DNA of 64,000 bases. Source: Thalassobaculaceae bacterium (GTDB taxonomy: Bacteria > Pseudomonadota > Alphaproteobacteria > Thalassobaculales > Thalassobaculaceae). A program made the translations under genes and the position numbers. The stretch is from NCBI GenBank assembly GCA_965213935.1, contig CBDCAO010000009.1:43536-107535 (forward strand), given 5' to 3'. Below, in pieces: positions 1 to 64,000 of this stretch. The stretch's first letter is position 1. Every line of letters begins with the position of its first letter. A model generated the notes under the pieces. That model saw nothing but the letters and a program-made list of their open reading frames with translations, was not told the DNA's origin and did not search any database.

Positions 1-804
1 GGCGAGACCGCCCGGGTTTCGCGCGAGGTCGCCGGCGCCATCGAGTCCTACCGGTTCAACGAGGCGGCCGGTTCGGTCTACCGGTTCTGCTGGAACATCT
101 TCTGCGACTGGTATCTCGAGTTCACCAAACCGCTGCTGGCCGGCGAGAACGAGGAGGTGGCAGCCGAGACCCGTGCGACGAGTGCCTGGGTGCTTCAGCA
201 GATGCTGAACGTGCTCAATCCGCTGATGCCGTACCTGACCGAGGAACTGTGGGAACGGCTCGGAGGGAAGGCGGCGCTCATCACCAACCCGTGGCCGGAC
301 CTCGACCGGTTCACCGGCGATGCCGGGGTTGCACACGAGATGGACTGGGTGATTCGCCTGATCACGGAAGTGCGCTCCATCCGTTCGGAAATGAACGTGC
401 CGCCCCGCGCCGAGGTCGACCTGTTTCTCGAAGGCGCCTCGGCGGACACGCTCGCCCGTCTCGATACCCACCGAACCATGATCATGCGCCTCGCACGGCT
501 CGCATCCATCAGCCCGCTCACCGGCCAGGTTCCGCACGGCGCGGCACAGAGCCTGCTCGACGAGGCAACGTTGGTCTTGCCGCTTGCCGACATCATTGAT
601 CTCGACCAGGAACGAACCCGGCTCTCCAGGGATCTTGCCAAGGCGCGAAGCGGCATTGCCGGGCTGAGACGCAAGCTTGCCAACCCGGCGTTCCGGGACC
701 GGGCGCCGCGCGAGGTTCTGGACACCAACCGGCAGCGCCTGGCCGCCGAACGCCAGAAGCGCGAGCAGCTGAAGGAGGCCCTGCGCAGGCTCGGCGCCGC
801 GTAG
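1..804 (+). CDS. valS: valine--tRNA ligase, C-terminal portion (5' end outside window)
   Basis: Frame is open from base 1 to TAG at 802-804. Translation has YRFNEAAGSVYRFCWNIFCDWYLEFTKP and the C-terminal coiled coil NPAFRDRAPREVLDTNRQRLAAERQKREQLKEAL typical of ValRS. Confidence 0.85.
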   Translation, partial: GETARVSREVAGAIESYRFNEAAGSVYRFCWNIFCDWYLEFTKPLLAGENEEVAAETRATSAWVLQQMLNVLNPLMPYLTEELWERLGGKAALITNPWPDLDRFTGDAGVAHEMDWVIRLITEVRSIRSEMNVPPRAEVDLFLEGASADTLARLDTHRTMIMRLARLASISPLTGQVPHGAAQSLLDEATLVLPLADIIDLDQERTRLSRDLAKARSGIAGLRRKLANPAFRDRAPREVLDTNRQRLAAERQKREQLKEALRRLGAA

Positions 805-813
805 CGGCTCCCG

Positions 814-2421
814 TCAGGCCGCGGCGCGTGCCTGGCGGTCCTCCCTGATCATGTCGGCGCCCTTTTCCGCCGCCATGATCACAGGCGCGTTGATGTTGCC
901 CGACGGCATGGTCGGAAAGATCGAGGCGTCGACGACGCGCAGACCCTCGAGACCATGGACCCTGAGCCTGTTGTCGACCACCGCCATCGGGTCATGACCC
1001 ATCTTGCAGGTTCCCATCGGGTGGTAGGTCGTCGCGCCGGTCTCGCGCGCAAATGCCAGCAAGTCGGCATCGCTGACGCAGTCCGCTCCCGGGTTCATTT
1101 CGTGGTCGATGTAGCGTCCGAGCGCCCTGGTCTGGCCGAGCGCCCGGCACACGTGCAGGCCCGAAACCAGGGTCTGCTGGTCGAGTTCCACCGTCAGGAA
1201 GTTCGGACGGATCTTCGGCGCCGCGAACGGGTCCGGGCCGCCGAGATGAATTGAGCCGACACTCTCGGGACGGCACTGGTAGACCGCAAGCGTCATGCCG
1301 GGCTCGCGCTCGAGCACCCGATCCCGGATCGAGCCGAAGCTGGCGTGCGCAAAGAAGAACTGGATGTCTGGTGTCTCCAGTTCCGGCCGGGTTCGGACGA
1401 ACCCGTGTCCGATACCGGCCGTCCAGGTCAGCGCGCCGCGTCGGGTGAGAACGTACTTCGCGACCTCGCCGACCAGCCGCAGCCCGCGGGTCTGCTCGTT
1501 CAGGGTGATCGGCCGGTTCACCCGCCAGTTCATCCTCGCGGCATAGTGGTCGCGGTAGTTCTCGCCAACGCCGGACAGCGCGTGACGGACCTCGATTCCG
1601 TGTTCGCGCAGCAGTTCCGGCTGACCGATGCCGGACAGTTCGAGGATCTGCGGCGACTGCACCGCACCGGCGCACAGGACGACCTCGAGGTTCGCGGTCT
1701 CGGTACGGGACTGGCCATTCTGCGACCAGGTCACACCGGTGACCCGCGTTCCCTCCATTTCGATCCGGGTGACATGGGCATTCGGCTCGATCCGCAGGTT
1801 CTGCCTGCCGCGCACCGGGTCCAGGAAGGCCCGGGCGGTGCTCTCGCGCCGGCCGTTGCGCTGGGTTATCTGGTAGTAGCCGAATCCGTCCTGACTGGCG
1901 CCGTTGTAGTCGGGGTTGCGTGGATAGCCGAGTTCCTCTCCGGCCTCGATGAAGGCATCAACGATCTCGTGGTGCTCGTACATGTCGGCCACGTTCATCG
2001 GCCCGCCGTCCCCGCGGTACTCGTCGCCGCCGCGTTCGAAGGATTCCGCCTTGCGGAAATACGGAAGGACGTCGGTGTACGACCAGCCGCGGTTTCCGAG
2101 CTGGGCCCAGACATCGTAGTCGAAGGCCTGGCCGCGGACGTAGAGCATGCCGTTGATCGAACTCGATCCCCCCAGCACCCGTCCGCGCGGGATCGGAATG
2201 GTTCGCCCCGCCAGCGCCTCGTCCGGTTCGGTCTCGAAACACCAGTTGACCTGCCGGTTGTTGAGCGTTCGGGTAAACCCGACCGGGATATGGATCCACG
2301 GGTTGCTGTCCTTGCCTCCGGCCTCGAGCAGCAGCACGCTGGTCCCCGGATCCTCGCTCAGGCGGTTCGCCATCACGCACCCGGCGGACCCTGCCCCGAT
2401 GATGATGTAATCGTATGCCAT
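814..2421 (-). CDS. GMC-family FAD oxidoreductase (choline/alcohol dehydrogenase-like)
   Basis: Start chosen at MAYDYIIIGAGSAGC (FAD Rossmann motif). GGSSSINGMLYVRG and C-terminal TTYHPMGTCKMG are GMC signatures. The longer ORF to 2577 is an upstream extension with no similarity. Confidence 0.85.
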   Translation of the reverse strand: MAYDYIIIGAGSAGCVMANRLSEDPGTSVLLLEAGGKDSNPWIHIPVGFTRTLNNRQVNWCFETEPDEALAGRTIPIPRGRVLGGSSSINGMLYVRGQAFDYDVWAQLGNRGWSYTDVLPYFRKAESFERGGDEYRGDGGPMNVADMYEHHEIVDAFIEAGEELGYPRNPDYNGASQDGFGYYQITQRNGRRESTARAFLDPVRGRQNLRIEPNAHVTRIEMEGTRVTGVTWSQNGQSRTETANLEVVLCAGAVQSPQILELSGIGQPELLREHGIEVRHALSGVGENYRDHYAARMNWRVNRPITLNEQTRGLRLVGEVAKYVLTRRGALTWTAGIGHGFVRTRPELETPDIQFFFAHASFGSIRDRVLEREPGMTLAVYQCRPESVGSIHLGGPDPFAAPKIRPNFLTVELDQQTLVSGLHVCRALGQTRALGRYIDHEMNPGADCVSDADLLAFARETGATTYHPMGTCKMGHDPMAVVDNRLRVHGLEGLRVVDASIFPTMPSGNINAPVIMAAEKGADMIREDRQARAAA

Positions 2422-2640
2422 CGCCTTTCCGTCCCTCCCGCTGTCGCTGTCAAGGCCAGCGCACAAGACTGCCCGCAAAACGCTGGCAATGGAATTGCGC
2501 TTTGCAGGTTTCGCGCTGTCATCAGGCCCGGGATGGTTGTTCCGGCGCACGAGCCACCGTGCGAACACGGGTGACACCGCAGGCGCAAGCCGATAGGGAT
2601 GGACACTGCAGGAGCATCAGGACCGCTGGAGGAGGAGCGC

Positions 2641-3441
2641 ATGGCGTCCGGCACACGACTTGAGGGCAAGATCGCGATCGTAACCGGTGGTGCCTCGGGC
2701 ATCGGCGCGGAAACCGCGCGCTGCTTTGCCGCCGAGGGAGCCAGGGTCGTGGTCGCCGACGTCCAGGACGAGCTCGGCGAAGAGGTCGTCGCCGGAATCG
2801 CCGCGACCGGCGGCGAAGCGGTCTGGAAGCGTCTCGACGTGGTCGATCGCGAGGCCTGGGAGGAGGTGGTCGCGGATACCATCTCGCTGTGGGGCGGGCT
2901 GCACGTGCTCGGCAATATAGCCGGCGTGTCCGGCCGCGACCCGACGATGACGCTGCAGACCACGATCACGCCGGGGCCGACCATCGAAGACACCACGCCC
3001 GAGATCTGGGAACGGGTGATGTCGGTCAACGTGACCGGGGTCTACCTGGGGACCAGGGCCGCGATACCGCCGATGCGCAGTTCCGGCGGCGGGTCGATCA
3101 TCAACATCTCGTCGATCTGTGGTCTGGTCGGCAGTTTCGGCAACGCCGCCTACCACGCTTCCAAGGGAGCTGTACGGATCTTCACCAAGGCAACGGCGGT
3201 TCAGCATGCAGTCGACGGCATCCGGGCGAATTCCATCCACCCGGGTTTCGTCGACACGCCGATGACGCGACCGGGCCATTCGAACAACGAGGTCGCCCGG
3301 GTCCGGCTCGCCGCCACACCGCTCGGTCGATTCGGAACGCCGCGTGACATTGCGCTCGGCTGCCTGTATCTCGCGGGCGACGAATCCTCCTGGGTCACCG
3401 GCAGCGAACTGGTGATCGACGGCGGCGTGACAGCGCAGTAG
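2641..3441 (+). CDS. SDR-family oxidoreductase
   Basis: GKIAIVTGGASGIG cofactor motif and NAAYHASKGAV (YxxxK) catalytic motif. Start is at the ATG giving MASGTRLEGK. Confidence 0.85.
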   Translation: MASGTRLEGKIAIVTGGASGIGAETARCFAAEGARVVVADVQDELGEEVVAGIAATGGEAVWKRLDVVDREAWEEVVADTISLWGGLHVLGNIAGVSGRDPTMTLQTTITPGPTIEDTTPEIWERVMSVNVTGVYLGTRAAIPPMRSSGGGSIINISSICGLVGSFGNAAYHASKGAVRIFTKATAVQHAVDGIRANSIHPGFVDTPMTRPGHSNNEVARVRLAATPLGRFGTPRDIALGCLYLAGDESSWVTGSELVIDGGVTAQ

Positions 3442-3474
3442 GCCTGTCGCCCCTTACACGACAGGAGTCGGAGA

Positions 3475-4650
3475 ATGATCAGCAAGTTTACCACCGTCTA
3501 TGCCGGTCACGTCGACCTGCCGGATATCGGCCAGCACACGACGCCGGCGAACGAACGTCGCTACGACAACGACCACCTGGCCAGCGTCTTCGCCAAGACC
3601 GAGAACATCGCGAAGACCATGGACGCCTGCGGCTACGAAATGCTGTGGCTGGCCGAGCACCATTTCCAGCACGAGGGCTACGAGGTCATTCCGAACATCC
3701 TGATGATGGCGGTCCATCTCGCGCATGTCACACCCAGGCTCAGAATCGGCTGCGGCTTCAACATCACCCCGATGTGGCATCCGCTGCGTCTGGCAGAGGA
3801 CTTTGCCACCGCCGACGTGCTCACCGGCGGGCGGACCGTCTTCGGGGTCGGCCGCGGCTACCACACCCGCGAGGTCGAGACCTTCGGCGCCCCGATGCAG
3901 GACCAGACCGCCAACCGGGACCTGTTCGAGGAACAGGTCGAGATCATGTTCAAGGCCTTCAATCAGGAGTCCTTCTCGCACCGGGGCCAGAACTACACCC
4001 TGCCGCCACGGGTCCCCTACCGCGGCTACGAGCTTGAGGAAATCACCCTGGTGCCGCGGCCGGTCAACCTGCCGGTGGAGTGCTGGCAACCGGTAGTCAG
4101 CGCCAATCCGCGCGGACTCGACTTCATGATCCGTCACGGCATCAATGGTGCGGTCGGCGGGGGTGCCGCGACCATGTCGGACGGTCCGATCCAGGCCTAC
4201 CGGGATGCCGCCGCCCGCGCCGGCCAGGAACTGGCACTGGGCGAGAACCTGACAGTGGGCATCTTCTGCCACCTCGCCGACACGCCGGAACAGGCGCTCG
4301 AGGAAATCACGCCGCTCTACGAAGAGCACGTGAAGATGTTCGGGCCGCTCGGCTTTGTCCCCGGGCTGACACCGGAGCAGGTCTCCATCACCCAGGGTCG
4401 CGGTGGCTGGTACGAGGCCGGCGTACCTCGGGTGCAGCACTTCATGGATCTCGGCGCCTGGTTTGCCGGAACCGCCGAACAGCTGGTCGAGCACCTGAAG
4501 GTGCTGGAGGCGCGCTACCCGGGAATGGAGCTGATCAACCTTTCGTGTCCGATGGGAACGCCGGAGCAGATGATGCTCGAGCAGTACCACCGGGTGGCGG
4601 AAGGAGTGATGCCCGCGTTCCGCACGCCGGCGTCGGCAGCAGCGGAGTAG
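3475..4650 (+). CDS. LLM-class (luciferase-like) flavin-dependent oxidoreductase
   Basis: 391-aa ORF with a GGAG-type RBS upstream. MLWLAEHHF and GRTVFGVGRGY motifs are typical of luciferase-like monooxygenases. Confidence 0.8.
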   Translation: MISKFTTVYAGHVDLPDIGQHTTPANERRYDNDHLASVFAKTENIAKTMDACGYEMLWLAEHHFQHEGYEVIPNILMMAVHLAHVTPRLRIGCGFNITPMWHPLRLAEDFATADVLTGGRTVFGVGRGYHTREVETFGAPMQDQTANRDLFEEQVEIMFKAFNQESFSHRGQNYTLPPRVPYRGYELEEITLVPRPVNLPVECWQPVVSANPRGLDFMIRHGINGAVGGGAATMSDGPIQAYRDAAARAGQELALGENLTVGIFCHLADTPEQALEEITPLYEEHVKMFGPLGFVPGLTPEQVSITQGRGGWYEAGVPRVQHFMDLGAWFAGTAEQLVEHLKVLEARYPGMELINLSCPMGTPEQMMLEQYHRVAEGVMPAFRTPASAAAE

Positions 4651-4738
4651 GAAGCCGGGACCGCGAGGTCTCCCGGGAAGTCATTCCCGGGGGGCACCGC
4701 AGCCCGTGTATCCGTCCGACCGGCAGGGGAGGCAAACG

Positions 4739-5450
4739 GCTGATCACGGGCGTCACGCTCGTCATCGCGGTCACCGACAGCGACTGGTTCAGCCACCTGC
4801 GGCAGCGCCTGGACCTTCGCGAAGTCAATTTCTGGTCGCCCTCGCCGAGGGCCTTCAAGGCCCTGCGGCCGGGCGAACTGTTCCTGTTCAAGCTGAAGGC
4901 CCCTCGTCACGCAATCGTCGGTGGCGGCATCTTCGCCCACCTGCTGCCGTGTTCACTCGCATGGAAGGCGTTCGGCGCATCGAACGGCGCCGATTCGGCG
5001 GAAGAGATGCACCAACTCATCGCCAGGTATCGCGAGGCGGATCCGAATGACCGCAGCGACTTTGCGATCGGATGCCGCATCCCGACCCAGCCATTCTTCC
5101 TCGACGAACCCGACTGGATCCCGTTGCCGGCGAACTTCCCGCCCGACATCATCAGGTTCAAGACCTGCACGACCGCCCGCGGCACCGTGTGGAGTCTTTA
5201 CCTGGAACACTATCCAATACTCACTGCCCCACGGAGCATGATCAACCGCAGCCTGGCCCGGTGTTTCGCTTCGCGATGAGGCGGGGGTCCGCAGCGAGGG
5301 TTCTTCAAGAGTCGGCGCCGGCGGGGAATTACGGGCGGAAAGGGTCTGCATCGAGAACATCTTGCCCTCGTGTGGGGCAGAACGACCAAGATTCAGGGGT
5401 GCTTCGCGTCGAACCGACGTCTGCGATGTCGAAGTGCAGACGCAGATGAG
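4739..5450 (+). pseudogene. decayed HNH-endonuclease-family gene (N-terminal domain retained, HNH part degraded)
   Basis: IAVTDSDWFSHLRQRLDLREVNFWSPSPRAFKALRPGELFLFKLKAPRHAIVGGGIF...IGCRIPTQPFFLDEPDWIPLPANFPPDII matches, from memory, the N-terminal domain of a widespread roughly 330-aa HNH endonuclease family. There is no ATG/GTG at the expected start. The frame ends at 5279 without an HNH domain. Only faint out-of-frame remnants (PGPVF..., CIENILP...RPRF) follow up to about 5450. Confidence 0.45.
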
Positions 5451-5504
5451 GACTCTTGAACCAGCCCGGTTCGGCAGACGACTTTCATGCTCATAACCGA
5501 GGCC

Positions 5505-6905
5505 CTACCAGTGACTTCGGGCTTCTGACCAGATTCGAGCAATATCGTGGTTATCGACCTGGTGTCTGATGACAAGCCATGAGACGCCGAACTCTCTGGC
5601 CAGCAGATCGATGTCATCTGCCAGGATGACGTGCGAGGATATTCTGTTCCGAATTGCATGAGCCGGGGCCAGAAACTCGGCCGCAAAGGCCCGGCCACGT
5701 TGTTGTCGCCAAGATCGGGCTCTGGTCAACACGGAGTTTGGTTCTGAAGCCACCCGGACATCAGCCAGAGCACGACAAAACAGGAATCGCCGGCTGCTGG
5801 CCCTCTTCGCCGAAAAAGCGAATGTGAATTTCCCGTCATCAACGCGGGAGATCACGCCCTCCAACATGTGCAAGTTGCCGAAAGATGTGGCGCGTGTTGC
5901 CTTCTCTACCTGTTCCGGCGGTTCCCCAAGTGCACGTGCCAGAGTATCCCACGTGGGTAACGGATCGTTGCCAAGTTCCAGTGACTGGCGCAGACTTCGC
6001 GCCAGAGCATATCCCTCCTTCCAGGGATTGGGCGGCACCTGTATCCCGGCATCGACATACCGCGTCGACTCAGCGTCTGGATCCGATCGAGTTTCAGACA
6101 CAAACCCGTTGTGCAGAACCTCGGTCACGATCCTCCTGAGGCCGAGGCTGTTTCGTCTTGCACGTCCGACGGCTTTCCGAAAGTCGGCGATGTCTGCGAT
6201 GAGGTCCTTCGCTGAAAGAACAGCCGCCGCTTCTTCAAGAGCATCTCCCGTCAGGACTTCGCCCAAACGCACGACAGACGCGAGTGCATCGTCGTTCAGT
6301 GCGTACGGATCCCAACCAAGTCCGCCTGCCGTCTTGCAGAATTCGGTTTCCTCTTTGTCAGCAGACTGAATTGCCGACCAGTCCTGTTCCAGCAGTGTAT
6401 TGTGAATGTGGAACTCATGAAGGCGAGCGATCACACTGTCGATCAGGTTTGCGCAACTCTTGTGCCAGGATGCTCTGTCGATCCACGTCCAACCCTGCTC
6501 AAGACTTGCGTGACGGAAACAGTCGGGATCATCGCGCTTCCATACGAGACGCACCAGATGTCCCGAAGAGACAATCTGCAAGTCAGGATAGCCATATCCT
6601 TCCCGACCGTACCTCAGGGAATGTCGACGATCAAATTCCCGATCGTTCTCCTTGTCGGGGCTTTCAAACTCGTACAGGAGAAACCACCAATTGCTGACCA
6701 GCCATTCGGCGAGCGGGTAAAGTGAAACAAAGACCATGTCTCGAATTGTTCTGGAACGTTCATCGAGCACCCTGGTAATGGTCGACTCTCCCACGTGGAT
6801 GCGAAGGGATGCCCAGGTCGCCGCCAGTTCAGGGCCCTCAACTCCATGCGCACTCATCCAGTCAAATTCGAACTCGATGCGTGTCCCGGCATCCCTAAAC
6901 ACCAT
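5505..6905 (-). CDS. hypothetical 466-aa protein; unknown Trp-rich N-terminal region plus C-terminal ImmA/IrrE (COG2856/M78)-like module lacking HExxH
   Basis: Long ORF in a stretch visibly less GC-rich than its neighbours, so it is unlikely to be a GC shadow ORF. The ATG overlaps the upstream ORF by 11 nt. The C-terminus RRFLFCRALADV...RGRAFAAEFLAPAHAIR...LAREFGVSWLVIRHQV follows the ImmA/IrrE layout. Confidence 0.75.
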   Translation of the reverse strand: MVFRDAGTRIEFEFDWMSAHGVEGPELAATWASLRIHVGESTITRVLDERSRTIRDMVFVSLYPLAEWLVSNWWFLLYEFESPDKENDREFDRRHSLRYGREGYGYPDLQIVSSGHLVRLVWKRDDPDCFRHASLEQGWTWIDRASWHKSCANLIDSVIARLHEFHIHNTLLEQDWSAIQSADKEETEFCKTAGGLGWDPYALNDDALASVVRLGEVLTGDALEEAAAVLSAKDLIADIADFRKAVGRARRNSLGLRRIVTEVLHNGFVSETRSDPDAESTRYVDAGIQVPPNPWKEGYALARSLRQSLELGNDPLPTWDTLARALGEPPEQVEKATRATSFGNLHMLEGVISRVDDGKFTFAFSAKRASSRRFLFCRALADVRVASEPNSVLTRARSWRQQRGRAFAAEFLAPAHAIRNRISSHVILADDIDLLAREFGVSWLVIRHQVDNHDIARIWSEARSHW

Positions 6906-7287
6906 CCGGCCACTCCGGCCCGTCCAGTGGATACCCCTTGTAGGAGCCTGTCGTGCGGTTGACTAACCGGCCTTCGTAGACCGTAGTGTCGTCACGGTAC
7001 CAGACGTAGCGTGGAAACCCTCCTTCCCACGGGGCACCGGTGATTCCGTTGCGGATAGCGGTCTTCACCCATTCACATGCGGTCTTCTGGTCTGAAATCG
7101 TTCTCGGGCAAATGGATGCGTCAGTTCGCGGTCGGGGTTGTCCAGCGAAGCCCGGTGCGTCCTTGTGCTCCACGCTGCCAACATATGTAACCCGCTCAGC
7201 CAACCTGTCGAGATCAGCACCGGGGGCCACGAAAATCTCTCGTCTTCTCGGGCGTCTGTGACGGCTGGCACACATTTGGAAAGTCAC
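6895..7287 (-). CDS. hypothetical small protein (up to 130 aa), first gene of the two-gene cassette
   Basis: The ORF stop overlaps the start of the 466-aa ORF (GGATGGTGTTTAG). The start is uncertain: GTG at 7287, ATG at 7275, or an internal GTG giving VAPGADLD. No family recognised. The conserved-looking core is VTYVGSVEHKD...WEGGFPRYVWYRDDTTVYEGRLVNRTTGSYKGYPL. Confidence 0.55.
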   Translation of the reverse strand: MTFQMCASRHRRPRRREIFVAPGADLDRLAERVTYVGSVEHKDAPGFAGQPRPRTDASICPRTISDQKTACEWVKTAIRNGITGAPWEGGFPRYVWYRDDTTVYEGRLVNRTTGSYKGYPLDGPEWPDGV

Positions 7288-7359
7288 CTGTGTGTTTCAT
7301 AGGCGACCATACAGATCGCCAGACCGATTTCTACCGAGGATGATGGCGCCGCCGCCGAG

Positions 7360-7549
7360 CTATCTGGATGTCAGGGCCTCAAGCACCAGCGATGCGGCCA
7401 GTTCGATTTCCGTATCGGTTGTGAAGCGGCCAAAGCTGAAACGGATCGACGCGTCGGCCTCTTCCGTCGACCGACCGAGAGCACGTAGCACATGAGACGG
7501 TTCTGCAATACCGGAGGCGCACGCGGCGCCGGTCGATGCAGCGAGGCGA
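7360..7549 (-). pseudogene. C-terminal stub of a cysteine desulfurase (NifS/IscS family)
   Basis: [57 protein letters not shown] matches the last ~60 residues of IscS/NifS (SSGSAC...PS.VL.A.G...IRFS.GRFTT..EI). Nothing corresponding to the first ~330 residues is present. Homology starts exactly where higA stops. Confidence 0.7.
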
Positions 7550-7855
7550 TCACGCGGGTTGATAGCGACGAACGTCGATTTCGTCGGCGCGTGCACGCAT
7601 CTGCCTGGCGTCGTGCCATGCCTGCATCCGCAACAGCAGGTCCATACTGAGGCCGAAGGCCTTCTCGACCCGCAGCGCCATTTCGGGCGACAGCGAGGCG
7701 TTGCCGTTCACCAGGTCCGAGAGCGTCGCACGGCGCACGCCGAGAATCCGCGCCGCCGCCGCAACGCTCAACCCCAACTCCTCAAGGGCTTCGATCCGGA
7801 TGAAGGTTCCGGGATGCGGGGGAGTCATCCCCGTCTTGATGCCCGCGTCGCTCAT
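7550..7855 (-). CDS. higA: HigA-family antitoxin (XRE-type HTH)
   Basis: 101 aa. [55 protein letters not shown] is the typical HigA/VapI HTH. The ATG overlaps the higB stop (TGATG). Confidence 0.85.
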
Positions 7856-8144
7856 CAGCGGTAATCCTCCAGGTTCACGCGCTCGATCCCGCCGTCCCGT
7901 TCCTCGAAGGTGATCCGCCAGTTGCCCGACATCGAGACACTCCACTCGTTGCGGCGCGCGCCGGACAGCCGCTGGACCCGCCATCCGGGCGCCGCCTCGC
8001 GGATGAAGCCTTCCATGGTCTCCGCCATGTCGAGCGCGCCGGGATGCCGCGCACGCGCTCCGCCAGGTCCTGTTTCAGCAGCCGGGACGAGTCGGTCTTG
8101 AAGAGCTGGCGCAAGCCCCGGTGGCGAAACGAACGGACGACCAT
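7855..8144 (-). pseudogene. higB: HigB toxin (RelE/ParE superfamily), frameshifted
   Basis: N-terminus MVVRSFRHRGLRQLFKTDSSRLLKQDLAERVR is in one frame (ATG 8142-8144). C-terminus ALDMAETMEGF...PGWRVQRLSGARRNEWSVSMSGNWRITFEERDGGIERVNLEDYR is in another. The span is 290 nt, not a multiple of 3, so about one base is missing near 8040-8055. Confidence 0.75.
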
Positions 8145-8152
8145 GCCTGTAT

Positions 8153-8173
8153 GTGTACGGCATGCCCGTACAC
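8153..8173. promoter_or_regulatory. perfect 8-bp inverted repeat just upstream of higB (candidate HigA operator)
   Basis: GTGTACGG-CATGC-CCGTACAC lies 9-29 nt upstream of the higB ATG. Confidence 0.5.
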
Positions 8174-8678
8174 ACCACAACCGTCTTCGATGGCCGCATG
8201 GTCCTGGAACGCGTGCACGGTGAGGCTGTTGAAAAAGGGCCTTATAGAGAAAAGTTGGTGCGCCAGGCTGACTGGTGGAATGCAGCCGGGTGAAAGTCCT
8301 GGCAGGAAGAGAGGTCAACCAGCCACTTCCTCCGTGAACCATGCGCCGGTCGCCGTGAGGCGGCAGGCGAAGCGTTGGGGAGCGGCAGGCGTGGGCCGGG
8401 CCATTGAGCCACGAGATCTTGTGAAACCGGAGTGCCGAGGCTGTCAACTTGGCTGAAGGCAACACTCTTCCGAGCCGCTTTGGTGAGGCAAGGAGAGGCT
8501 CCGCGGGGTCTGAGAACCATGGCACCCCGCCATGCGCCCCGCCCGGATGGATCGACCGGCCGACGAGAGCCCCGGCGCCGCCCGGTACTTCGCCTCTCGG
8601 GCAGGTCAGGATCTGCGCTGCGCACGCCGGGGTTACTCTCCCTGGACCTTCGAACACGCGGGAAAGCGCACGGTCACG

Positions 8679-8705
8679 AAAAAGCCCTGCCGAAGCAGGG
8701 CTTTG
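8679..8705 (-). terminator. rho-independent terminator downstream of tRNA-Asn
   Basis: Minus strand reads AAAGCCCTGC-TTCG-GCAGGGC followed by TTTTT. A second GC hairpin (8714-8741) lies between it and the tRNA. Confidence 0.7.
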
Positions 8706-8745
8706 TGACGCGACCTGGCCAGGACGGAATGTCCTGGCCGGGAAT

Positions 8746-8820
8746 TGGCTCCCCGGGACGGATTCGAACCGCCGGCCAAGCGGTTAACAGCCGCTTGCTC
8801 TACCGCTGAGCTACCGGGGA
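8746..8820 (-). tRNA. tRNA-Asn (anticodon GTT)
   Basis: Minus strand TCCCCGGTAGCTCAGCGGTAGAGCAAGCGGCTGTTAACCGCTTGGCCGGCGGTTCGAATCCGTCCCGGGGAGCCA. It has a 7-bp acceptor stem, a CT-GTT-AA anticodon loop, GGTTCGAATCC T-arm and encoded CCA. Confidence 0.95.
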
Positions 8821-8878
8821 TCAGGGTTGCCCTCTATAGCAACACCACCACACGGGCGCAATCGGATTGCCGGCATGG

Positions 8879-8952
8879 TGGAGGCCCGGGCCGGAATCGA
8901 ACCGACGTACAAGGATTTGCAGTCCTCTGCATCACCACTCTGCCACCGGGCC
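8879..8952 (-). tRNA. tRNA-Cys (anticodon GCA)
   Basis: Minus strand GGCCCGGTGGCAGAGTGGTGATGCAGAGGACTGCAAATCCTTGTACGTCGGTTCGATTCCGGCCCGGGCCTCCA. It has an acceptor stem GGCCCGG/CCGGGCC, a CT-GCA-AA loop and encoded CCA. Confidence 0.95.
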
Positions 8953-9012
8953 CCGGCGGGCGGTATCCCTACCGGCCCCCGCTGCGGTGCGCAACCCCGA
9001 ACACGGGCAGGC

Positions 9013-9489
9013 TCAGTTCAGATACAGCGCGATGGTTTCGGCGACGCAGGCCGGCTTGCTCTCGCCCTCGATCTCGACCGTGGTACTGTAGGTTACCTTC
9101 ACCGTTTTCTCGTTCGTCCGCTCGGCAGCGGCAAGCCGCACCCGGCCGCGAATGCGGTCGCCGGCCCTGACCGGTGACATGAACCGCGCCTTGTCGAGAC
9201 CGTAGTTGATGCCCGCGGTGCGCGGGAGGTACTCGAGCGTCGCGGCAATCAGCCTCGGAACCAGGGACAGCGTGAGATGGCCGTGCGCGATCGGGGCCCC
9301 GTAGGGTGATTCCCGCTTCGAGCGCTCGACGTCGACATGGATCCACTGGTGATCGCCGGTCGCCTCTGCGAACAGGTTGATCCGGTCCTGGTCGACCGTC
9401 ATCCAGTCGCTGATCCCGATCTCGCTGCCGATCTCGGCCTGCAGCGCCTCGAAACTTTCGAAGCGCCGTCGTGTTGTCTGTTGCGTCAT
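9013..9489 (-). CDS. MaoC-family dehydratase (hot-dog fold)
   Basis: 158 aa from MTQQTTRRRF. DQDRINLFAEATGDHQWIHVDVERSKRESPYGAPIAHGHLTLSL is the MaoC/R-hydratase motif region. It overlaps the upstream gene by 4 nt. Confidence 0.85.
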   Translation of the reverse strand: MTQQTTRRRFESFEALQAEIGSEIGISDWMTVDQDRINLFAEATGDHQWIHVDVERSKRESPYGAPIAHGHLTLSLVPRLIAATLEYLPRTAGINYGLDKARFMSPVRAGDRIRGRVRLAAAERTNEKTVKVTYSTTVEIEGESKPACVAETIALYLN

Positions 9490-10517
9490 CTGGTCGGATC
9501 CTCCGATACCCGTACGATCAACTTGCCGAAGTTCCGGCCCTTGAGCAGCCCCATGAAAGCGTCGGGCGCGTTCTCGATCCCGTCCACGAAATCCTCCCGG
9601 TACCGGAGTTCGCCCGAAGAGATCCAGCCCGACATGTCGGAAAGGAAGTCCGGGAACCGGTTCCAGCGATCGGTGATGATGAAGCCCTGGATGGCGAGCC
9701 GGCTGGTCAGAACCGCGCGCATCAGTCGCGGCAGCTGGTCGGGCCCGGGAAACCCGCCGACATGGCTGTAGCGCGAGATCAGGCCGCAGACGGGAATGCG
9801 GGCAAAGGCATTGAGCAGCGGCAGGACGGCGTCGAACACCGCGCCGCCGACATTTTCGAAATAGACGTCGATCCCGTCCGGACAGGCGGCGGCAAGCGCG
9901 CTGCCAAGCCCGGGGTCGCGGTGGTTGAGACAGGCATCGAAACCGAGTTCGCCGGTCACGTAGTCGCACTTCTCCGCCGATCCCGCGATGCCGATCACCC
10001 TGCAGCCCTTGATGCGGGCGATCTGGCCGACCACCGCACCAACCGCGCCGGACGCCGCCGCCACCACCACGGTCTCGCCCGCCTTCGGCTGACCGATGTC
10101 GAGCAGACCGACATAGGCGGTCATGCCTGGCATGCCCAGCACGCCCAGCGCGGTCGATATCGGCGCCGGCGCCGGGTCGACGCGCTGCACCCCCCTGCCG
10201 TCGCTGACGGCATGGGTCTGCCAGCCGAACCGCGAGACCACGATATCGCCATCCCGGAAGTCCGGGTGCCGTGAGCGAACCACCTCGGCAACCGTACCTG
10301 CCTCCATGACCCCGCCCACCGGTACCGGCTTCGCGTAGGACTTCGCATCGTCCATGCGTCCGCGCATGTAGGGGTCAAGCGACTGGTAGATCACCCGGCA
10401 CAGCATCTCGCCATCCCCGGGATCAGGCAGTTCGACCTTCACGATGGCAAAGTCTTCGGGTTTCGGATCTCCCGCCGGTCGGGCGGCAAGCTGCACCTGG
10501 GTGCTGATGGTGGCCAC
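9486..10517 (-). CDS. NADP-dependent oxidoreductase, MDR family (alkenal/one reductase-like)
   Basis: GTG start behind AAGGAGA. The N-terminus resembles the LTB4 12-HD/CurA/YncB group. The nucleotide-binding motif is AAASGAVGAVVGQIA. Confidence 0.8.
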   Translation of the reverse strand: MATISTQVQLAARPAGDPKPEDFAIVKVELPDPGDGEMLCRVIYQSLDPYMRGRMDDAKSYAKPVPVGGVMEAGTVAEVVRSRHPDFRDGDIVVSRFGWQTHAVSDGRGVQRVDPAPAPISTALGVLGMPGMTAYVGLLDIGQPKAGETVVVAAASGAVGAVVGQIARIKGCRVIGIAGSAEKCDYVTGELGFDACLNHRDPGLGSALAAACPDGIDVYFENVGGAVFDAVLPLLNAFARIPVCGLISRYSHVGGFPGPDQLPRLMRAVLTSRLAIQGFIITDRWNRFPDFLSDMSGWISSGELRYREDFVDGIENAPDAFMGLLKGRNFGKLIVRVSEDPTR

Positions 10518-10562
10518 TCCGGTCTCCTTCTCGTCTCGTCTGCAGGCGATGGTGCGAGGCCG

Positions 10563-10799
10563 TCAGTCTTCTTCCGGCGCCGCATCCCGCGGGGACGGGA
10601 TCTTGGCCCAGATGGCTTCCGCAATCCAGAGGCCAAGGACGACATAGACCGGGATCAGCGGCATCCACAGTTCGGCGAACACGGTTCCCCGGAGTTCGGC
10701 CCGCAGCAACGGCCAGAGCAGCAGCAGGCCCGCACCGGTTCCGCATGCCCACAGTGCCGCGAGCAGACTGTGGACATGTCGGTTCACTGGCTGGCGCAT
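10563..10799 (-). CDS. hypothetical small membrane protein
   Basis: Two predicted hydrophobic helices (LLAALWACGTGAGLLLLWPLL, LIPVYVVLGLWIAEAIW). It is the last gene of the same-strand cluster. The start is uncertain (ATG 10799 or 10877). Confidence 0.35.
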   Translation of the reverse strand: MRQPVNRHVHSLLAALWACGTGAGLLLLWPLLRAELRGTVFAELWMPLIPVYVVLGLWIAEAIWAKIPSPRDAAPEED

Positions 10800-10866
10800 T
10801 CGCAACGGCGGGCCCCGTCCGCCGCTGACTCCGACCCATGGTGCATCGCTGGCGTCATGGCGTCGG

Positions 10867-11628
10867 CTACAGCACACGCAGGCTTGCCGGATCGACCCGG
10901 AAGATCAGCAGGTCGTCGCGTGCCAGCAGCTCGCCCTCAAGTTCGACGTACAGTGCGACCTGCGCCAGGACCTCGCGTGGAACAGGCCCGCCGTCGGGTC
11001 CGGCGAGCAGCAGCAGTTCGGGCAGTTCCCCGGCACCGTAGACCACGAACATGGGCGGAATTCCGCCCATGATGCACAGGCTGGCGCAGGCGAGGTGAAC
11101 CTTGCCCCGCCCCGGGCGCATTGCTCCGAGGTAGCACTTCGAATCGACGACCTCTCCTTTCAGCCTGAATGTACCGAGCACCCTGTCCGGCGCCGGCGTC
11201 CAGTGCGCCAGATCACCCGGTTCCTCGAGTTCACGGAACTTCACCCGCCCCCCGACCTGCAGCAGGTTCGCCGCCCCCGCATCCCGGCCCAGGAACCGTC
11301 CGCCCAGCTGTACCGGCTTGCCGGCCAGCCGTGCGGCCCTCGACTGCACTCCGCGCTTTCCCAGCCCTGCCAGCACCACGGTCGAACCGGGCATGCGCAG
11401 CACGGGATAGGGATCGGTCTGGACGATGCCCCGGAGCGACTGCTGTCCGGGAAGGAACCGGCCGGCGCCGTGATCCTGCTGGGCAAGCACGATCGCGATC
11501 CCCGCGCCGATGCCAAGTCCGAGCGCGACAACGGTCACGACAGCGAGGAACGCCACCAGCGGGCGCGGTGTCGGCAGGTAACCGACGAAGAACTGGGACT
11601 CGCGCCCGGCAGCCGGCGGCCGGCTCAT
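10867..11628 (-). CDS. hypothetical membrane-anchored protein
   Basis: 253-aa ORF with one N-terminal TM helix (LVAFLAVVTVVALGLGIGAGIAIVLA) and a Cys-containing C-terminal region. It has an ATGA overlap with the upstream Rieske-fusion gene. Confidence 0.6.
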   Translation of the reverse strand: MSRPPAAGRESQFFVGYLPTPRPLVAFLAVVTVVALGLGIGAGIAIVLAQQDHGAGRFLPGQQSLRGIVQTDPYPVLRMPGSTVVLAGLGKRGVQSRAARLAGKPVQLGGRFLGRDAGAANLLQVGGRVKFRELEEPGDLAHWTPAPDRVLGTFRLKGEVVDSKCYLGAMRPGRGKVHLACASLCIMGGIPPMFVVYGAGELPELLLLAGPDGGPVPREVLAQVALYVELEGELLARDDLLIFRVDPASLRVL

Positions 11629-12683
11629 CCTTCCGCCTCCAGGATCACCGGCGCGGTCGGGGTGCCGGGGGGCAGTGCGTTCGGATCAATCAGGATCGTG
11701 TCTCCCGAACGCGAGAGACGGTAGGTCGGGATCCGGTCCGTGAACGGGGCCGGCGCCCGTCCGGTTTCCGGGTCGTACTGGAACCCGTGCCACGGGCAGG
11801 TGACGCACCCGTCGATGATCCGGCCCTCGGCGAGCGGCCCGTTCTGGTGTCCGCAGGCGTTGGAAATCGCCGAGACGCGGTTGCCATGTCGAAAGACCGC
11901 CGCACGCTCGCCGTCGGGCAGCAACACCGCGATGCCTCGGCTGTCCGCGAGTTCGTCAATCCGGCAGGCGACGATCCACGGTTCGGCCCGGTCCGCCCCG
12001 GTCGCGGCCTTGCGGTCGGACCGCAGTTCGACAATGCCCGCGGCCAGGTGCAGCACGATCACCGCACCGGCACCGGCGATGACCAGCCCGGCGAGCACGG
12101 GACTGTGCTCGCTCTGCAGGAGCCCGAGCACCACGTGCATGACCAGCAGACCCCAGGCAGGGTAGACCAGCATGTGGATCGCTTTCCACAGCGGCGGACC
12201 CAGGAAATGCAGCCAGAAGTCGTGGCTGGTGGCAGCCATCACGAACAGGATCAACAGCCCGGCAAGACCGAGATACTCGATCGGAAAGCCGATCAACGAG
12301 GTGACGTTCACGTTGGCAATCAGCAGCGCCGTGTACCGGTCGATCGGGCTGAAGGCCTGGTACCAGCCGATCACGTACCACGCGTGCGCCAGGGCAACGA
12401 AAAACAGCGCCACCCCGAAGTGGCGGCGGTTGTAGAGCAGGGGCAGAAAGCGCCGGTCGAGCCGCGCGAGCGGACCGATGCACAGGATGAGGTGCAGCAT
12501 GATGTAGGCACAGGAGCCGAGCGCGCGCATCCGCAGTTCCGCCCCGCCGACCGTCTTCACGTCCAGCCACACCGGAGCAACCCGCAGGAACACGATGATG
12601 TAGAGAGTGACGCCGACGACAAGGACGGCGTCGTAGACCAGCTTGGTCCGGTTCCACTGCACGGGGCGCGACGCGACGGTCAT
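11625..12683 (-). CDS. ferric-reductase-like transmembrane domain fused to a Rieske [2Fe-2S] domain
   Basis: The N-terminal ~220 aa form a multi-helix region with conserved His residues (MLHLIL, RRHFGVA, ATSHDFW, HMLVY). The C-terminus CGHQNGPLAEGRIIDGCVTCPWHGFQY is a Rieske CxH...CxxH motif. Confidence 0.8.
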   Translation of the reverse strand: MTVASRPVQWNRTKLVYDAVLVVGVTLYIIVFLRVAPVWLDVKTVGGAELRMRALGSCAYIMLHLILCIGPLARLDRRFLPLLYNRRHFGVALFFVALAHAWYVIGWYQAFSPIDRYTALLIANVNVTSLIGFPIEYLGLAGLLILFVMAATSHDFWLHFLGPPLWKAIHMLVYPAWGLLVMHVVLGLLQSEHSPVLAGLVIAGAGAVIVLHLAAGIVELRSDRKAATGADRAEPWIVACRIDELADSRGIAVLLPDGERAAVFRHGNRVSAISNACGHQNGPLAEGRIIDGCVTCPWHGFQYDPETGRAPAPFTDRIPTYRLSRSGDTILIDPNALPPGTPTAPVILEAEG

Positions 12684-12835
12684 TGCAAGGCCCGTTTCAG
12701 GGACTGGAGTTCCGCGTGCCGGGGCTCGACGGGAACCGGTTGACGCAGAACAAGCCCCGCGCCAATGCCGATGCCGACCAGCACCGCGAGGGCGATCCAG
12801 GCTCTCAGATGGGCACGGCGATGAACCGCCTTCAC
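12680..12835 (-). CDS. hypothetical small single-pass membrane protein
   Basis: The GTG start overlaps the upstream stop (GTGA) and its stop overlaps the downstream ATG (ATGA). There is one TM helix, AWIALAVLVGIGIGAGLVL. Confidence 0.35.
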   Translation of the reverse strand: MKAVHRRAHLRAWIALAVLVGIGIGAGLVLRQPVPVEPRHAELQSLKRALQ

Positions 12836-13062
12836 GGCCGGCCTCCCTGCAGTTCGAGTCGCAGCCACCGGTACAGGACCAGCGGCCACAGTCCGACCAC
12901 CCCGGGCAGGATCACCAGCCGGAACAGCCAGCTGCCGCGGGCTTCATCGCAGACCCGCCCGACACCGAACACCAGGAACAGCGCGGCGACAACACACCCG
13001 GCAGCCACGTAGATCCTGGCACAGTCAAGGATTGCTTCGGCAGCCGCGATCGCCCCGGCCAT
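12832..13062 (-). CDS. hypothetical small membrane protein
   Basis: Starts at MAGAIAAAEAILD. It has two hydrophobic helices and is the first gene of the overlapping series. Confidence 0.35.
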   Translation of the reverse strand: MAGAIAAAEAILDCARIYVAAGCVVAALFLVFGVGRVCDEARGSWLFRLVILPGVVGLWPLVLYRWLRLELQGGRP

Positions 13063-13157
13063 TTCAGCCCGTCCCCGTATCGGCACGCCGGACCGGCGCG
13101 CATGTCCGGCGCTGCGCCATCTCTCCCGGTTTCGCGAAGCCGGACACTGCGTTCGGC

Positions 13158-13901
13158 CTACAACCCGGCAAGTGTCTCTCCGCATCCCTCGACGCGGTCG
13201 TCGAGACCGCTCGTTCGCAGAGCGTGCCAGTACGAGACCGCATTGATCGCCAGCACCGGTTTGCCACGCCGTCGTTCCTCCTCGCCGGCCTGGCGCATGA
13301 AGTGCAGGTTGGTCCCGAACTGGACCAGGGCTTCGACGCCTGGGCCGTCGATTTCATCCAGCGCCCGGGTCAGGGTGTCGGCAGTGGTCCCGGCAATCGC
13401 GACCGGGCTCGGGCACTTCAGGCCGATGAAGTTCTCGACCCTGAAGCCCTGTTCAACGAAGAAGGCGCTGATGTGGCGATCTGCGATCGGCATGTAGGGA
13501 GAGAGAATCGCGATTCGCCGCAGGCCGAGCCGTTCGAGGGCGTCGGCAACCGCAAAGGAACCGCCGGTCACCGGGCAACCGGTTCGGTCGGACAGAATGC
13601 GACGACGCTCGCGCGCCGCATCGGGACCGTCCCACACCAGCAGCGACGACATGCCCACCACCAGGCAGCCGGGAGCCGCCGTCATCACCCGGTCGACGGC
13701 GGCATCCTGTTCGGCTGCGCTGAGGCGGACCAGACGGTCGAAGTCGTCATCGGTCCTGATAGCCATGTCCGGAATGGAGATGCGGGCGGTGTGGTTGGTC
13801 ACGCCGTCCGGCTTCAGATCGTCGAAATCGGGCTGCACGATGGTGTTGGTCGACGGCACCACGACGCCGATCTTCAGCCTCCAGCCCCTTCGGTCGACCA
13901 T
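13158..13901 (-). CDS. Asp/Glu racemase-superfamily protein (maleate isomerase / arylmalonate decarboxylase-like)
   Basis: N-terminal KIGVVVPSTNTIVQPDF and overall length fit the maleate cis-trans isomerase family. Confidence 0.7.
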   Translation of the reverse strand: MVDRRGWRLKIGVVVPSTNTIVQPDFDDLKPDGVTNHTARISIPDMAIRTDDDFDRLVRLSAAEQDAAVDRVMTAAPGCLVVGMSSLLVWDGPDAARERRRILSDRTGCPVTGGSFAVADALERLGLRRIAILSPYMPIADRHISAFFVEQGFRVENFIGLKCPSPVAIAGTTADTLTRALDEIDGPGVEALVQFGTNLHFMRQAGEEERRRGKPVLAINAVSYWHALRTSGLDDRVEGCGETLAGL

Positions 13902-13911
13902 GCCCCTGTCC

Positions 13912-14943
13912 TCACGCCACCGGCTGGCTCTCGACCCGGCGCAACTCCGGCAGAAGTTCGTCGGAGATCATCTGCATGCTGTCGAGCGCCAGCTGTCCCG
14001 GCATGCCGAGCCAGTGGGTCCGGATCACGAGATGGTTCATGCCGAACTGTTCCCAGTACGGTCTGAGTTGTTCGTAGCATTCCTCCGGAGACCCAAGAAT
14101 GAACCGGCCTTGCACCAGGTCCTCGAACTCCTGGTCGAAGGACTCGTTCTCCGGCATCACCTTGTCCTGGCCCCAGCTGGCGTAGTTCTGGTACTTGCCG
14201 AACAGGTATGGACCGGCCACCTCCATGGCGGTCCTGCGATCCTTCGCGCAGTAGACCTCCTTGACGATCGGGAGTTCGGCGGGAGCGGGCTTGCCGGCAT
14301 CGCGCAGCGCCTGGCGGTAGACCTCCATGTGCCGGGTGATGGTCTCGATGGTCGAATGCGGGTTGACGAACCAGCAGTCGGCCATGCGCGCTGCCCGCGC
14401 AATGGCCGGGTCGTTGTTGGCGGCAAGCCAGATCGGCGGTCGCGGTTTCTGCACCGGCCTGATGTTCATCCGGACATTGTCGAGGATGCAGGTGTCGCTG
14501 CAATGGCTGACCTGGTCCTCGGTCCAGAGTCGCTCGATCAGGGTGAGGTATTCCTCGAACCGGGCCACCCGCTGCCCGCGCGGGACCGCGAATGCGTTGA
14601 ACTCGACGTCTCGGTAGCCGAGCCCGACACCGAAGATCACCCGGCCGCCGGAGAGTACGTCCATGCTGGCCACGGTCTCTGCGGTGTAGACCGGGTTGTG
14701 CAGGTTGAGCAGCAGGATACCGAGACCGATCTGCATGTCACCGGCCTCGGGAATGAGGCGGGACAGGAAGGGCACGATCTGGAGCTGCTGGTTGTCACCC
14801 TCGTTCAGGTAGTGCTGACCGGAGATCAGGGAGTCCCATCCGTGATCACGCATGTGGTGCACCATGGCGACCTGCTCGTCGAGCGCGGCGACCATGTCGG
14901 TTGCACGGAATTGCTGGTTCGTCAGGAACAGGCCGATCTTCAT
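13912..14943 (-). CDS. LLM-class flavin-dependent oxidoreductase
   Basis: Start at MKIGLFLTNQQF (ATG 14941-14943). GGRVIFGVGLGYRDVEF is the luciferase-like motif. The ORF extension to 15168 has no similarity. Confidence 0.8.
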   Translation of the reverse strand: MKIGLFLTNQQFRATDMVAALDEQVAMVHHMRDHGWDSLISGQHYLNEGDNQQLQIVPFLSRLIPEAGDMQIGLGILLLNLHNPVYTAETVASMDVLSGGRVIFGVGLGYRDVEFNAFAVPRGQRVARFEEYLTLIERLWTEDQVSHCSDTCILDNVRMNIRPVQKPRPPIWLAANNDPAIARAARMADCWFVNPHSTIETITRHMEVYRQALRDAGKPAPAELPIVKEVYCAKDRRTAMEVAGPYLFGKYQNYASWGQDKVMPENESFDQEFEDLVQGRFILGSPEECYEQLRPYWEQFGMNHLVIRTHWLGMPGQLALDSMQMISDELLPELRRVESQPVA

Positions 14944-15097
14944 GGTCACGCATACTCCACAGTACCGGGTACAGGCTTCGCCGCGCGATCTCGCCGCAAC
15001 GAGAAAGCTCGGCGCACGATACCGCCCATGCGATCCGCTGTCATGCTGCGCGCGGGCGCGATAGTCTGGTGCCCGGCCCATCAGGGGAGGGGAGGCG

Positions 15098-16402
15098 ATG
15101 CAGCAACCGGTCGCCCATCGCGACTTCGTGGACGAGAGTAACGGCACGTTCCGGGTGGGCCGGGACATCTACACCGATCCCGACCTGTTCGAGACGGAAC
15201 TCGCGCGCATCTTCGAGGGTGGCTGGATATACGGTTGCCACGAGAGCCAGATTGCCGGGCACGGGGATTACTACGCGTTGCGCGCCGGGCGTCAGCCGGT
15301 GTTCCTGATCCGCGACGGCGACGGCGGGATCAACGGGTTCATTGACGCCTGTCCGCACCGCGGCGCCCTGCTGACACGGGCGCGACGCGGCACCATGAAG
15401 ACCGTCACCTGCCGTTTCCACGGCTGGTGTTTCGATACCGCCGGACAGTGCACCAGGATCAAGGAGGAAGACCGGGGTTGGCCGGACGGTCTCGACCGTG
15501 ACCGGTTTGCGCTCGTCAAGGTTCCGCGCGTCGAGAGCTACCGCGGGTTCGTGTTCCTGTCCCTTTCCCCGCACGTACCGCCGCTCACCGAGGTCCTCGG
15601 CGAGGCGCGACGCTGCATCGACCTGATCGCGGAGCAGTCACCCGACGGCATGGAGGTCGTCCCCGGCAGCCAGTCATACATGGTGAGGGGCAACTGGAAG
15701 CTGCAGGCGGAGAACGGCGTCGACGGATACCACGTTTCGACGGTGCACCGGGTGTTCGCCCGCGCGGTGGCAATGCGGGAATCTCTGGGGGATACCGGCG
15801 AACTTCGCCAGACCGAGGCAGCGCGCATCACCGGCACCGTCGCGAGCGGGCTGTGCGACCTCGGCGGCGGGCACATGATGCTGTGGGCGCACCGCGGAAA
15901 CCCGAAGGCATCTCCGCTTGCCGAACGCGAGGACTGGCTCCGGCGTACCCATGGGGAGGAGGTCACGGACTGGATGCTCAGGCGCGGCAGGAACCTGTTC
16001 CTGTTCCCCAACGTCCTGCTGATGGACCAGTCGTCGACCCAGATTCGGGTGGTGATCCCACATGCCGCCGACCTCACCGAGGTCAGGGTGTACTGCGTCG
16101 CGCCCCGTGGCGAGAGTCCGACCGCCCGGGCGGCCCGGCTGCGCAAGTTCGAGGATTTCTTCATGGTGACCGGCATGGCGACGCCGGACGATCTCGCCGC
16201 TCTCGAGGACGTGCAGCGGGGAGCCCACGGACGGCTGGCCCGCTGGAATGACATGGACCGGGGTGCGGCCGACACCATTGCCGGGGCTGACCGTGATCTC
16301 GAGACGCTCGGCGTTCGCCCGGTCACTTCCAGCCCGGACTGGGGCAGCGAGATCGCCTACCACGGCTTCTACCGCCACTGGGCGCAACGGCTCGGCTCCT
16401 GA
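15098..16402 (+). CDS. aromatic ring-hydroxylating dioxygenase, alpha (Rieske) subunit
   Basis: CPHRGALLTRARRGTMKTVTCRFHGWCF is a Rieske motif. NWKLQAENGVDGYHVSTVH is the catalytic-domain motif. Confidence 0.9.
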   Translation: MQQPVAHRDFVDESNGTFRVGRDIYTDPDLFETELARIFEGGWIYGCHESQIAGHGDYYALRAGRQPVFLIRDGDGGINGFIDACPHRGALLTRARRGTMKTVTCRFHGWCFDTAGQCTRIKEEDRGWPDGLDRDRFALVKVPRVESYRGFVFLSLSPHVPPLTEVLGEARRCIDLIAEQSPDGMEVVPGSQSYMVRGNWKLQAENGVDGYHVSTVHRVFARAVAMRESLGDTGELRQTEAARITGTVASGLCDLGGGHMMLWAHRGNPKASPLAEREDWLRRTHGEEVTDWMLRRGRNLFLFPNVLLMDQSSTQIRVVIPHAADLTEVRVYCVAPRGESPTARAARLRKFEDFFMVTGMATPDDLAALEDVQRGAHGRLARWNDMDRGAADTIAGADRDLETLGVRPVTSSPDWGSEIAYHGFYRHWAQRLGS

Positions 16403-16914
16403 TGGGACACGCCATGGACTCCGCCGGACCGGACACCGCCCGTTGCGCCGACCTGCTCTATCTCGAGGCCGACCTGCTGGACCGTCGGCAGTGGGACGAC
16501 TGGGCAGCACTGTATACCGACGACTGCGTGGTATGGGTCCCGTCCTGGGACACCGAGGAAGCGCTGGTGAGCGAGCCGGAATTCTCGGTCAACATGATGT
16601 ACCTGGTCGGCAAGGCGGCACTCCAGGCCCGCCTGCACCGTCTGCGCTCGGAGGACACCTACGCCGCCCGGCCGCCGGCCTGGACCTCACACGCTGTCGC
16701 CAACGTGCGGATCGTGGGACGCGGCGACGATGGGATCGAGGTTTCGGCGAAGTGGACGGTGCTGTCACTGGAACCTCGCCGCGGTAAGTCGTGGCGCGGC
16801 GGCTGGTACGACCACCTGCTGGTCCTGCGCGATGACCGGCTGATGATCCGGCGCAAGAAGATCACGCTGCTCGAGGATATCATCGACGGGCCGGTCGACA
16901 TCCACCAGCTCTGA
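16402..16914 (+). CDS. aromatic ring-hydroxylating dioxygenase, beta subunit
   Basis: 170 aa and SnoaL-like (LYLEADLLDRRQWDDWAALYTDDCVVW). The start overlaps the alpha-subunit stop (TGATG). Confidence 0.85.
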   Translation: MGHAMDSAGPDTARCADLLYLEADLLDRRQWDDWAALYTDDCVVWVPSWDTEEALVSEPEFSVNMMYLVGKAALQARLHRLRSEDTYAARPPAWTSHAVANVRIVGRGDDGIEVSAKWTVLSLEPRRGKSWRGGWYDHLLVLRDDRLMIRRKKITLLEDIIDGPVDIHQL

Positions 16915-17037
16915 GCGGACGGCGCTGGTCCGGAGCAACGGATCCGTCCTTGCCAAGCAGGGGCCGAATGCGCAGAGTCCGGTTCTGCCCGGAGGAGGCG
17001 TCATCCTCAGGAATGCGACCAGAAAGAAGGATCGATC

Positions 17038-19323
17038 ATGGAGCAGAGCGGCAAGCACTACAGGTGGATCGGCACCCGTCCCATCCGTCCTGACGGCGTG
17101 GAGAAGGTGACAGGCCGGGCCAAGTTCGGCGCCGACTACGTCTTGCCTGGCATGCTCGTTGGCAAGGTGCTGCGAAGTCCGCATGCCCATGCCCGCATTC
17201 GGTCGATCGATGTGTCCAGGGCCGAGGCCCTGCCCGGTGTCCAGGCCGTGTTGACCTCCGCCGACTTTCCCGACCAGACCTTCGCCTATGTCGGACCGGA
17301 TCGGGTGGCAGTGAACTTCTACCATGTTACCCGCAATGTGATGGCGCGCGAGAAGGCGCTCTACGAGGGACACGCGGTCGCCGCGGTCGCCGCCACCAGC
17401 TCCGAGATTGCCGATGTCGCTCTCGGCCTGATCGAGGTCGACTACGAGGTGCTGCCGCATGTCATCGACGCGCGCGAGGCCGCCGGTCCCGACGCGCCGC
17501 TGCTGTTCGAGGACATGATCACCCGCGGCATCGAGCCGGCTCCGACCACTCCGTCCAATGTCTCGAAGACGGTGACATTCGAACTCGGTGACATGGAGGC
17601 CGGATTCGCCGCCGCAGACGAGGTCGTGGAAATGGATTTCCACACCGCTCCTGTCCACCAGGGTTACATCGAGCCGCATGCCTGCACCGCACGCTACAAC
17701 GAGGATGGGCAGGGGGAGATCTGGACCTCGACCCAGGGCCACTTCGTGGTGCGGGCGCTGACCTCGCGGCTGCTCGGGCTCAAGGCCGCGGACCTGCGGG
17801 TCTACCCGGCCGAGATCGGCGGTGGCTTCGGCGGCAAGACCGTTGTCTACCTCGAGCCGGTGGCTCTGGCACTGTCGCGCAAGGCCGGCAAGGCGGTGCG
17901 CGCGGTCATGACACGCGAGGAGGTGTTCAAGGCCTCCGGCCCGACATCGGGTGGTTCAATGACGGTCAAGATCGGCTGTACCCGCGACGGGACGATCACC
18001 GCTGCGGAGGGAACCTTCCACATCCAGGCCGGCGCCTTTCCTGGTGGACCGGTTATGAACTGCTGCATGTGCGCCTTTGCTCCCTATGCGATCGCGAACC
18101 AGAAGGCGACCGGATACGACGTGGTGAGCAACCGGCCGAAGGCGGCAGCCTACCGTGCGCCGGGCTCGCCGATTTCGGCCTTTGGTGTCGAGAGCGTGCT
18201 CGACGTGCTCGCCAAGCGCATCGGCATGGATCCGCTCGCCTTCCGGCTGAAGAACGCGGCCGTTGAGGGAAGTCCGACCATCATGGGCACGCGTCATCCC
18301 AGTTTCGGCTACCGCGAGACCGTCGAGGTGCTGCTCGAGCACGAGCATCTCGGCCAGCCGCTGGGGCCCAACCAGGGCCGCGGCGTCGCGTCCGGCTACT
18401 GGTTCAACGGCGGAGGCGAATCGAGCGCCACCCTGCACCTGAACGCGGACGGCACCGCGGTGGTGGCCACCGGAAGCCCCGACATTGGCGGCTCGCGGGC
18501 CTCGATGGCGCTGATGGCGGCCGAGACCCTCGGCATCGACTACAGCCAGGTCAGGGCGATCGTGACCGACACCGCCAACGTCGGCTACACCCACGTTACC
18601 GGCGGCAGCAGGGTCACGCTTGCGACCGGTGCGGCGGTGATCAAGGCGGCCGAGGCCTGCATCGAGGAACTGCGCAAGCGAGCCGCACTGATCTGGGACG
18701 TCGATGTCGATGGCGTGATCTGGGAAAACGGCATGGCCAAGCCGGCCAGCACCAATGTCGGAGATTTCGACCCGCTGCCACTGGCCGACCTGACCGCACG
18801 CGCTGCCCAGACCGGCGGGCCGATCGGGGCGGCCGGACAGGTGAACGCCGGCGGGGTTTCGCCCGGACTTGCGACCCACGTCGTCGACGTCGAGGTCGAC
18901 CCGGAGACCGGCAAGGTCACCATCCTGCGCTACACCGCGTCCCAGGATGTCGGCCGCGCGATCCATCCCTCCTACGTCGAGGGACAGATCCAGGGCGGTG
19001 TGGTGCAGGGCATCGGCTGGGCGCTCAACGAGGAGTACATCTACGACGACCGGGGCCGGCTCCAGAACGCCGGGTTCCTCGACTACCGTGTGCCGGTGGC
19101 GTCGGATGTGCCCATGGTCGAACCGGTCATGGTCGAGAAGCCGAACCCGAACCACCGCTACGGTGTCAAGGGTGTCGGCGAGGTGAACATCTGTCCTCCG
19201 ATGGCCGCGATTGCCAACGCGATCGAGAACGCCACCGGGGTGCGAATGCACAACCTGCCGATGTCGCCGCCCCGGTTGCTGGCGGCACTCGACGCCGCCC
19301 GGCTGCCGGAAGCAGCCGACTGA
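17038..19323 (+). CDS. xanthine dehydrogenase-family molybdopterin-binding subunit
   Basis: 761 aa. It has an a/b-hammerhead N-terminus (GRAKFGADYVLPGMLVGKVLRSPHAHARI) and a Mo-binding core (YPAEIGGGFGGK, GSPDIGGSR, KGVGE). Confidence 0.9.
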   Translation: MEQSGKHYRWIGTRPIRPDGVEKVTGRAKFGADYVLPGMLVGKVLRSPHAHARIRSIDVSRAEALPGVQAVLTSADFPDQTFAYVGPDRVAVNFYHVTRNVMAREKALYEGHAVAAVAATSSEIADVALGLIEVDYEVLPHVIDAREAAGPDAPLLFEDMITRGIEPAPTTPSNVSKTVTFELGDMEAGFAAADEVVEMDFHTAPVHQGYIEPHACTARYNEDGQGEIWTSTQGHFVVRALTSRLLGLKAADLRVYPAEIGGGFGGKTVVYLEPVALALSRKAGKAVRAVMTREEVFKASGPTSGGSMTVKIGCTRDGTITAAEGTFHIQAGAFPGGPVMNCCMCAFAPYAIANQKATGYDVVSNRPKAAAYRAPGSPISAFGVESVLDVLAKRIGMDPLAFRLKNAAVEGSPTIMGTRHPSFGYRETVEVLLEHEHLGQPLGPNQGRGVASGYWFNGGGESSATLHLNADGTAVVATGSPDIGGSRASMALMAAETLGIDYSQVRAIVTDTANVGYTHVTGGSRVTLATGAAVIKAAEACIEELRKRAALIWDVDVDGVIWENGMAKPASTNVGDFDPLPLADLTARAAQTGGPIGAAGQVNAGGVSPGLATHVVDVEVDPETGKVTILRYTASQDVGRAIHPSYVEGQIQGGVVQGIGWALNEEYIYDDRGRLQNAGFLDYRVPVASDVPMVEPVMVEKPNPNHRYGVKGVGEVNICPPMAAIANAIENATGVRMHNLPMSPPRLLAALDAARLPEAAD

Positions 19324-19336
19324 GGGAACCGGCGCG

Positions 19337-19597
19337 GTGATCAAGCCCACGGTCCGGGTCGTTCTCGCGAACAGTCTCTCGCGCCAGTACACCGGCGGCG
19401 AGACCGAGTTCGAGGTCGAGGCGGCCCGGGTCCGCGATGTCCTGCGTGCGCTCGAGGAACGCTTCCCGGGAATCCGGGCCCATCTCGAGGAAGAGACCGC
19501 GGTCTCGATCGACGGCATGATCTACGATGATGCCTACCTGCAGGATGTCACCGGGTCGCGCGAGGTGTTCTTCATTCCGAAACTGGATGCCGGGTAG
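19337..19597 (+). CDS. MoaD/ThiS-family ubiquitin-like small protein
   Basis: GTG start 13 nt after the Mo-subunit stop. The 86-aa product ends in ...FFIPKLDAG, with the layout of MoaD/ThiS-like proteins. Confidence 0.55.
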   Translation: MIKPTVRVVLANSLSRQYTGGETEFEVEAARVRDVLRALEERFPGIRAHLEEETAVSIDGMIYDDAYLQDVTGSREVFFIPKLDAG

Positions 19598-20810
19598 GAT
19601 CGGGCTGGTTCGGGTCCATGATCTGGCCACCGGTATCGTCGACGCCGGAATAGAGCCAGGCCATGCCCCTGTAGGTGTCATCCAGGCTGCGGCCGCCCAG
19701 CAGGAAATTGCGCAGGTCGGCGCTTGCGTCCGACAGGTGAAAGACCTCGCCGTAGAACCGTGACGTGAGCTGGACCCGGGCAGTCCGCAGGTAGCGGTCG
19801 GCCTGGTAGCGTTCAAGCGCCGCGGCGATATCGCCGTTGCAGCGTCCGAGCCGGTCAGCCAGGCACACCGCGTCCTCGATCGCCATGCAGGCTCCCTGGG
19901 CCAGGTATTGCAGCGTCGGGTGTGCCGCATCTCCGAGCAGGCCGACCCTGCCGCGACTCCAGCGCCGCACCGGTTCGCGGTCGCACAGTACCCACATGCG
20001 CCAGGACTCGATGCGTCCGAGCAGGGCCTGCACATCGGCGCACTGGCCCGAAAACGAGGCATGCAGCTCCGCCGGATCGCCAAACACGTCCCATCCCTGG
20101 TCGTGACGGTCACTGTGAAACACCGCCACGAGGTTCATGATGTCCCCGCGATGCAGTCGGTACTGGACGAGATGGGTGCGGGCTCCGACCCACGCCACCA
20201 CCGTGTCGAACTGCAGGTGGCCGGGGACCTGTTCAATCGGCAGCACCGCCCGGTAGGCAACGTGCCCGACGACACGCGGGGCCCCGTCTCCGACCACCGA
20301 ACTGCGGATACCCGACCACAGCCCGTCGGCACCCACCAGTCCCGATCCCTCATGGCGCGTGCCATCGGCACAGGTGACGGTGACCGACGTCCCGTTGTCC
20401 TCGTGGGCGACCACGTTGCAACCGAGTTCGAGTTCGACTCCGGGTAGCGCACGGCACGCATCGACCAGGATCCGGTGCAGGTCCGGACGGAAGATCACGC
20501 CGTAGGGATAGGTGAACCGTTCACGGAACCCGGGCGTGTTGACCGGCACCCGGATAATCTCGTCGCCGGAAAATCCGTCGCGCATGACCAGTGCGCGCGG
20601 AAAGAATGCGAGATCGCTGACCGCTTCGGTCAGCCCCAGCTCCCGGAACATCCTGAACACGTTCGGGCCGAGTTGCAGCCCGGCCCCGACCTCGCCGAAT
20701 TCATCCGCCTGTTCGAGCAGGCGGACGGCATATCCCTTGCGTCCGAGCGCCAGCGCTGCGGCCAGCCCGCCGATCCCCCCGCCCGCAACCAGTATCGGTC
20801 GACCTGCCAT
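19572..20810 (-). CDS. FAD-dependent aromatic monooxygenase (3-hydroxybenzoate 6-hydroxylase/salicylate hydroxylase-like)
   Basis: ILVAGGGIGGLAAALALGRKGYAVRLLEQADEFGEVGAGLQLGPN and GRVGLLGDAAHPTLQYLAQGACMAIEDA are class-A flavoprotein monooxygenase motifs. Confidence 0.85.
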   Translation of the reverse strand: MAGRPILVAGGGIGGLAAALALGRKGYAVRLLEQADEFGEVGAGLQLGPNVFRMFRELGLTEAVSDLAFFPRALVMRDGFSGDEIIRVPVNTPGFRERFTYPYGVIFRPDLHRILVDACRALPGVELELGCNVVAHEDNGTSVTVTCADGTRHEGSGLVGADGLWSGIRSSVVGDGAPRVVGHVAYRAVLPIEQVPGHLQFDTVVAWVGARTHLVQYRLHRGDIMNLVAVFHSDRHDQGWDVFGDPAELHASFSGQCADVQALLGRIESWRMWVLCDREPVRRWSRGRVGLLGDAAHPTLQYLAQGACMAIEDAVCLADRLGRCNGDIAAALERYQADRYLRTARVQLTSRFYGEVFHLSDASADLRNFLLGGRSLDDTYRGMAWLYSGVDDTGGQIMDPNQPDPTRHPVSE

Positions 20811-21387
20811 CGTCTTTCCTCCACCGACACCCGGCATCACCGGTCGCGCAGTCTGTCGGATTCACTGGCACGTGGCCAGAGCCGCCCCGGGAGTGTGGCG
20901 GGCGTGTATCCATGCTGTTCTCGTTCGAACCCGGCCACTGGTCCATGCCATTCCGTTCTGTTCACACGGCAGGTCTTCACCTCGATTCGCCTCCGCGACC
21001 CAACGGGCCCTCGAGACCATCCTCCGACCCTGTCCGGGCGAACGGGGTCATGCCCTGATGACAGCGGGCGAGCGCTGTGACAGCGGTGCCCGGTCGGGAA
21101 GCGGCAGTACACGATGGCGCAAAATTGCGCTTGACAATGGGGGAAGCTCATAGGGGTCCCTACACGATACCGCCGAAGACCGGGGAGGCGGGCCCGGCTG
21201 GTTGCAGAACCGGCCCGGCAACGAAGCGGCAACGCCGGCACTGCACACGTGGCGCCGGGAGCATCACGGTTCGGCGACGCGAAGGGCTGCCGAAGCCTTC
21301 CGGGCGGTGATATGCGGCGTCCGAACCGGGCCTGGCGCCCGGCCGGTGCGGGCCGGTTCCTCGCGTCGCCAACGACAGTTTCGAAAG

Positions 21388-21423
21388 GGGCCTACGGCAG
21401 GGGGTGCCTCCCCTCGACTCCAC
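21388..21423 (+). repeat. 36-nt copy (33/36 identical) of the 3' terminus of the group II intron at 56860-56895
   Basis: GGGCCTACGGCAGGGGGTGCCTCCCCTCGACTCCAC versus the reverse complement of 56860-56895, GGGCCTACGGCAGGGCGCGCCTCCCCTCGACTCTAC. It is preceded at about 21344-21359 by GGTGCGGGCCGGTTC, which equals the intron domain V 3' half minus 12 nt. Confidence 0.8.
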
Positions 21424-21821
21424 TTTGTAGTCCCTTTCGAAACCGTCGCCGACCTTCACGTCGCAAAGGCGTTCGGCCGCTCGGCCAGATGGGCAAGACA
21501 AGACAGGTGATCTGCCCTGGCCACCACCGGCACCTGTGCGATACCGCGCGCAAGGTCTGCCCGGGCGTGCGGATCCATCGTCTGCCCACCCGGTGCAGCC
21601 AGAAGCCCGGTTGCCGAGCGCTGGCTGCGGCGATGACAGCAGGCTCGAACCACACGGTTCCCACTATTTCTATTTTTCAACTACTTAACAGGCATTTGTT
21701 AATGTCGTTTCGAGAGCATCAGACAGTTGCGGCGGCCAAGCCCGCTCTATATATTCCGTGCAATTTTCCGCACTCAGTCTACTTCGGCGCGTGGTGCGGG
21801 CGACGCAGCTGGAGAGTGTAT

Positions 21822-22238
21822 ATGCGGGTACCGGTCGCGCAGGACTACGAACCCACCGAACACGAGGAATTCATGAGCCCGCGGCAGCTTGAGTTTTTTC
21901 GTCGGCGGCTGCTCGACTGGAAGGCGGACCTGCTGCGGGAAGCCGGAACGACGCTCAACCATCTCACCCAGGGCAATCTCCAGCAACCCGACCTCGCTGA
22001 TCGTGCCTCGCTCGAGACCGACCACCAGATCGAGCTACGGACTCGGGACCGTGAACGCAAGCTGATCAGCAAGATCGACGAGGCGCTCGACAGGATCAGG
22101 AACGGCAGCTACGGCTACTGCGAGGAAACCGACGAACCGATCGCGTTGCGTCGTCTGATGGCCAGGCCGATTGCCACCCTGAGCCTCGAGGCCCAGGAAC
22201 GCCACGAACGTCTCGAACGGACCCACCGCGACGACTGA
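21822..22238 (+). CDS. dksA: RNA polymerase-binding transcription factor DksA
   Basis: 138 aa from the ATG behind GGAGAG. Supporting motifs are FRRRLLDWKADLL, the coiled-coil tip DLADRASLETD and the C-terminal GSYGYCEETDEPIALRRLMARP. An AT-rich promoter-like tract lies upstream. Confidence 0.9.
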   Translation: MRVPVAQDYEPTEHEEFMSPRQLEFFRRRLLDWKADLLREAGTTLNHLTQGNLQQPDLADRASLETDHQIELRTRDRERKLISKIDEALDRIRNGSYGYCEETDEPIALRRLMARPIATLSLEAQERHERLERTHRDD

Positions 22239-22510
22239 CGTCCTCCGGGCCCGTATGGAAGGGCGGAAAGCCGGCCCACCTCATCTGGTGGACACACACA
22301 CCCGGTGGTGGATCAGCCGCGATCGACTCCACAGTCTTGTTTCGCACAGATCATGATTATTTCATTGATATATGCGAACAAAACACGTATATACGATGGC
22401 CTGTGCCGGAATGACCGGTCAGTTCTCCCCGCACAGGGCTGAACGGACTGCACGGCATCACGGTTATGCGTTGCCACACCTCTGCACGGTGTGAGATATG
22501 GAGCAGGCAC

Positions 22511-23560
<1,050 letters not shown>

Positions 23561-23917
23561 CACCGGTCAGCGTCGGGATGCCACTGTCCGCCGTCCGTGA
23601 AGCGCGGGCAGGGATGTATGCCGGCTTGAGTCGTGCCTGTCGCGCGGCATGTACCCGACCCACGGGGACGCACGACCGTGTCAGGCGGACCAGGAAAGGA
23701 CCTGGTCCGGTGACCGACCGGGGATGAGGCCCACACCCTGCGCGTGCAGGCCCGGCCGATGACCCGGCACTCCGCGGTTCACTCAACGATCCTGATCCCG
23801 GTCCCTGCACGTCCGACCCCGGGACCTGTGGACATGTCGCAGCCGCTTGCGTAAAACCCGGTCGAAGCCGGCGGGACGTCACCGGGCCGCCCGGACCGCT
23901 GTGGAGGGGCGGACAGG

Positions 23918-26587
23918 ATGCAGACCACCAGCGACATACGCGCGACATTCCTCGAGTTTTTCGCAAGGCGCGATCATGCGGTGGTCACCTCGAGCCCGCT
24001 GGTGCCGCAGAACGATCCGACGCTGCTGTTTACCAACGCCGGGATGGTGCAGTTCAAGAACGTGTTCACCGGCGTGGAAACGCGCGATCCGCCGCGCGCG
24101 GTCAGCTCGCAGAAATGCGTCCGCGCCGGAGGCAAGCACAACGACCTCGAGAACGTGGGCTACACCGCACGCCACCACACCTTCTTCGAGATGCTCGGCA
24201 ACTTTTCTTTCGGCGACTACTTCAAGGATGTCGCCATTGACCACGCCTGGTCCCTGATTACCCGGGAATACGGTCTCGCCCCCGACCGCCTGCTGGTTAC
24301 CGTCTACGCCGAAGATGACGAGGCGGCCAGGCTGTGGAAACGCATCGCCGGCCTGCCGGATGATCGCATCATCCGCATCGCGACCTCCGACAACTTCTGG
24401 GCCATGGGCGATACCGGTCCCTGCGGTCCCTGTTCGGAAATCTTCTACGACCACGGTGACGCGATTCCGGGTGGCCCGCCGGGCAGCCCTGACGAGGACG
24501 GGGACCGGTTCATCGAGATCTGGAACCTGGTCTTCATGCAGTTCGAGCAGCTCTCGGCCGATGAACGCGTCCCGTTGCCACGGCCGAGCATCGACACCGG
24601 AATGGGACTCGAGCGCGTCTCCGCCGTGCTGCAGGGGAGGCATGACAATTACGACATCGACCTGATGCGAGCCCTGATCGAGGCGTCGGCCGATGCATCG
24701 AACTCCGAGCCCGACGGCCCCCACGCGGTCTCGCACCGGGTCATTGCCGACCACCTGCGAGCATCCGCCTTCCTGATCGCCGACGGCGTGCTCCCGGCTC
24801 GGGAAGGTCGCGGGTACGTGTTGCGCCGGATCATGCGCCGTGCCATGCGCCACGCACATATCATCGGCTGCACCGAACCACTGATGTGGAAGCTCGTTCC
24901 CGCACTCGCTCGCCAGATGGGTGACGCGTTCCCGGAACTCCACCGGGCTCACGACCTGATCACCGAAACGCTGCGGCTCGAGGAATCCCGGTTTCGGGAA
25001 ACACTGGGTCGCGGCCTGCGGCACCTCGAACTGGCCACCGCACGGCTCGGAGAGCACGAGACCCTGCCGGGCGAGGAGGCGTTCAGACTGTACGACACCT
25101 ACGGCTTTCCCCTTGATCTGACCGAGGACATCCTGCGGGGCCAGAATCGCACGGTTGATCATGCGGGGTTCAACGCCGCGATGGAACGCCAGCGCGCGGC
25201 AGCCCGTGCCGCCTGGTCCGGTACCGGGGATGCCGCCGAGGACACGCGCTGGTTCGACTTGCGCGAGACCGCGGGAGCAACCGAGTTCCTGGGCTACAGC
25301 AGCGAGCGCGCCGAGGCGGAGGTCCAGGCGCTGGTTGTCGCGGGCGAAGGCCAGGGGTCGGTCCACGCAAACGCTGCACCGGTCGAGGTGCAGATCGTCG
25401 TCAACCAGACCCCGTTCTACGGCGAGGCAGGGGGCCAGGTCGGCGATCGCGGCACCCTGCGTTCCTCGCGCGGTGCCGAAGTCACGATCCTGGATGTCCA
25501 GCGACGCGTCGGCGACCTGTTCGTGCACTCGGCACGGCTCGAGGCGGGCGCGCTCGAGGTCGGGGATCCGGTGGAACTCGTGGTCGACTCTCCGCGGCGG
25601 TCACGCGTGCGCGCAAATCACTCGTCAACCCACCTGCTGCACGAGGCGCTGCGCCGGCAACTGGGTGGTCACGTGACCCAGAAGGGATCACTGGTCGCAC
25701 CCGACCGCCTGCGGTTCGACTTCGCCCATCCGGAACCGGTCGCACCTGCGGCTCTCCGCGCCATCGAATCCGAGGTCAACGACAGGATACGCCGCAACAG
25801 CGAGGTGACGACCACACTCATGGACCCAGACACCGCCATCACCGCCGGCGCCATGGCGCTGTTCGGCGAGAAGTATGGCGAGGAAGTCCGGGTGGTCTGC
25901 ATGGGCGGGGGGGATCCGGATGGCGGGAGGAACGCCTGGTCTGTTGAACTGTGCGGTGGCACCCACGTGACGCGCACCGGGGACATCGGCGTGTTCCGCA
26001 TCCTGTCGGAAGGTGCAGTCGCCTCCGGTGTTCGCCGGATCGAAGCCGTCACCGGTGCGTCGGCACTCGCCTACCTCGATGGGCGGGAGGATCTGCTCGG
26101 GCGTGCGGCAGCGCAGCTGCGGGCAACTCCCGACCAGCTTCCGGAACGTATCGGCGCCCTGGTCGAGGAACGGCGCCAGCTGGAACGCAAACTGCGAGAC
26201 CTGCGGCTCCGGATTGCAAGCGACGGCGGGTCGAACGGGGAGCACGCGCGCATCGGCGACATCCGGCTGATCACTCGGACACTGGAAGGGGTCCCGGCGC
26301 GCGAGCTGCGCACCATGGCCGACCGGCTCAGGTCGGAGATCGGTTCCGGAGTGATCACCATCATTGCCACCGACGCAGGCAAGGCATCGCTCGTGGTTGC
26401 GGTGACCGATGACCTGACCGACCGGCTTGATGCGGTCGTCCTGGCGCGGGCTGCAGCCGGTGCGCTGGGCGGCGGCGGCGGCGGCGGACGGCCCGATCTC
26501 GCACAGGCCGGCGGACCCGATGCCGGCGCCACTCCCGCGGCTCTCGCCGCGGTTCGACAGGCGCTGGCCGACGCCACGCGGTCCTGA
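23918..26587 (+). CDS. alaS: alanine--tRNA ligase
   Basis: 889 aa with [28 protein letters not shown] and the C-terminal [15 protein letters not shown]. Confidence 0.95.
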
Positions 26588-26632
26588 CAGGAGCGGTACA
26601 ACCCGCAGGTCCAGAACACAGGGGGTCCGGCA

Positions 26633-27493
26633 ATGCTGGAGCAGGCGCGGTTCCTGGGAACCGACACGTACATCGCAACGGAAGATCTCATGGTCGCGGT
26701 CAACGCGGCCGTTACGCTCGAACGCCCGCTCCTGGTGAAGGGGGAACCGGGGACCGGCAAGACGATCCTTGCACACGAGGTCGCCGAAGCGCTCGGAAAG
26801 CCGCTGATCGAATGGCACATCAAGTCGACTACCAGGGCACAGCAGGGGCTGTACGAGTATGACGCGGTGTCACGACTGCGCGACAGCCAGCTCGGCGACG
26901 AAAGGGTCGGCGACATCGCCAACTACATCCAGCGTGGCAAGCTGTGGGACGCATTTGCCTCGGATGAGCAGGTGGTGCTGCTGATCGACGAGATCGACAA
27001 GGCGGACATCGAGTTCCCGAACGACCTGCTGCTGGAACTCGATCGCATGGAGTTCTTCGTCTACGAGACCCGGAAACAGGTTCGGGCCCGGCACCGGCCG
27101 ATCGTGATCATCACGTCGAACAACGAGAAGGAACTGCCCGACGCCTTCCTGCGCCGCTGCTTCTTCCACTACATCCGCTTCCCCGATGCGGAAACCATGG
27201 AACGCATCGTCGAGGTGCACCACCCGAACCTCAAGAAGTCGCTGTTGCGCGAGGCATTGTCAGCCTTCTTCGAGATCCGCGAGGTTCCGGGTCTGAAGAA
27301 GAAGCCCTCGACGTCGGAGCTTCTCGACTGGATCAAGTTGCTGGTGGTCGAGGATATTCCCCCGGAGGCCCTGCGGATCAAGGACAAGAAGGACCTGATC
27401 CCGCCGCTCTATGGCGCCCTGCTCAAGAACGAGCAGGACGTCCACCTGTTCGAGCGGCTGGCCTTTCTCGCGCGGCGCCAGAACCGGAGCTGA
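26633..27493 (+). CDS. MoxR-family AAA+ ATPase
   Basis: Walker A is GEPGTGKT and Walker B is LLIDEIDKA. Length and N-terminus fit MoxR/CoxD-like ATPases. Confidence 0.85.
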   Translation: MLEQARFLGTDTYIATEDLMVAVNAAVTLERPLLVKGEPGTGKTILAHEVAEALGKPLIEWHIKSTTRAQQGLYEYDAVSRLRDSQLGDERVGDIANYIQRGKLWDAFASDEQVVLLIDEIDKADIEFPNDLLLELDRMEFFVYETRKQVRARHRPIVIITSNNEKELPDAFLRRCFFHYIRFPDAETMERIVEVHHPNLKKSLLREALSAFFEIREVPGLKKKPSTSELLDWIKLLVVEDIPPEALRIKDKKDLIPPLYGALLKNEQDVHLFERLAFLARRQNRS

Positions 27494-27494
27494 A

Positions 27495-27875
27495 GTGGTG
27501 GCGGCAGCGCGTCCCGCCATCGGACTGCTGGCCCTGCTGGCGACCACGGCCCCGCTCGCCGCGGACGACAGGGCGCTCGATGAGGCGCTGGACGCCTTCG
27601 GGCGTCACGCCGGTTATATCTCCGCGACGGTGCTGCCCTGCGGAGGCAAAGAGACGGAAATCGCCTGGTTTGCCGACATGGTCGAACGCATGGTGCGCCG
27701 GGCCGGCGGGATCGACGAGGATATCGGAGCCGTCACACGGTCAATGGAACAGGGCAGCGCCGAGGCGAAACCGGTTGCCCGGGACTGCACGGACGCGGGC
27801 GGACAGCAACTCGCGCTCATCCTCATGCAACTGCTCGATGAGGTCCGTTCCGGCCTTGAGCGCCGGCGGGAATAG
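27495..27875 (+). CDS. hypothetical secreted protein
   Basis: GTG start 2 nt after the MoxR stop. The N-terminal signal-like sequence is AARPAIGLLALLATTAPLAADD. No family recognised. Confidence 0.4.
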   Translation: MVAAARPAIGLLALLATTAPLAADDRALDEALDAFGRHAGYISATVLPCGGKETEIAWFADMVERMVRRAGGIDEDIGAVTRSMEQGSAEAKPVARDCTDAGGQQLALILMQLLDEVRSGLERRRE

Positions 27876-27913
27876 GCCGTACCGGCCGGGGTACGGGCAG
27901 GGAGACCGACACG

Positions 27914-29092
27914 ATGTTCACCACCTTCTTCACCTCGCTCAAGAAGGCCGAAATCCCGGTCTCGATGAAGGAGTACCTGACCCTGCTGGAAGCGGTGAAG
28001 CAGGGGGTCGCCAACTACTCGATCGACGACTTCTACTTCCTCTCCCGTGCTACCCTTGTGAAGGACGAACGCCATATCGACCGGTTCGACCAGGTGTTCG
28101 GCTACTGTTTTCAGGGGCTGGAGGCACTTGACGACCTTTTCGGTGCCGAGATTCCCGACGACTGGCTCCGCGCAATGGCCGAGCTCAACCTGAGCGAGGA
28201 GGAAAAGGCCAGGATCGAGGCGCTCGGCGGCTGGGACGCGCTGATGGAGACGCTGAAGAAGCGGCTCGAGGAACAAAAGGGCCGCCACCAGGGGGGCAAC
28301 AAGTGGATCGGTACCGCCGGACGGTCACCGTTCGGCGCCTACGGGTACAACCCCGAAGGCGTGCGGATGGGCCAGCACGAGGGTCGCAACCGCAGCGCGG
28401 TGAAGGTGTGGGACCGGCGCGACTTCCGCAATCTCGACGACACGGTCGAGATCGGGATCCGCAACATGAAGGTCGCGCTGCGCAAGCTGCGCCGGTTTGC
28501 CCGCGAGGGCGTTGAGACAGAGCTCGACCTGGACGGCACCATCTCCTCGACGGCCCGTAACGGCGGCCTGCTCGATATCAGGATGGTTCCGGAACGACGC
28601 AACGCGATCAACGTGCTGATTTTCTTCGATGTCGGCGGATCGATGGACCCCTACGTCCGGGTGACCGAGGAACTGTTTTCCGCCGCCCGCAGCGAGTTCA
28701 AGCACCTGGAGTACTTCTACTTCCACAACTGCCCCTATGAGACCATGTGGAAGGACAACCGGCGGCGCCACATCGAACGCGTCCCGACCTGGGAAGTGCT
28801 GCACACCTTCCCCGAGAACTACAAGTGCATCGTGGTCGGCGACGCCTCGATGAGTCCCTACGAGATCACGGTAGCGGGCGGCAGCGTCGAACACATGAAC
28901 CCGGAACCCGGCGCACAGTGGATCCAGCGCATACGCAGCCACTTCCACCGCTGCGTGTGGCTGAACCCGACCGACCCGAAGTACTGGGGCTACACCCGTT
29001 CGATCGAGATGGTGAGCGAACTGATGGAGGAGCGGATGTATCCGCTCACGATCAGCGGACTCGAGGATGCGATCCGGGAACTGAAGTCGTGA
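27914..29092 (+). CDS. VWA domain-containing CoxE-like protein
   Basis: The N-terminus MFTTFFTSLKKAEIPVSMKEYLTLLEAV is typical of the VWA partners of MoxR ATPases. The MIDAS-like region is IFFDVGGSMD. Confidence 0.8.
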   Translation: MFTTFFTSLKKAEIPVSMKEYLTLLEAVKQGVANYSIDDFYFLSRATLVKDERHIDRFDQVFGYCFQGLEALDDLFGAEIPDDWLRAMAELNLSEEEKARIEALGGWDALMETLKKRLEEQKGRHQGGNKWIGTAGRSPFGAYGYNPEGVRMGQHEGRNRSAVKVWDRRDFRNLDDTVEIGIRNMKVALRKLRRFAREGVETELDLDGTISSTARNGGLLDIRMVPERRNAINVLIFFDVGGSMDPYVRVTEELFSAARSEFKHLEYFYFHNCPYETMWKDNRRRHIERVPTWEVLHTFPENYKCIVVGDASMSPYEITVAGGSVEHMNPEPGAQWIQRIRSHFHRCVWLNPTDPKYWGYTRSIEMVSELMEERMYPLTISGLEDAIRELKS

Positions 29093-29943
29093 CACCACAC
29101 GATCCGCGCGTCCACCCGTGGCGCGCGGACCTCGCGGCCGCGCACCTGCGCGGAACAATCAGGGCCGACCGCTACGTCCGCGGCCGCGACATGCAGCTTT
29201 GCGTCCCGCTCGCAGGACTCTTCGAGCACCCTGACGGGGAGGCGCAACGCGTGAGCGAACTCCTGTTCGGGGAACGGTTCACGGTCTACGACGAAACCGA
29301 CGGCTGGGCCTGGGGGCAGTGCACCGCCGACGGGTACGTCGGCTATGCCGCCGCCACCGCCCTGACTGCCACGCTTGTGGAGCCGACCCATGCGGTCGGC
29401 GTCCTGCGCACCGTTGCCTTCTCGCGTCCGGACCTGCGCAGCCGGCCGGTGGCCATGCTGCACATGAACAGCCCGGTCGCGGTAGGAGCGAGGGAAGGGG
29501 GGTACTCGGCCGTCGCCGGCAGTGGCTGGGTCCCGGACCGGCACCTTGTTCCCGTGGGCAGTCCTGCCGACGATCACGTCGCCGTCGCCCGCATGTTCCT
29601 GGGTGCGCCCTACCTGTGGGGCGGGAGATCCAGTCTCGGCGTCGACTGCTCCGGCCTGGTCCAGCTCGCGCTTGCCCGCACCGGGATCCGGGCTCCACGC
29701 GACTCCGACCAGCAGGAAGCGGCACTGGGCAGGACGGTCGTCGAGCCAGGGGCCGGCGACCTGGTGTTTACCACCGGACATGTCGCCCTGGTGTCCGCCA
29801 CCAACGCGGTGCTGCATGCCAATGCCCACCACATGGCCGTACGGGAGGAACCTCTTGCGGACTTCCTGGCCCGTCTCGACGCCACCGGCCTGGCGATTAC
29901 CTCGATCCGGCGCCTTCCTGTAGTGCCGCATCAGCCGGAATAA
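29089..29943 (+). CDS. NlpC/P60 (C40) family peptidase
   Basis: The GTG overlaps the VWA stop (GTGA). It has the catalytic Cys motif GVDCSGLVQLA and a downstream GHVALV His motif. Confidence 0.75.
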   Translation: MTPHDPRVHPWRADLAAAHLRGTIRADRYVRGRDMQLCVPLAGLFEHPDGEAQRVSELLFGERFTVYDETDGWAWGQCTADGYVGYAAATALTATLVEPTHAVGVLRTVAFSRPDLRSRPVAMLHMNSPVAVGAREGGYSAVAGSGWVPDRHLVPVGSPADDHVAVARMFLGAPYLWGGRSSLGVDCSGLVQLALARTGIRAPRDSDQQEAALGRTVVEPGAGDLVFTTGHVALVSATNAVLHANAHHMAVREEPLADFLARLDATGLAITSIRRLPVVPHQPE

Positions 29944-30520
29944 AGCACTCCCGTCCATCCGGATCGAGCCGATAGAAGCCGTCCTGCGGTTCATCGAGCG
30001 CCAGACTGGCCAGGCCGTCGAGACCCCGCCACAACCCGCGCAGGATCCGGTTGAACGACCCGTGCGCCACGATGACAAGCGGGCGCTGGTCCGGCATGGC
30101 GGCAAGGAACCTGCCCGCCCGTTCCGCGACTTCGGCGTGGCTCTCTCCGCCCGGCGGCGCCCGGTGCCAGCGGTTGGCCCGGCGTTCCGCCCACTCGTGT
30201 GGATACCGCTCGAGGATTTCCTCCATGTTGAGCCCGTCCCAGGCGCCGAACGATGTCTCGATCACGAGGCGCTCCAGCACGATCACGTCCGGATCGACAC
30301 CGATTTCATCGGCAACCAGCACGGCGGTCTGGTACGCCCGGCCGAGCGGGCTCGAGAGCATTGCCCCGGGACGGCGTCCGCCGAGGAGGCGGGCAAGCGT
30401 TTGTCCCATCGCGACGGCCTGGTGCGCCCCGCGCAGGGTCAGTGGCGTATCCCGCTGGCCCTGCAGACGACGCTCACGGTTCCAGATGGTCTCGCCGTGA
30501 CGCAGCAGGTAGATCGTCAT
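29897..30520 (-). CDS. histidine phosphatase family protein
   Basis: MTIYLLRHGETIWNRERRLQG (RHG motif) and a later AHG motif. Confidence 0.85.
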   Translation of the reverse strand: MTIYLLRHGETIWNRERRLQGQRDTPLTLRGAHQAVAMGQTLARLLGGRRPGAMLSSPLGRAYQTAVLVADEIGVDPDVIVLERLVIETSFGAWDGLNMEEILERYPHEWAERRANRWHRAPPGGESHAEVAERAGRFLAAMPDQRPLVIVAHGSFNRILRGLWRGLDGLASLALDEPQDGFYRLDPDGRECFIPADAALQEGAGSR

Positions 30521-31128
30521 CGACCCGACCTCTCGACGCGGATGATGTCGATGCCGTCGCGGTGCAGGCGATGGACCGCATCCTGCGGCCGGTCGAGGGC
30601 GTAGGTCTGCATCCGGTCGAGCCCGAGATGCAGCCCACGCAGGATCTTGCTGACCACGCCGTGGGTCACCACCACATGGTTTCCGCCTGCCGCGGACCAG
30701 CTCTCGAGCAGTGGTCGGACCCGGTCCTGGACCATCTGGCTGCTTTCGCCGTTGGGATGCCTGAAGTTCCAGGGATCGCGCCGACGCTGCTCCGCTTCCT
30801 GCGGGTAGTCCCTCGCCAGTTCCCGCCAGCCGGCATAGCCGTCACGATCGCCAAGGGTGATCTCCACGAGCCGGTCATCGAACCGCACCGCGTGGTACGG
30901 GTACCCGATGGTGTCGCACAGGATTGCGACCGTCTGCCGGGTTCGCCCGATGGGACTGGCCCAGACCTGATGGTCGGTTGACCCCAGGACATCACGAATC
31001 GTCACGCCCATCGCCTGCGCCTGTCGCACACCGCGCAGGGTCAGCGGGGAGTCGGACTGTCCCTGCAGCCGCCCGGCACGATTCCATGTCGTTTCTCCAT
31101 GGCGTGCAAGATAGATCGTGGTTGACAT
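30517..31128 (-). CDS. histidine phosphatase family protein (tandem paralogue)
   Basis: Start at MSTTIYLARHGETTWNRAGRLQG. It has a 4-nt overlap with the downstream paralogue. Confidence 0.85.
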   Translation of the reverse strand: MSTTIYLARHGETTWNRAGRLQGQSDSPLTLRGVRQAQAMGVTIRDVLGSTDHQVWASPIGRTRQTVAILCDTIGYPYHAVRFDDRLVEITLGDRDGYAGWRELARDYPQEAEQRRRDPWNFRHPNGESSQMVQDRVRPLLESWSAAGGNHVVVTHGVVSKILRGLHLGLDRMQTYALDRPQDAVHRLHRDGIDIIRVERSGR

Positions 31129-31219
31129 GGCGTTGCCGGAAGTGGACGAAAGCGCCTGCATAACACCGCCAGTGCGCCCCACCAAGACCGCGGGCCGGAC
31201 AGGAACGAGGAGCAGGCTG

Positions 31220-32395
31220 ATGGCACACGACTACGCGTTCCCGGACCTCGCCCGAACCGTCAATGAGCTTGAGGAGACCGACATCCTCGAGATTGCCACC
31301 TACGGCTGGGGCAGACAGGGTCTGATACCGCTGTGGTTCGGGGAAGGGGACGTTCCGACACCGGCGCACATCTGCGAGGCAGCGGCGGAATCGATGCGTC
31401 GCGGCGAGACCTTCTACTCCGACCAGAACGGGATCGAGGACCTGAGGCTGGCGCTGGTCGATTACTACCGCCGGGCCTTCGACGTTGCGGTTGCGCCCGA
31501 GCGGATCACCATCACCAATTCCGGCATGATGGCCCTGTCGCTGGTCATCGGCATGCTGCTCGACCCTCAGGACGAGGTGATCGTCGTCGGTCCGGTCTGG
31601 CCCAATATCTACTCGACGATCCAGATCAATGACGGAGTGGCCCGGCATGCGACCATCCGGCTCGCTCCGGACGGCTGGAAGCTTGATCTCGAGGAGGTGT
31701 TTGCCGCAGCAACCGACAGGACCAAGGCAGTATTCGTCAACTCCCCCAGCAATCCGACCGGCTGGATCATGCCGGAGGAAGACCAGGCCCGATTGCTGGA
31801 ATGGGCGCGCGAGCGCAACATCTGGGTGATTGCCGACGAGGTCTACCATTCCCTGGTCTTCGCTCGCGACGTCAGTCCGTCGCTGCTGCGGCACGCCGAA
31901 CCCGACGACAAGCTGCTCGTCGTGAACTCATTTTCGAAGTCATGGCTGATGACCGGCTGGCGCCTCGGCTGGGTCGTCCATCCGCCGAAGCTGGCGCCAA
32001 CGCTCGCCAAGGTGATCCAGATCGAGACGTCGGGAGTTCCGGTCTTCGTCCAGCGTGCCGGAATTGCGGCGCTGACCGGCGGCGACGAAGTGATCGACGA
32101 CCTGCGTGCCCGCTGCCTCACCGGCCGTGACCTGGTCTGCGACCGGCTGGAGGCCTGGCCGCGTGTCCGTTTCACGCGGCCGCAGGGCGCATTCTATGCC
32201 TTCTTCAGTGTCGACGGGGTCACGGACTCGCTCGCGTTGAGCAAGGAACTGGTCGACCGGTGCAATGTCGGCCTCGCTCCGGGCAGCGCCTTCGGACCCG
32301 GCGGCCAGGGTTTCCTGCGGTTGTGTTATGCCTCGACGCCGGAGAAACTGAACCGCGCCATGGATGCACTGGCCACGGTGCTGGGAGACGCCTGA
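31220..32395 (+). CDS. pyridoxal-phosphate-dependent aminotransferase (class I/II)
   Basis: Start at MAHDYAFPDL behind a GAGGAGCAGG RBS. NSFSKSWLMTGWRLGW contains the PLP-lysine motif. Confidence 0.85.
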   Translation: MAHDYAFPDLARTVNELEETDILEIATYGWGRQGLIPLWFGEGDVPTPAHICEAAAESMRRGETFYSDQNGIEDLRLALVDYYRRAFDVAVAPERITITNSGMMALSLVIGMLLDPQDEVIVVGPVWPNIYSTIQINDGVARHATIRLAPDGWKLDLEEVFAAATDRTKAVFVNSPSNPTGWIMPEEDQARLLEWARERNIWVIADEVYHSLVFARDVSPSLLRHAEPDDKLLVVNSFSKSWLMTGWRLGWVVHPPKLAPTLAKVIQIETSGVPVFVQRAGIAALTGGDEVIDDLRARCLTGRDLVCDRLEAWPRVRFTRPQGAFYAFFSVDGVTDSLALSKELVDRCNVGLAPGSAFGPGGQGFLRLCYASTPEKLNRAMDALATVLGDA

Positions 32396-32432
32396 ACCGG
32401 GAGCGCCGTCGGCAAGCTCGGGATAACGGGAC

Positions 32433-34430
32433 ATGTTCGAGAAGATCCTCATTGCCAACCGCGGCGAGATCGCATGCCGGGTGATCCGGACCGCGCGCCG
32501 GATGGGAATTTCCACGGTTGCCGTCCATTCGGACGCGGATGCCGGCGCCCTGCATGTCCAGAGCGCCGACGAGGCGGTTCGCATCGGTACGGCGGCTTCG
32601 ACCGACAGCTACCTGAGGGTCGACCGCATTCTCGACGCGGTCCGCCAGACCGGTGCGGAGGCAGTTCATCCCGGCTACGGTTTCCTGTCGGAAAACCCGG
32701 AAATCGCCAGGCGACTCGAGGCCATGAACGTCGCCTTCATCGGCCCGGGAGTGGATGCGATCTCGAAGATGGGAGACAAGATCGAATCCAAGCGGATCGC
32801 GATTGATGCGGGGGTCGCCACTATCCCGGGCCACGTCCAGGCTCTCGCCGACGAGGATGAAGCGGTGCAGGTTGCCGACGAAGTCGGTTACCCGGTGATG
32901 CTCAAGGCGTCGGCCGGAGGCGGCGGCAAGGGAATGCGCATCGCCCGGACGCGCGACGAGGTTCGCGACGGGTTCCGTTCGGCGACAAGCGAGGCCCGGT
33001 CGAGTTTCGGTGACGACCGGGTCTTTGTCGAACGCTACATCGAGAATCCGCGCCACATCGAGATCCAGGTTATTGCCGATCATCACGGAACCATCCTGTA
33101 TCTGGGCGAGCGTGAATGTTCGATTCAGCGCCGTCACCAGAAGGTCCTCGAGGAAGCCCCGAGCCCGTTTCTCGACGAAGATACCCGTGCCCGAATGGGA
33201 GCCCAGGCGGTCGCACTCGCCCGTGCCGTGGACTACCGCTCGGCGGGCACCGTGGAATTCGTCGTCGACCGCGACCGGAACTTCTACTTCCTCGAAATGA
33301 ACACCCGCCTGCAAGTCGAGCATCCGGTCACCGAACTCGTCACCGGCCTCGACCTCGTCGAGTTGATGATTCGCATCGCCTGTGACGAGCCGCTGCCGTT
33401 CTCCCAGGCCGACGTGCGGCTGGAAGGGTGGGCGATCGAGGCCCGGATATACGCCGAGGATCCCTTCCGCGGGTTCCTGCCGTCGACCGGGCGCCTTGCC
33501 CGTTTCCGGCCGCCCGAGGCCGGCAACGGTGTCCGCGTCGACACCGGGGTCGCGGAAGGGACCGAGATCTCGATGTTCTACGACCCGATGATCGCGAAGC
33601 TGATCACAGGCGGCAGTGACAGGCCCGAGGCCGCCCGGCGCATGGCGGACGCGCTCGAGCGCATCGACATCCGCGGCGTCTCCCACAACGTGCCGTTCCT
33701 TGCCGCCCTGGTCACCCATCCGGAGTTCATGGCCGGGCGGATGACGACCGGGTTCATCGATGAAGCCTTTCCCGACGGATTCGCCGGCGCCGGGCTCGAC
33801 GATGACCAGGTTGCGGCACTGCGCGCCATTGCCGTGGCACGTCAGCATGCCCGGTCCCTGCGGGAACGACGGATCAGCGGTCAGACCGACCTGGCCCACC
33901 GGACCTCGGTCGCCGGACCTGAACGGCTGCTGGTAATCGACGGCGAGACCAGGCTCGGCGCGACGGTTGCCGGCGTCGACGGCGGTTTCGATGTCGAGCT
34001 GGAAGGACGGGGCGCCGTGGCGGTCCGGGGAGATTGCGAACCGGAGCGCGAACTCTTCTCGGGAACGGTCGACGGTCGTCACATCCTGGCCCGAACCGGG
34101 TTTGGCCAGGACGGCCATCTGCTGCAGCACGCCGGAGCGATCCGCAGGCTGCGGGTTGTCGCGGAACGGATCTGGCGCTACCTCGACATGATGCCGGTCA
34201 AGGAAGCGGCGGACATGTCTCGTTTCCTGCTTTCGCCGATGCCGGGACTGCTGGTGTCGGTGGCGGTGGAACCGGGCGAGCAGGTGAAATCCGGCCAGGA
34301 GCTTGCGGTGGTCGAGGCGATGAAGATGGAAAACGTGTTGCGGGCGGAACGCGACGCGGTGGTTGCGAAGGTGCTGGCCAGTCCGGGCTCGAGCCTTGCC
34401 GTCGACGAGGCGATCCTCGAATTTGCCTGA
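32433..34430 (+). CDS. acetyl/propionyl/methylcrotonyl-CoA carboxylase alpha subunit (biotin carboxylase + BCCP)
   Basis: Motifs are [20 protein letters not shown], an ATP-grasp core and the C-terminal biotinylation motif VEAMKME. Confidence 0.9.
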
Positions 34431-34513
34431 CGTCTTTGCCCTTGCCCGCCTTGCCGCGAGCGAGTATTGAGCGCTGTCTCGCAGCTCCCCCGCCAGACTG
34501 GAGAAACCGCATC

Positions 34514-34699
34514 ATGGCCGTTCCGAAGCGGAAAACCACACCGTCCAAGCGCGGCATGCGCAGGTCCCACCACGCGCTCGCGAAGCCGACCTACGTCGAG
34601 GACGCCGACACCGGGGAAATGCGGCGCCCGCATCACATTGACCTGAAGACCGGGATGTATCGCGGCCGCCAGGTCCTGAAGGTGAAAGACCGGTTCTGA
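34514..34699 (+). CDS. rpmF: 50S ribosomal protein L32
   Basis: [22 protein letters not shown], 61 aa. Confidence 0.9.
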
Positions 34700-34715
34700 C
34701 CGCGAGGGCCCGGGC

Positions 34716-35984
34716 GTGACCAGGGTCCCGGACACAAGCGACGTCGTCATCGTCGGTGGCGGGATCATCGGGACCGCAGCTGCCTACTACCTGGCCCGCG
34801 GCGGCATCGACGTCACCCTGTGCGAAAAGGGCAGGGTGGCCGGGGAACAATCATCACGCAACTGGGGGTTTGTGCGCCAGCAAGGGCGTGATCCGGCGGA
34901 GATCCCGACCATCATCGAGAGTCTCCGGCTGTGGAACGGTCTTGCCGAGGAGATCGGTGAGGACGTCGGTTTCACGCGCGCCGGCGCGCTCTATCTCGCC
35001 AGCACCGAGCGCCAGCTTGCGCGCTACGAGGCCTGGCTGGAGCATGCCCGGCAATACCAGCTGGACACCCGGTTGCTGTCACGTGAAGAGGTCCGCAAGG
35101 CCCTGCCCGGGTCCCGCGGGGAGTGGGTCGGAGGGCTGCACACGCCGAGTGACGGGCGGGCCGAACCGGCCCTGGCCACCCCGGCACTCGCCCGGGCAGC
35201 GCGCCGGCAGGGCGCCACCATCGTCGAACAGTGTGCCGTGCGCGGTCTCGACACCCAGGCAGGCCGGGTGTCAGGAGTGGTGACCGAGCATGGCCGCATC
35301 GCCGCCTCCACCGTCCTGTGTGCCGGCGGGGCATGGTCCTCGCTGTTCTGCGCCCGGCACGGAATCGTGCTGCCACAGCTCAAGGTGCGTTCCTCGGTGT
35401 TCCGGACCGCCCCGGCACCCCTGGTCAGCGAAACTGCCATCTGGAGCCAGGATGTTGCGTTCCGCCGTCGTCAGGACGGCGGCTACACGGTGGCGCATGG
35501 GTCTGCAACCGAAGTGCCGATCGTCCCGGATACGCTGCGTTGGGCCCGTTCATTCATGCCGTCGTACCGCGACGAACGCTCGCGGCTGCGGCTGCGGCTG
35601 GACAGCCGGTTCCTGACCGAGCTGCGCACGCCGCGTCGCTGGAGTCTCGATGGTCCCTCACCGTTCGAGGCGACGCGGGTCAATGATCCGGCACCGAGCC
35701 AGCGCATCCTGGACCAGGCGGCACGCAACCTCGCGAGGCTTTTCCCGGCCCTGGCTCCGGTTCCGGTCGTCGAGAGCTGGGCCGGCCTGATTGACGTGAC
35801 CCCCGATGCCGTTCCGGTCATTGCACCGGTCGACGAACTGCCGGGGTTTCACCTGGCAACCGGTTTCAGCGGTCACGGGTTCGGTATCGGTCCCGCGGCT
35901 GGCCGGCTCGCTGCCGAAATGGTCAGCGGCATACCGACGTCGATCGATCGCACACCATTCCGCCTGGAACGCTTCTTCGACTGA
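34716..35984 (+). CDS. FAD-dependent oxidoreductase (DAO family)
   Basis: GTG start. DVVIVGGGIIGTAAAYYLARGG is the dinucleotide motif. Length and C-terminus resemble D-amino-acid/sarcosine oxidase-like enzymes. Confidence 0.8.
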   Translation: MTRVPDTSDVVIVGGGIIGTAAAYYLARGGIDVTLCEKGRVAGEQSSRNWGFVRQQGRDPAEIPTIIESLRLWNGLAEEIGEDVGFTRAGALYLASTERQLARYEAWLEHARQYQLDTRLLSREEVRKALPGSRGEWVGGLHTPSDGRAEPALATPALARAARRQGATIVEQCAVRGLDTQAGRVSGVVTEHGRIAASTVLCAGGAWSSLFCARHGIVLPQLKVRSSVFRTAPAPLVSETAIWSQDVAFRRRQDGGYTVAHGSATEVPIVPDTLRWARSFMPSYRDERSRLRLRLDSRFLTELRTPRRWSLDGPSPFEATRVNDPAPSQRILDQAARNLARLFPALAPVPVVESWAGLIDVTPDAVPVIAPVDELPGFHLATGFSGHGFGIGPAAGRLAAEMVSGIPTSIDRTPFRLERFFD

Positions 35985-35991
35985 AGCCGCG

Positions 35992-36807
35992 TCACTCCGC
36001 CACCTGACGGGCGGCGGCATCCCAGTCGTAGAGTGGCGGTTCCTTGGCCGCGAAACGGCGAATCGCCTCCTTGTGGAACTGCCCGTCCCGGGCGATCGAC
36101 TGTGCCATCGCCTCGAGTTCGATCATGGTGCGGTGATCGAGGTTGAACGACTGATTCAGGATGTTCTTGGCAAGACCAATAGCACTGGTCGGCGCGCCGA
36201 CGAACCGTGCCGCGAATTCGCGCGCCTCCGCCATCGCGGTTTCCTGCCCCACGATCTGATGGACGAGGCCGATCTCGCGTGCTTCCTGCGCGTAGACCCT
36301 GCGTCCGGTAAACACCAGCTCCTTGGCGCGCTGAAGCCCCACCAGCCGGGGCAGGATGAACATGCCTCCCCAGTCGGGGACGAGGCCGATGCGCACGAAG
36401 GCCTGCAGGAAGAATGCCCGTGGCGTGGCGAGCACGAAGTCCGCCGCAAGTGCTATGTTCGCCCCGGCCCCTGCCGCGGGTCCGTCGACCAGGCTGATGA
36501 CCGGCAGTTCCAGGTTCATCAGGCTGAACATGGTGTCGTGGCTGCGGCGAAGACTGTCGCGCGTCAGCCGTGCCGAGCCAAGCCGCGAGCCCATCGACTT
36601 CACGTCTCCCCCGGCACAGAACGCACCGCCGGCGCCGGTCAGGATGACGGCACTGATATCGTCGGATGCGCGTTCCCTGATTTCCGCCATCGCCCGGTCC
36701 AGATCGATCCGCATTGCGGTAGAGAGCGCGTTGCGCGCCTCAGGCCGGTTGAGCGTGATGGTCGCGACCCCTGCATCGACCTCGAACAGGATGGCGCTGT
36801 AGGACAT
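35992..36807 (-). CDS. enoyl-CoA hydratase/isomerase family protein
   Basis: ITLNRPEARNAL and TGAGGAFCAGGDVK are crotonase motifs. Confidence 0.85.
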   Translation of the reverse strand: MSYSAILFEVDAGVATITLNRPEARNALSTAMRIDLDRAMAEIRERASDDISAVILTGAGGAFCAGGDVKSMGSRLGSARLTRDSLRRSHDTMFSLMNLELPVISLVDGPAAGAGANIALAADFVLATPRAFFLQAFVRIGLVPDWGGMFILPRLVGLQRAKELVFTGRRVYAQEAREIGLVHQIVGQETAMAEAREFAARFVGAPTSAIGLAKNILNQSFNLDHRTMIELEAMAQSIARDGQFHKEAIRRFAAKEPPLYDWDAAARQVAE

Positions 36808-36960
36808 GTGCCGGTCTCCCCTAGTGTGGAACTGCCCGAACTATACGCGAACCCGGGTTGCAAGAGCACCCTTCGGACAGCCGGGCGCATCATCGCGGTT
36901 TCCGACCCGGCTCGCAGCACCTATGGTCATCTGGCAGCACATGGGCGGGAGATTGCAGTC

Positions 36961-37722
36961 ATGACACGACGGTTTGATGGCAAGGTCGCACTGATCACTG
37001 GCGGAGCCTACGGGATGGGAGCCGCAACGGCGCAGCTCATGGCCGAGCAGGGCGCCAGGGTGGCGATCGGGGATCTGCTGGAGGCCGAAGGGCAGGGTGT
37101 CGCATCCGATATCCGGGCGGCGGGCGGAGACGCGATGTTCATCCGCCTCGATGTGACCAGCGAGGCCGACTGGAAGTCGGCGATGACCGCCGTCACCGAT
37201 ACCTTCGGCCGGCTCGATATCCTGGTCAACAACGCCGGCATCAGCGGCAGCGCCTTCGACGACCAGGGCGACGTGGATGCCTGGGACGCGCTGATGCGCG
37301 TCAACGCGACCGGCCCCTATCTCGGCACCCAGTACGCCTCGGCCGAAATGATCAGGACCGGCGGCGGGGCGATCGTCAACATCTCCTCGATCTCGGGCAT
37401 CGTGGGCCAAGGATACATCCATCCCGGCTACAATGCGTCAAAGGGAGCGTTGCGTGCGATGACCAAACAGTCGGCCGACCGGCTGGCGTGCCACGGCATC
37501 CGGGTCAACTCGGTTCACCCCGGCATCATGCCGCCGATGCGCACCTCCGGCGTCACCGCGGATCCAGAGCAGCGCCGCAAGATCCTCGAGCGGCACGTCC
37601 CGATGCGCCGCGCCGGCGAGGTTACCGAGGTAGCCATGGCAGTCGCGTTCCTGGCATCCGACGAGGCGTCCTACATCACCGGCGCCGAACTGCCGGTCGA
37701 CGGGGGCTATCTCGCCATCTGA
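36961..37722 (+). CDS. SDR-family oxidoreductase
   Basis: GKVALITGGAYGMG, NNAG and YNASKGAL are SDR motifs. Confidence 0.85.
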   Translation: MTRRFDGKVALITGGAYGMGAATAQLMAEQGARVAIGDLLEAEGQGVASDIRAAGGDAMFIRLDVTSEADWKSAMTAVTDTFGRLDILVNNAGISGSAFDDQGDVDAWDALMRVNATGPYLGTQYASAEMIRTGGGAIVNISSISGIVGQGYIHPGYNASKGALRAMTKQSADRLACHGIRVNSVHPGIMPPMRTSGVTADPEQRRKILERHVPMRRAGEVTEVAMAVAFLASDEASYITGAELPVDGGYLAI

Positions 37723-37776
37723 GCCCTGTCGGCACGGAACGGCCAACCCGGAAGCGAACAGCAGGAGTGGAGGCCC

Positions 37777-39270
37777 ATGTACACCGTCATCCGCAACGCA
37801 CGCCTGCTCGACATCGACCGCCACCGGCCCGATCCCGCAGACGTTCTCGTCGATGGTGACACCGTTCACTCGATCGGCCCGCCGGGCATGTCGGCACCTG
37901 CCGACGCCGTGGTGCGTGACGCCCGTGGCCGGCTGATGATGCCGGGCCTGGTCAACGCGCATACCCACGGCCACAACAATCTTGCCAAGAGCCTGGGAGA
38001 CCGCTGGAACCTCGAACTGCTGCTGAATGCCGCACCCTGGATCACGGGAGGCCGCACGCTCGAGGACAAGTACCTTTCCACACTGATCGGCGCCGTGGAG
38101 ATGGTGCGCAAGGGATGCACCGCTGCCTACGACCTGACCTTCGAGTTCCCGGTCCCCACCCCGGACGGGCTCGACGCGGTCGGGCGCGCCTACAACGATG
38201 TCGGAATGCGTGCCGTCATCGCACCGATGATGGCCGACCGAACCTTCTACCAGGCGGTTCCCGGCCTGCTGGACGCGCTTCCCGCCTCGGTCCGCCGTGA
38301 TGCCGAGGCGGTGGCGATCGAACCGTTTGCAACCAGCCTTGCCGCGTGGGAGCGCGCGCTCGCCGCCTGGTCGTTCAGTCGCGACCGGGTCCGGCTGGCG
38401 CTGGCCCCGACCATCCCGCATCACTGCAGTACCGAGTTCCTGCGCGCGGCACGGCTGGCCGCCGTGGAACACGGGGTCGGATTGCACACCCACCTGGCGG
38501 AGTCGAAGGTGCAGGCCCATGCGGGCATGCAGCTTTACGGGATGACCCAGACCGCGTGGCTCGATCACCTCGGCATCCTCGGGCCGGATTTCGTGGCCGC
38601 GCACGCGGTATGGCTCGACCGCGACGACATGCGCCGGATCGCCGATGCCGGCGGCGCCGTCGCCCACAATCCCGGCTCGAACGCACGGCTTGGCAACGGC
38701 CTCGCCGCATCCCGGGCGTTACTCGACGCCGGGGTCAGGGTCGGAATCGGCACCGATGCCTGTACCTGCTCCGACAACCTCAACATGTTCGAGGCGATGC
38801 GGGTTGCATCCATGGTCTCGCGGGTGCAGGAACTCGATCCGGAACGCTGGCTCGCCACCGACGAGATCCTTGCGCTGGCAACCCAGGGCAGTGCTGACGT
38901 ACTCGGGTTCGGCGAGGAGATCGGCAGCATTGCTCCGGGTCGGAAGGCCGACATCGTCTTTCTCGACCTCGACCGGATCAACTACGTCCCGCTCAACGAC
39001 CCGGTCAACCAGATCGTGCACGGGGAGGACGGTACCGGAGTCGAGTCCGTGATGATCGGCGGGCGCATGGTGCTCGAGAACGGGCGGATGGTCACGGTGA
39101 ACGAAGCCAGACTTGCCCGTGACGCCGAGGTCGCGGCCGAACGTCTTGCCGCGGTCAATGCGGACGCCCGGGCCGCCGCCGAACGCCTGCAGGAGCCCGT
39201 ACGCCGGTTCGCCGTCGAACTCGCCCGGCGTGACTACCACGTCGAACGCCACGCCCGGTGCACCCACTGA
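37777..39270 (+). CDS. amidohydrolase-family protein (deaminase/chlorohydrolase-like)
   Basis: MMPGLVNAHTHGHNNL (HxH metal motif) plus later HLAES and AHAVWL motifs. Confidence 0.8.
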   Translation: MYTVIRNARLLDIDRHRPDPADVLVDGDTVHSIGPPGMSAPADAVVRDARGRLMMPGLVNAHTHGHNNLAKSLGDRWNLELLLNAAPWITGGRTLEDKYLSTLIGAVEMVRKGCTAAYDLTFEFPVPTPDGLDAVGRAYNDVGMRAVIAPMMADRTFYQAVPGLLDALPASVRRDAEAVAIEPFATSLAAWERALAAWSFSRDRVRLALAPTIPHHCSTEFLRAARLAAVEHGVGLHTHLAESKVQAHAGMQLYGMTQTAWLDHLGILGPDFVAAHAVWLDRDDMRRIADAGGAVAHNPGSNARLGNGLAASRALLDAGVRVGIGTDACTCSDNLNMFEAMRVASMVSRVQELDPERWLATDEILALATQGSADVLGFGEEIGSIAPGRKADIVFLDLDRINYVPLNDPVNQIVHGEDGTGVESVMIGGRMVLENGRMVTVNEARLARDAEVAAERLAAVNADARAAAERLQEPVRRFAVELARRDYHVERHARCTH

Positions 39271-39462
39271 TACCACGCTCCCGAGCCCGGCGGATGCGGC
39301 CTGCGACGCGCGAACATTGACATTTCGGGAACGTCGACCCGATCATGGGGTTGCCGCGCCGGAACGGCAGGCAAGGGCCCATGCATCCCGGCACGACGAC
39401 AATCCGGACCGGAGCGTCGACAGCACCCGCGGACAGGGCAGCACTATTCAGGAGGCAACGTG

Positions 39463-40494
39463 ATGAAGCGCACACTTCTCGTGGCGGGACTTGCCGGTCT
39501 CGTCGGATTCGGAATGTCCGGCGTGGCCGGCGCACAGATGAAGCTGGACATGGCCACGCCGTGGGCCGGGGGCGTCATGCTCGAATATGCCGCGCGTGGC
39601 GCAGCGGCGAACATGGAAATGACCTCGAACAACACCATCGACATCGAGGTCTACCCCGCCGGCACGCTTGGCAAGGCGCTGAAGGTGACGGATGCGGTCG
39701 CGAAGGGCGTTGCCCAGACCAGTCACAACTGGCCCGGCTACGACTGGGGTGTCGACAAGACCTCGATCCTGTTCGGCGGATTTGCCGGCACGATGGCCTG
39801 GGACAAGATGATGCACTGGGTCTTCAAGGGCGGCGGCCAGGAAATGATGATGGACTGGCGCATGGAGAAGTTCAACGTCGCCGCGGTTCCGTGCGGTTCC
39901 GCGCCGCGTGAGCTGTTCCTGCACAGCCACAAGGCAGTCCGCAGCCTTGAGGACTATGTCGGCATGAAGGTTCGCACCGCCGGTGCATGGGCCGAGATCG
40001 CCCAGAAGCTCGGTGCCTCCACAGTCATCCTGGCCGGCGCGGAGGTCTATCCGGCGCTGGAACGCAAGGTCGTCGACGGGATCGAGTGGGGAACACCAAC
40101 CCACAACATCGCGGCCGGTTTCGAAAAGGTCGCCAAATACATCATCGTTCCCGGCGTCCATCAGCCGGTCGCCATGCACGAGTGCGAGTTTAACAAGGAA
40201 GTCTGGGACAGCATGACCGACCTGCAGCAGAGCCAGATGAAGGCTGCCGGCCAGCTCATCACCTGGGACCTGTACCTGCATCTCGGACACTCCGACGCAC
40301 CGAACTGGATGACGTACGCCAACAGCGAGAAGAACGAGGTCATCGACCTGCCGCAGGAATTCAAGGACGCAGCGCGCAAGGCGACCGAGGAGTGGGTTGT
40401 CGAGCAGGGAACGGAAAACGAGTGGTTCACCAAGGTCTGGGCGGCGCAGCAGGATTACGCGTCTGTCTGGTCTCAGGCACATCGCTATCGCTGA
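39463..40494 (+). CDS. TRAP transporter substrate-binding protein (COG4663-like)
   Basis: It has a signal peptide. The layout (W-P...YPAGTLG...GGGQE...KVRTAG...VYPALERKVVDGIEWG...) matches the DctP-type/FcbT1-like receptors. The ATG lies 7 nt after GGAGG. Confidence 0.75.
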   Translation: MKRTLLVAGLAGLVGFGMSGVAGAQMKLDMATPWAGGVMLEYAARGAAANMEMTSNNTIDIEVYPAGTLGKALKVTDAVAKGVAQTSHNWPGYDWGVDKTSILFGGFAGTMAWDKMMHWVFKGGGQEMMMDWRMEKFNVAAVPCGSAPRELFLHSHKAVRSLEDYVGMKVRTAGAWAEIAQKLGASTVILAGAEVYPALERKVVDGIEWGTPTHNIAAGFEKVAKYIIVPGVHQPVAMHECEFNKEVWDSMTDLQQSQMKAAGQLITWDLYLHLGHSDAPNWMTYANSEKNEVIDLPQEFKDAARKATEEWVVEQGTENEWFTKVWAAQQDYASVWSQAHRYR

Positions 40495-40520
40495 TCCCGA
40501 CCCTACATACGCCTATCACT

Positions 40521-40551
40521 GGCGCCGGCCCCTGGGCCGGCGCCTTTTTTT
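40521..40551 (+). terminator. rho-independent terminator
   Basis: GGCGCCGGCC-CCTG-GGCCGGCGCC followed by TTTTTTT, 27 nt after the stop of the TRAP receptor gene. Confidence 0.85.
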
Positions 40552-40570
40552 CTCCCTTCTCAGCGTGGAG

Positions 40571-42037
40571 TCAGCTGTTGTGCCGGCGGGCCGCATTGCG
40601 ACCGGCGAGCCGGCCGGTCACCGCACCACGCATTACCGATGTCGCACCGGTATAGGTCCGGTAGTAAAGCCCGGCGACCTCGCCGGCCGCGTAGAGTCCC
40701 GGGACGGGGTCGCCCTCGGTGCTGATCACCCGGGCCCGGGTATCAATCTTGACCCCGCCGAAGGTAAAGCAGTTCGCGCAGATGACCGGCCAGGCCCGAA
40801 ACGGCGGACGCTCGATCGGACGCGCCCAGTTCGACTTGCGTGGCGCGATGCCACTGGTCATCCGCCCGTCGGGCCGCAGCGGATCCACCGGGTCGGCGGA
40901 CGGGCAGGATGCATTGTAGTCCGTGATGGTACGGGTGAGCACGTCGCCATCCAGACCTGCCAGCTGACCGAGTTCCCCGAGCGTGTCCGCCTCGAACGGC
41001 AGTACCCGCGAGCGCACCGTCACCTGCCACCCGGTGATATCGTCAAGACCCGCATCGTGTATGGCGTGCGCGATTCCGAACGGCTGGCGCATGATCTCCC
41101 GGGCCGTGGCTTCGTAGGTCGCGTCCACCATGCCCGGCGCCTCGTCGGTAAACCGGCGGGCACAGGCATTGACCAGCACGCCCCACGGATAGTTCAGGAC
41201 AACCGGCTCCGTATCGGTCGAGCGCGGATCAACAGGCTGGGCGTGAAAGCTGCCGAAATCGCCACATGCCGCGGCACCGGCGTCGAGTGCCATGCGAACG
41301 CCCTCGCCGCGGTTGTAGTGTCCGCCCCGCGAGACCGGGCGGACATACTGCGCATGCGATCCGACGTACCGGCTCATCATCTCCGGGTTTCCCTGGAACC
41401 CGCCACAGGCGAGCACTACGGCCGGCGCGGTAATCCGGATTCGGCGATTGCCCGGTCCGACCGCATGCACCCCGGTGACCGCGCCGTCATCATCGAACAT
41501 CAGTCCGTGTGCCGCGGTCCGGTAGTGCACCTCGATCCCGTCACTGGCGTCGATCCTGGCCCCAAGCGTGTCAACCAGGGCAAGACCGCCGCCGGCCGGC
41601 GCCATGCGGGTGGTGCTCTGGCTCAGGAAATACAGCGGCAGGTGTTCAAACCTGATCCCGAATCGCCCGAGCCACGCGAGTGTCGACGGCGCCTCTTCGG
41701 CGATGGTTGCAACAAGGTGCGGATCGATGACGCCGAGCGCGCGGAGTACCCCGGGCTGGTCCTCGGGCGAACGGACCGCATCGCGCATGATGCCGGGGTC
41801 GGGCCACCCGCCGGCGTTGGCGGCAAAACTGTCCTCGAAGTCGTCCGAGACCGACGAGGCATCCTTCATGCGCCAGAAACTCTCGGTATAGCGGGTGTTT
41901 CCGCCCCGCTCGTCGCGTGGCGCCCGTTCCAGCACGCCGACGCGCGCACCTTCCTCCCGCGCAGTCAGCGCAGCCGCCAGACCGGCTATTCCGCACCCGA
42001 CAACCAGCACATCGACCTTCATCGTCCCCTCCGTCAT
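40571..42037 (-). CDS. FAD-binding flavoprotein (FrdA/SdhA/TcuA-like dehydrogenase)
   Basis: VDVLVVGCGIAGLAAALTAREEG is an FAD motif. ERGGNTRYTE and the C-terminal GLYAAGE motif fit the fumarate-reductase-type flavoprotein family. An alternative start is at 42022. Confidence 0.8.
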   Translation of the reverse strand: MTEGTMKVDVLVVGCGIAGLAAALTAREEGARVGVLERAPRDERGGNTRYTESFWRMKDASSVSDDFEDSFAANAGGWPDPGIMRDAVRSPEDQPGVLRALGVIDPHLVATIAEEAPSTLAWLGRFGIRFEHLPLYFLSQSTTRMAPAGGGLALVDTLGARIDASDGIEVHYRTAAHGLMFDDDGAVTGVHAVGPGNRRIRITAPAVVLACGGFQGNPEMMSRYVGSHAQYVRPVSRGGHYNRGEGVRMALDAGAAACGDFGSFHAQPVDPRSTDTEPVVLNYPWGVLVNACARRFTDEAPGMVDATYEATAREIMRQPFGIAHAIHDAGLDDITGWQVTVRSRVLPFEADTLGELGQLAGLDGDVLTRTITDYNASCPSADPVDPLRPDGRMTSGIAPRKSNWARPIERPPFRAWPVICANCFTFGGVKIDTRARVISTEGDPVPGLYAAGEVAGLYYRTYTGATSVMRGAVTGRLAGRNAARRHNS

Positions 42038-42122
42038 CCCCGCGCCGGCCGTTCAGGCGGGACAGCCCGGACCCCGGATGGTAGCCTCGGGCCCGGCCGA
42101 CGCAAGGCCACGGATCACTCAC

Positions 42123-42878
42123 ATGGGGCATGGCATGACACTGGAAGGACGGACCGCCTTCATTTCCGGCGGAGGCAGGAACATCGGCCGGGCGATCGCA
42201 CTCGAACTTGCCGATGCCGGATGCGACGTTGTGATCAACGGCAGGCAGGACAGGGCTGTTTGCGACGAGGTTGCGGGCGAGGTCGCTGCCCGTGGCCGCC
42301 AGGTCCTGGTCCAGATGGGGGACATCGGTGATCCCGCCGGGGTCCGTTCGATGGCGAAGACCGCGCTGGAGCGGTTCGGCCGGATAGACATCCTGGTCAA
42401 CAACGCGGCCATCCGTCCGGAAAAGCCGTTCCTGGAGATGACGGACGAGGACTGGCACCGCGTCCTGGCCGTTGACCTGCATTCGGCCTTCTATACCTGC
42501 CGTGCCCTGCTTCCCGGCATGGTCGAGGGCAACTGGGGGCGTGTCATCAACATCACCGGCATGAACGCGATCCACGGCTACAGCGGTCGGGCACCGGTCT
42601 CGGCCGCCAAGCATGGACTGTGGGGCCTGACCAAGGCGCTTGCCAAGGAGTTCGGACCGGCGGGGATCACGACCAACGCGATCTCGCCGGGGCCGATCGC
42701 GACCGAGCACAAGGACCCGCACATGGCGCGGCACATCGAGGAGCACCGCCCGCACGTTCCGCTCCGCCGGCTCGGGGAACCGGGCGAGATTGCCGGACTG
42801 GTCGGCTATCTCTGCGGAGGCAGTGGCGGATTCGTCAACGGACAGATGTTCGCCGTCAATGGCGGCATGCAGACCTGA
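42123..42878 (+). CDS. SDR-family oxidoreductase
   Basis: GRTAFISGGGRNIGRAIA, NNAA and the SAAKHGL (YxxxK-equivalent) region. An alternative ATG is at 42135. Confidence 0.8.
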   Translation: MGHGMTLEGRTAFISGGGRNIGRAIALELADAGCDVVINGRQDRAVCDEVAGEVAARGRQVLVQMGDIGDPAGVRSMAKTALERFGRIDILVNNAAIRPEKPFLEMTDEDWHRVLAVDLHSAFYTCRALLPGMVEGNWGRVINITGMNAIHGYSGRAPVSAAKHGLWGLTKALAKEFGPAGITTNAISPGPIATEHKDPHMARHIEEHRPHVPLRRLGEPGEIAGLVGYLCGGSGGFVNGQMFAVNGGMQT

Positions 42879-42901
42879 CCAGGGGTTGACGACCGCATTT
42901 C

Positions 42902-42929
42902 ATTTCCACTATTATAGAAATATGGAAAT
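42902..42929. promoter_or_regulatory. inverted repeat overlapping the arsR start (candidate ArsR operator)
   Basis: ATTTCCA-N14-TGGAAAT sits in an AT-rich patch. The right arm overlaps the ATG at 42922. Confidence 0.45.
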
Positions 42930-43239
42930 TGAATCCGTCGTCGCCGCACTTGCCGCACTGGCGCACGAGACACGCCTGGCCGCGTTTCGCCACCTCGTGG
43001 TGTGCGGCCCGCACGGTTCTCCAGCCGGGCACATCGCCGAGCGTCTCGGCCTGCCGGCGGCGACATTGTCGTTTCACCTGAAGGAACTCAGGTCCGCGGG
43101 TCTGGTGACCTGCGATCGCAACGGCCGGTCAGTGATCTACCGTACCGACTGCGCGCGCATGGAGGAGCTGATTCGGTTTCTCACCCGAAACTGCTGCCAT
43201 GGAGAAACGGCGCTCGCACAACAGGAGAGGGTCCCATGA
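42922..43239 (+). CDS. ArsR/SmtB-family transcriptional regulator
   Basis: LAALAHETRLAAFRHLVVCGPHGSPAGHIAERLGLPAATLSFHLKELRSAGLV is the wHTH of ArsR-family repressors. Confidence 0.85.
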   Translation: MEIESVVAALAALAHETRLAAFRHLVVCGPHGSPAGHIAERLGLPAATLSFHLKELRSAGLVTCDRNGRSVIYRTDCARMEELIRFLTRNCCHGETALAQQERVP

Positions 43240-43715
43240 GACTTCAGCTGGCACTCAACGTCGAGAACCTTGACGAGGCGATCCCGTTCTACGAGCAGAT
43301 GTTCGGCACGCGGGTCAGCAAGCGCAAGCCGGGCTACGCCAACTTCGCGATCGACAGGCCACCGCTCAAGCTGGTTCTGTTCGAGGCTCCGGATGCTCCG
43401 GAACGCATCAACCACCTGGGTGTCGAGGTCTTTGACGACGACGAGGTAACGGCGGCAATCAATCGACTGCAGGACGGCAAACTCGAGCACATCATCGAAC
43501 AGGAGACCACCTGTTGCTACGCGACCCAGAACAAGGTCTGGGCCCGGGAGCCCCAGGGTCTGCGCTGGGAGTGGTACCGGGTGCTTGCCGACAGCGAGAA
43601 GAGGTACGGTCCGCGTGATCGGGGCCTCGTCCCCGACAGCACCAATCCCGGACTCTGTTGCGTCGACGAGGAGCCGGATCCCTGTTGCGCCGGACAGGAC
43701 GCAGACAGGAACTGA
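43236..43715 (+). CDS. ArsI/CadI-family VOC metalloenzyme
   Basis: It has an ATGA overlap with arsR. Supporting features are the glyoxalase-fold N-terminus (LNVENLDEAIPFYEQMFG), HLGVEV, the vicinal-Cys motif ETTCCYATQNKVW and a Cys-rich tail. Confidence 0.75.
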   Translation: MRLQLALNVENLDEAIPFYEQMFGTRVSKRKPGYANFAIDRPPLKLVLFEAPDAPERINHLGVEVFDDDEVTAAINRLQDGKLEHIIEQETTCCYATQNKVWAREPQGLRWEWYRVLADSEKRYGPRDRGLVPDSTNPGLCCVDEEPDPCCAGQDADRN

Positions 43716-43880
43716 CCGGCCGGGCCTGAAACTCCCTCCCGTTGCCGGGCGTGCCGTACGCGGTATCATGCCGACACAACGGGCCGATCCGCGGCTGGAC
43801 GAGGCAGCATCATCGACCCGTCGAAACTTCATGTCGCGCGGCCCGGTGCCGTGCGGTACCCATAGCCGCCGGAGGACAGC

Positions 43881-44255
43881 ATGACATCGTCCAAGCCGAG
43901 TAACGAACCGACACCCAACGGCTCCACCTATGTCCGTCCCCAGGACATGGACTGGAAACCGACCCGGTTCGAGGGCATCTCGATCAAGGTTCTCTACGAG
44001 GACCGGGACAAGGGAGAGATGACCTGCCTGCTCAAGTGGAAGCCCGGCGCCAGCCTTCCGTTCCATCGCCATCCGGAGATCGAGCAGAGCTACGTGCTCG
44101 AGGGCTCGTTCTACGATCACGACGGCATTGCGCGGGCCGGCGAGTACGTCTGGCGGGTGCCGGAATCAAAGCACGAGACGCACTCGGACGAGGGCTGCGT
44201 GATCCTGGCGGTCTATCGCAAGCCGAACGTATTCCGTTCCAGCGCCGGTTTCTGA
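43881..44255 (+). CDS. cupin domain protein (ChrR C-terminal-like)
   Basis: GASLPFHRHPEIEQSYVLEGSFYD...H is a cupin metal-site pattern. Confidence 0.7.
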   Translation: MTSSKPSNEPTPNGSTYVRPQDMDWKPTRFEGISIKVLYEDRDKGEMTCLLKWKPGASLPFHRHPEIEQSYVLEGSFYDHDGIARAGEYVWRVPESKHETHSDEGCVILAVYRKPNVFRSSAGF

Positions 44256-44688
44256 GGTCCTCCCGGACACCCCCCAACCGTCGCTCCTGCCCCGACGCAC
44301 CGGGTGGGGCTTGCGCGCGCGCCAACCTGCCCGAGGAGATCACCCGATGCTGCCGTCGCCGCTCCGCGAGGTTCTCGGCATCGAATGTCCGGCAGTGCCG
44401 ACGCGGCCTGCGATGCAGTCGGGTTCGAAATCAGGGGCGTCGTCCTGCCCGGTTCTGCCCTTTTGCTTCGGCGGATCATCCGGGGTCGTGAGATGAGTGA
44501 AAGACCGATCGGCATCAACGCGCCGTCGCCGTTTCCGGGACGTTTCTTCCTGAACGAGCGGGGCACGAAGGTGGTTGCCGTGGCGGGCAGGGGCATCGGC
44601 TCGACAGCAGAAATCGTGACGAGCCTGGCCGCGGATGCACGGGCCACGCCACGCACCGGCTGTGCCAGGTCCACGGAAGGCTGAACGG

Positions 44689-45735
44689 ATGGAGTTCGGA
44701 CTGTTCCTCGAATTCGGAGTCCGCAACGGCCACCCGGCGGGCGATATCTTCCGTGAGGGCATCGCGCTCACGGAGCTGGCCGAACGGCTGGGACTGCAGT
44801 CGGTCTGGCTGGCGGAGTTCCACTTCATGCCGGACCGTTCGGTCCTGTCCTCTCCGATTGCGGTGGCCGCAGCGCTCGCGACACGCACAAGACGGGTCCG
44901 GATCGGGATGGCGGTCTACGTGCTGCCGCTGGTGCACCCGCTTCGGGTCGCGGAGGAGGTGGCGACAGTTGACCAGATCAGTAACGGGCGGTTCGATCTC
45001 GGAATCGGACGCAGCGGGTTCCTCGCGCAGTACCGGGGCTACGATATCGACTATGGCGAGAGCGAGGCACGGTTTGACGAGGCTCTCGAGGTGCTGAAGG
45101 GGGCGTTTGCCGGCAGACGGTTCTCCTACGAGGGTCGCTACTATCGGGTGCGCGATGCGGCGCTGATGCCACCGGCGTACCAGAAGCCGCACCCACCGAT
45201 GTACATGGCCGCGACTTCCGCCTCCACGTTCGTCAAGGTGGCCCGGCTGGGCCTGCCACTGTTCGTCGGGCTGCGCGGCGACGGGCTGGAGCCGCTCGCC
45301 GCCAACATCCGTAGCTATCGCGAAGCCTGGGCCGAGGCGGGACATCCAGGCCGCCCGCAGGTGCACCTGCGCGTTCCGGTCTATGCCGGCGCCACGCCGC
45401 AGGCCGCGGTTGCCGAGGCCAGACCGACCCTCGTTTACTATTTCGAGCGGCAGGCCCGTCTGATCGCCAGCCAGGGGGCAAGACCGGGGCACGGACCGGG
45501 TGGAGCGGCGACGATCGCGGCCCGTCTCGCCGCACTCACCTGGGACGACATCCGCACCCACTATGCCGCGGTTGGCTCGTCCGACCAGCTCGTCGAGACC
45601 CTGGGCGAGTGGCGCGAAACCCTCGACATCGATGGCGTCATGATCGAGACCAATCCCGGCAACGGGCTCACCGAGACCCAGGCCGCGGACAACGTCTCGC
45701 GCATCGCCGAGGAGATCATGCCGGCGCTGGCGTGA
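44689..45735 (+). CDS. LLM-class flavin-dependent oxidoreductase
   Basis: Start at MEFGLFLEF. VWLAEFHF and GRFDLGIGRSGF are luciferase-like motifs. Confidence 0.8.
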   Translation: MEFGLFLEFGVRNGHPAGDIFREGIALTELAERLGLQSVWLAEFHFMPDRSVLSSPIAVAAALATRTRRVRIGMAVYVLPLVHPLRVAEEVATVDQISNGRFDLGIGRSGFLAQYRGYDIDYGESEARFDEALEVLKGAFAGRRFSYEGRYYRVRDAALMPPAYQKPHPPMYMAATSASTFVKVARLGLPLFVGLRGDGLEPLAANIRSYREAWAEAGHPGRPQVHLRVPVYAGATPQAAVAEARPTLVYYFERQARLIASQGARPGHGPGGAATIAARLAALTWDDIRTHYAAVGSSDQLVETLGEWRETLDIDGVMIETNPGNGLTETQAADNVSRIAEEIMPALA

Positions 45736-45962
45736 ACACGTGACGCGCGGTCGGGGAGGAGCGTCGGCATCGACCGGCCGGGCACCTTCGCCACGCACCG
45801 GAAGGGACAGTCTGGCGCCGGTCGGACGCGCGTTCCGGGTCTGGCGGAATGGTGGCGCAGACCCCGTTCTCCGAGCGCATGGCGGCAATCGCGCACTCGA
45901 TGCCGCATCGGTCAGGGACTACCATTCGCGCGCAACGGCGCCGGAAAGAGGGAGGGCAGCAC

Positions 45963-47441
45963 ATGTACCTCGGCATCGACCTCGGCACTTCGGCGGTGAA
46001 GGCAGTCCTGCTCGACGACGAGGGCCGCATCGCCGGTCAGTCAGCGGTTTCGCTCGGCGTCTCGACACCCCGCCCCCTGTGGTCGGAGCAGGACCCCGAG
46101 GCCTGGTGGGCGGCTGCCTGCCGTGCCGTGGACGAACTGAAGACCGGGCACGGCCCGGCACTCGCCGGCGTTCGGGCGATCGGCCTTTCCGGCCAGCAGC
46201 ATGGCGCCACGCTGCTCGACGCGCGCGGGTCCGTTCTGCGGCCCGCCATCCTGTGGAATGACGGGCGCTCGGGCGCCGAGTGCATGGCAATCGAGGCCGC
46301 GGTTCCGGACTCGCGGCAGATCACCGGCAACCTCGCGATGCCTGGCTTCACCGCGCCGAAACTGATGTGGGTGGCCCGGCATGAACCCGAGGTGTTCAAG
46401 CGCATCGCCACGGTGCTGCTGCCCAAGGACTATCTGCGCTACCGGCTGAGCGGAGAGCGTGTGGCGGAGATGTCCGACGCATCCGGAACTCTCTGGCTCG
46501 ATGTGGGAAACCGCTGCTGGTCCGACCAGATGCTCGCTGCCACCGGACTCGGCCCCGGGCATATGCCCCGGCTCGTGGAAGGCAGCGCGCCTTCGGCCAC
46601 CCTGTCGCCGGCCCTTGCCCGGCGCTGGGGCCTCTCGGGCGAGGTGGTCATCGCCGGCGGGGCCGGCGACAATGCGGCGGGCGCCGTCGGGATCGGGACG
46701 GTGACGCCGGGGCTCGCTTTCCTCTCTCTGGGCACCTCGGGGGTGCTCTTCGCCTCAAACCGCGCCTTCACGCCCAATCCGGACCGTGCGGTCCACGCGT
46801 TCTGCCATTGCATCCCGGACACCTGGCACCAGATGTCGGTCATTCTGAGCGCCGGCGCCTGCCTTTCCTGGGCCGCGACGGCGACTGGCGCCGCAAACGA
46901 GGGCGAACTCGCCATGGAGGCGGAACCGACGGAAGCGCGCCTGGAGCGCACGCCACTGTTCCTGCCCTACCTTGCCGGCGAGCGCACTCCGCACGCCGAC
47001 CCGCACGCCAAGGGCGTGTTCTTCGGCCTTGATCTGGCGGCGCGGCGCGGTGACCTCGGGTGGGCGGTCCTCGAGGGTGTCGCCTTCGCCTTTGCGGACG
47101 GATACGAGGCCCTGGTCGAGGCCGGGTCGGACATCGACGAGATTTCGGTCATCGGCGGCGGAGCGCGCAGTGTCCTGTGGAGCCGCATTCTCGCCGCCGC
47201 TCTCCGGCGCCCGCTGACCTATCACGCGGGAAGCGAAGTCGGCCCGGCGCTTGGAGCCGCGCGTCTCGCACGCCTTGCCGCGACCGGCGAACGGCCGGAG
47301 GATGTGTGCACACGGCCGGCTGTCGAACGGGTGGCCGAGCCCGAGGAAGAACTTGCCGACCGGCTCGCCGGACGCCTGGAACGCTGGCGCGCCCTCTATC
47401 GCGTCCTCAGGCCGGAGATGCGACGGATCCACGCCGCCTGA
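45963..47441 (+). CDS. xylB: xylulokinase
   Basis: MYLGIDLGTSAVKAVLLD and the FGGY kinase motifs (GGGARS). Length is 492 aa. Confidence 0.85.
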   Translation: MYLGIDLGTSAVKAVLLDDEGRIAGQSAVSLGVSTPRPLWSEQDPEAWWAAACRAVDELKTGHGPALAGVRAIGLSGQQHGATLLDARGSVLRPAILWNDGRSGAECMAIEAAVPDSRQITGNLAMPGFTAPKLMWVARHEPEVFKRIATVLLPKDYLRYRLSGERVAEMSDASGTLWLDVGNRCWSDQMLAATGLGPGHMPRLVEGSAPSATLSPALARRWGLSGEVVIAGGAGDNAAGAVGIGTVTPGLAFLSLGTSGVLFASNRAFTPNPDRAVHAFCHCIPDTWHQMSVILSAGACLSWAATATGAANEGELAMEAEPTEARLERTPLFLPYLAGERTPHADPHAKGVFFGLDLAARRGDLGWAVLEGVAFAFADGYEALVEAGSDIDEISVIGGGARSVLWSRILAAALRRPLTYHAGSEVGPALGAARLARLAATGERPEDVCTRPAVERVAEPEEELADRLAGRLERWRALYRVLRPEMRRIHAA

Positions 47442-47452
47442 ACCGGCCGCAA

Positions 47453-47488
47453 CGACCCTCGCTCCGCCGCGGGCGGGAGCGAGGGTCG
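47453..47488. terminator. 13-bp GC hairpin between convergent xylB and the ABC receptor gene (no U-tract)
   Basis: CGACCCTCGCTCC-(10 nt)-GGAGCGAGGGTCG. Confidence 0.4.
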
Positions 47489-47502
47489 CTGATGCGCAGC
47501 GG

Positions 47503-48525
47503 TCACTCGGCGAGTTTGGCGTCGATGTCGAGCATCGCCTTGGGAACCCACTTGCGGATCGAGTCGACCGAGTCGAGCGTCCGCAGGGCCGTGTAGAGGA
47601 CCTTGGGGATGTCCTGTTCCCGCCCCTCGGCGTGCATGATCAGGGCGTTCGCCGTGTTTTCTCCCATGTTGCGCGGGTCGCGGGAGACAGCAACACCGAT
47701 CTTCCCGCGGGCAACCATCTCCAGCTCGTCCGGCTGACCGCCCATCCCGGTCACCAGGACGTCGTCGAGCTTGCCCTCGGCCTCGAGCGCGGACATGGAA
47801 CCCAGCGCCATGACGGAGTTCATCCCGACGATGACCTCGACACTCGGATAGGCGATCAGCGCACGCTCGACTTCGGCGTAGGCCTTCTCGCGCTGGAAGT
47901 CGCCATAGCCGTCGTAGATGACGTTCGGGGCAAAGCCCTCGACCTCGTTCATCCCCTTCAGAACACCGTTTCCACGGTCCTGGCTGATCTCGGAGGCAAC
48001 CGGTCCCCAGATCATGATGACGTCCGCGGTGTCCTTGCCCTGCGACTTCATGTGCTCGGCAATCCAACGCCCGGTCGCCTCGCCCATCTGGCCGTGGTTG
48101 TAGACCGACCAGTTCAGGACCGCGTCCTCAAACGGAAAGCTGGACCCTTCCTTCGGTTCGTAGTCGACCATCAGGATCTTGGTGCCCGCGTCGGCGACCA
48201 TGACCAGCCCAGGCGTGTTCTGCTCGAGGCTGGACGGTCCGAACACCATGTAGTCGAGGTTCAGGTTCGCCATGTTCTCCAGGATATTGAGCATCTCGTC
48301 GTGGCGGTTGGATGCTGTCGGTGCGGCCTGGAAGAGTTCGTACTTGAAGCCCTTTGCATCGAGCGCTTCGCGAAATCCGATCTCCAGCTGGCCGAACAGG
48401 TCCGTGATGTCGTGCTGGTGCGACACGAACCCGATGCGAAGCGGCTTGTCCTGGGCGACCGCGCCGGTCGCTGCGGCGAGCGTGACAGCCGCGGCCACGA
48501 ACAGCCCCGTGAGTATCTTTCTCAT
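47503..48525 (-). CDS. sugar ABC transporter substrate-binding protein
   Basis: Start at MRKILTGLFVAAAVTLAAATGAVAQ (signal peptide) behind GGGAGGAA. It is a periplasmic-binding-protein type I family member (ribose/fructose-like). Confidence 0.85.
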   Translation of the reverse strand: MRKILTGLFVAAAVTLAAATGAVAQDKPLRIGFVSHQHDITDLFGQLEIGFREALDAKGFKYELFQAAPTASNRHDEMLNILENMANLNLDYMVFGPSSLEQNTPGLVMVADAGTKILMVDYEPKEGSSFPFEDAVLNWSVYNHGQMGEATGRWIAEHMKSQGKDTADVIMIWGPVASEISQDRGNGVLKGMNEVEGFAPNVIYDGYGDFQREKAYAEVERALIAYPSVEVIVGMNSVMALGSMSALEAEGKLDDVLVTGMGGQPDELEMVARGKIGVAVSRDPRNMGENTANALIMHAEGREQDIPKVLYTALRTLDSVDSIRKWVPKAMLDIDAKLAE

Positions 48526-48696
48526 GACATTTCCTCCCGTTTCCCGATTACCGGTTCTTTGTACGCCTGCATGTCTGCACCGGCCTTGATCGCTTCCGCG
48601 TCGCTGTGACCGCGGCCGGGCTTTCTTCGCAACGGCTATCTCATGGTACTGCCTCCTGCTTCGCGTCCCGGTTCTCCGCAATCGCGTCGGCCCGGT

Positions 48697-49695
48697 CTAT
48701 CCCGGCCCACTCCTGCGCTGCTGCAGCTGCAGCGCCACGGCGGCAATGATGAGAAGACCGAGGATGATGCGCTGGACGAAGAATCCCGCGCCCGTCTGGA
48801 TCAGGCCGTTCTCGAGCATGCCGATGAGATAGACACCAAGCAGCGTGCCGATCATCGTCGAGCGACCGCCGAAGAGGTAGGTACCACCCAGCACGACGGC
48901 CGCGATCACGTGCAGCTCGACGCCCTCGCCCATTGCTGCGGACGCGGAGTCGAGGCGTCCCATGAGCACGAGCGCCGCAACGCCCGCGAGCGCGCCCTGA
49001 ATCACATAGGTCGATGCAGTGATGGCCTTCACGTTGATGCGGGTCGCCTCGGCCGCACTCGGATTCGATCCGATCGCGGTGATGTAGCGGCCATAGAGCG
49101 TGCGATTCAGGACAAACCATCCGAGCGCGGCGATCGCGAGAGCCACGATGACGGAAACCGGCAGGCCCAGCACACTCGCACGTCCCACGGCTACGACCAC
49201 GTCCGGCAGGCCGGTGACGAGGTTGACCCCCATGTAGTACTGGGTGAAACCGCGATAGGCGACGAAGGTACCGAGCGTGGCCAGCAGCGGTGGCACGCCC
49301 AGCACCGTGATGTTGAAGCCGTTGAACGCGCCGAGTACCGCACCGACGAGGATCGCGGACGGAATGGCATAGATCGGATCCATCCAGCCCAGCTCGAGTC
49401 CCGAACCGACGATTGCTCCGACAACACCAATCATGGAACCGGTCGAAATATCGATCCCGCCCGTGGTCATGGCAAAGGTCTGGCCGACACCGAGGATCAG
49501 GAAGACCGCCGCGGCGCGCATGATCGTGATCTGGTTGTTGACCGTATTGAAGGTCTCTCCGGTAATGGCGGTGAACACCGCGTAGAGGACCACGATCGCG
49601 ACGGCAACGTTGAAGAAGGGCAGGGCAAGTGCCCGCTCCGCGGTACCGCCCGCACCGAGGAAGCGGTTCCGGGTGCCTCCGGCAGGCTCGTTCAC
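48697..49695 (-). CDS. sugar ABC transporter permease
   Basis: 332 aa and multi-TM. TTGGIDISTGS is the motif of RbsC/FrcC-type permeases. Confidence 0.85.
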   Translation of the reverse strand: MNEPAGGTRNRFLGAGGTAERALALPFFNVAVAIVVLYAVFTAITGETFNTVNNQITIMRAAAVFLILGVGQTFAMTTGGIDISTGSMIGVVGAIVGSGLELGWMDPIYAIPSAILVGAVLGAFNGFNITVLGVPPLLATLGTFVAYRGFTQYYMGVNLVTGLPDVVVAVGRASVLGLPVSVIVALAIAALGWFVLNRTLYGRYITAIGSNPSAAEATRINVKAITASTYVIQGALAGVAALVLMGRLDSASAAMGEGVELHVIAAVVLGGTYLFGGRSTMIGTLLGVYLIGMLENGLIQTGAGFFVQRIILGLLIIAAVALQLQQRRSGPG

Positions 49696-50462
49696 GCGAC
49701 CGCATCCTCGATATCGCCGACGATCAGACGCACGATGTCGGTCTTCGTGACCTCACCGGTGCGGACCACCGCCTGAACGCGGCCCTGGCGCATGACGGCG
49801 ATGCGATCGGAGACCTGGAAGACATGTTCCAGGTCATGCGAGACGATGATCATCGTCTGGCCTTCGTCCCGCAGGCTCCTGAGGAGCGCCAGGACCTTGC
49901 GCACCTCCTCGACGCCCAGCGCCGCGGTGGGTTCGTCGAGAATGAGAAGCTCGCGGCGTCCCCGGCGAATGGTCCGTCCGATGGCTACCGCTTGACGCTG
50001 TCCGCCGGAGAGATTCGCCACGGGTCGTTTCGGATCGGGAATGTCGATGCGCAGCCGATTCAGCGTGGCGGCGGTCTCGGCATCCATCCGACGGGTGTCG
50101 GGGACCGAGAACCACCCGAGCTTCAACCACAGCGGTTCGTCGCCAAGAAACACGTTCGCCGCCACGTCGAGCGTGTTGGCGAGGGCCAGATCCTGGTAGA
50201 GGACCTCGACGCCGAGCATGCCGGCGTCCTTCGTCGAGCGGATCGCCACGTCCTGTCCACGCAACCGGATCGTGCCGGTGTCGGCCGGTTGCACGCCTGC
50301 GATGGCCTTGACCAGCGTGGACTTGCCGGCCCCGTTGTCGCCGACGAGCGCGACCGTCTCGCCCTCCGCAATTGAAAGCGAAACCCCTTGCAGCGCCCGC
50401 ACACCGCCAAAGCGCTTCTCGATGTTCTGCACTTCCAGAAGGGGTGGTTCCGCTTCCACCAT
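49692..50462 (-). CDS. sugar ABC transporter ATP-binding protein (single NBD)
   Basis: Walker A is GDNGAGKST, the signature is LSGGQRQ and Walker B is LILDEPTAAL. It has a 4-nt overlap with the permease gene. Confidence 0.9.
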   Translation of the reverse strand: MVEAEPPLLEVQNIEKRFGGVRALQGVSLSIAEGETVALVGDNGAGKSTLVKAIAGVQPADTGTIRLRGQDVAIRSTKDAGMLGVEVLYQDLALANTLDVAANVFLGDEPLWLKLGWFSVPDTRRMDAETAATLNRLRIDIPDPKRPVANLSGGQRQAVAIGRTIRRGRRELLILDEPTAALGVEEVRKVLALLRSLRDEGQTMIIVSHDLEHVFQVSDRIAVMRQGRVQAVVRTGEVTKTDIVRLIVGDIEDAVA

Positions 50463-50718
50463 GCCGTGTGGCTCCCGTTCCCGCGGCGTCCGGACTGCTG
50501 TCCGACAACCCGAGCGGTTCCGCACACCGCATCGTTTCGGGTCAGGAAAACATGATGCACAATCGGTTTGCATTCGACAACGTGGCCCGTATGCCAGACC
50601 CGTTCGTCCGTAGACTTGAACCACCAGTAAACTAGAATCGATACCGGACTGGTCACGGGGAATCGACCGATCGCGAAGCGTGTTCGTGGACCGCCGGCAA
50701 CGCAAGGAGGAGACAGCC

Positions 50719-51468
50719 ATGCCGTTTTACGAGAAGGGTGACGTGCGTATCCGTTACGAGGAGACGGGGAGTGGTTTTCCGCTTCTGGTCACGCCGGGCG
50801 GCGGTCTCAACTCCCGTGTGGAAAACTGGCCGAGTGCGGTCTTCAACGCGATGGACGCCTTCAGAAATGACTTCCGGTGCATCACGATGGATCAGCGCAA
50901 CGCCAATGGCGGCGAGAGTACGGGGCCAGTCGCCGTCGACGATCCGTGGGGCGGCTTCGCCGATGATCAGCTCGGCCTCATGGATCACCTGGGCATCCGC
51001 GAATTCGCCTTCATGGGCTACTGTATCGGCGGTTGTTTCGCCGGATCTCTTCTTGATCGCGCCCCCGAGCGCATTGTCGCCGCAGTATTCTGTCAAACGG
51101 TGGGGCACTTTCCGGAAGACCCCGATGTCATGTATCGGTCGGGACGGGACGGGTGGGCTCCCGGACTGATCGCGCAACGGCCCGAGCTGACGCAAGACGC
51201 AATCGATGCGTATCTACACAATCTGTACCGGTCGAACCCCGACTTTCTCTACAGCGTGTCGCGCGACGTCATCCGCGACTGCCAGACACCGATTCTCGTG
51301 TTGCCGGACGATATTCCCTCTCACCCGTACCAGACCTCGGTCGACGTTGCCTCTCTGGCGCCCAACGCCGAGATCACGGTCTTCCCGTGGGCGTCTCCGC
51401 CCGAACTGAAGGAGCGTACAATCGACCGTGTGCGCAGGTTCATACACGCCCATGGCGTCACGCCGTAG
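50719..51468 (+). CDS. alpha/beta hydrolase-fold protein
   Basis: AAGGAGG RBS. The length and layout (GSGFPLLVTPGGG..., nucleophile-elbow-like FMGYCIGG) fit the family. Confidence 0.65.
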   Translation: MPFYEKGDVRIRYEETGSGFPLLVTPGGGLNSRVENWPSAVFNAMDAFRNDFRCITMDQRNANGGESTGPVAVDDPWGGFADDQLGLMDHLGIREFAFMGYCIGGCFAGSLLDRAPERIVAAVFCQTVGHFPEDPDVMYRSGRDGWAPGLIAQRPELTQDAIDAYLHNLYRSNPDFLYSVSRDVIRDCQTPILVLPDDIPSHPYQTSVDVASLAPNAEITVFPWASPPELKERTIDRVRRFIHAHGVTP

Positions 51469-51543
51469 CGGTGGGACGCATCGGTCCCCGTGACACACGT
51501 CAGAAGTTCCTCCTGACGAGCCTCTTGCAAAATTGCTGACTCA

Positions 51544-52502
51544 GAGCTTGACCTGGAAGTGCGAATGGCCTCGCCACATGTGGTATATCCTTGTCGGCTC
51601 CGACACCAGACGAGGAGGTCCACATGTCTTGGGACGAGGCCACTCATGCGCAGTATAGGCGCTCGCAGGATCGATATGAAAGCGATCTCACGGATGAAGA
51701 GTGGGACGTGATCAGACATCTTCTCCCGGAACCGTCGACGCGGGGACGACCGCGCACGACGGACCTTCGGGATGTGTTCAACGCGGTCCAGTACATGCTG
51801 GCGACAGGATGTCAGTGGCGTGCCATTCCCAAGTGTTCTCCGCCGTTTACGACTATCCAGAACTCTTTCTGCGCATGGCGCGCCAGCGGTGTCTTCGACG
51901 GCATGCTGGATGCGTTGCGCGAGCAGGCGCGGGCTCTGGCGGGACGCTCTGGGGAGCCGACGGCTGCGGCGATTGACAGTCAGTCCGTGAAGACGACGGA
52001 AAGCGGAGGCCCTGCGGGCTATGACGCCGGCAAGAAGATCAATGGCCGCAAGCGTCATGTTGCGGTTGACGTTGAAGGGATCCCGCTTGCGATCCGGGTT
52101 CACGTGGCCAGTGTGCAGGATCGGGACGGTGCGCCGGAGGTGATCCTTGCGATGCTGGAGAAGGCGCCGACGGTGACCCGACTGTGGGCCGATGGTGGGT
52201 ATCAGGGTCCGAAGCTTGCGAGGGCGCTGGCGGAGCTGGGGCTCGCCGATCTGCTCGAGATTGTGCAAAAACCCAAGAATCTCACATCCTTCACCGTGCT
52301 GCATCGTCGCTGGGTCGTCGAGCGGACCTTTGCCTGGATGTCACGGTGCCGGCGCTTGGCCAAGGACTTCGAGAGGACGCTGGAAAGCTCTCTGGCCTGG
52401 GCACAACTGGCGGCCTGCCGGTTCCTGATGCGAAGGGTGGCGCGAAGGGCAACCGCTTGAAACTAATATATAAAGCTATATCAATGACTTATGATTCAAA
52501 CT
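51544..52502 (+). mobile_element. IS5-family insertion sequence (ends approximate)
   Basis: A single DDE transposase gene is flanked by imperfect terminal inverted repeats: GAGCTTGACCTGGAAGT (left) versus GAGTTTGAATCATAAGT (right, reverse complement), 12/17 matches. The flanking triplets are TCA and TTA (TNA-type). Confidence 0.5.
51624..52460 (+). CDS. IS5-family transposase
   Basis: GAGGAGG RBS. Motifs are LTDEEWDVIRHLLP, RPRTTDLRDVFNAVQYMLATGCQWRAIP, IDSQSVKT, GYDAGKKINGRKRH, ADGGYQG and VVERTFAWMSRCRRLAKDFE. Confidence 0.9.
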   Translation: MSWDEATHAQYRRSQDRYESDLTDEEWDVIRHLLPEPSTRGRPRTTDLRDVFNAVQYMLATGCQWRAIPKCSPPFTTIQNSFCAWRASGVFDGMLDALREQARALAGRSGEPTAAAIDSQSVKTTESGGPAGYDAGKKINGRKRHVAVDVEGIPLAIRVHVASVQDRDGAPEVILAMLEKAPTVTRLWADGGYQGPKLARALAELGLADLLEIVQKPKNLTSFTVLHRRWVVERTFAWMSRCRRLAKDFERTLESSLAWAQLAACRFLMRRVARRATA

Positions 52503-53213
52503 CTTAGCCTCATGACGGCCCTGGGCATGCGCGGCATGAAGGCGGCCTACGACGAGGTTGTCGCCGCCGAGGGCAAGCACAAGCGTGGCCCGGCATGGCT
52601 TCTGGGCGCCCTGCTCCAGGCGGAGGTGGCCGACAAGAAGGCCCGGTCGATCAAGTACCAGATGACGATCGCCAGACTGCCCCATGCCAAGGACCTGGCG
52701 GAGTTCGACTTCTCGGCCAACCCCGTCGAGGAGGACAGGGTGCGCCGCCTCGCCGACGGCGCCTTCATCGAGGCCCGGCGCAACTGCATCCTGATCGGCG
52801 GAACCGGGACCGGGAAGTCGCATCTCGCGGTCGCGGTCGCACGCAGTTGCATCCGCAACGGCGCCCGCGGCCGCTTCTTCAATGTCATCGAACTCGCCAA
52901 CATGCTCGAACGCGAGCATGACGAAGGGCGTCAGGGGCGCCTTGCCGATGCCATGCGCCGGAGAGACTTCGTGATCCTTGACGAACTCGGCTACCTGCCG
53001 GTCTCGCGCAATGGCGGCAATCTCCTGTTCCACCTGTTCTCGAGCCTCTACGAGCACACGCCTGTGATCGTCACCACGAACCTCGCGTTCCGTGAATGGG
53101 CCAGCGTCTTCGGCGACGCCAAGATGACCACCGCCCTCCTCGACCGTTTGACCCATCACTGCACCATCCTCGAGACCGGCAACGACAGCTGGCGCTTCCA
53201 GAACCGCAGCTGA
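52491..53213 (+). CDS. istB: IS21-family helper ATPase IstB (orphan; no istA)
   Basis: Walker A is [13 protein letters not shown] and Walker B is [11 protein letters not shown]. It ends in [24 protein letters not shown]. The native start may be the ATG at 52509, because 52491 lies inside the IS5 terminal repeat. Confidence 0.85.
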
Positions 53214-53295
53214 CGCCAGCGGTGTTCAGTGGGCGCGCGTTGATCACCAGCGCACATCACCGTCGGTCTGGCGTCGCCCGCCCACCCACACCGGC

Positions 53296-54219
53296 TCAGA
53301 CATCCGGCGCCATGCCGCCGATCAGCGCCCAAATGCCGTCGCGCTGCAGGAGCGCGTTCCAGTCCTTGGCGCCTGGCGGGCGAACCCGGCTGACCCGACC
53401 GTCCGATGCCATCAGCGCCCCGGCGGCCGCATCCCCGGCCGCGTCAGCGTCGAAACCGCACTTGATGAACCCCGGATCGAAACCACCAAGCCAGTCCGGA
53501 AGGCGCCGGCAGACACCCGACACCGACGCATACATCGACACCAGTCCTCCCGCGCCAAGGGTGAGCGCCGACAGCGCATCGATCGCGCTCTCGGCGATGA
53601 ACGCACCGACAAACGGCTCCTCATCCACGCTCCCGAACCAGAAGCCGCCGGAGCCCTTGCGCGAACCTGGCGCCATACCCCGGAAGCGCCCGCCGTCCGC
53701 CCGAAGACGGCTGCCGACAAGTTCCGCTCCCGTGGCCGCTCCCCGAACGTCGCGGCACACAAACACCGCATTGAACCGGGCATCCGCGTACAGCATCCCC
53801 GCCGACTTGAAACCGTCGATCCGGAAGTCCTCGAGACCGCGCTCCTCGATCAGCCAGGACCGGACCTCGCCCCAGCAGCCCTCACAGGCCTCCGGAAGCA
53901 CCAATCTCCGCGCCCCCCTCGGGGCCTCCGGCTCCTCAATCTCCGGCTCACAGGGACGCCCGGCCAGCCACCGGATCGCCTCCACGGGACTGCAGGCCAG
54001 ACCATGAACCACAAGGTCGATCGCCCCGCCGCCGCCGCACCCCTGAAGGTGATCGTAGAACTTCAGGCCACGCACTGTGATCACCGAACCCGCCCGCCGC
54101 CAGCGCGACCGGTCCGTCGGATCCCGCCGGTAACCCAGAAGCGGCGCAACCTCGCCAAGGGGCCTGGACCTCACATCATCAGCCAACCGCCGCAGCGCCT
54201 GACCCGACCCTCCCGTCAT
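53296..54219 (-). CDS. DUF3991/Toprim domain protein (conjugative-element primase-like)
   Basis: KFYDHLQGCGGGGAIDLVVHGLACSPVEAIRWL is a DUF3991-type motif, followed by a Toprim-like region (AFIAESAIDALS...GFDADAAGD). Start chosen at MTGGSGQAL. Confidence 0.7.
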   Translation of the reverse strand: MTGGSGQALRRLADDVRSRPLGEVAPLLGYRRDPTDRSRWRRAGSVITVRGLKFYDHLQGCGGGGAIDLVVHGLACSPVEAIRWLAGRPCEPEIEEPEAPRGARRLVLPEACEGCWGEVRSWLIEERGLEDFRIDGFKSAGMLYADARFNAVFVCRDVRGAATGAELVGSRLRADGGRFRGMAPGSRKGSGGFWFGSVDEEPFVGAFIAESAIDALSALTLGAGGLVSMYASVSGVCRRLPDWLGGFDPGFIKCGFDADAAGDAAAGALMASDGRVSRVRPPGAKDWNALLQRDGIWALIGGMAPDV

Positions 54220-54338
54220 CCCGCGTCCTCCCCAGAACAACCACAACCGGAAAAACAACCCAACCGGGAAGGAAATGCCTGAACAGACGGGTCACTATTG
54301 CAGGAGCATGGTGGGTCAATTTTGGAAGAGCATTGACA

Positions 54339-54662
54339 CTCCAAAGCGAGCGCGTATTGCCTCAATTGATCGAACGCCGCGTCGAGATTGGCACGGCGGC
54401 CCTTGTATTCCCAAGCGAAGCAGCCGCGCTTCCACACGTCGGCCCAGCCGCCACCGCCGCTGTCCTTCCGCGCCCCACGCTCGAAGCAGTACCGATTGCC
54501 TGACGGGTCCGCCTCCGCCGGCGTCGGCTCGTCGAGCCTCCGGCAGAGGTCGATGAAGTGTTCCTGCGACGCCGAGCGTTCCTTCAATTCCGATGCGCGC
54601 CACTTGGCGATGAATTCACCTGGCGTCATCGCTAGCTGCGTCTCCAGATGCGCTTTAATCAA
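54339..54662 (-). pseudogene. N-terminal ~108 codons of an MmeI-like (type IIG/IIL) class I SAM-dependent DNA methyltransferase
   Basis: TPGEFIAKWRASELKERSASQEHFIDLCRRLDEPTPAEADPSGNRYCFERGARKDSGGGGWADVWKRGCFAWEYKGRRANLDAAFDQLRQYALALE matches the conserved N-terminal domain. Similarity stops where NPPLL... is expected. It has a TTG start in a TTGA overlap with the upstream gene. Confidence 0.65.
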
Positions 54663-55410
54663 TTCTTCTTGGACCGCTTAATGATGTCGCGAAGTCCAAG
54701 TATGTTAATAGTTTCATCTTCGGTTCGAACTGGTGCGAAGGAGTGCAGTTCTTGACCGGTTGAGGCACAGTACAAGTAGACCCCTGTCACGGACACCGCC
54801 AACGCTTGGCGTAGCGTGCCGTAGGCAGGCCCTCCGGTCTCAATTGGTGCTGGCACGATCCTGACAAGGCAGCTGAGCCTGACGAGATTCTCGATAGAAA
54901 CTTGGGTCTGAGCCTCACACTGTTGCTTGGCTCCCAGTGCCGAGACAAGGGTGCCCTCTTGCACCGGAATGGCGATATGTAAGCGTCGTTACCGTCAGAT
55001 GGGAGGATGACCGCGTTTTTGACCACATGGTCGAGCACCCTGCAGTCCCACGGGTTCATTTCACCCAAGATACGCACGCAGTTGCCGTGAAGGTCTTCGT
55101 TGTCTTCAGTTGTAATTGCAACGAACAGATTTGCCCACGCGTTTTGCAGTTGCTCATCATCGCGCAGCGATGCCTTGTCCATCCAAGGCAGCCCCACATG
55201 GTCCGCGAGCACTTTCATGTCGTCGGGCAGGATGCCTTTCGACTTGGCGATCCGCTCCGCCTCTTCGAGGATGCTAACCAATCGACGAAGTCTACGCATT
55301 TTGATCTTGTCGCCACCAAGTTCATCCAGTTGATGAAGGATCGAAAGTGGAAGCTTGTCGACGAGTGCACGCGCAGCTTCGGCTATGGTGACGGGCAGGT
55401 CGGGCATCAC
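54659..55410 (-). pseudogene. Abi-alpha (DUF4393) abortive-infection-family gene, frameshifted
   Basis: ASLRDDEQLQNAWANLFVAI...ILGEMNPWDCRVLDHVV is an Abi-alpha-type motif. The C-terminal part (SIENLVRLSCLVRIV...VSVTGVYLYCAS) continues in another frame. The span is 752 nt, not divisible by 3. The local sequence is markedly AT-richer than the surroundings. Confidence 0.6.
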
Positions 55411-55564
55411 GTTGATCTCAGGTGTGTGTCAAAGACGGGCGCACACGGGTCATACTCAGCATTATGTATCCTGAACAGTACGGGTGCGAGGTGCTCAACT
55501 GGTATGGCGCGACAAGTAGGATGAGAGTCGCGATGTAAACCGCCTGCGGCCGGTCAGGACGGCG

Positions 55565-55891
55565 TTAATCGCGGGCGTCGTGCTCGGCGATACCGGCAAG
55601 CTCCACCGGTGGGCGGTCGGGGAAGCGGGCAATCAGCGACAGGCTACCGCCCATCGCCTCCACCGTCCGGCGGAGCGTGGACAGCAGGAGGTCGCTCCGC
55701 TGCTCCAGTCGGGAGATTGCGTCCTGGCTGATGCCGAGTTCGCGCGCGACGCTCGCCTGGGTCAGCGCGCGGGCCTTGCGCAGCTCGCGCAACGTCATTT
55801 CCTCGGCGATCAGATCGGCGGCCCGTTCCTCGATCCTGCGGCGTCGCTCGGGGTCGAGTTCTGCCATCATTTCATCAAGGCTCACAGTCAT
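55565..55891 (-). CDS. XRE-family HTH antitoxin
   Basis: MTLRELRKARALTQASVARELGISQDAISRLEQRSDLLLSTLRRTVEAMGG. It has an ATGA overlap with the upstream toxin gene. Confidence 0.85.
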   Translation of the reverse strand: MTVSLDEMMAELDPERRRRIEERAADLIAEEMTLRELRKARALTQASVARELGISQDAISRLEQRSDLLLSTLRRTVEAMGGSLSLIARFPDRPPVELAGIAEHDARD

Positions 55892-56256
55892 TGCGTTCCC
55901 CTTTCATCGGCGAGGCGGGCAAGGTGCCGGTCGAACCGCTCGTCAGCCTTGCGGATGAGCGCACGGTAGAACCGCCGCCCGCTGCCGCCGGACTTGTCGC
56001 CCGCCACCAGAAGCACGGCCTCACGTGCGGGGTCGAAGGCGAAGGCGGCCCGCCATTCCCCGCCCGCTGCGCCGAACCGTATCTCCTTCATGTTCGCATG
56101 CCGCGACCCGTTCAGCGTATCGACCTGCGGCCGGCCCAGTTGCGGACCGAACTGCTCCAGCAAACGGCCGACCGTGTACACCTCGTCCTGCACCTTGACG
56201 GGCAGATCGCGAAACTCCGGCACGAAGTCGTCATGGAAAGCGACCCGCCAGTTCAT
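55888..56256 (-). CDS. RelE/ParE-superfamily toxin (Gp49/HigB-2-like)
   Basis: FVPEFRDLPVKVQDEVYTVGRLLEQFGPQLGRPQVDTL...MKEIRF...EWRAAFAFDPAREAVLLVAGDKSG matches the phage Gp49-like addiction toxin family. Confidence 0.8.
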   Translation of the reverse strand: MNWRVAFHDDFVPEFRDLPVKVQDEVYTVGRLLEQFGPQLGRPQVDTLNGSRHANMKEIRFGAAGGEWRAAFAFDPAREAVLLVAGDKSGGSGRRFYRALIRKADERFDRHLARLADERGTQ

Positions 56257-56354
56257 GGCGGCAGGATGGAGTCGCCAGAATATGAAGTCAAGGACATGTT
56301 CGTGCTCCCCAGGGGAATCGCTTTTGAGGATTGAACGAAACTGCTGCGGGAGCA

Positions 56355-56677
56355 GCTTCGTTCAATCACTGCACGAGATGCTGATGATCGCGCCGCTGTC
56401 AGTGCTGTGCGGCGGGGAAGGCTGCGCGGACATGGAGCGGTTTGGCCGGGCGAAGGAGGGTTTTTGCGCCGTTTCATGGCGCTGAAGCACGGCATTCCGA
56501 GCCATGATGCCTTTTCGGACCTGTTCAACGCGCTCGATCCCGACGGCTTGCAGAAGGTGCTGCTGCGGCTTCTGGAGGACTGGTCAGCGCTTCTGGAGGA
56601 CGATGTCATTGCGATTGACGACAAGTCTCTGCGCCGCTCTTTCGCCACCGCCGCCACTCGCTCGCCGGTGCATCTGG
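56355..56677 (+). pseudogene. ISAs1-family transposase N-terminal fragment (frameshifted, truncated by IS66)
   Basis: LHEMLMIAPLSVLCGGEGCADMERFGRAKEGF is in one frame, then LRRFMALKHGIPSHDAFSDLFNALDPDGLQKVLLRLLEDW...VIAIDDKSLRRSF...RSPVHL in another. A T5 run at 56461-56465 would restore the frame as T6. Homology ends at the IS66 terminus at 56678. Confidence 0.7.
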
Positions 56678-56859
56678 GTAAGCGATTAAAGGACGACGGT
56701 GTGTATTGTCGTTGATCGGTTTGGGTTCCGCGCGGGAGACTCCTCTGGTTCATTGCAGACGATCGGAGGTGTTTCCATGAGGGATGATCTATCGGCCGCG
56801 CCGGGTGCAGTTCCAGCGCGGATGTATCGGGGCGAAGCGGAGTGGCGTGGTCTGATGAC

Positions 56860-58856
56860 GTAGAGTCGAGGGGAGGCGCGCCCTGCCGTAGGCCCGAGGG
56901 AGTAGCTGTTGCCGGCCGCTTTCGCTCGACGCCGGTGCCTCAGTCTCAGCCATAGCCGCGTTTCCTCACCCCCGCTCGTCGAACCGGGCGTGCGGTTTTC
57001 CCGCACCCAGCTCTCAGTCGGGATCATGCCTTCGCCCACGGAAAGGTCTTTGTTGTCCGCTCAAGCTGTCTCAGACCGAAGTCATCTCGCAGTCTGGCAT
57101 CCGGGAAGCGCACATATTGCCCGGACTTCACCTTGTGCTTGTGACAAAGCCACCGTCGCAGCCGCCGGATCGTATGTCGGTTGATGGACTTGTAGGCCGG
57201 TGAGACCTGACCCAGGGTGAAGTAGTTCGCCCATCCGGAGATCATCCGGTTGAGTTCGGCCACTTTCGCCCCGGTGTCCATCCAGACGGACTTGCGGTCC
57301 GTCTTCTTGCTGATCCGGTGGCAGATGTCCTGGACGTTTGCCTTGCTCGGGCGAGTGCCGACATAGCGGCTGCCGTCGGTCCGGCGCCAGTTCCAGCCGA
57401 TGCGGTATCCGAGGAACTCGAACGGTTCCTCGGGGCATCGAAGACATCGGGTCTTGCGGGCGTTGACCGGCAGCTTCAGCACTCCCATGATCCGTTTGAC
57501 CGCCGCCAGCATCTCTGCCGCCGGTGCCTTTCCGAGTACACAAAAGTCATCCGCGTAATTCACGATCTCCGCCCCGAACCGGCGGGCGTATCCGTTGAGT
57601 TTCCAGCCAAGGATGAAGCGACGCATGTAGATGGAGCTCAACAGCGGGCTCACCGGTGACCCCTGAGGGGTTCCCTTGCGCTCCCGCCGTGCCCGGTTCG
57701 TGCGGCGTGTGCCGCCGTCCCCGTCGTCCTCTTCCACCGGCGCTTCCAGCCACGCCTTGATGAGCCCCAGGAGCCGTCCGTCGCTGACGCGCCGGGCGAT
57801 GCTCTTCAGGAGTTCGGCGTGCGGAATTTCGCCGAAATAGTTCGAGAGGTCGGCGTCAACCACCTCGTGGTGCCCCCGTGACAGCAGGCCATGAATGCGG
57901 TTAACCGCATCCTTCGCACTGCGGCCCGGCCGGTAGGCATACTGTTCCGGTTGCAGGTCCGCCTCGAAGATCGGCTCCAGCACAAGCATGGCCGATGTCT
58001 GCGCAACCCGGTCCTTCAGGCACGGAATGCCCAAGGGCCGGAACTTCCCCGGTTCCTTCTTCGGGATCAGGACCTGACGCACCGCTTGCGGTGTGTAGGT
58101 CCCGTCCCTCAGTTCCCGCGACAGGTCCCCAAGCCAGTCTCCCACTCCCGCCTTCTCGATGTCCGCAAGTGTCTCGCCGTCGACACCCGCCGACCCGCCA
58201 TTGCGGCGGACCCGCGTCCAGGCCTCCAGCAGAAAGTCCTCGCGCCACACCTTGTCGATCAGGGCGTGAAAGCGCCGGTCAGGTTCTTCCTTCGCTTTCT
58301 CATGCAGTGTGTGCTGGAGTTTCCGAACCCTCTGTGCCCCTGTTAGACCTTCGCCAGTAGGCATGCCTTGCTTCCTTTCCACACAACTCCCGACTCAGGG
58401 CCCCTTCCCTCGACCGGCGTTACCCGGCGTCTCCAGTATTACGGGCCCATCCGCCACCCTGACGGCCCGGCCTGTCCCTCGCGGGCTTCCGGTTGGTGCG
58501 TGCCACACCACCATCAGGGCTTCCCGTGTTGCTGCGTTTTCCATCTTCCGTGCATGTCGGCGCCATTACCCCGGTGGAAACGCCCCGGTGCGCGTGTCGC
58601 TTGCTTCCCGGTGCGCCGTCGGCCTTCCCCAGAAATCTGGTGGGTCGGCTTCCACATGAGCCGTTTCGAGGCCTGCTCAGCGTTCACTCACGTTCCGACC
58701 TGCATGGTCGCTGAGCTGCCCAAGGCAGCCCTTCTCTCCGCGGTGCTTCAAACCATGTCGTTGCCTCCATGATCCGCCGCGGCTGCTACCAACCGAAGCG
58801 ACAACTGTTGGGCGGGGTTCGCACCCGCAAGGAAAACGCGCCTTTCCACGGCGCAC
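56860..58856 (-). mobile_element. group II intron, apparently complete (1997 nt) with intron-encoded RT/maturase
   Basis: The 5' end is GTGCGCC at 58856. Canonical domain V GAGCTGGGTGCGGGAAAACCGCACGCCCGGTTC lies at 56981-57013, 10 nt after the RT stop. The 3' end is ...CCTCGACTCTAC, with an A seven nt from the end as branch-point candidate. The boundaries are independently fixed by the in-frame restoration of IS66 tnpA. Confidence 0.85.
57024..58382 (-). CDS. group II intron reverse transcriptase/maturase (no endonuclease domain evident)
   Basis: RT motifs are GVDGETL, RQVLIPKKEPGKFRPLGIPCLKDRVAQ, TPQGSPVSPLLSSIYM and NYADDF (YADD). The maturase X motif is ISGWANYF. The protein ends about 60 aa later, without CxxC pairs. 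The start may be the MPTGEG Met. Confidence 0.9.
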   Translation of the reverse strand: MERKQGMPTGEGLTGAQRVRKLQHTLHEKAKEEPDRRFHALIDKVWREDFLLEAWTRVRRNGGSAGVDGETLADIEKAGVGDWLGDLSRELRDGTYTPQAVRQVLIPKKEPGKFRPLGIPCLKDRVAQTSAMLVLEPIFEADLQPEQYAYRPGRSAKDAVNRIHGLLSRGHHEVVDADLSNYFGEIPHAELLKSIARRVSDGRLLGLIKAWLEAPVEEDDGDGGTRRTNRARRERKGTPQGSPVSPLLSSIYMRRFILGWKLNGYARRFGAEIVNYADDFCVLGKAPAAEMLAAVKRIMGVLKLPVNARKTRCLRCPEEPFEFLGYRIGWNWRRTDGSRYVGTRPSKANVQDICHRISKKTDRKSVWMDTGAKVAELNRMISGWANYFTLGQVSPAYKSINRHTIRRLRRWLCHKHKVKSGQYVRFPDARLRDDFGLRQLERTTKTFPWAKA

Positions 58857-59075
58857 AGATTTCGAGGGCTGGGTCGGCACCCAGTCCAGCTTCTGCGAGG
58901 CACGCGGCGTGTCGTTGAAGACGTTCCAGAACTGGCGCCGGCGTTTGGGTCTGGTGACGCGGAACGGGGGAGCCGGGCGCGGTGGCTTCGTCGAACTCGC
59001 GGTCTCGTCCGATCCGGGCTGGGATGTCGAGCTTTCGCTCGGCGATGGTGTGGTGCTTCGGGTGCGGCGAACCTG

Positions 59076-59420
59076 ATGCTGGGGGGCTGGCCGTCAGGCG
59101 GCATCTGGCTGTCGACGGCGCCGACGGACATGCGCTGCAGCTTCGACGGTCTGTGCGCGCTGGTCTCGAGCCATCTTGGTGAGAACCCGGCACGTGGTCG
59201 CTGGTATGTGTTCGTGAACCGGCGGCGCACGATGGTGAAGGTTCTCGGGTTCGAGTACGGCGGGTTCTTCATCTGGTCCAAGCGCCTGGAGCAGGGCCTG
59301 TTCGCCTCGCCGCGGGTTCCGGTTCCCGGGCAGGTATCGGTGTCACTCACCTCGCGGAGCGGCCTCCACCGCGCTCCAGCCTGTCGGGGTCCTTTCGGTT
59401 GCAAGGCCGGCGCTATCGGG
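59076..59420 (+). CDS. tnpB: IS66 accessory protein TnpB (orf2), C-terminus probably disrupted
   Basis: IWLSTAPTDMRCSFDGLCALVSSHLGENPARGRWYVFVNRRRTMVKVLGFEYGGFFIWSKRLEQGLF matches the IS66 Orf2 family. The last ~25 codons no longer resemble the family consensus. Confidence 0.7.
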
Positions 59421-59433
59421 CGTGCGAGACATG

Positions 59434-61014
59434 CTACTCCGGGCTCGAATAGGGGTTGAACTCTGCTTCGAGCTTGGACATCAGGAAAAAGGTTTCCTCC
59501 ACCGCATTGGTGACAAGCAGGATATTTGTCAGTTCCAGCTGCAGCAGGGACGAGTCCAGTTCCACATAGCGGGCGCGCATCTTGCGCATCTGGGCACGCC
59601 GGTCCCCGATGAGCTGCGTTGCCATAGTCCAGGAGCTCTCGTCGCCGGCCTCCATGGCGTCATTCACCGCCAGGAACACGAAGTCCACCCCCTCGCAGAT
59701 ATCGTCGCGAAACTTCTCCAGTCCCGGCCGGTTGTTCAGGTCCAGCAAGGCCTTGCACATGCCACCCACCGCACTTTCCATCCAGAACAGCAGTTTCAGG
59801 CGGCTTATCATCGCATTGCGGCTTTCCATGTCCTGCATGGAGCTGGATGCATGCAGTTCGTCCAGAAAGTGCCCGATCTCGTTGAGCACATTCCGGCACG
59901 CATCCTGGGTCGGTACCAGGTCCTCGCCTTGCCGCACAACGTCGAAATATTTCGAAAAGATCCCGAACGCGCGCTTCTGTTCCAGATCGACCAGCATCGC
60001 CGAGGAGTCCAGATCCACCGACGCATGGTCGTAAATGAAATGCGCCTTGGACAGCTCGTCGACGGGTGATACCGGCCAGAACCGTTCGAAAAGCCGGGTC
60101 GTCGGATCGAGCAACAGGAGCAGCACCGGAAGCAGGGCCAGGGAGCCGATCAGGTAGACAAACGCCAATTGCTGTTCCAGCTCGAACGGGAGGGCTAAAA
60201 CCAGGGCCCTGACGACCGGCACATCGAAATAGAGTTCAACGTAAAACAGGGGGATCATCACGACGCAGATCACAACGTTCAGATACACCAGGTACATGGA
60301 GACTTGGCGGGACTGGCCGGTCAGGTTCGCCGACAGGATGTACATGACGGCGCTCGACCCGATGAAGGTGCCGTAAATGACCATTATGGCCTGGTCTATG
60401 GTGAGGATCCCGACAGCGGAAAGGCTGATACCGAATACGGATACCGTGCTTGAAGACTGCACGGCGGCTGTCAGCCCGGTCGCGATCAGGAACGCAAGAA
60501 GCGGCGAAGTCCCGGCCCCCGCCATCATATCCCGGAACCAGGGCTGGTCGGCCAGCGGTGCTGCTGCTTCCTTCAGCAGGGTCAGCCCGAAAACAACCAA
60601 GGCGCCGCCGAGGAGCGCCGCCGCGACTCGGCGGTATTTCGACAGGGACTTGCTGGCCATGCAAAGGCCGGAAAGGCCGAGCACGAACAGCGCCACTATC
60701 CTGACATCGAAGGTGACGAGCAGAACGAGAAGCGTCACGCCGCCGCCGCCGCCGAGAATGAGTGCGAACGCACTCTTCGTTGTAATCATCCCCGAGCGCA
60801 GCAAGCTGACCACGATAAAGGCCAGTCCGGTCATGCTCTGGGTGGCGCCGCCGGCGATCCCGCCCCACAAGAAGGCGCTCAGGGGATGCCCTGTCAGGCG
60901 CTGCGCGGTTCGGCGCAGCCGCCGGCTCGCCAGTTTCTTCAGGTTCTCCGTAAGGAACCACATTCCGACGACAAAAAGTCCGAGCCCCCCAACCACACCG
61001 GCAAAATGTTCCAC
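59434..61014 (-). CDS. Na/Pi cotransporter family protein
   Basis: 526 aa. The N-terminal half is polytopic (GLGLFVVGMWFLTENLKKL, QSMTGLAFIVVSL, and a duplicated QSSSTVS repeat), followed by a PhoU-like C-terminal half. Confidence 0.75.
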   Translation of the reverse strand: MEHFAGVVGGLGLFVVGMWFLTENLKKLASRRLRRTAQRLTGHPLSAFLWGGIAGGATQSMTGLAFIVVSLLRSGMITTKSAFALILGGGGGVTLLVLLVTFDVRIVALFVLGLSGLCMASKSLSKYRRVAAALLGGALVVFGLTLLKEAAAPLADQPWFRDMMAGAGTSPLLAFLIATGLTAAVQSSSTVSVFGISLSAVGILTIDQAIMVIYGTFIGSSAVMYILSANLTGQSRQVSMYLVYLNVVICVVMIPLFYVELYFDVPVVRALVLALPFELEQQLAFVYLIGSLALLPVLLLLLDPTTRLFERFWPVSPVDELSKAHFIYDHASVDLDSSAMLVDLEQKRAFGIFSKYFDVVRQGEDLVPTQDACRNVLNEIGHFLDELHASSSMQDMESRNAMISRLKLLFWMESAVGGMCKALLDLNNRPGLEKFRDDICEGVDFVFLAVNDAMEAGDESSWTMATQLIGDRRAQMRKMRARYVELDSSLLQLELTNILLVTNAVEETFFLMSKLEAEFNPYSSPE

Positions 61015-61198
61015 AAATTTGCACTCCCCCCAAATCGGACCCCCTGCTTACGACGGATGATCAGGTTGCTGCAACGGATGACAGGTCGCCGTGCCATCGG
61101 GGCATGGGAGACGCCTGGAACAGTGTCTGGCCGCGCACGTCCAGGCGGTCGCCCGGAACGCATGTCATCGCCGATACCGCGGTCCGAACCAAATGGCT

Positions 61199-61775
61199 TC
61201 AATTCCGGGCGAGAGCTGCGGCGGCCGAGCCAGAGACGGCTCCGGCGATCCACCTTGTCCCATCCCCGAGGATCGCGACTTCCCGGTACGACCGGTCAGG
61301 ATCGGTATTGTCGAAGAACAGGGTCACGTCTGCCCGCGCCATCGCTGCCGGCAGCTTGGCGTGCGAACGCACGAACCGCCGCCTTGCGTCGGCTTCCGGG
61401 ACATCATGGCCGCCGAGCGCGACACGGTTGCGAATGCGGTCGAGCGCCCGGTCGGGCGAACCAACGGACACATAGTCCGGAACGATCCGCCAGCCAGCCC
61501 GATGCGTGGACACCATGTGGTGGAGGATGCCGGAACCGGCAAGCGTGGTCTGCACCAGATGCGATCGGTTGGCGGCAAGCGCATCCCGCCTCCGGCGAAG
61601 GGCCTCGCGCGCCGCGTGCGCAGGGCTGCCCGACGTCCAGGTTGCGCGCAATGGCATCGGGGTCGATGATTTCGAGCCGCCTGAAGCTATTCATGCGTGT
61701 CAAGGTGGAGTTGCCGCAGCCGTTCGGGCCGGCAACTACAAGGAGGGTCGGCGCGCGCGGATGCGGGCGGGTCAG
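61199..61775 (-). pseudogene. zeta-toxin/COG4185-type P-loop kinase gene, decayed
   Basis: The N-terminus PTLLVVAGPNGCGNSTL (Walker A with Asn where Lys is expected)...IIDPDAIARNL is in one frame. SPAHAAREALRRRRDALAANRSHLVQTTLAGSG...RVALGGHDVPEADARRRF is in another. The span is 577 nt, one base too many, probably in the GGG at about 61640. The only start candidate is CTG in a CTGA overlap. Confidence 0.6.
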
Positions 61776-62207
61776 GCGGTCTTCCGCTCGGACGGACTGA
61801 GCACCCGGTCCCCGTCCATGGTCCGTGCGACATAGGCGCCGTCCAAACGGACGCCGTAGAGCGTGCCGCCGGTCCGGTCCTGGAGCAGCTTCCGGTGAAT
61901 CGCCACCGCCACCCGCTCGGCAGCCTGGCAGAGCGTCGCGTCGTCGAGTTGGACCTAGCGGTTGGTTGTACTGACCCGCCGATGGCCGCGACTGCAATCG
62001 CGTGGACCATCGTCCCTCGTCGGCGCGCTGCTGGCTGCGGTGTGGAAACGTGAACCTGTGCGGGGAGTGAACCGAAATACCGGATTGCGCCAGGACGCAT
62101 GTGCAGGCAGGTAGACAGCCTGGTCCTGCCCCACCTGTCGGCCGGTTACGTAACTTTATGACAACACGCAAGTTTTTTGGAATTTGCGACGACAGGCCAT
62201 AAAGCAC

Positions 62208-62297
62208 TGGCGGATGGGGTGGGATTCGAACCCACGAGACGCGCAAACGCCTGCTGGTTTTCAAGACCAGTGCCTTCAACCGCTCGGCCACCCATCC
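62208..62297 (-). tRNA. tRNA-Ser (anticodon TGA)
   Basis: Minus strand GGATGGGTGGCCGAGCGGTTGAAGGCACTGGTCTTGAAAACCAGCAGGCGTTTGCGCGTCTCGTGGGTTCGAATCCCACCCCATCCGCCA. It has a long variable arm, a CT-TGA-AA loop and encoded CCA. Confidence 0.95.
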
Positions 62298-62484
62298 GGA
62301 ATGTCTGCTCCCATTAGGCAATCGCACGGAATGGTTCAAGGGGCTCATCGGGACCGGATTGCCGGCGGGGCGGAGAACGTGCCCGAACGGCCGCTGCGAA
62401 CACCGTCAGCGCGTCTACAACATCTTGCCGAAAGTCCCCCGTGTGCTTACAGTATGTTGTGATAGTTGACAGGGTCGGATCGGA

Positions 62485-63453
62485 ATGCTCAGAAAACTCC
62501 TGCTGGGGACGGTGATGGCCGCAGGACTGGGAATGTACGCTGCCGAGGCGAGCGAACCGTTCTCTGCATGGCTCGACGGAGTCCGGACCGAAGCGCTTGA
62601 ACGGGGCATGCGCACCGAAACCCTTGACGCGGCGTTCGCGGACCTGGAACCGTTGCCCCGTGTCATCGAGCTCGACCGGAACCAGCCCGAATTCACGCTC
62701 ACCTTCCGGCAGTACCTCGACCGGGTAGTCAGCGACCGCCGGGTGCGGAAGGGACGCGAGCTTCTCGAGCGCCATGCGGCGCTGCTCGGGAAGGTCTCCG
62801 ATGCCTACAGGGTACCGTCACGCTTCATCGTCGCACTGTGGGGCATCGAGACCGACTTCGGCCGCATCACCGGGGGGTTTCCCGTGATCGCCGCGCTCGC
62901 AACCCTCGCCCATGACGGGCGGCGCAGCGCCTTCTTTCGCAGGGAACTGATGCTGGCGCTCGAGATCATCGACCAGGGGCACATCGCTGCCGACGACATG
63001 ATCGGCTCCTGGGCAGGCGCCATGGGCCAGAACCAGTTCATGCCGTCCAGTTTCCATGCCTACGCAGTCGATCATGACGGCGACGGAGAGAAGAACATCT
63101 GGGGCTCGCTTCCCGACATTTTCGCGTCCACAGCCAACTACCTGTCGCGCGCCGGCTGGTCCGACGACACGACATGGGGGCGCCCGGTCCGGCTTCCGAC
63201 CGGGTTTCCCGGCGAACACATCGGACGGGCGGTGGTCAAGGGACTGGCCGACTGGCAGCGCCTCGGGGTTCGCAAGGCGGACGGCACGGATCTCCCCGAT
63301 CGCAACCTTCCGGCCTCGGTCGTGACCCCGCAGTCAGGCAGCCGGGATCCGGCCTTCATGGTCTACGGGAACTTCGAGGTGATCCTGAAATGGAACCGAT
63401 CGGAGTACTTCGCCATTGCCGTCGGAACCCTGGCCGACCGGCTCGGCAGGTAG
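62485..63453 (+). CDS. lytic murein transglycosylase (MltB family)
   Basis: It has a signal peptide. Motifs are ALWGIETDFGRITG (catalytic Glu) and GSWAGAMGQNQFMPSSF. Confidence 0.85.
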   Translation: MLRKLLLGTVMAAGLGMYAAEASEPFSAWLDGVRTEALERGMRTETLDAAFADLEPLPRVIELDRNQPEFTLTFRQYLDRVVSDRRVRKGRELLERHAALLGKVSDAYRVPSRFIVALWGIETDFGRITGGFPVIAALATLAHDGRRSAFFRRELMLALEIIDQGHIAADDMIGSWAGAMGQNQFMPSSFHAYAVDHDGDGEKNIWGSLPDIFASTANYLSRAGWSDDTTWGRPVRLPTGFPGEHIGRAVVKGLADWQRLGVRKADGTDLPDRNLPASVVTPQSGSRDPAFMVYGNFEVILKWNRSEYFAIAVGTLADRLGR

Positions 63454-63473
63454 TGCGGGCATACCGACACACG

Positions 63474-64000
63474 ATGCGACCGGCCGCAGTCCTGAAACTG
63501 GTCCTGTTGCCTGCGCTTGCCCTGGTACAGACGGCGTGCCTGCTCGACCCGGACATCGTGCCCCCGCCCCCCCCACCATCGCCGCCGGCACCGGTAGTAG
63601 CGGCCACCACTTCCTGGGTTGTTGGTGATTCCTATCAGATCGGCGGGATCTGGTACTATCCGACGGTACCGGACAGTTACAATCGCACCGGAATCGCGAG
63701 CCGGCTGGACGTCACCCACGGCGTGACCGCGAACGGCGAACCCCGAGATGCGAACAGCCTCGCCGCCGCCCATCGTATCCTGCCGTTGCCAAGCGTGGTT
63801 CGGGTCGAAAACCTGGAAAACGGCCGGGCCGTCATCGTCCGGGTCAACGACCGAGGGCCGCAGAACCCGGGACGTCTCATCGCACTCACACCGCGCGCGG
63901 CATCCGATCTCGGCATGGCCGGGGAGGGGAGTACGGCCCGGGTGAGGGTCCGCCTTCTGCGTGACGAAAGCCGTCATGCCGGACTGGCGGCCCGGTCCGG
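63474..64000 (+). CDS. rlpA: septal ring lytic transglycosylase RlpA-family lipoprotein (3' end outside window)
   Basis: The ATG at 63474 gives MRPAAVLKLVLLPALALVQTAC (lipobox-like). A Pro-rich linker is followed by the DPBB domain TANGEPRDANSLAAAHRILPLPSVVRVENLENGRAVIVRVNDRGP. The frame is open to the window end. Confidence 0.8.
   Translation, partial: MRPAAVLKLVLLPALALVQTACLLDPDIVPPPPPPSPPAPVVAATTSWVVGDSYQIGGIWYYPTVPDSYNRTGIASRLDVTHGVTANGEPRDANSLAAAHRILPLPSVVRVENLENGRAVIVRVNDRGPQNPGRLIALTPRAASDLGMAGEGSTARVRVRLLRDESRHAGLAARS

Follow-up and report, generated by a model that had tools for sequence, protein, structure and literature searches.

In the window, by which we mean the whole 64,000-nucleotide stretch of DNA analysed here, two overlapping minus-strand genes raise the question of what a small basic protein and a much larger partner are doing together in a patch of DNA that is poorer in GC than its surroundings. 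An earlier note, made from the sequence alone, had taken them for a co-translated cassette of no nameable family, with the small protein as candidate effector and the large one as sensor or antitoxin. Here we conclude, with a probability of roughly two in three, that the cassette is a self-contained and mobile toxin-antitoxin module of the addiction or abortive type, which has its own fixed architecture and the antitoxin domain of which would share descent with that of RosmerTA, a system said to stem from work by Millman in 2022.

Both reading frames are intact, as is the 11-nt overlap between them (ATGGTGTTTAG at window positions 6895-6905), and every element of the setting that had been described for the pair, with an HNH-type remnant and HigBA on either side and a tRNA-Asn/tRNA-Cys pair close by, could be located (Table 1). 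The small gene probably starts at ATG 7275-7273, because the homologues begin there, with M/V-R-A-P-R-R-R-R-P-R as the N-terminus in nearly all of 138 loci; the protein would then comprise 126 aa and begin MCASRHRRPRRR. A GGAGGA or AGGA stands at the same distance from the small-gene start in homologous loci as the Shine-Dalgarno-like sequence does in the window. In intact pairs elsewhere the genes overlap by 1-26 nt (8, 4 and 14 being the commonest values) or lie no more than 23 nt apart, a count of 136 out of 136 that excepts one mis-assigned start and that bears out the proposed co-translation. To judge from the sequence, the overlap is one of translational coupling between the small and the large gene. 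No sigma-70 promoter, terminator or operator palindrome was found around the cassette, and no operator palindrome is conserved upstream of the pair across the homologous loci.

Table 1. Features of the cassette and its immediate surroundings, in window coordinates.
Feature	Position	Strand	Basis or remark
HNH-like remnant ORF	4746-5276	plus	plasmid homologues annotated 'HNH endonuclease'; corresponds to N-terminal part of them only
Large gene (candidate antitoxin/immunity protein)	5505..6905	minus	intact ORF, ATG, 466 aa
ImmA/IrrE (Peptidase_M78)-like domain, residues 294-460	5526..6026	minus	PF06114, Foldseek, PADLOC; without catalytic residues
Pseudo-active-site helix F376-C-R-A-L-A-D382	5760..5780	minus	in place of x-A-H-E-x-x-H
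Disordered linker, residues 268-289	6039-6104	minus	AF2 pLDDT
All-helical middle region, residues 171-265	6111..6395	minus	AF2 secondary structure
N-terminal domain, residues 10-164	6414..6878	minus	two ββββα repeats, sPC4L/Whirly/PUR/CdiI-like; AF2 and Foldseek
11-nt overlap	6895..6905	minus	small-gene stop TAG 6897-6895 and large-gene start ATG 6905-6903
Small gene (candidate toxin)	6895..7287, probable 6895..7275	minus	intact ORF; GTG 7287 gives 130 aa, ATG 7275 gives 126 aa
Homology breakpoint against sister-strain contigs	6979		blastn and tblastn of window against L162-L167, gene tables
Shine-Dalgarno-like AGGTGA	7284..7289	minus	read from sequence, 8 nt upstream of ATG 7275
HigBA	7553-8199		HigA-type HTH protein (HTH_3, E 1.5e-11) and weak HigB-like ORF (E 0.0032)
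tRNA-Asn	8746-8820		
tRNA-Cys	8879-8952		

The GC content is 0.556-0.606 over positions 5001-7500 against 0.626-0.706 in the flanking bins, most of which lie at 0.64-0.69, in agreement with what had been noticed by eye. Several gene remnants lie in this GC trough, alongside HigBA and the two tRNAs. The HNH-like remnant is confined to close relatives, and HNH was dropped as a recurrent neighbour of the cassette. In approximately 70 genomes most of the nearest neighbours have metabolic functions, HNH, transposase and PIN genes accounting for a few of them, and the flanks are variable; with such flanks there is no sign of a defence island, and the enrichment in defence islands suggested as a check in the earlier note was thus not seen among these neighbours. 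We looked in the homologous loci for a third conserved gene beside the pair and found none, and no secretion-system genes recur near homologous pairs. Plasmid-borne copies do occur, and the copy on a conjugative Agrobacterium plasmid sits between two restriction-endonuclease genes and an integrase. The GC trough, the variable flanks, the plasmid copies and an occurrence across more than ten phyla at 40-50% identity together suggest that the cassette is horizontally mobile.

Both protein families are unannotated at present, and their carriers include sponge symbionts, soils, sediments, plasmids of cultured Alphaproteobacteria and a Massilia. The source organism and its sister strains are sponge symbionts. 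Sponge-type MAG taxa dominate only the clade closest to the window copy, and a sponge-specific distribution in general was rejected, as many JGI matches carry contig identifiers of soil or sediment type (read from the names). The family was found in none of 50,697 INPHARED phage records and in a single IMG/VR contig, and is essentially absent from phages.

The two genes are linked wherever the small one is found. More than 200 independent loci show the same arrangement, so that the co-occurrence the earlier note had looked to is well documented. Among metagenome and viral loci anchored on the small gene and having at least 600 nt downstream of it, the large gene follows directly in 67 out of 67. 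The reverse does not hold: in 80 genomes anchored on the large gene, the small gene is intact in 61 and absent, 5'-truncated or frameshifted in 19, and in 17 of these 19 the large frame is intact. Likewise 22 sister-strain contigs share only positions 1..6979 of the window (96% nt identity) and have therefore kept small-gene codons 103-130 alone, the last 28, beside an intact large gene. A pseudogenised large gene was encountered at a single locus, where the small gene is itself mutated at otherwise invariant positions (W87C, R54L and P120A). The pairwise identities of the two proteins correlate (r = 0.80, 115 loci), with a mean identity of 60% for the small protein versus 41% for the large one. 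An orphan large gene has a dN/dS of 0.42 compared with 0.06 for a neighbouring gene, a value calculated from only 26 differences. As such orphans are found in many lineages, the large protein could have a function of its own. The pair thus displays generic traits of type II toxin-antitoxin systems, being bicistronic, co-inherited, mobile and dependent in one direction, the toxin side being lost and the antitoxin side retained.

The small protein has a pI of 9.15 and an Arg-rich N-terminus, and its relatives, which form 611 clusters at 90% identity and 721 at 50%, stand alone at 126-133 aa. As had been supposed, it resembles nothing that could be named: the window copy gave zero matches in Pfam, NCBIfam, PADLOC (the RmrT models included), PHROGs and PDB sequences, and a Foldseek search with its model against PDB and BFVD returned nothing significant (best E ~1; RelE and ParE with probability <0.1). 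A Pfam scan of 44 diverse members found no family and no HTH or DNA-binding match, and no signal peptide, hydrophobic segment or trafficking domain (LXG, PAAR, RHS, CdiA and others) was seen in the small protein. N-terminally extended 'fusions' of the small domain with trafficking domains were discarded as mis-called starts or frameshift fusions of the small and large genes. In the AF2 model (pLDDT 80) a helix, a long loop and a second helix precede a four-stranded antiparallel sheet, the core elements being H67-79, E83-88, E91-99, E102-110 and E115-121; confidence is low at residues 41-66, which include several invariant positions. Across 23 close homologues the columns that are invariant or at least 90% conserved include Y35, G37, S38, E40, H41, K42, C60, P61, F91-W96, E105, R107, G114, Y116 and K117, with E105 and R107 invariant among closer homologues. 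Across 44 diverse members invariance is limited to H41 and P92, and Y35, G37, S38, K42, C60, W96, G114 and Y116 reach at least 90%.

A weak hint of a BECR-type RNase comes from PADLOC, where the model for NsnC, the C-terminal domain of which is a BECR RNase, matches 8 of the 44 small-family members over ~40 residues of its C-terminal strands (weak matches, E 9e-4 to 0.07). The BECR core is defined as one helix and a four-stranded antiparallel sheet (PMC12065111), a topology with which the predicted core of the small protein agrees, and the Arg-rich N-terminal tail points the same way. In hhalign comparisons the small family did not match E. coli YafQ, YoeB or RelE. A 10-residue GS[WY]KGY coincidence was all that YafQ had in common with the family.

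The large protein is acidic (pI 5.85, with a net charge of -12.6 over residues 1-265), and its AF2 model has a pLDDT of 85.9 and a pTM of 0.84. Its 790 homologous clusters share one fixed architecture of 430-470 aa. In the model the N-terminal domain has the ββββα-ββββα topology of sPC4L/Whirly-like domains, the first repeat being composed of E10-16, E31-38, E46-55, E58-61 and H62-78 and the second of E109-113, E117-122, E132-134, E138-143 and H144-164. Foldseek relates it to CdiI of B. dolosa (5ffp_A, probability 0.90, TMt 0.52), PUR-alpha and MRP1/2 at E values of 0.2-0.8, a likeness to sPC4L/Whirly proteins that we would read as one of fold only. For the C-terminal domain the best structural matches are CapP (7t5t, E 5.8e-3, probability 1.0), PrpR (6cz6, E 0.16, probability 0.90) and IrrE (3dti). 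The structure searches envisaged in the earlier note thus returned CapP, IrrE, CdiI and PUR matches for the large protein and nothing significant for the small one. PF06114 scores weakly against the window copy (E 0.029, 14.6 bits, with a gathering cut-off of 22 bits) and reaches 25-30 bits in homologues over profile positions 38-122 (P0139 27.7, P0157 30.2, P0169 26.8). The PADLOC RmrA model (PDLC03955, best E 2.2e-7) is matched by 22 of 27 large homologues, capP being matched as well; the window copy itself has no RmrA match at E<=0.1 and a capP match only, at 0.026. Thus the ImmA/IrrE resemblance that had been ascribed to the last ~110 residues is real, though weak in the window copy, and the module proves to be longer, at ~170 residues, and to lack HExxH. 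The large protein does, then, have named relatives: through M78 its family is detectably related to RmrA and CapP, and its N-terminal domain has the known sPC4L/Whirly fold. Profile searches of PDB sequences with the large family and with the C-terminal domain found nothing, and no XRE or HTH_3 match was obtained in the large protein.

Not one of 141 full-length members of the large family has HExxH. In the window copy the H-E-x-x-H positions read R378-A379-L-A-D382, and the region of the canonical EERAAN reads RQQRGR. F-C-R-[A/G]-L-x-E predominates at the site, with Cys first in most, not all, motif variants, and distant plasmid copies have A-R-A-[VI]-G-D. An hhalign comparison of the C-terminal profile with a canonical M78 protein (L106) aligned only the FAAEFLxP helix region, and the assignment of the replaced HExxH is therefore based on the Pfam profile coordinates and on the RF..A anchor, which sets KRFIIAHELGH of the canonical protein against RRFHFCRALAE of the family. 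Since HExxH is absent family-wide, the C-terminal domain cannot be that of an ordinary peptidase or regulator.

The asymmetric loss, the pairing of a basic with an acidic protein and the conserved overlap together indicate that the small protein is the toxin and the large protein the antitoxin. This is the polarity that had been favoured before, and the comparative data agree with it, as the small gene is never alone; they also uphold the view that the architecture is not that of a standard type II system. We infer that the small protein is toxic and is neutralised by its partner. According to the model, the toxin is a basic protein of ~126 aa with an Arg-rich tail and a compact core of helix and four strands, in which His41 and Lys42, together with Tyr35, Ser38, Cys60, Trp96 and Tyr116, are the most widely conserved residues. 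It would most probably act on RNA as a BECR-like ribonuclease. The acidic antitoxin would be made from the same transcript through translational coupling and would neutralise the toxin stoichiometrically by direct binding, most likely via its acidic N-terminal domain of two ββββα repeats (sPC4L/CdiI-like). The ImmA/IrrE-like domain, being no peptidase, may time the release of the toxin through regulation, signal sensing or oligomerisation; that the large protein acts as a sensor is pure inference.

A variant of this model retains a toxin and changes its chemistry. In it, the small protein would stand for a family of toxins whose fold or chemistry is new and not that of BECR, with His41-Lys42, Cys60, Tyr116 and the Arg-rich tail as candidates, and the dead ImmA/IrrE domain (Cys-Arg-x-Leu-x-Glu) would sense single-stranded nucleic acid, a metal or a phage protein and thereby release the toxin. 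The outcome would be a widespread abortive-infection mechanism with a pseudo-peptidase trigger, spread horizontally among sponge symbionts and soil bacteria; we hold this to be possible, if rather unlikely. Alternatively, the genes may form a regulatory pair of the ImmR/ImmA, DdrO/IrrE or CapH/CapP type, with the small protein as repressor or substrate and the large one as signal-activated protease or anti-repressor for a neighbouring operon. Those systems likewise consist of two adjacent genes and their peptidases are homologous to the C-terminal domain; furthermore ssDNA stimulates CapP, and the Whirly/PUR fold binds single-stranded nucleic acids in other proteins. However, with HExxH in 0/141 members proteolysis by the known mechanism is impossible, the small protein matches no HTH or DNA-binding family, there is no conserved third gene or operon beside the pair, and loss of the small gene with retention of the large one, never the reverse, is unexpected for a repressor and its anti-repressor, which makes this explanation very unlikely.

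The order of toxin then immunity gene, the CdiI immunity proteins that share the fold of the N-terminal domain, the higher conservation of the small protein and the origin of the closest relatives in dense sponge-associated communities would all suit an exported polymorphic toxin with its immunity protein, used in antagonism between bacteria or between symbiont and host and not in intracellular addiction; the Arg-rich N-terminus could in principle serve targeting or uptake. Such a role is improbable for a stand-alone protein that lacks a signal peptide, hydrophobic segment and trafficking domain and near which secretion-system genes do not recur, and an immunity protein would not typically be 466 aa long and carry a regulator-type domain. 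We are similarly doubtful that the pair is non-toxic and travels on mobile DNA for reasons outside addiction and defence, as might be the case if a small protein that binds nucleic acids came with a chaperone or adaptor of its own. Neither protein can be assigned to an enzymatic family, the neighbours are mostly housekeeping genes and the orphan large genes have intact frames, but a dependency that runs strictly in one direction, a small gene that often decays and a patchy distribution across phyla are hallmarks of selfish toxin-antitoxin systems, and the relaxed constraint on the orphan large gene (0.42 versus 0.06, on 26 differences) better fits a redundant antitoxin. Finally, the polarity might be reversed, so that harm or activity comes from the large protein and the small basic one acts as its inhibitor or antitoxin. 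Type II systems most commonly place the antitoxin first, and the classical prediction for Xre-COG2856 reportedly had the COG2856 peptidase as the toxin. The large gene is, however, frequently alone and the small gene never; the large protein lacks catalytic residues, the ImmA-domain partner in RosmerTA has been shown to be the antitoxin, and a small basic and a large acidic protein carry the charges usual for toxin and antitoxin, respectively. We consider reversal the least credible of these explanations.

If the toxin-antitoxin reading is true, the small proteins constitute a large unannotated toxin family, with more than 700 clusters at 50% identity in more than ten phyla and without a Pfam model or structural relative. 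It would also mean that a Rosmer-type ImmA/IrrE antitoxin domain can function without proteolysis, which bears on the mechanism by which RmrA-type antitoxins neutralise their toxins and release them, and it would offer a further case, an intracellular one, of toxin binding by the sPC4L/Whirly fold. Strains that can be cultured have orthologous pairs (A. tumefaciens cl001 on pAt2, as WP_333723693.1 and WP_333723694.1, Tistrella mobilis on pTM2 and Massilia sp. H6), and these proposals are therefore directly testable.

Several known systems resemble parts of the cassette. The neighbouring HigBA shares its toxin-first order, overlapping genes and mobile patch, but the proteins are unrelated and HigA is a small HTH antitoxin. 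BECR RNase toxins (RelE/YafQ/YoeB, and NsnC PB-BECR1 of Menshen) are likewise small, basic and stand-alone, and the small protein has conserved His, Lys, Glu, Arg and Tyr; it differs in that Foldseek, Pfam and hhalign linked it significantly to none of the BECR members, and its long conserved loop (residues 33-66) and Arg-rich tail are not known there. The sPC4L fold is a toxin-binding immunity scaffold, 5FFP_A and 4NTQ_B included (PMC9424270). The N-terminal domain of the large protein has the ββββα-ββββα topology in common with these CdiI proteins and with Whirly, PUR and MRP. The structural matches are, however, weak (E 0.2-0.8) and are not accompanied by any similarity in sequence; unlike in CdiI, a helical region and a pseudo-peptidase are joined to the domain within an intracellular two-gene unit.

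For the C-terminal domain, ImmA/ImmR, IrrE/DdrO and CapP/CapH offer a homologous M78 fold, used as a signal-responsive module in a unit of two adjacent genes. Their peptidases are, however, active Zn enzymes that cleave an XRE repressor, whereas the large family has other residues at the catalytic and ligand positions and is paired with a protein that has no HTH. M. tuberculosis PrpR (6CZ6) has an IrrE-like/DUF955 domain without HEXXH that is a ligand sensor (PMC6765138), and is thus a precedent for putting such a domain to binding and not to catalysis; PrpR differs in being a transcription factor, and neither its HTH nor its GAF-like domain, [4Fe4S] cluster or CoA has a counterpart that was detected in the cassette. 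Through the M78 domain of the large protein, RosmerTA (RmrT and RmrA), which was validated in Ernits 2023 (PMC10440598), appears to be the closest known system. RmrA is an experimentally confirmed ImmA-domain antitoxin, the toxin partners of which are diverse and precede it in 58% of cases (PMC10440598). It has the zinc-peptidase HExxH that is missing from all 141 members of the large family and often an N-terminal XRE HTH, and it swaps partners, whereas the large protein has no HTH, has a single fixed partner and carries a 265-residue sPC4L-like and helical N-terminal region exclusive to its family; moreover the small protein matches no RmrT model and the window copy of the large protein falls below the RmrA threshold. 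What the two systems have in common is a two-gene unit of toxin and antitoxin, putative in the cassette and often toxin-first, an ImmA/IrrE (M78) domain in the antitoxin and a toxin partner that, like several RmrT, belongs to no recognisable family.

Strong comparative evidence indicates that the cassette, a real, very widespread and wholly unannotated two-gene module, behaves as a toxin-antitoxin system, with the small gene as candidate toxin and the large gene as candidate antitoxin. Both minus-strand ORFs reported in an earlier note were recovered from the window (see the table). Their junction reads ...CCGGATGGTGTTTAGGG..., which puts the ATG of the large gene 11 nt before the small-gene stop codon ends. 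Almost all small-protein homologues from 138 loci share the N-terminus M/V-R-A-P-R-R-R-R-P-R-R-R, usually with a GGAGGA-type site 7-10 nt ahead of the start; the equivalent start in the window is the ATG at 7275 (MCASRHRRPRRR), which gives a small protein of 126 aa.

Features of the cassette, its surroundings in the window and its two predicted proteins
Feature	Position	Strand	Description	Basis
Truncated gene, plasmid homologues annotated as HNH endonuclease	4746-5276	+		homologue annotation
Large gene ORF	5505..6905	-	466 aa from ATG	
Small gene ORF	6895..7287	-	130 aa from GTG	
Small-gene stop TAG	6897-6895	-		junction sequence
Large-gene ATG	6905-6903	-		junction sequence
AGGTGA ahead of small-gene ATG 7275	7289-7284	-		window sequence
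HigA-type HTH gene and weak HigB-like ORF	7553-8199			
tRNA-Asn and tRNA-Cys	8746-8952			
Large protein region 1	residues 10-164		two ββββα repeats	AlphaFold model
Large protein region 2	residues 171-265		helical	AlphaFold model
Large protein region 3	residues 268-289		disordered linker	AlphaFold model
Large protein region 4	residues 294-460		α/β domain	AlphaFold model
Small protein part 1			unstructured Arg-rich tail	model
Small protein part 2	residues 26-32		short helix	model
Small protein part 3			long, less confident loop; conserved Y-x-G-S-x-E-H-K and D-A-S-x-C-P motifs	model
Small protein part 4	residues 67-79		helix	model
Small protein part 5	residues 83-121		four-stranded antiparallel meander; F-P-R-Y-V-W, E-G-R-L, G-x-Y-K-G-Y-P-L	model

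The surroundings agree with the earlier description, the tRNA pair, the HigBA-like genes and the truncated HNH-type gene all being located, and GC content is 0.556-0.606 across window 5001-7500 against mostly 0.64-0.69 on both sides. The truncated gene retains only the N-terminal part of its homologues from Mesorhizobium and Deinococcus plasmids (41-51% identity); its product has no Pfam match, and remnants of this type were seen in close relatives only (L001, the sister-strain contigs L162-L167). Between the HigB-like ORF and tRNA-Asn, 8293-8518 (+) matches domains D1-D4 of a group II intron (Rfam RF02005, 140 bits, E 4.9e-41), probably a remnant because the tRNA genes leave no space for the rest of it. 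Immediately upstream of the cassette, a 78-aa ORF at 7363-7596 (-) resembles the very C-terminal end of class-V aminotransferases of the NifS/IscS cysteine desulfurase type (Pfam E 0.041, matching positions 332-369 of a 371-position profile) and looks like a gene fragment.

Both families are large, with 611 small-protein clusters at 90% identity (721 at 50% via the profile) and 790 large-protein clusters. Almost all members are unnamed or 'hypothetical'; the name 'ImmA/IrrE family metallo-endopeptidase' is given to a few large ones. When one genome per species was scanned, at least 487 large-protein loci emerged, of which the best 80, at 40-67% identity, are in MAGs from Alpha- and Gammaproteobacteria, Binatia, Acidobacteriota, Latescibacterota, Dehalococcoidia, Spirochaetia, Gemmatimonadota, Rhodothermales, Acidimicrobiales and Entotheonella. 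These closest loci (L001-L080) are all from taxa typical of sponge or coral microbiomes, and the fact that identity stays similar (40-50%) in more than 10 phyla points to horizontal transfer in that setting. Going by contig identifiers, the more distant members seem to derive from metagenomes of soil and sediment. The whole pair also has distant copies on plasmids of cultured bacteria, namely Tistrella mobilis pTM2, where the gene table omits the small gene, A. tumefaciens cl001 pAt2 and one from Massilia sp. H6; on the conjugative pAt2 the pair is flanked by two restriction-endonuclease genes and adjoins an integrase. A Rhizobium etli plasmid has a large-type match only, annotated as an ArsR-family regulator.

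Across the best 80 loci only the small and large genes are conserved and all flanks differ, the nearest neighbours being metabolic genes for the most part, plus occasional HNH, transposase and PIN genes. All 136 intact pairs either overlap by 1-26 nt or are separated by at most 23 nt. Pairwise identities of the two proteins are correlated (r = 0.80 over 115 loci), the small protein being the more conserved (mean identity 60% vs 41%), and the first 264 residues of the large protein are found solely within this 430-470 aa architecture.

Linkage between the genes is one-way. Among small-gene-anchored loci with at least 600 nt downstream (JGI metagenome contigs and one IMG/VR contig) the large gene follows immediately in 67/67, and it is present in all shorter loci with any downstream room. 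Starting from the large gene, the small gene is intact in 61 of 80 genomes and defective in 19, where the large frame is intact in all but two; the small gene is missing at 7-8 of these 19 loci, reduced to a 3' stump at others (e.g. L004, L007, L008, L013, L039) and frameshifted at L015, L029, L035 and L046. The same loss is seen close to the window itself: 22 sister-strain contigs from sponge metagenomes (L162-L167), some of them from MKWU01 (the Aplysina aerophoba assembly published by Horn et al. 2016), match window 1..6979 at 96% identity and diverge beyond it, carrying the whole large gene and only codons 103-130 of the small one. Upstream of codon 103 they have a 369-aa ORF, a D12-methyltransferase-like gene and an IS66 transposase; the HigBA genes, intron fragment and tRNAs are not adjacent in these contigs. 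Between the window and this orphan copy dN/dS is 0.42 for the large gene and 0.06 for the adjacent luciferase-like gene, from a small sample of 26 differences. At L152, the one locus where the large gene is a pseudogene, the small gene carries changes at otherwise invariant positions (W87C, R54L, P120A). That the small gene is never kept without the large one, while the large gene is often found alone, is the hallmark of a toxin-antitoxin pair. In two Spirochaetia MAGs (L036 and L038, 6001-8086) an interruption ~230 codons into the large gene holds a fragment (6658-6786) that matches the last ~35 small-protein residues, which suggests rearrangement or partial duplication of the cassette. At L126 a second, divergent large-type gene (6247-7422, 27% identity) follows a complete pair after ~570 nt; it lacks its own small gene and may be a paralogous orphan antitoxin.

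The large protein was modelled with good confidence (pLDDT 85.9, pTM 0.84) as four regions. Foldseek matches region 1 to the CdiI immunity protein 5ffp_A (prob 0.90, TM 0.52 on target) and also to PUR-alpha and MRP1/2. This sPC4L fold (ββββα-ββββα) is a nucleic-acid-binding scaffold in PurA, MRP and Whirly and a toxin-binding scaffold in immunity proteins, 5FFP_A and 4NTQ_B being named (PMC9424270). Region 4 matches CapP 7t5t (E 5.8e-3, prob 1.0), M. tuberculosis PrpR 6cz6 and IrrE 3dti; the window protein is sub-threshold for Pfam Peptidase_M78 (14.6 bits), homologues score 25-30 bits over profile positions 38-122, and 22/27 homologues match the PADLOC RmrA and capP models. The active-site helix was placed both by Pfam coordinates and by comparison with a canonical ImmA/IrrE peptidase encoded in a metagenome contig that also carries the pair (L106/L107, 3325-4044 (-), PF06114 E 2.2e-11), on the strand opposite to the pair and ~1.25 kb downstream, with an intact HELGH. 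Where this reference reads KRFIIAHELGH ... EERAANEYAAELLMP, the large family has RRFHFCRALAE ... ERQQRNRAFAAEFLAP and the window protein F376-C-R-A-L-A-D382 and SWRQQRGRAFAAEFLAP. HExxH occurs in none of the 141 full-length members, whose identity extends down to ~25%; F-C-R-[A/G]-L-x-E predominates in its place, a few members having another residue at the Cys position, and the distant plasmid copies keep A-R-A-x-G-D. Judged by this loss, the C-terminal domain is a repurposed, predicted non-proteolytic ImmA/IrrE module, for which PrpR, whose IrrE-like domain lacks HEXXH and binds ligands, provides a precedent (PMC6765138).

The small protein (model pLDDT 80, five parts) was not recognised by the family and structure libraries searched. 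Pfam gave no match for the window copy or 44 diverse members, NCBIfam, PHROGs and PDB sequence searches none, and Foldseek against PDB and BFVD nothing better than E ~0.3-1. Eight of the 44 members weakly match the PADLOC NsnC model (best E 9e-4), and the match inspected aligns residues 86-125 with positions 221-258 of 263, where the BECR RNase domain of NsnC has its C-terminal strands. Foldseek found only insignificant matches to RelE and ParE, and hhalign of the family with YafQ, YoeB and RelE was negative. A BECR-like RNase is the leading candidate for its activity, put forward tentatively and not as an established assignment.

We propose that the two genes are transcribed together with coupled translation, and that the large protein, acidic over its N-terminal 265 residues (net charge -12.6, against a small-protein pI of 9.15), would bind and inactivate the basic toxin, most plausibly through its immunity-type N-terminal domain, while the pseudo-peptidase domain could supply regulation, signal sensing or oligomerisation. 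Loss, titration or conformational switching of the antitoxin would then free the toxin, which would probably act on RNA and arrest growth. A phage-defence role, as in RosmerTA, is possible; the cassette neighbourhoods, mostly metabolic, gave no sign of one, although the pAt2 copy has the restriction-endonuclease and integrase neighbours noted above.

An ImmA/ImmR, IrrE/DdrO or CapP/CapH switch was considered and rejected, as the cassette has no HTH partner, catalytic site or regulated operon. The closest known system is RosmerTA, in which diverse, often unclassifiable RmrT toxins are paired with RmrA, an ImmA-protease-domain protein confirmed by experiment as the antitoxin, the toxin gene coming first in 58% of cases (PMC10440598). 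The cassette shares this logic and a homologous ImmA/IrrE domain. However, its large protein lacks both HExxH and an XRE HTH and has a family-specific N-terminal region, its toxin partner is single and fixed, and its small protein has no RmrT match; since several defining features thus fail, we do not class it as a RosmerTA member. The earlier note had presented a cassette belonging to no nameable family. It is indeed unannotated; its candidate toxin has no recognisable relatives, and its candidate antitoxin joins an immunity-type fold to an ImmA/IrrE domain that is catalytically dead. It is less exotic than the note suggested because that ImmA/IrrE domain links it to the Rosmer/ImmA zone of toxin-antitoxin systems. 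We therefore class the cassette as neither a member of RosmerTA nor categorically new, and place it as a variant beside known systems.
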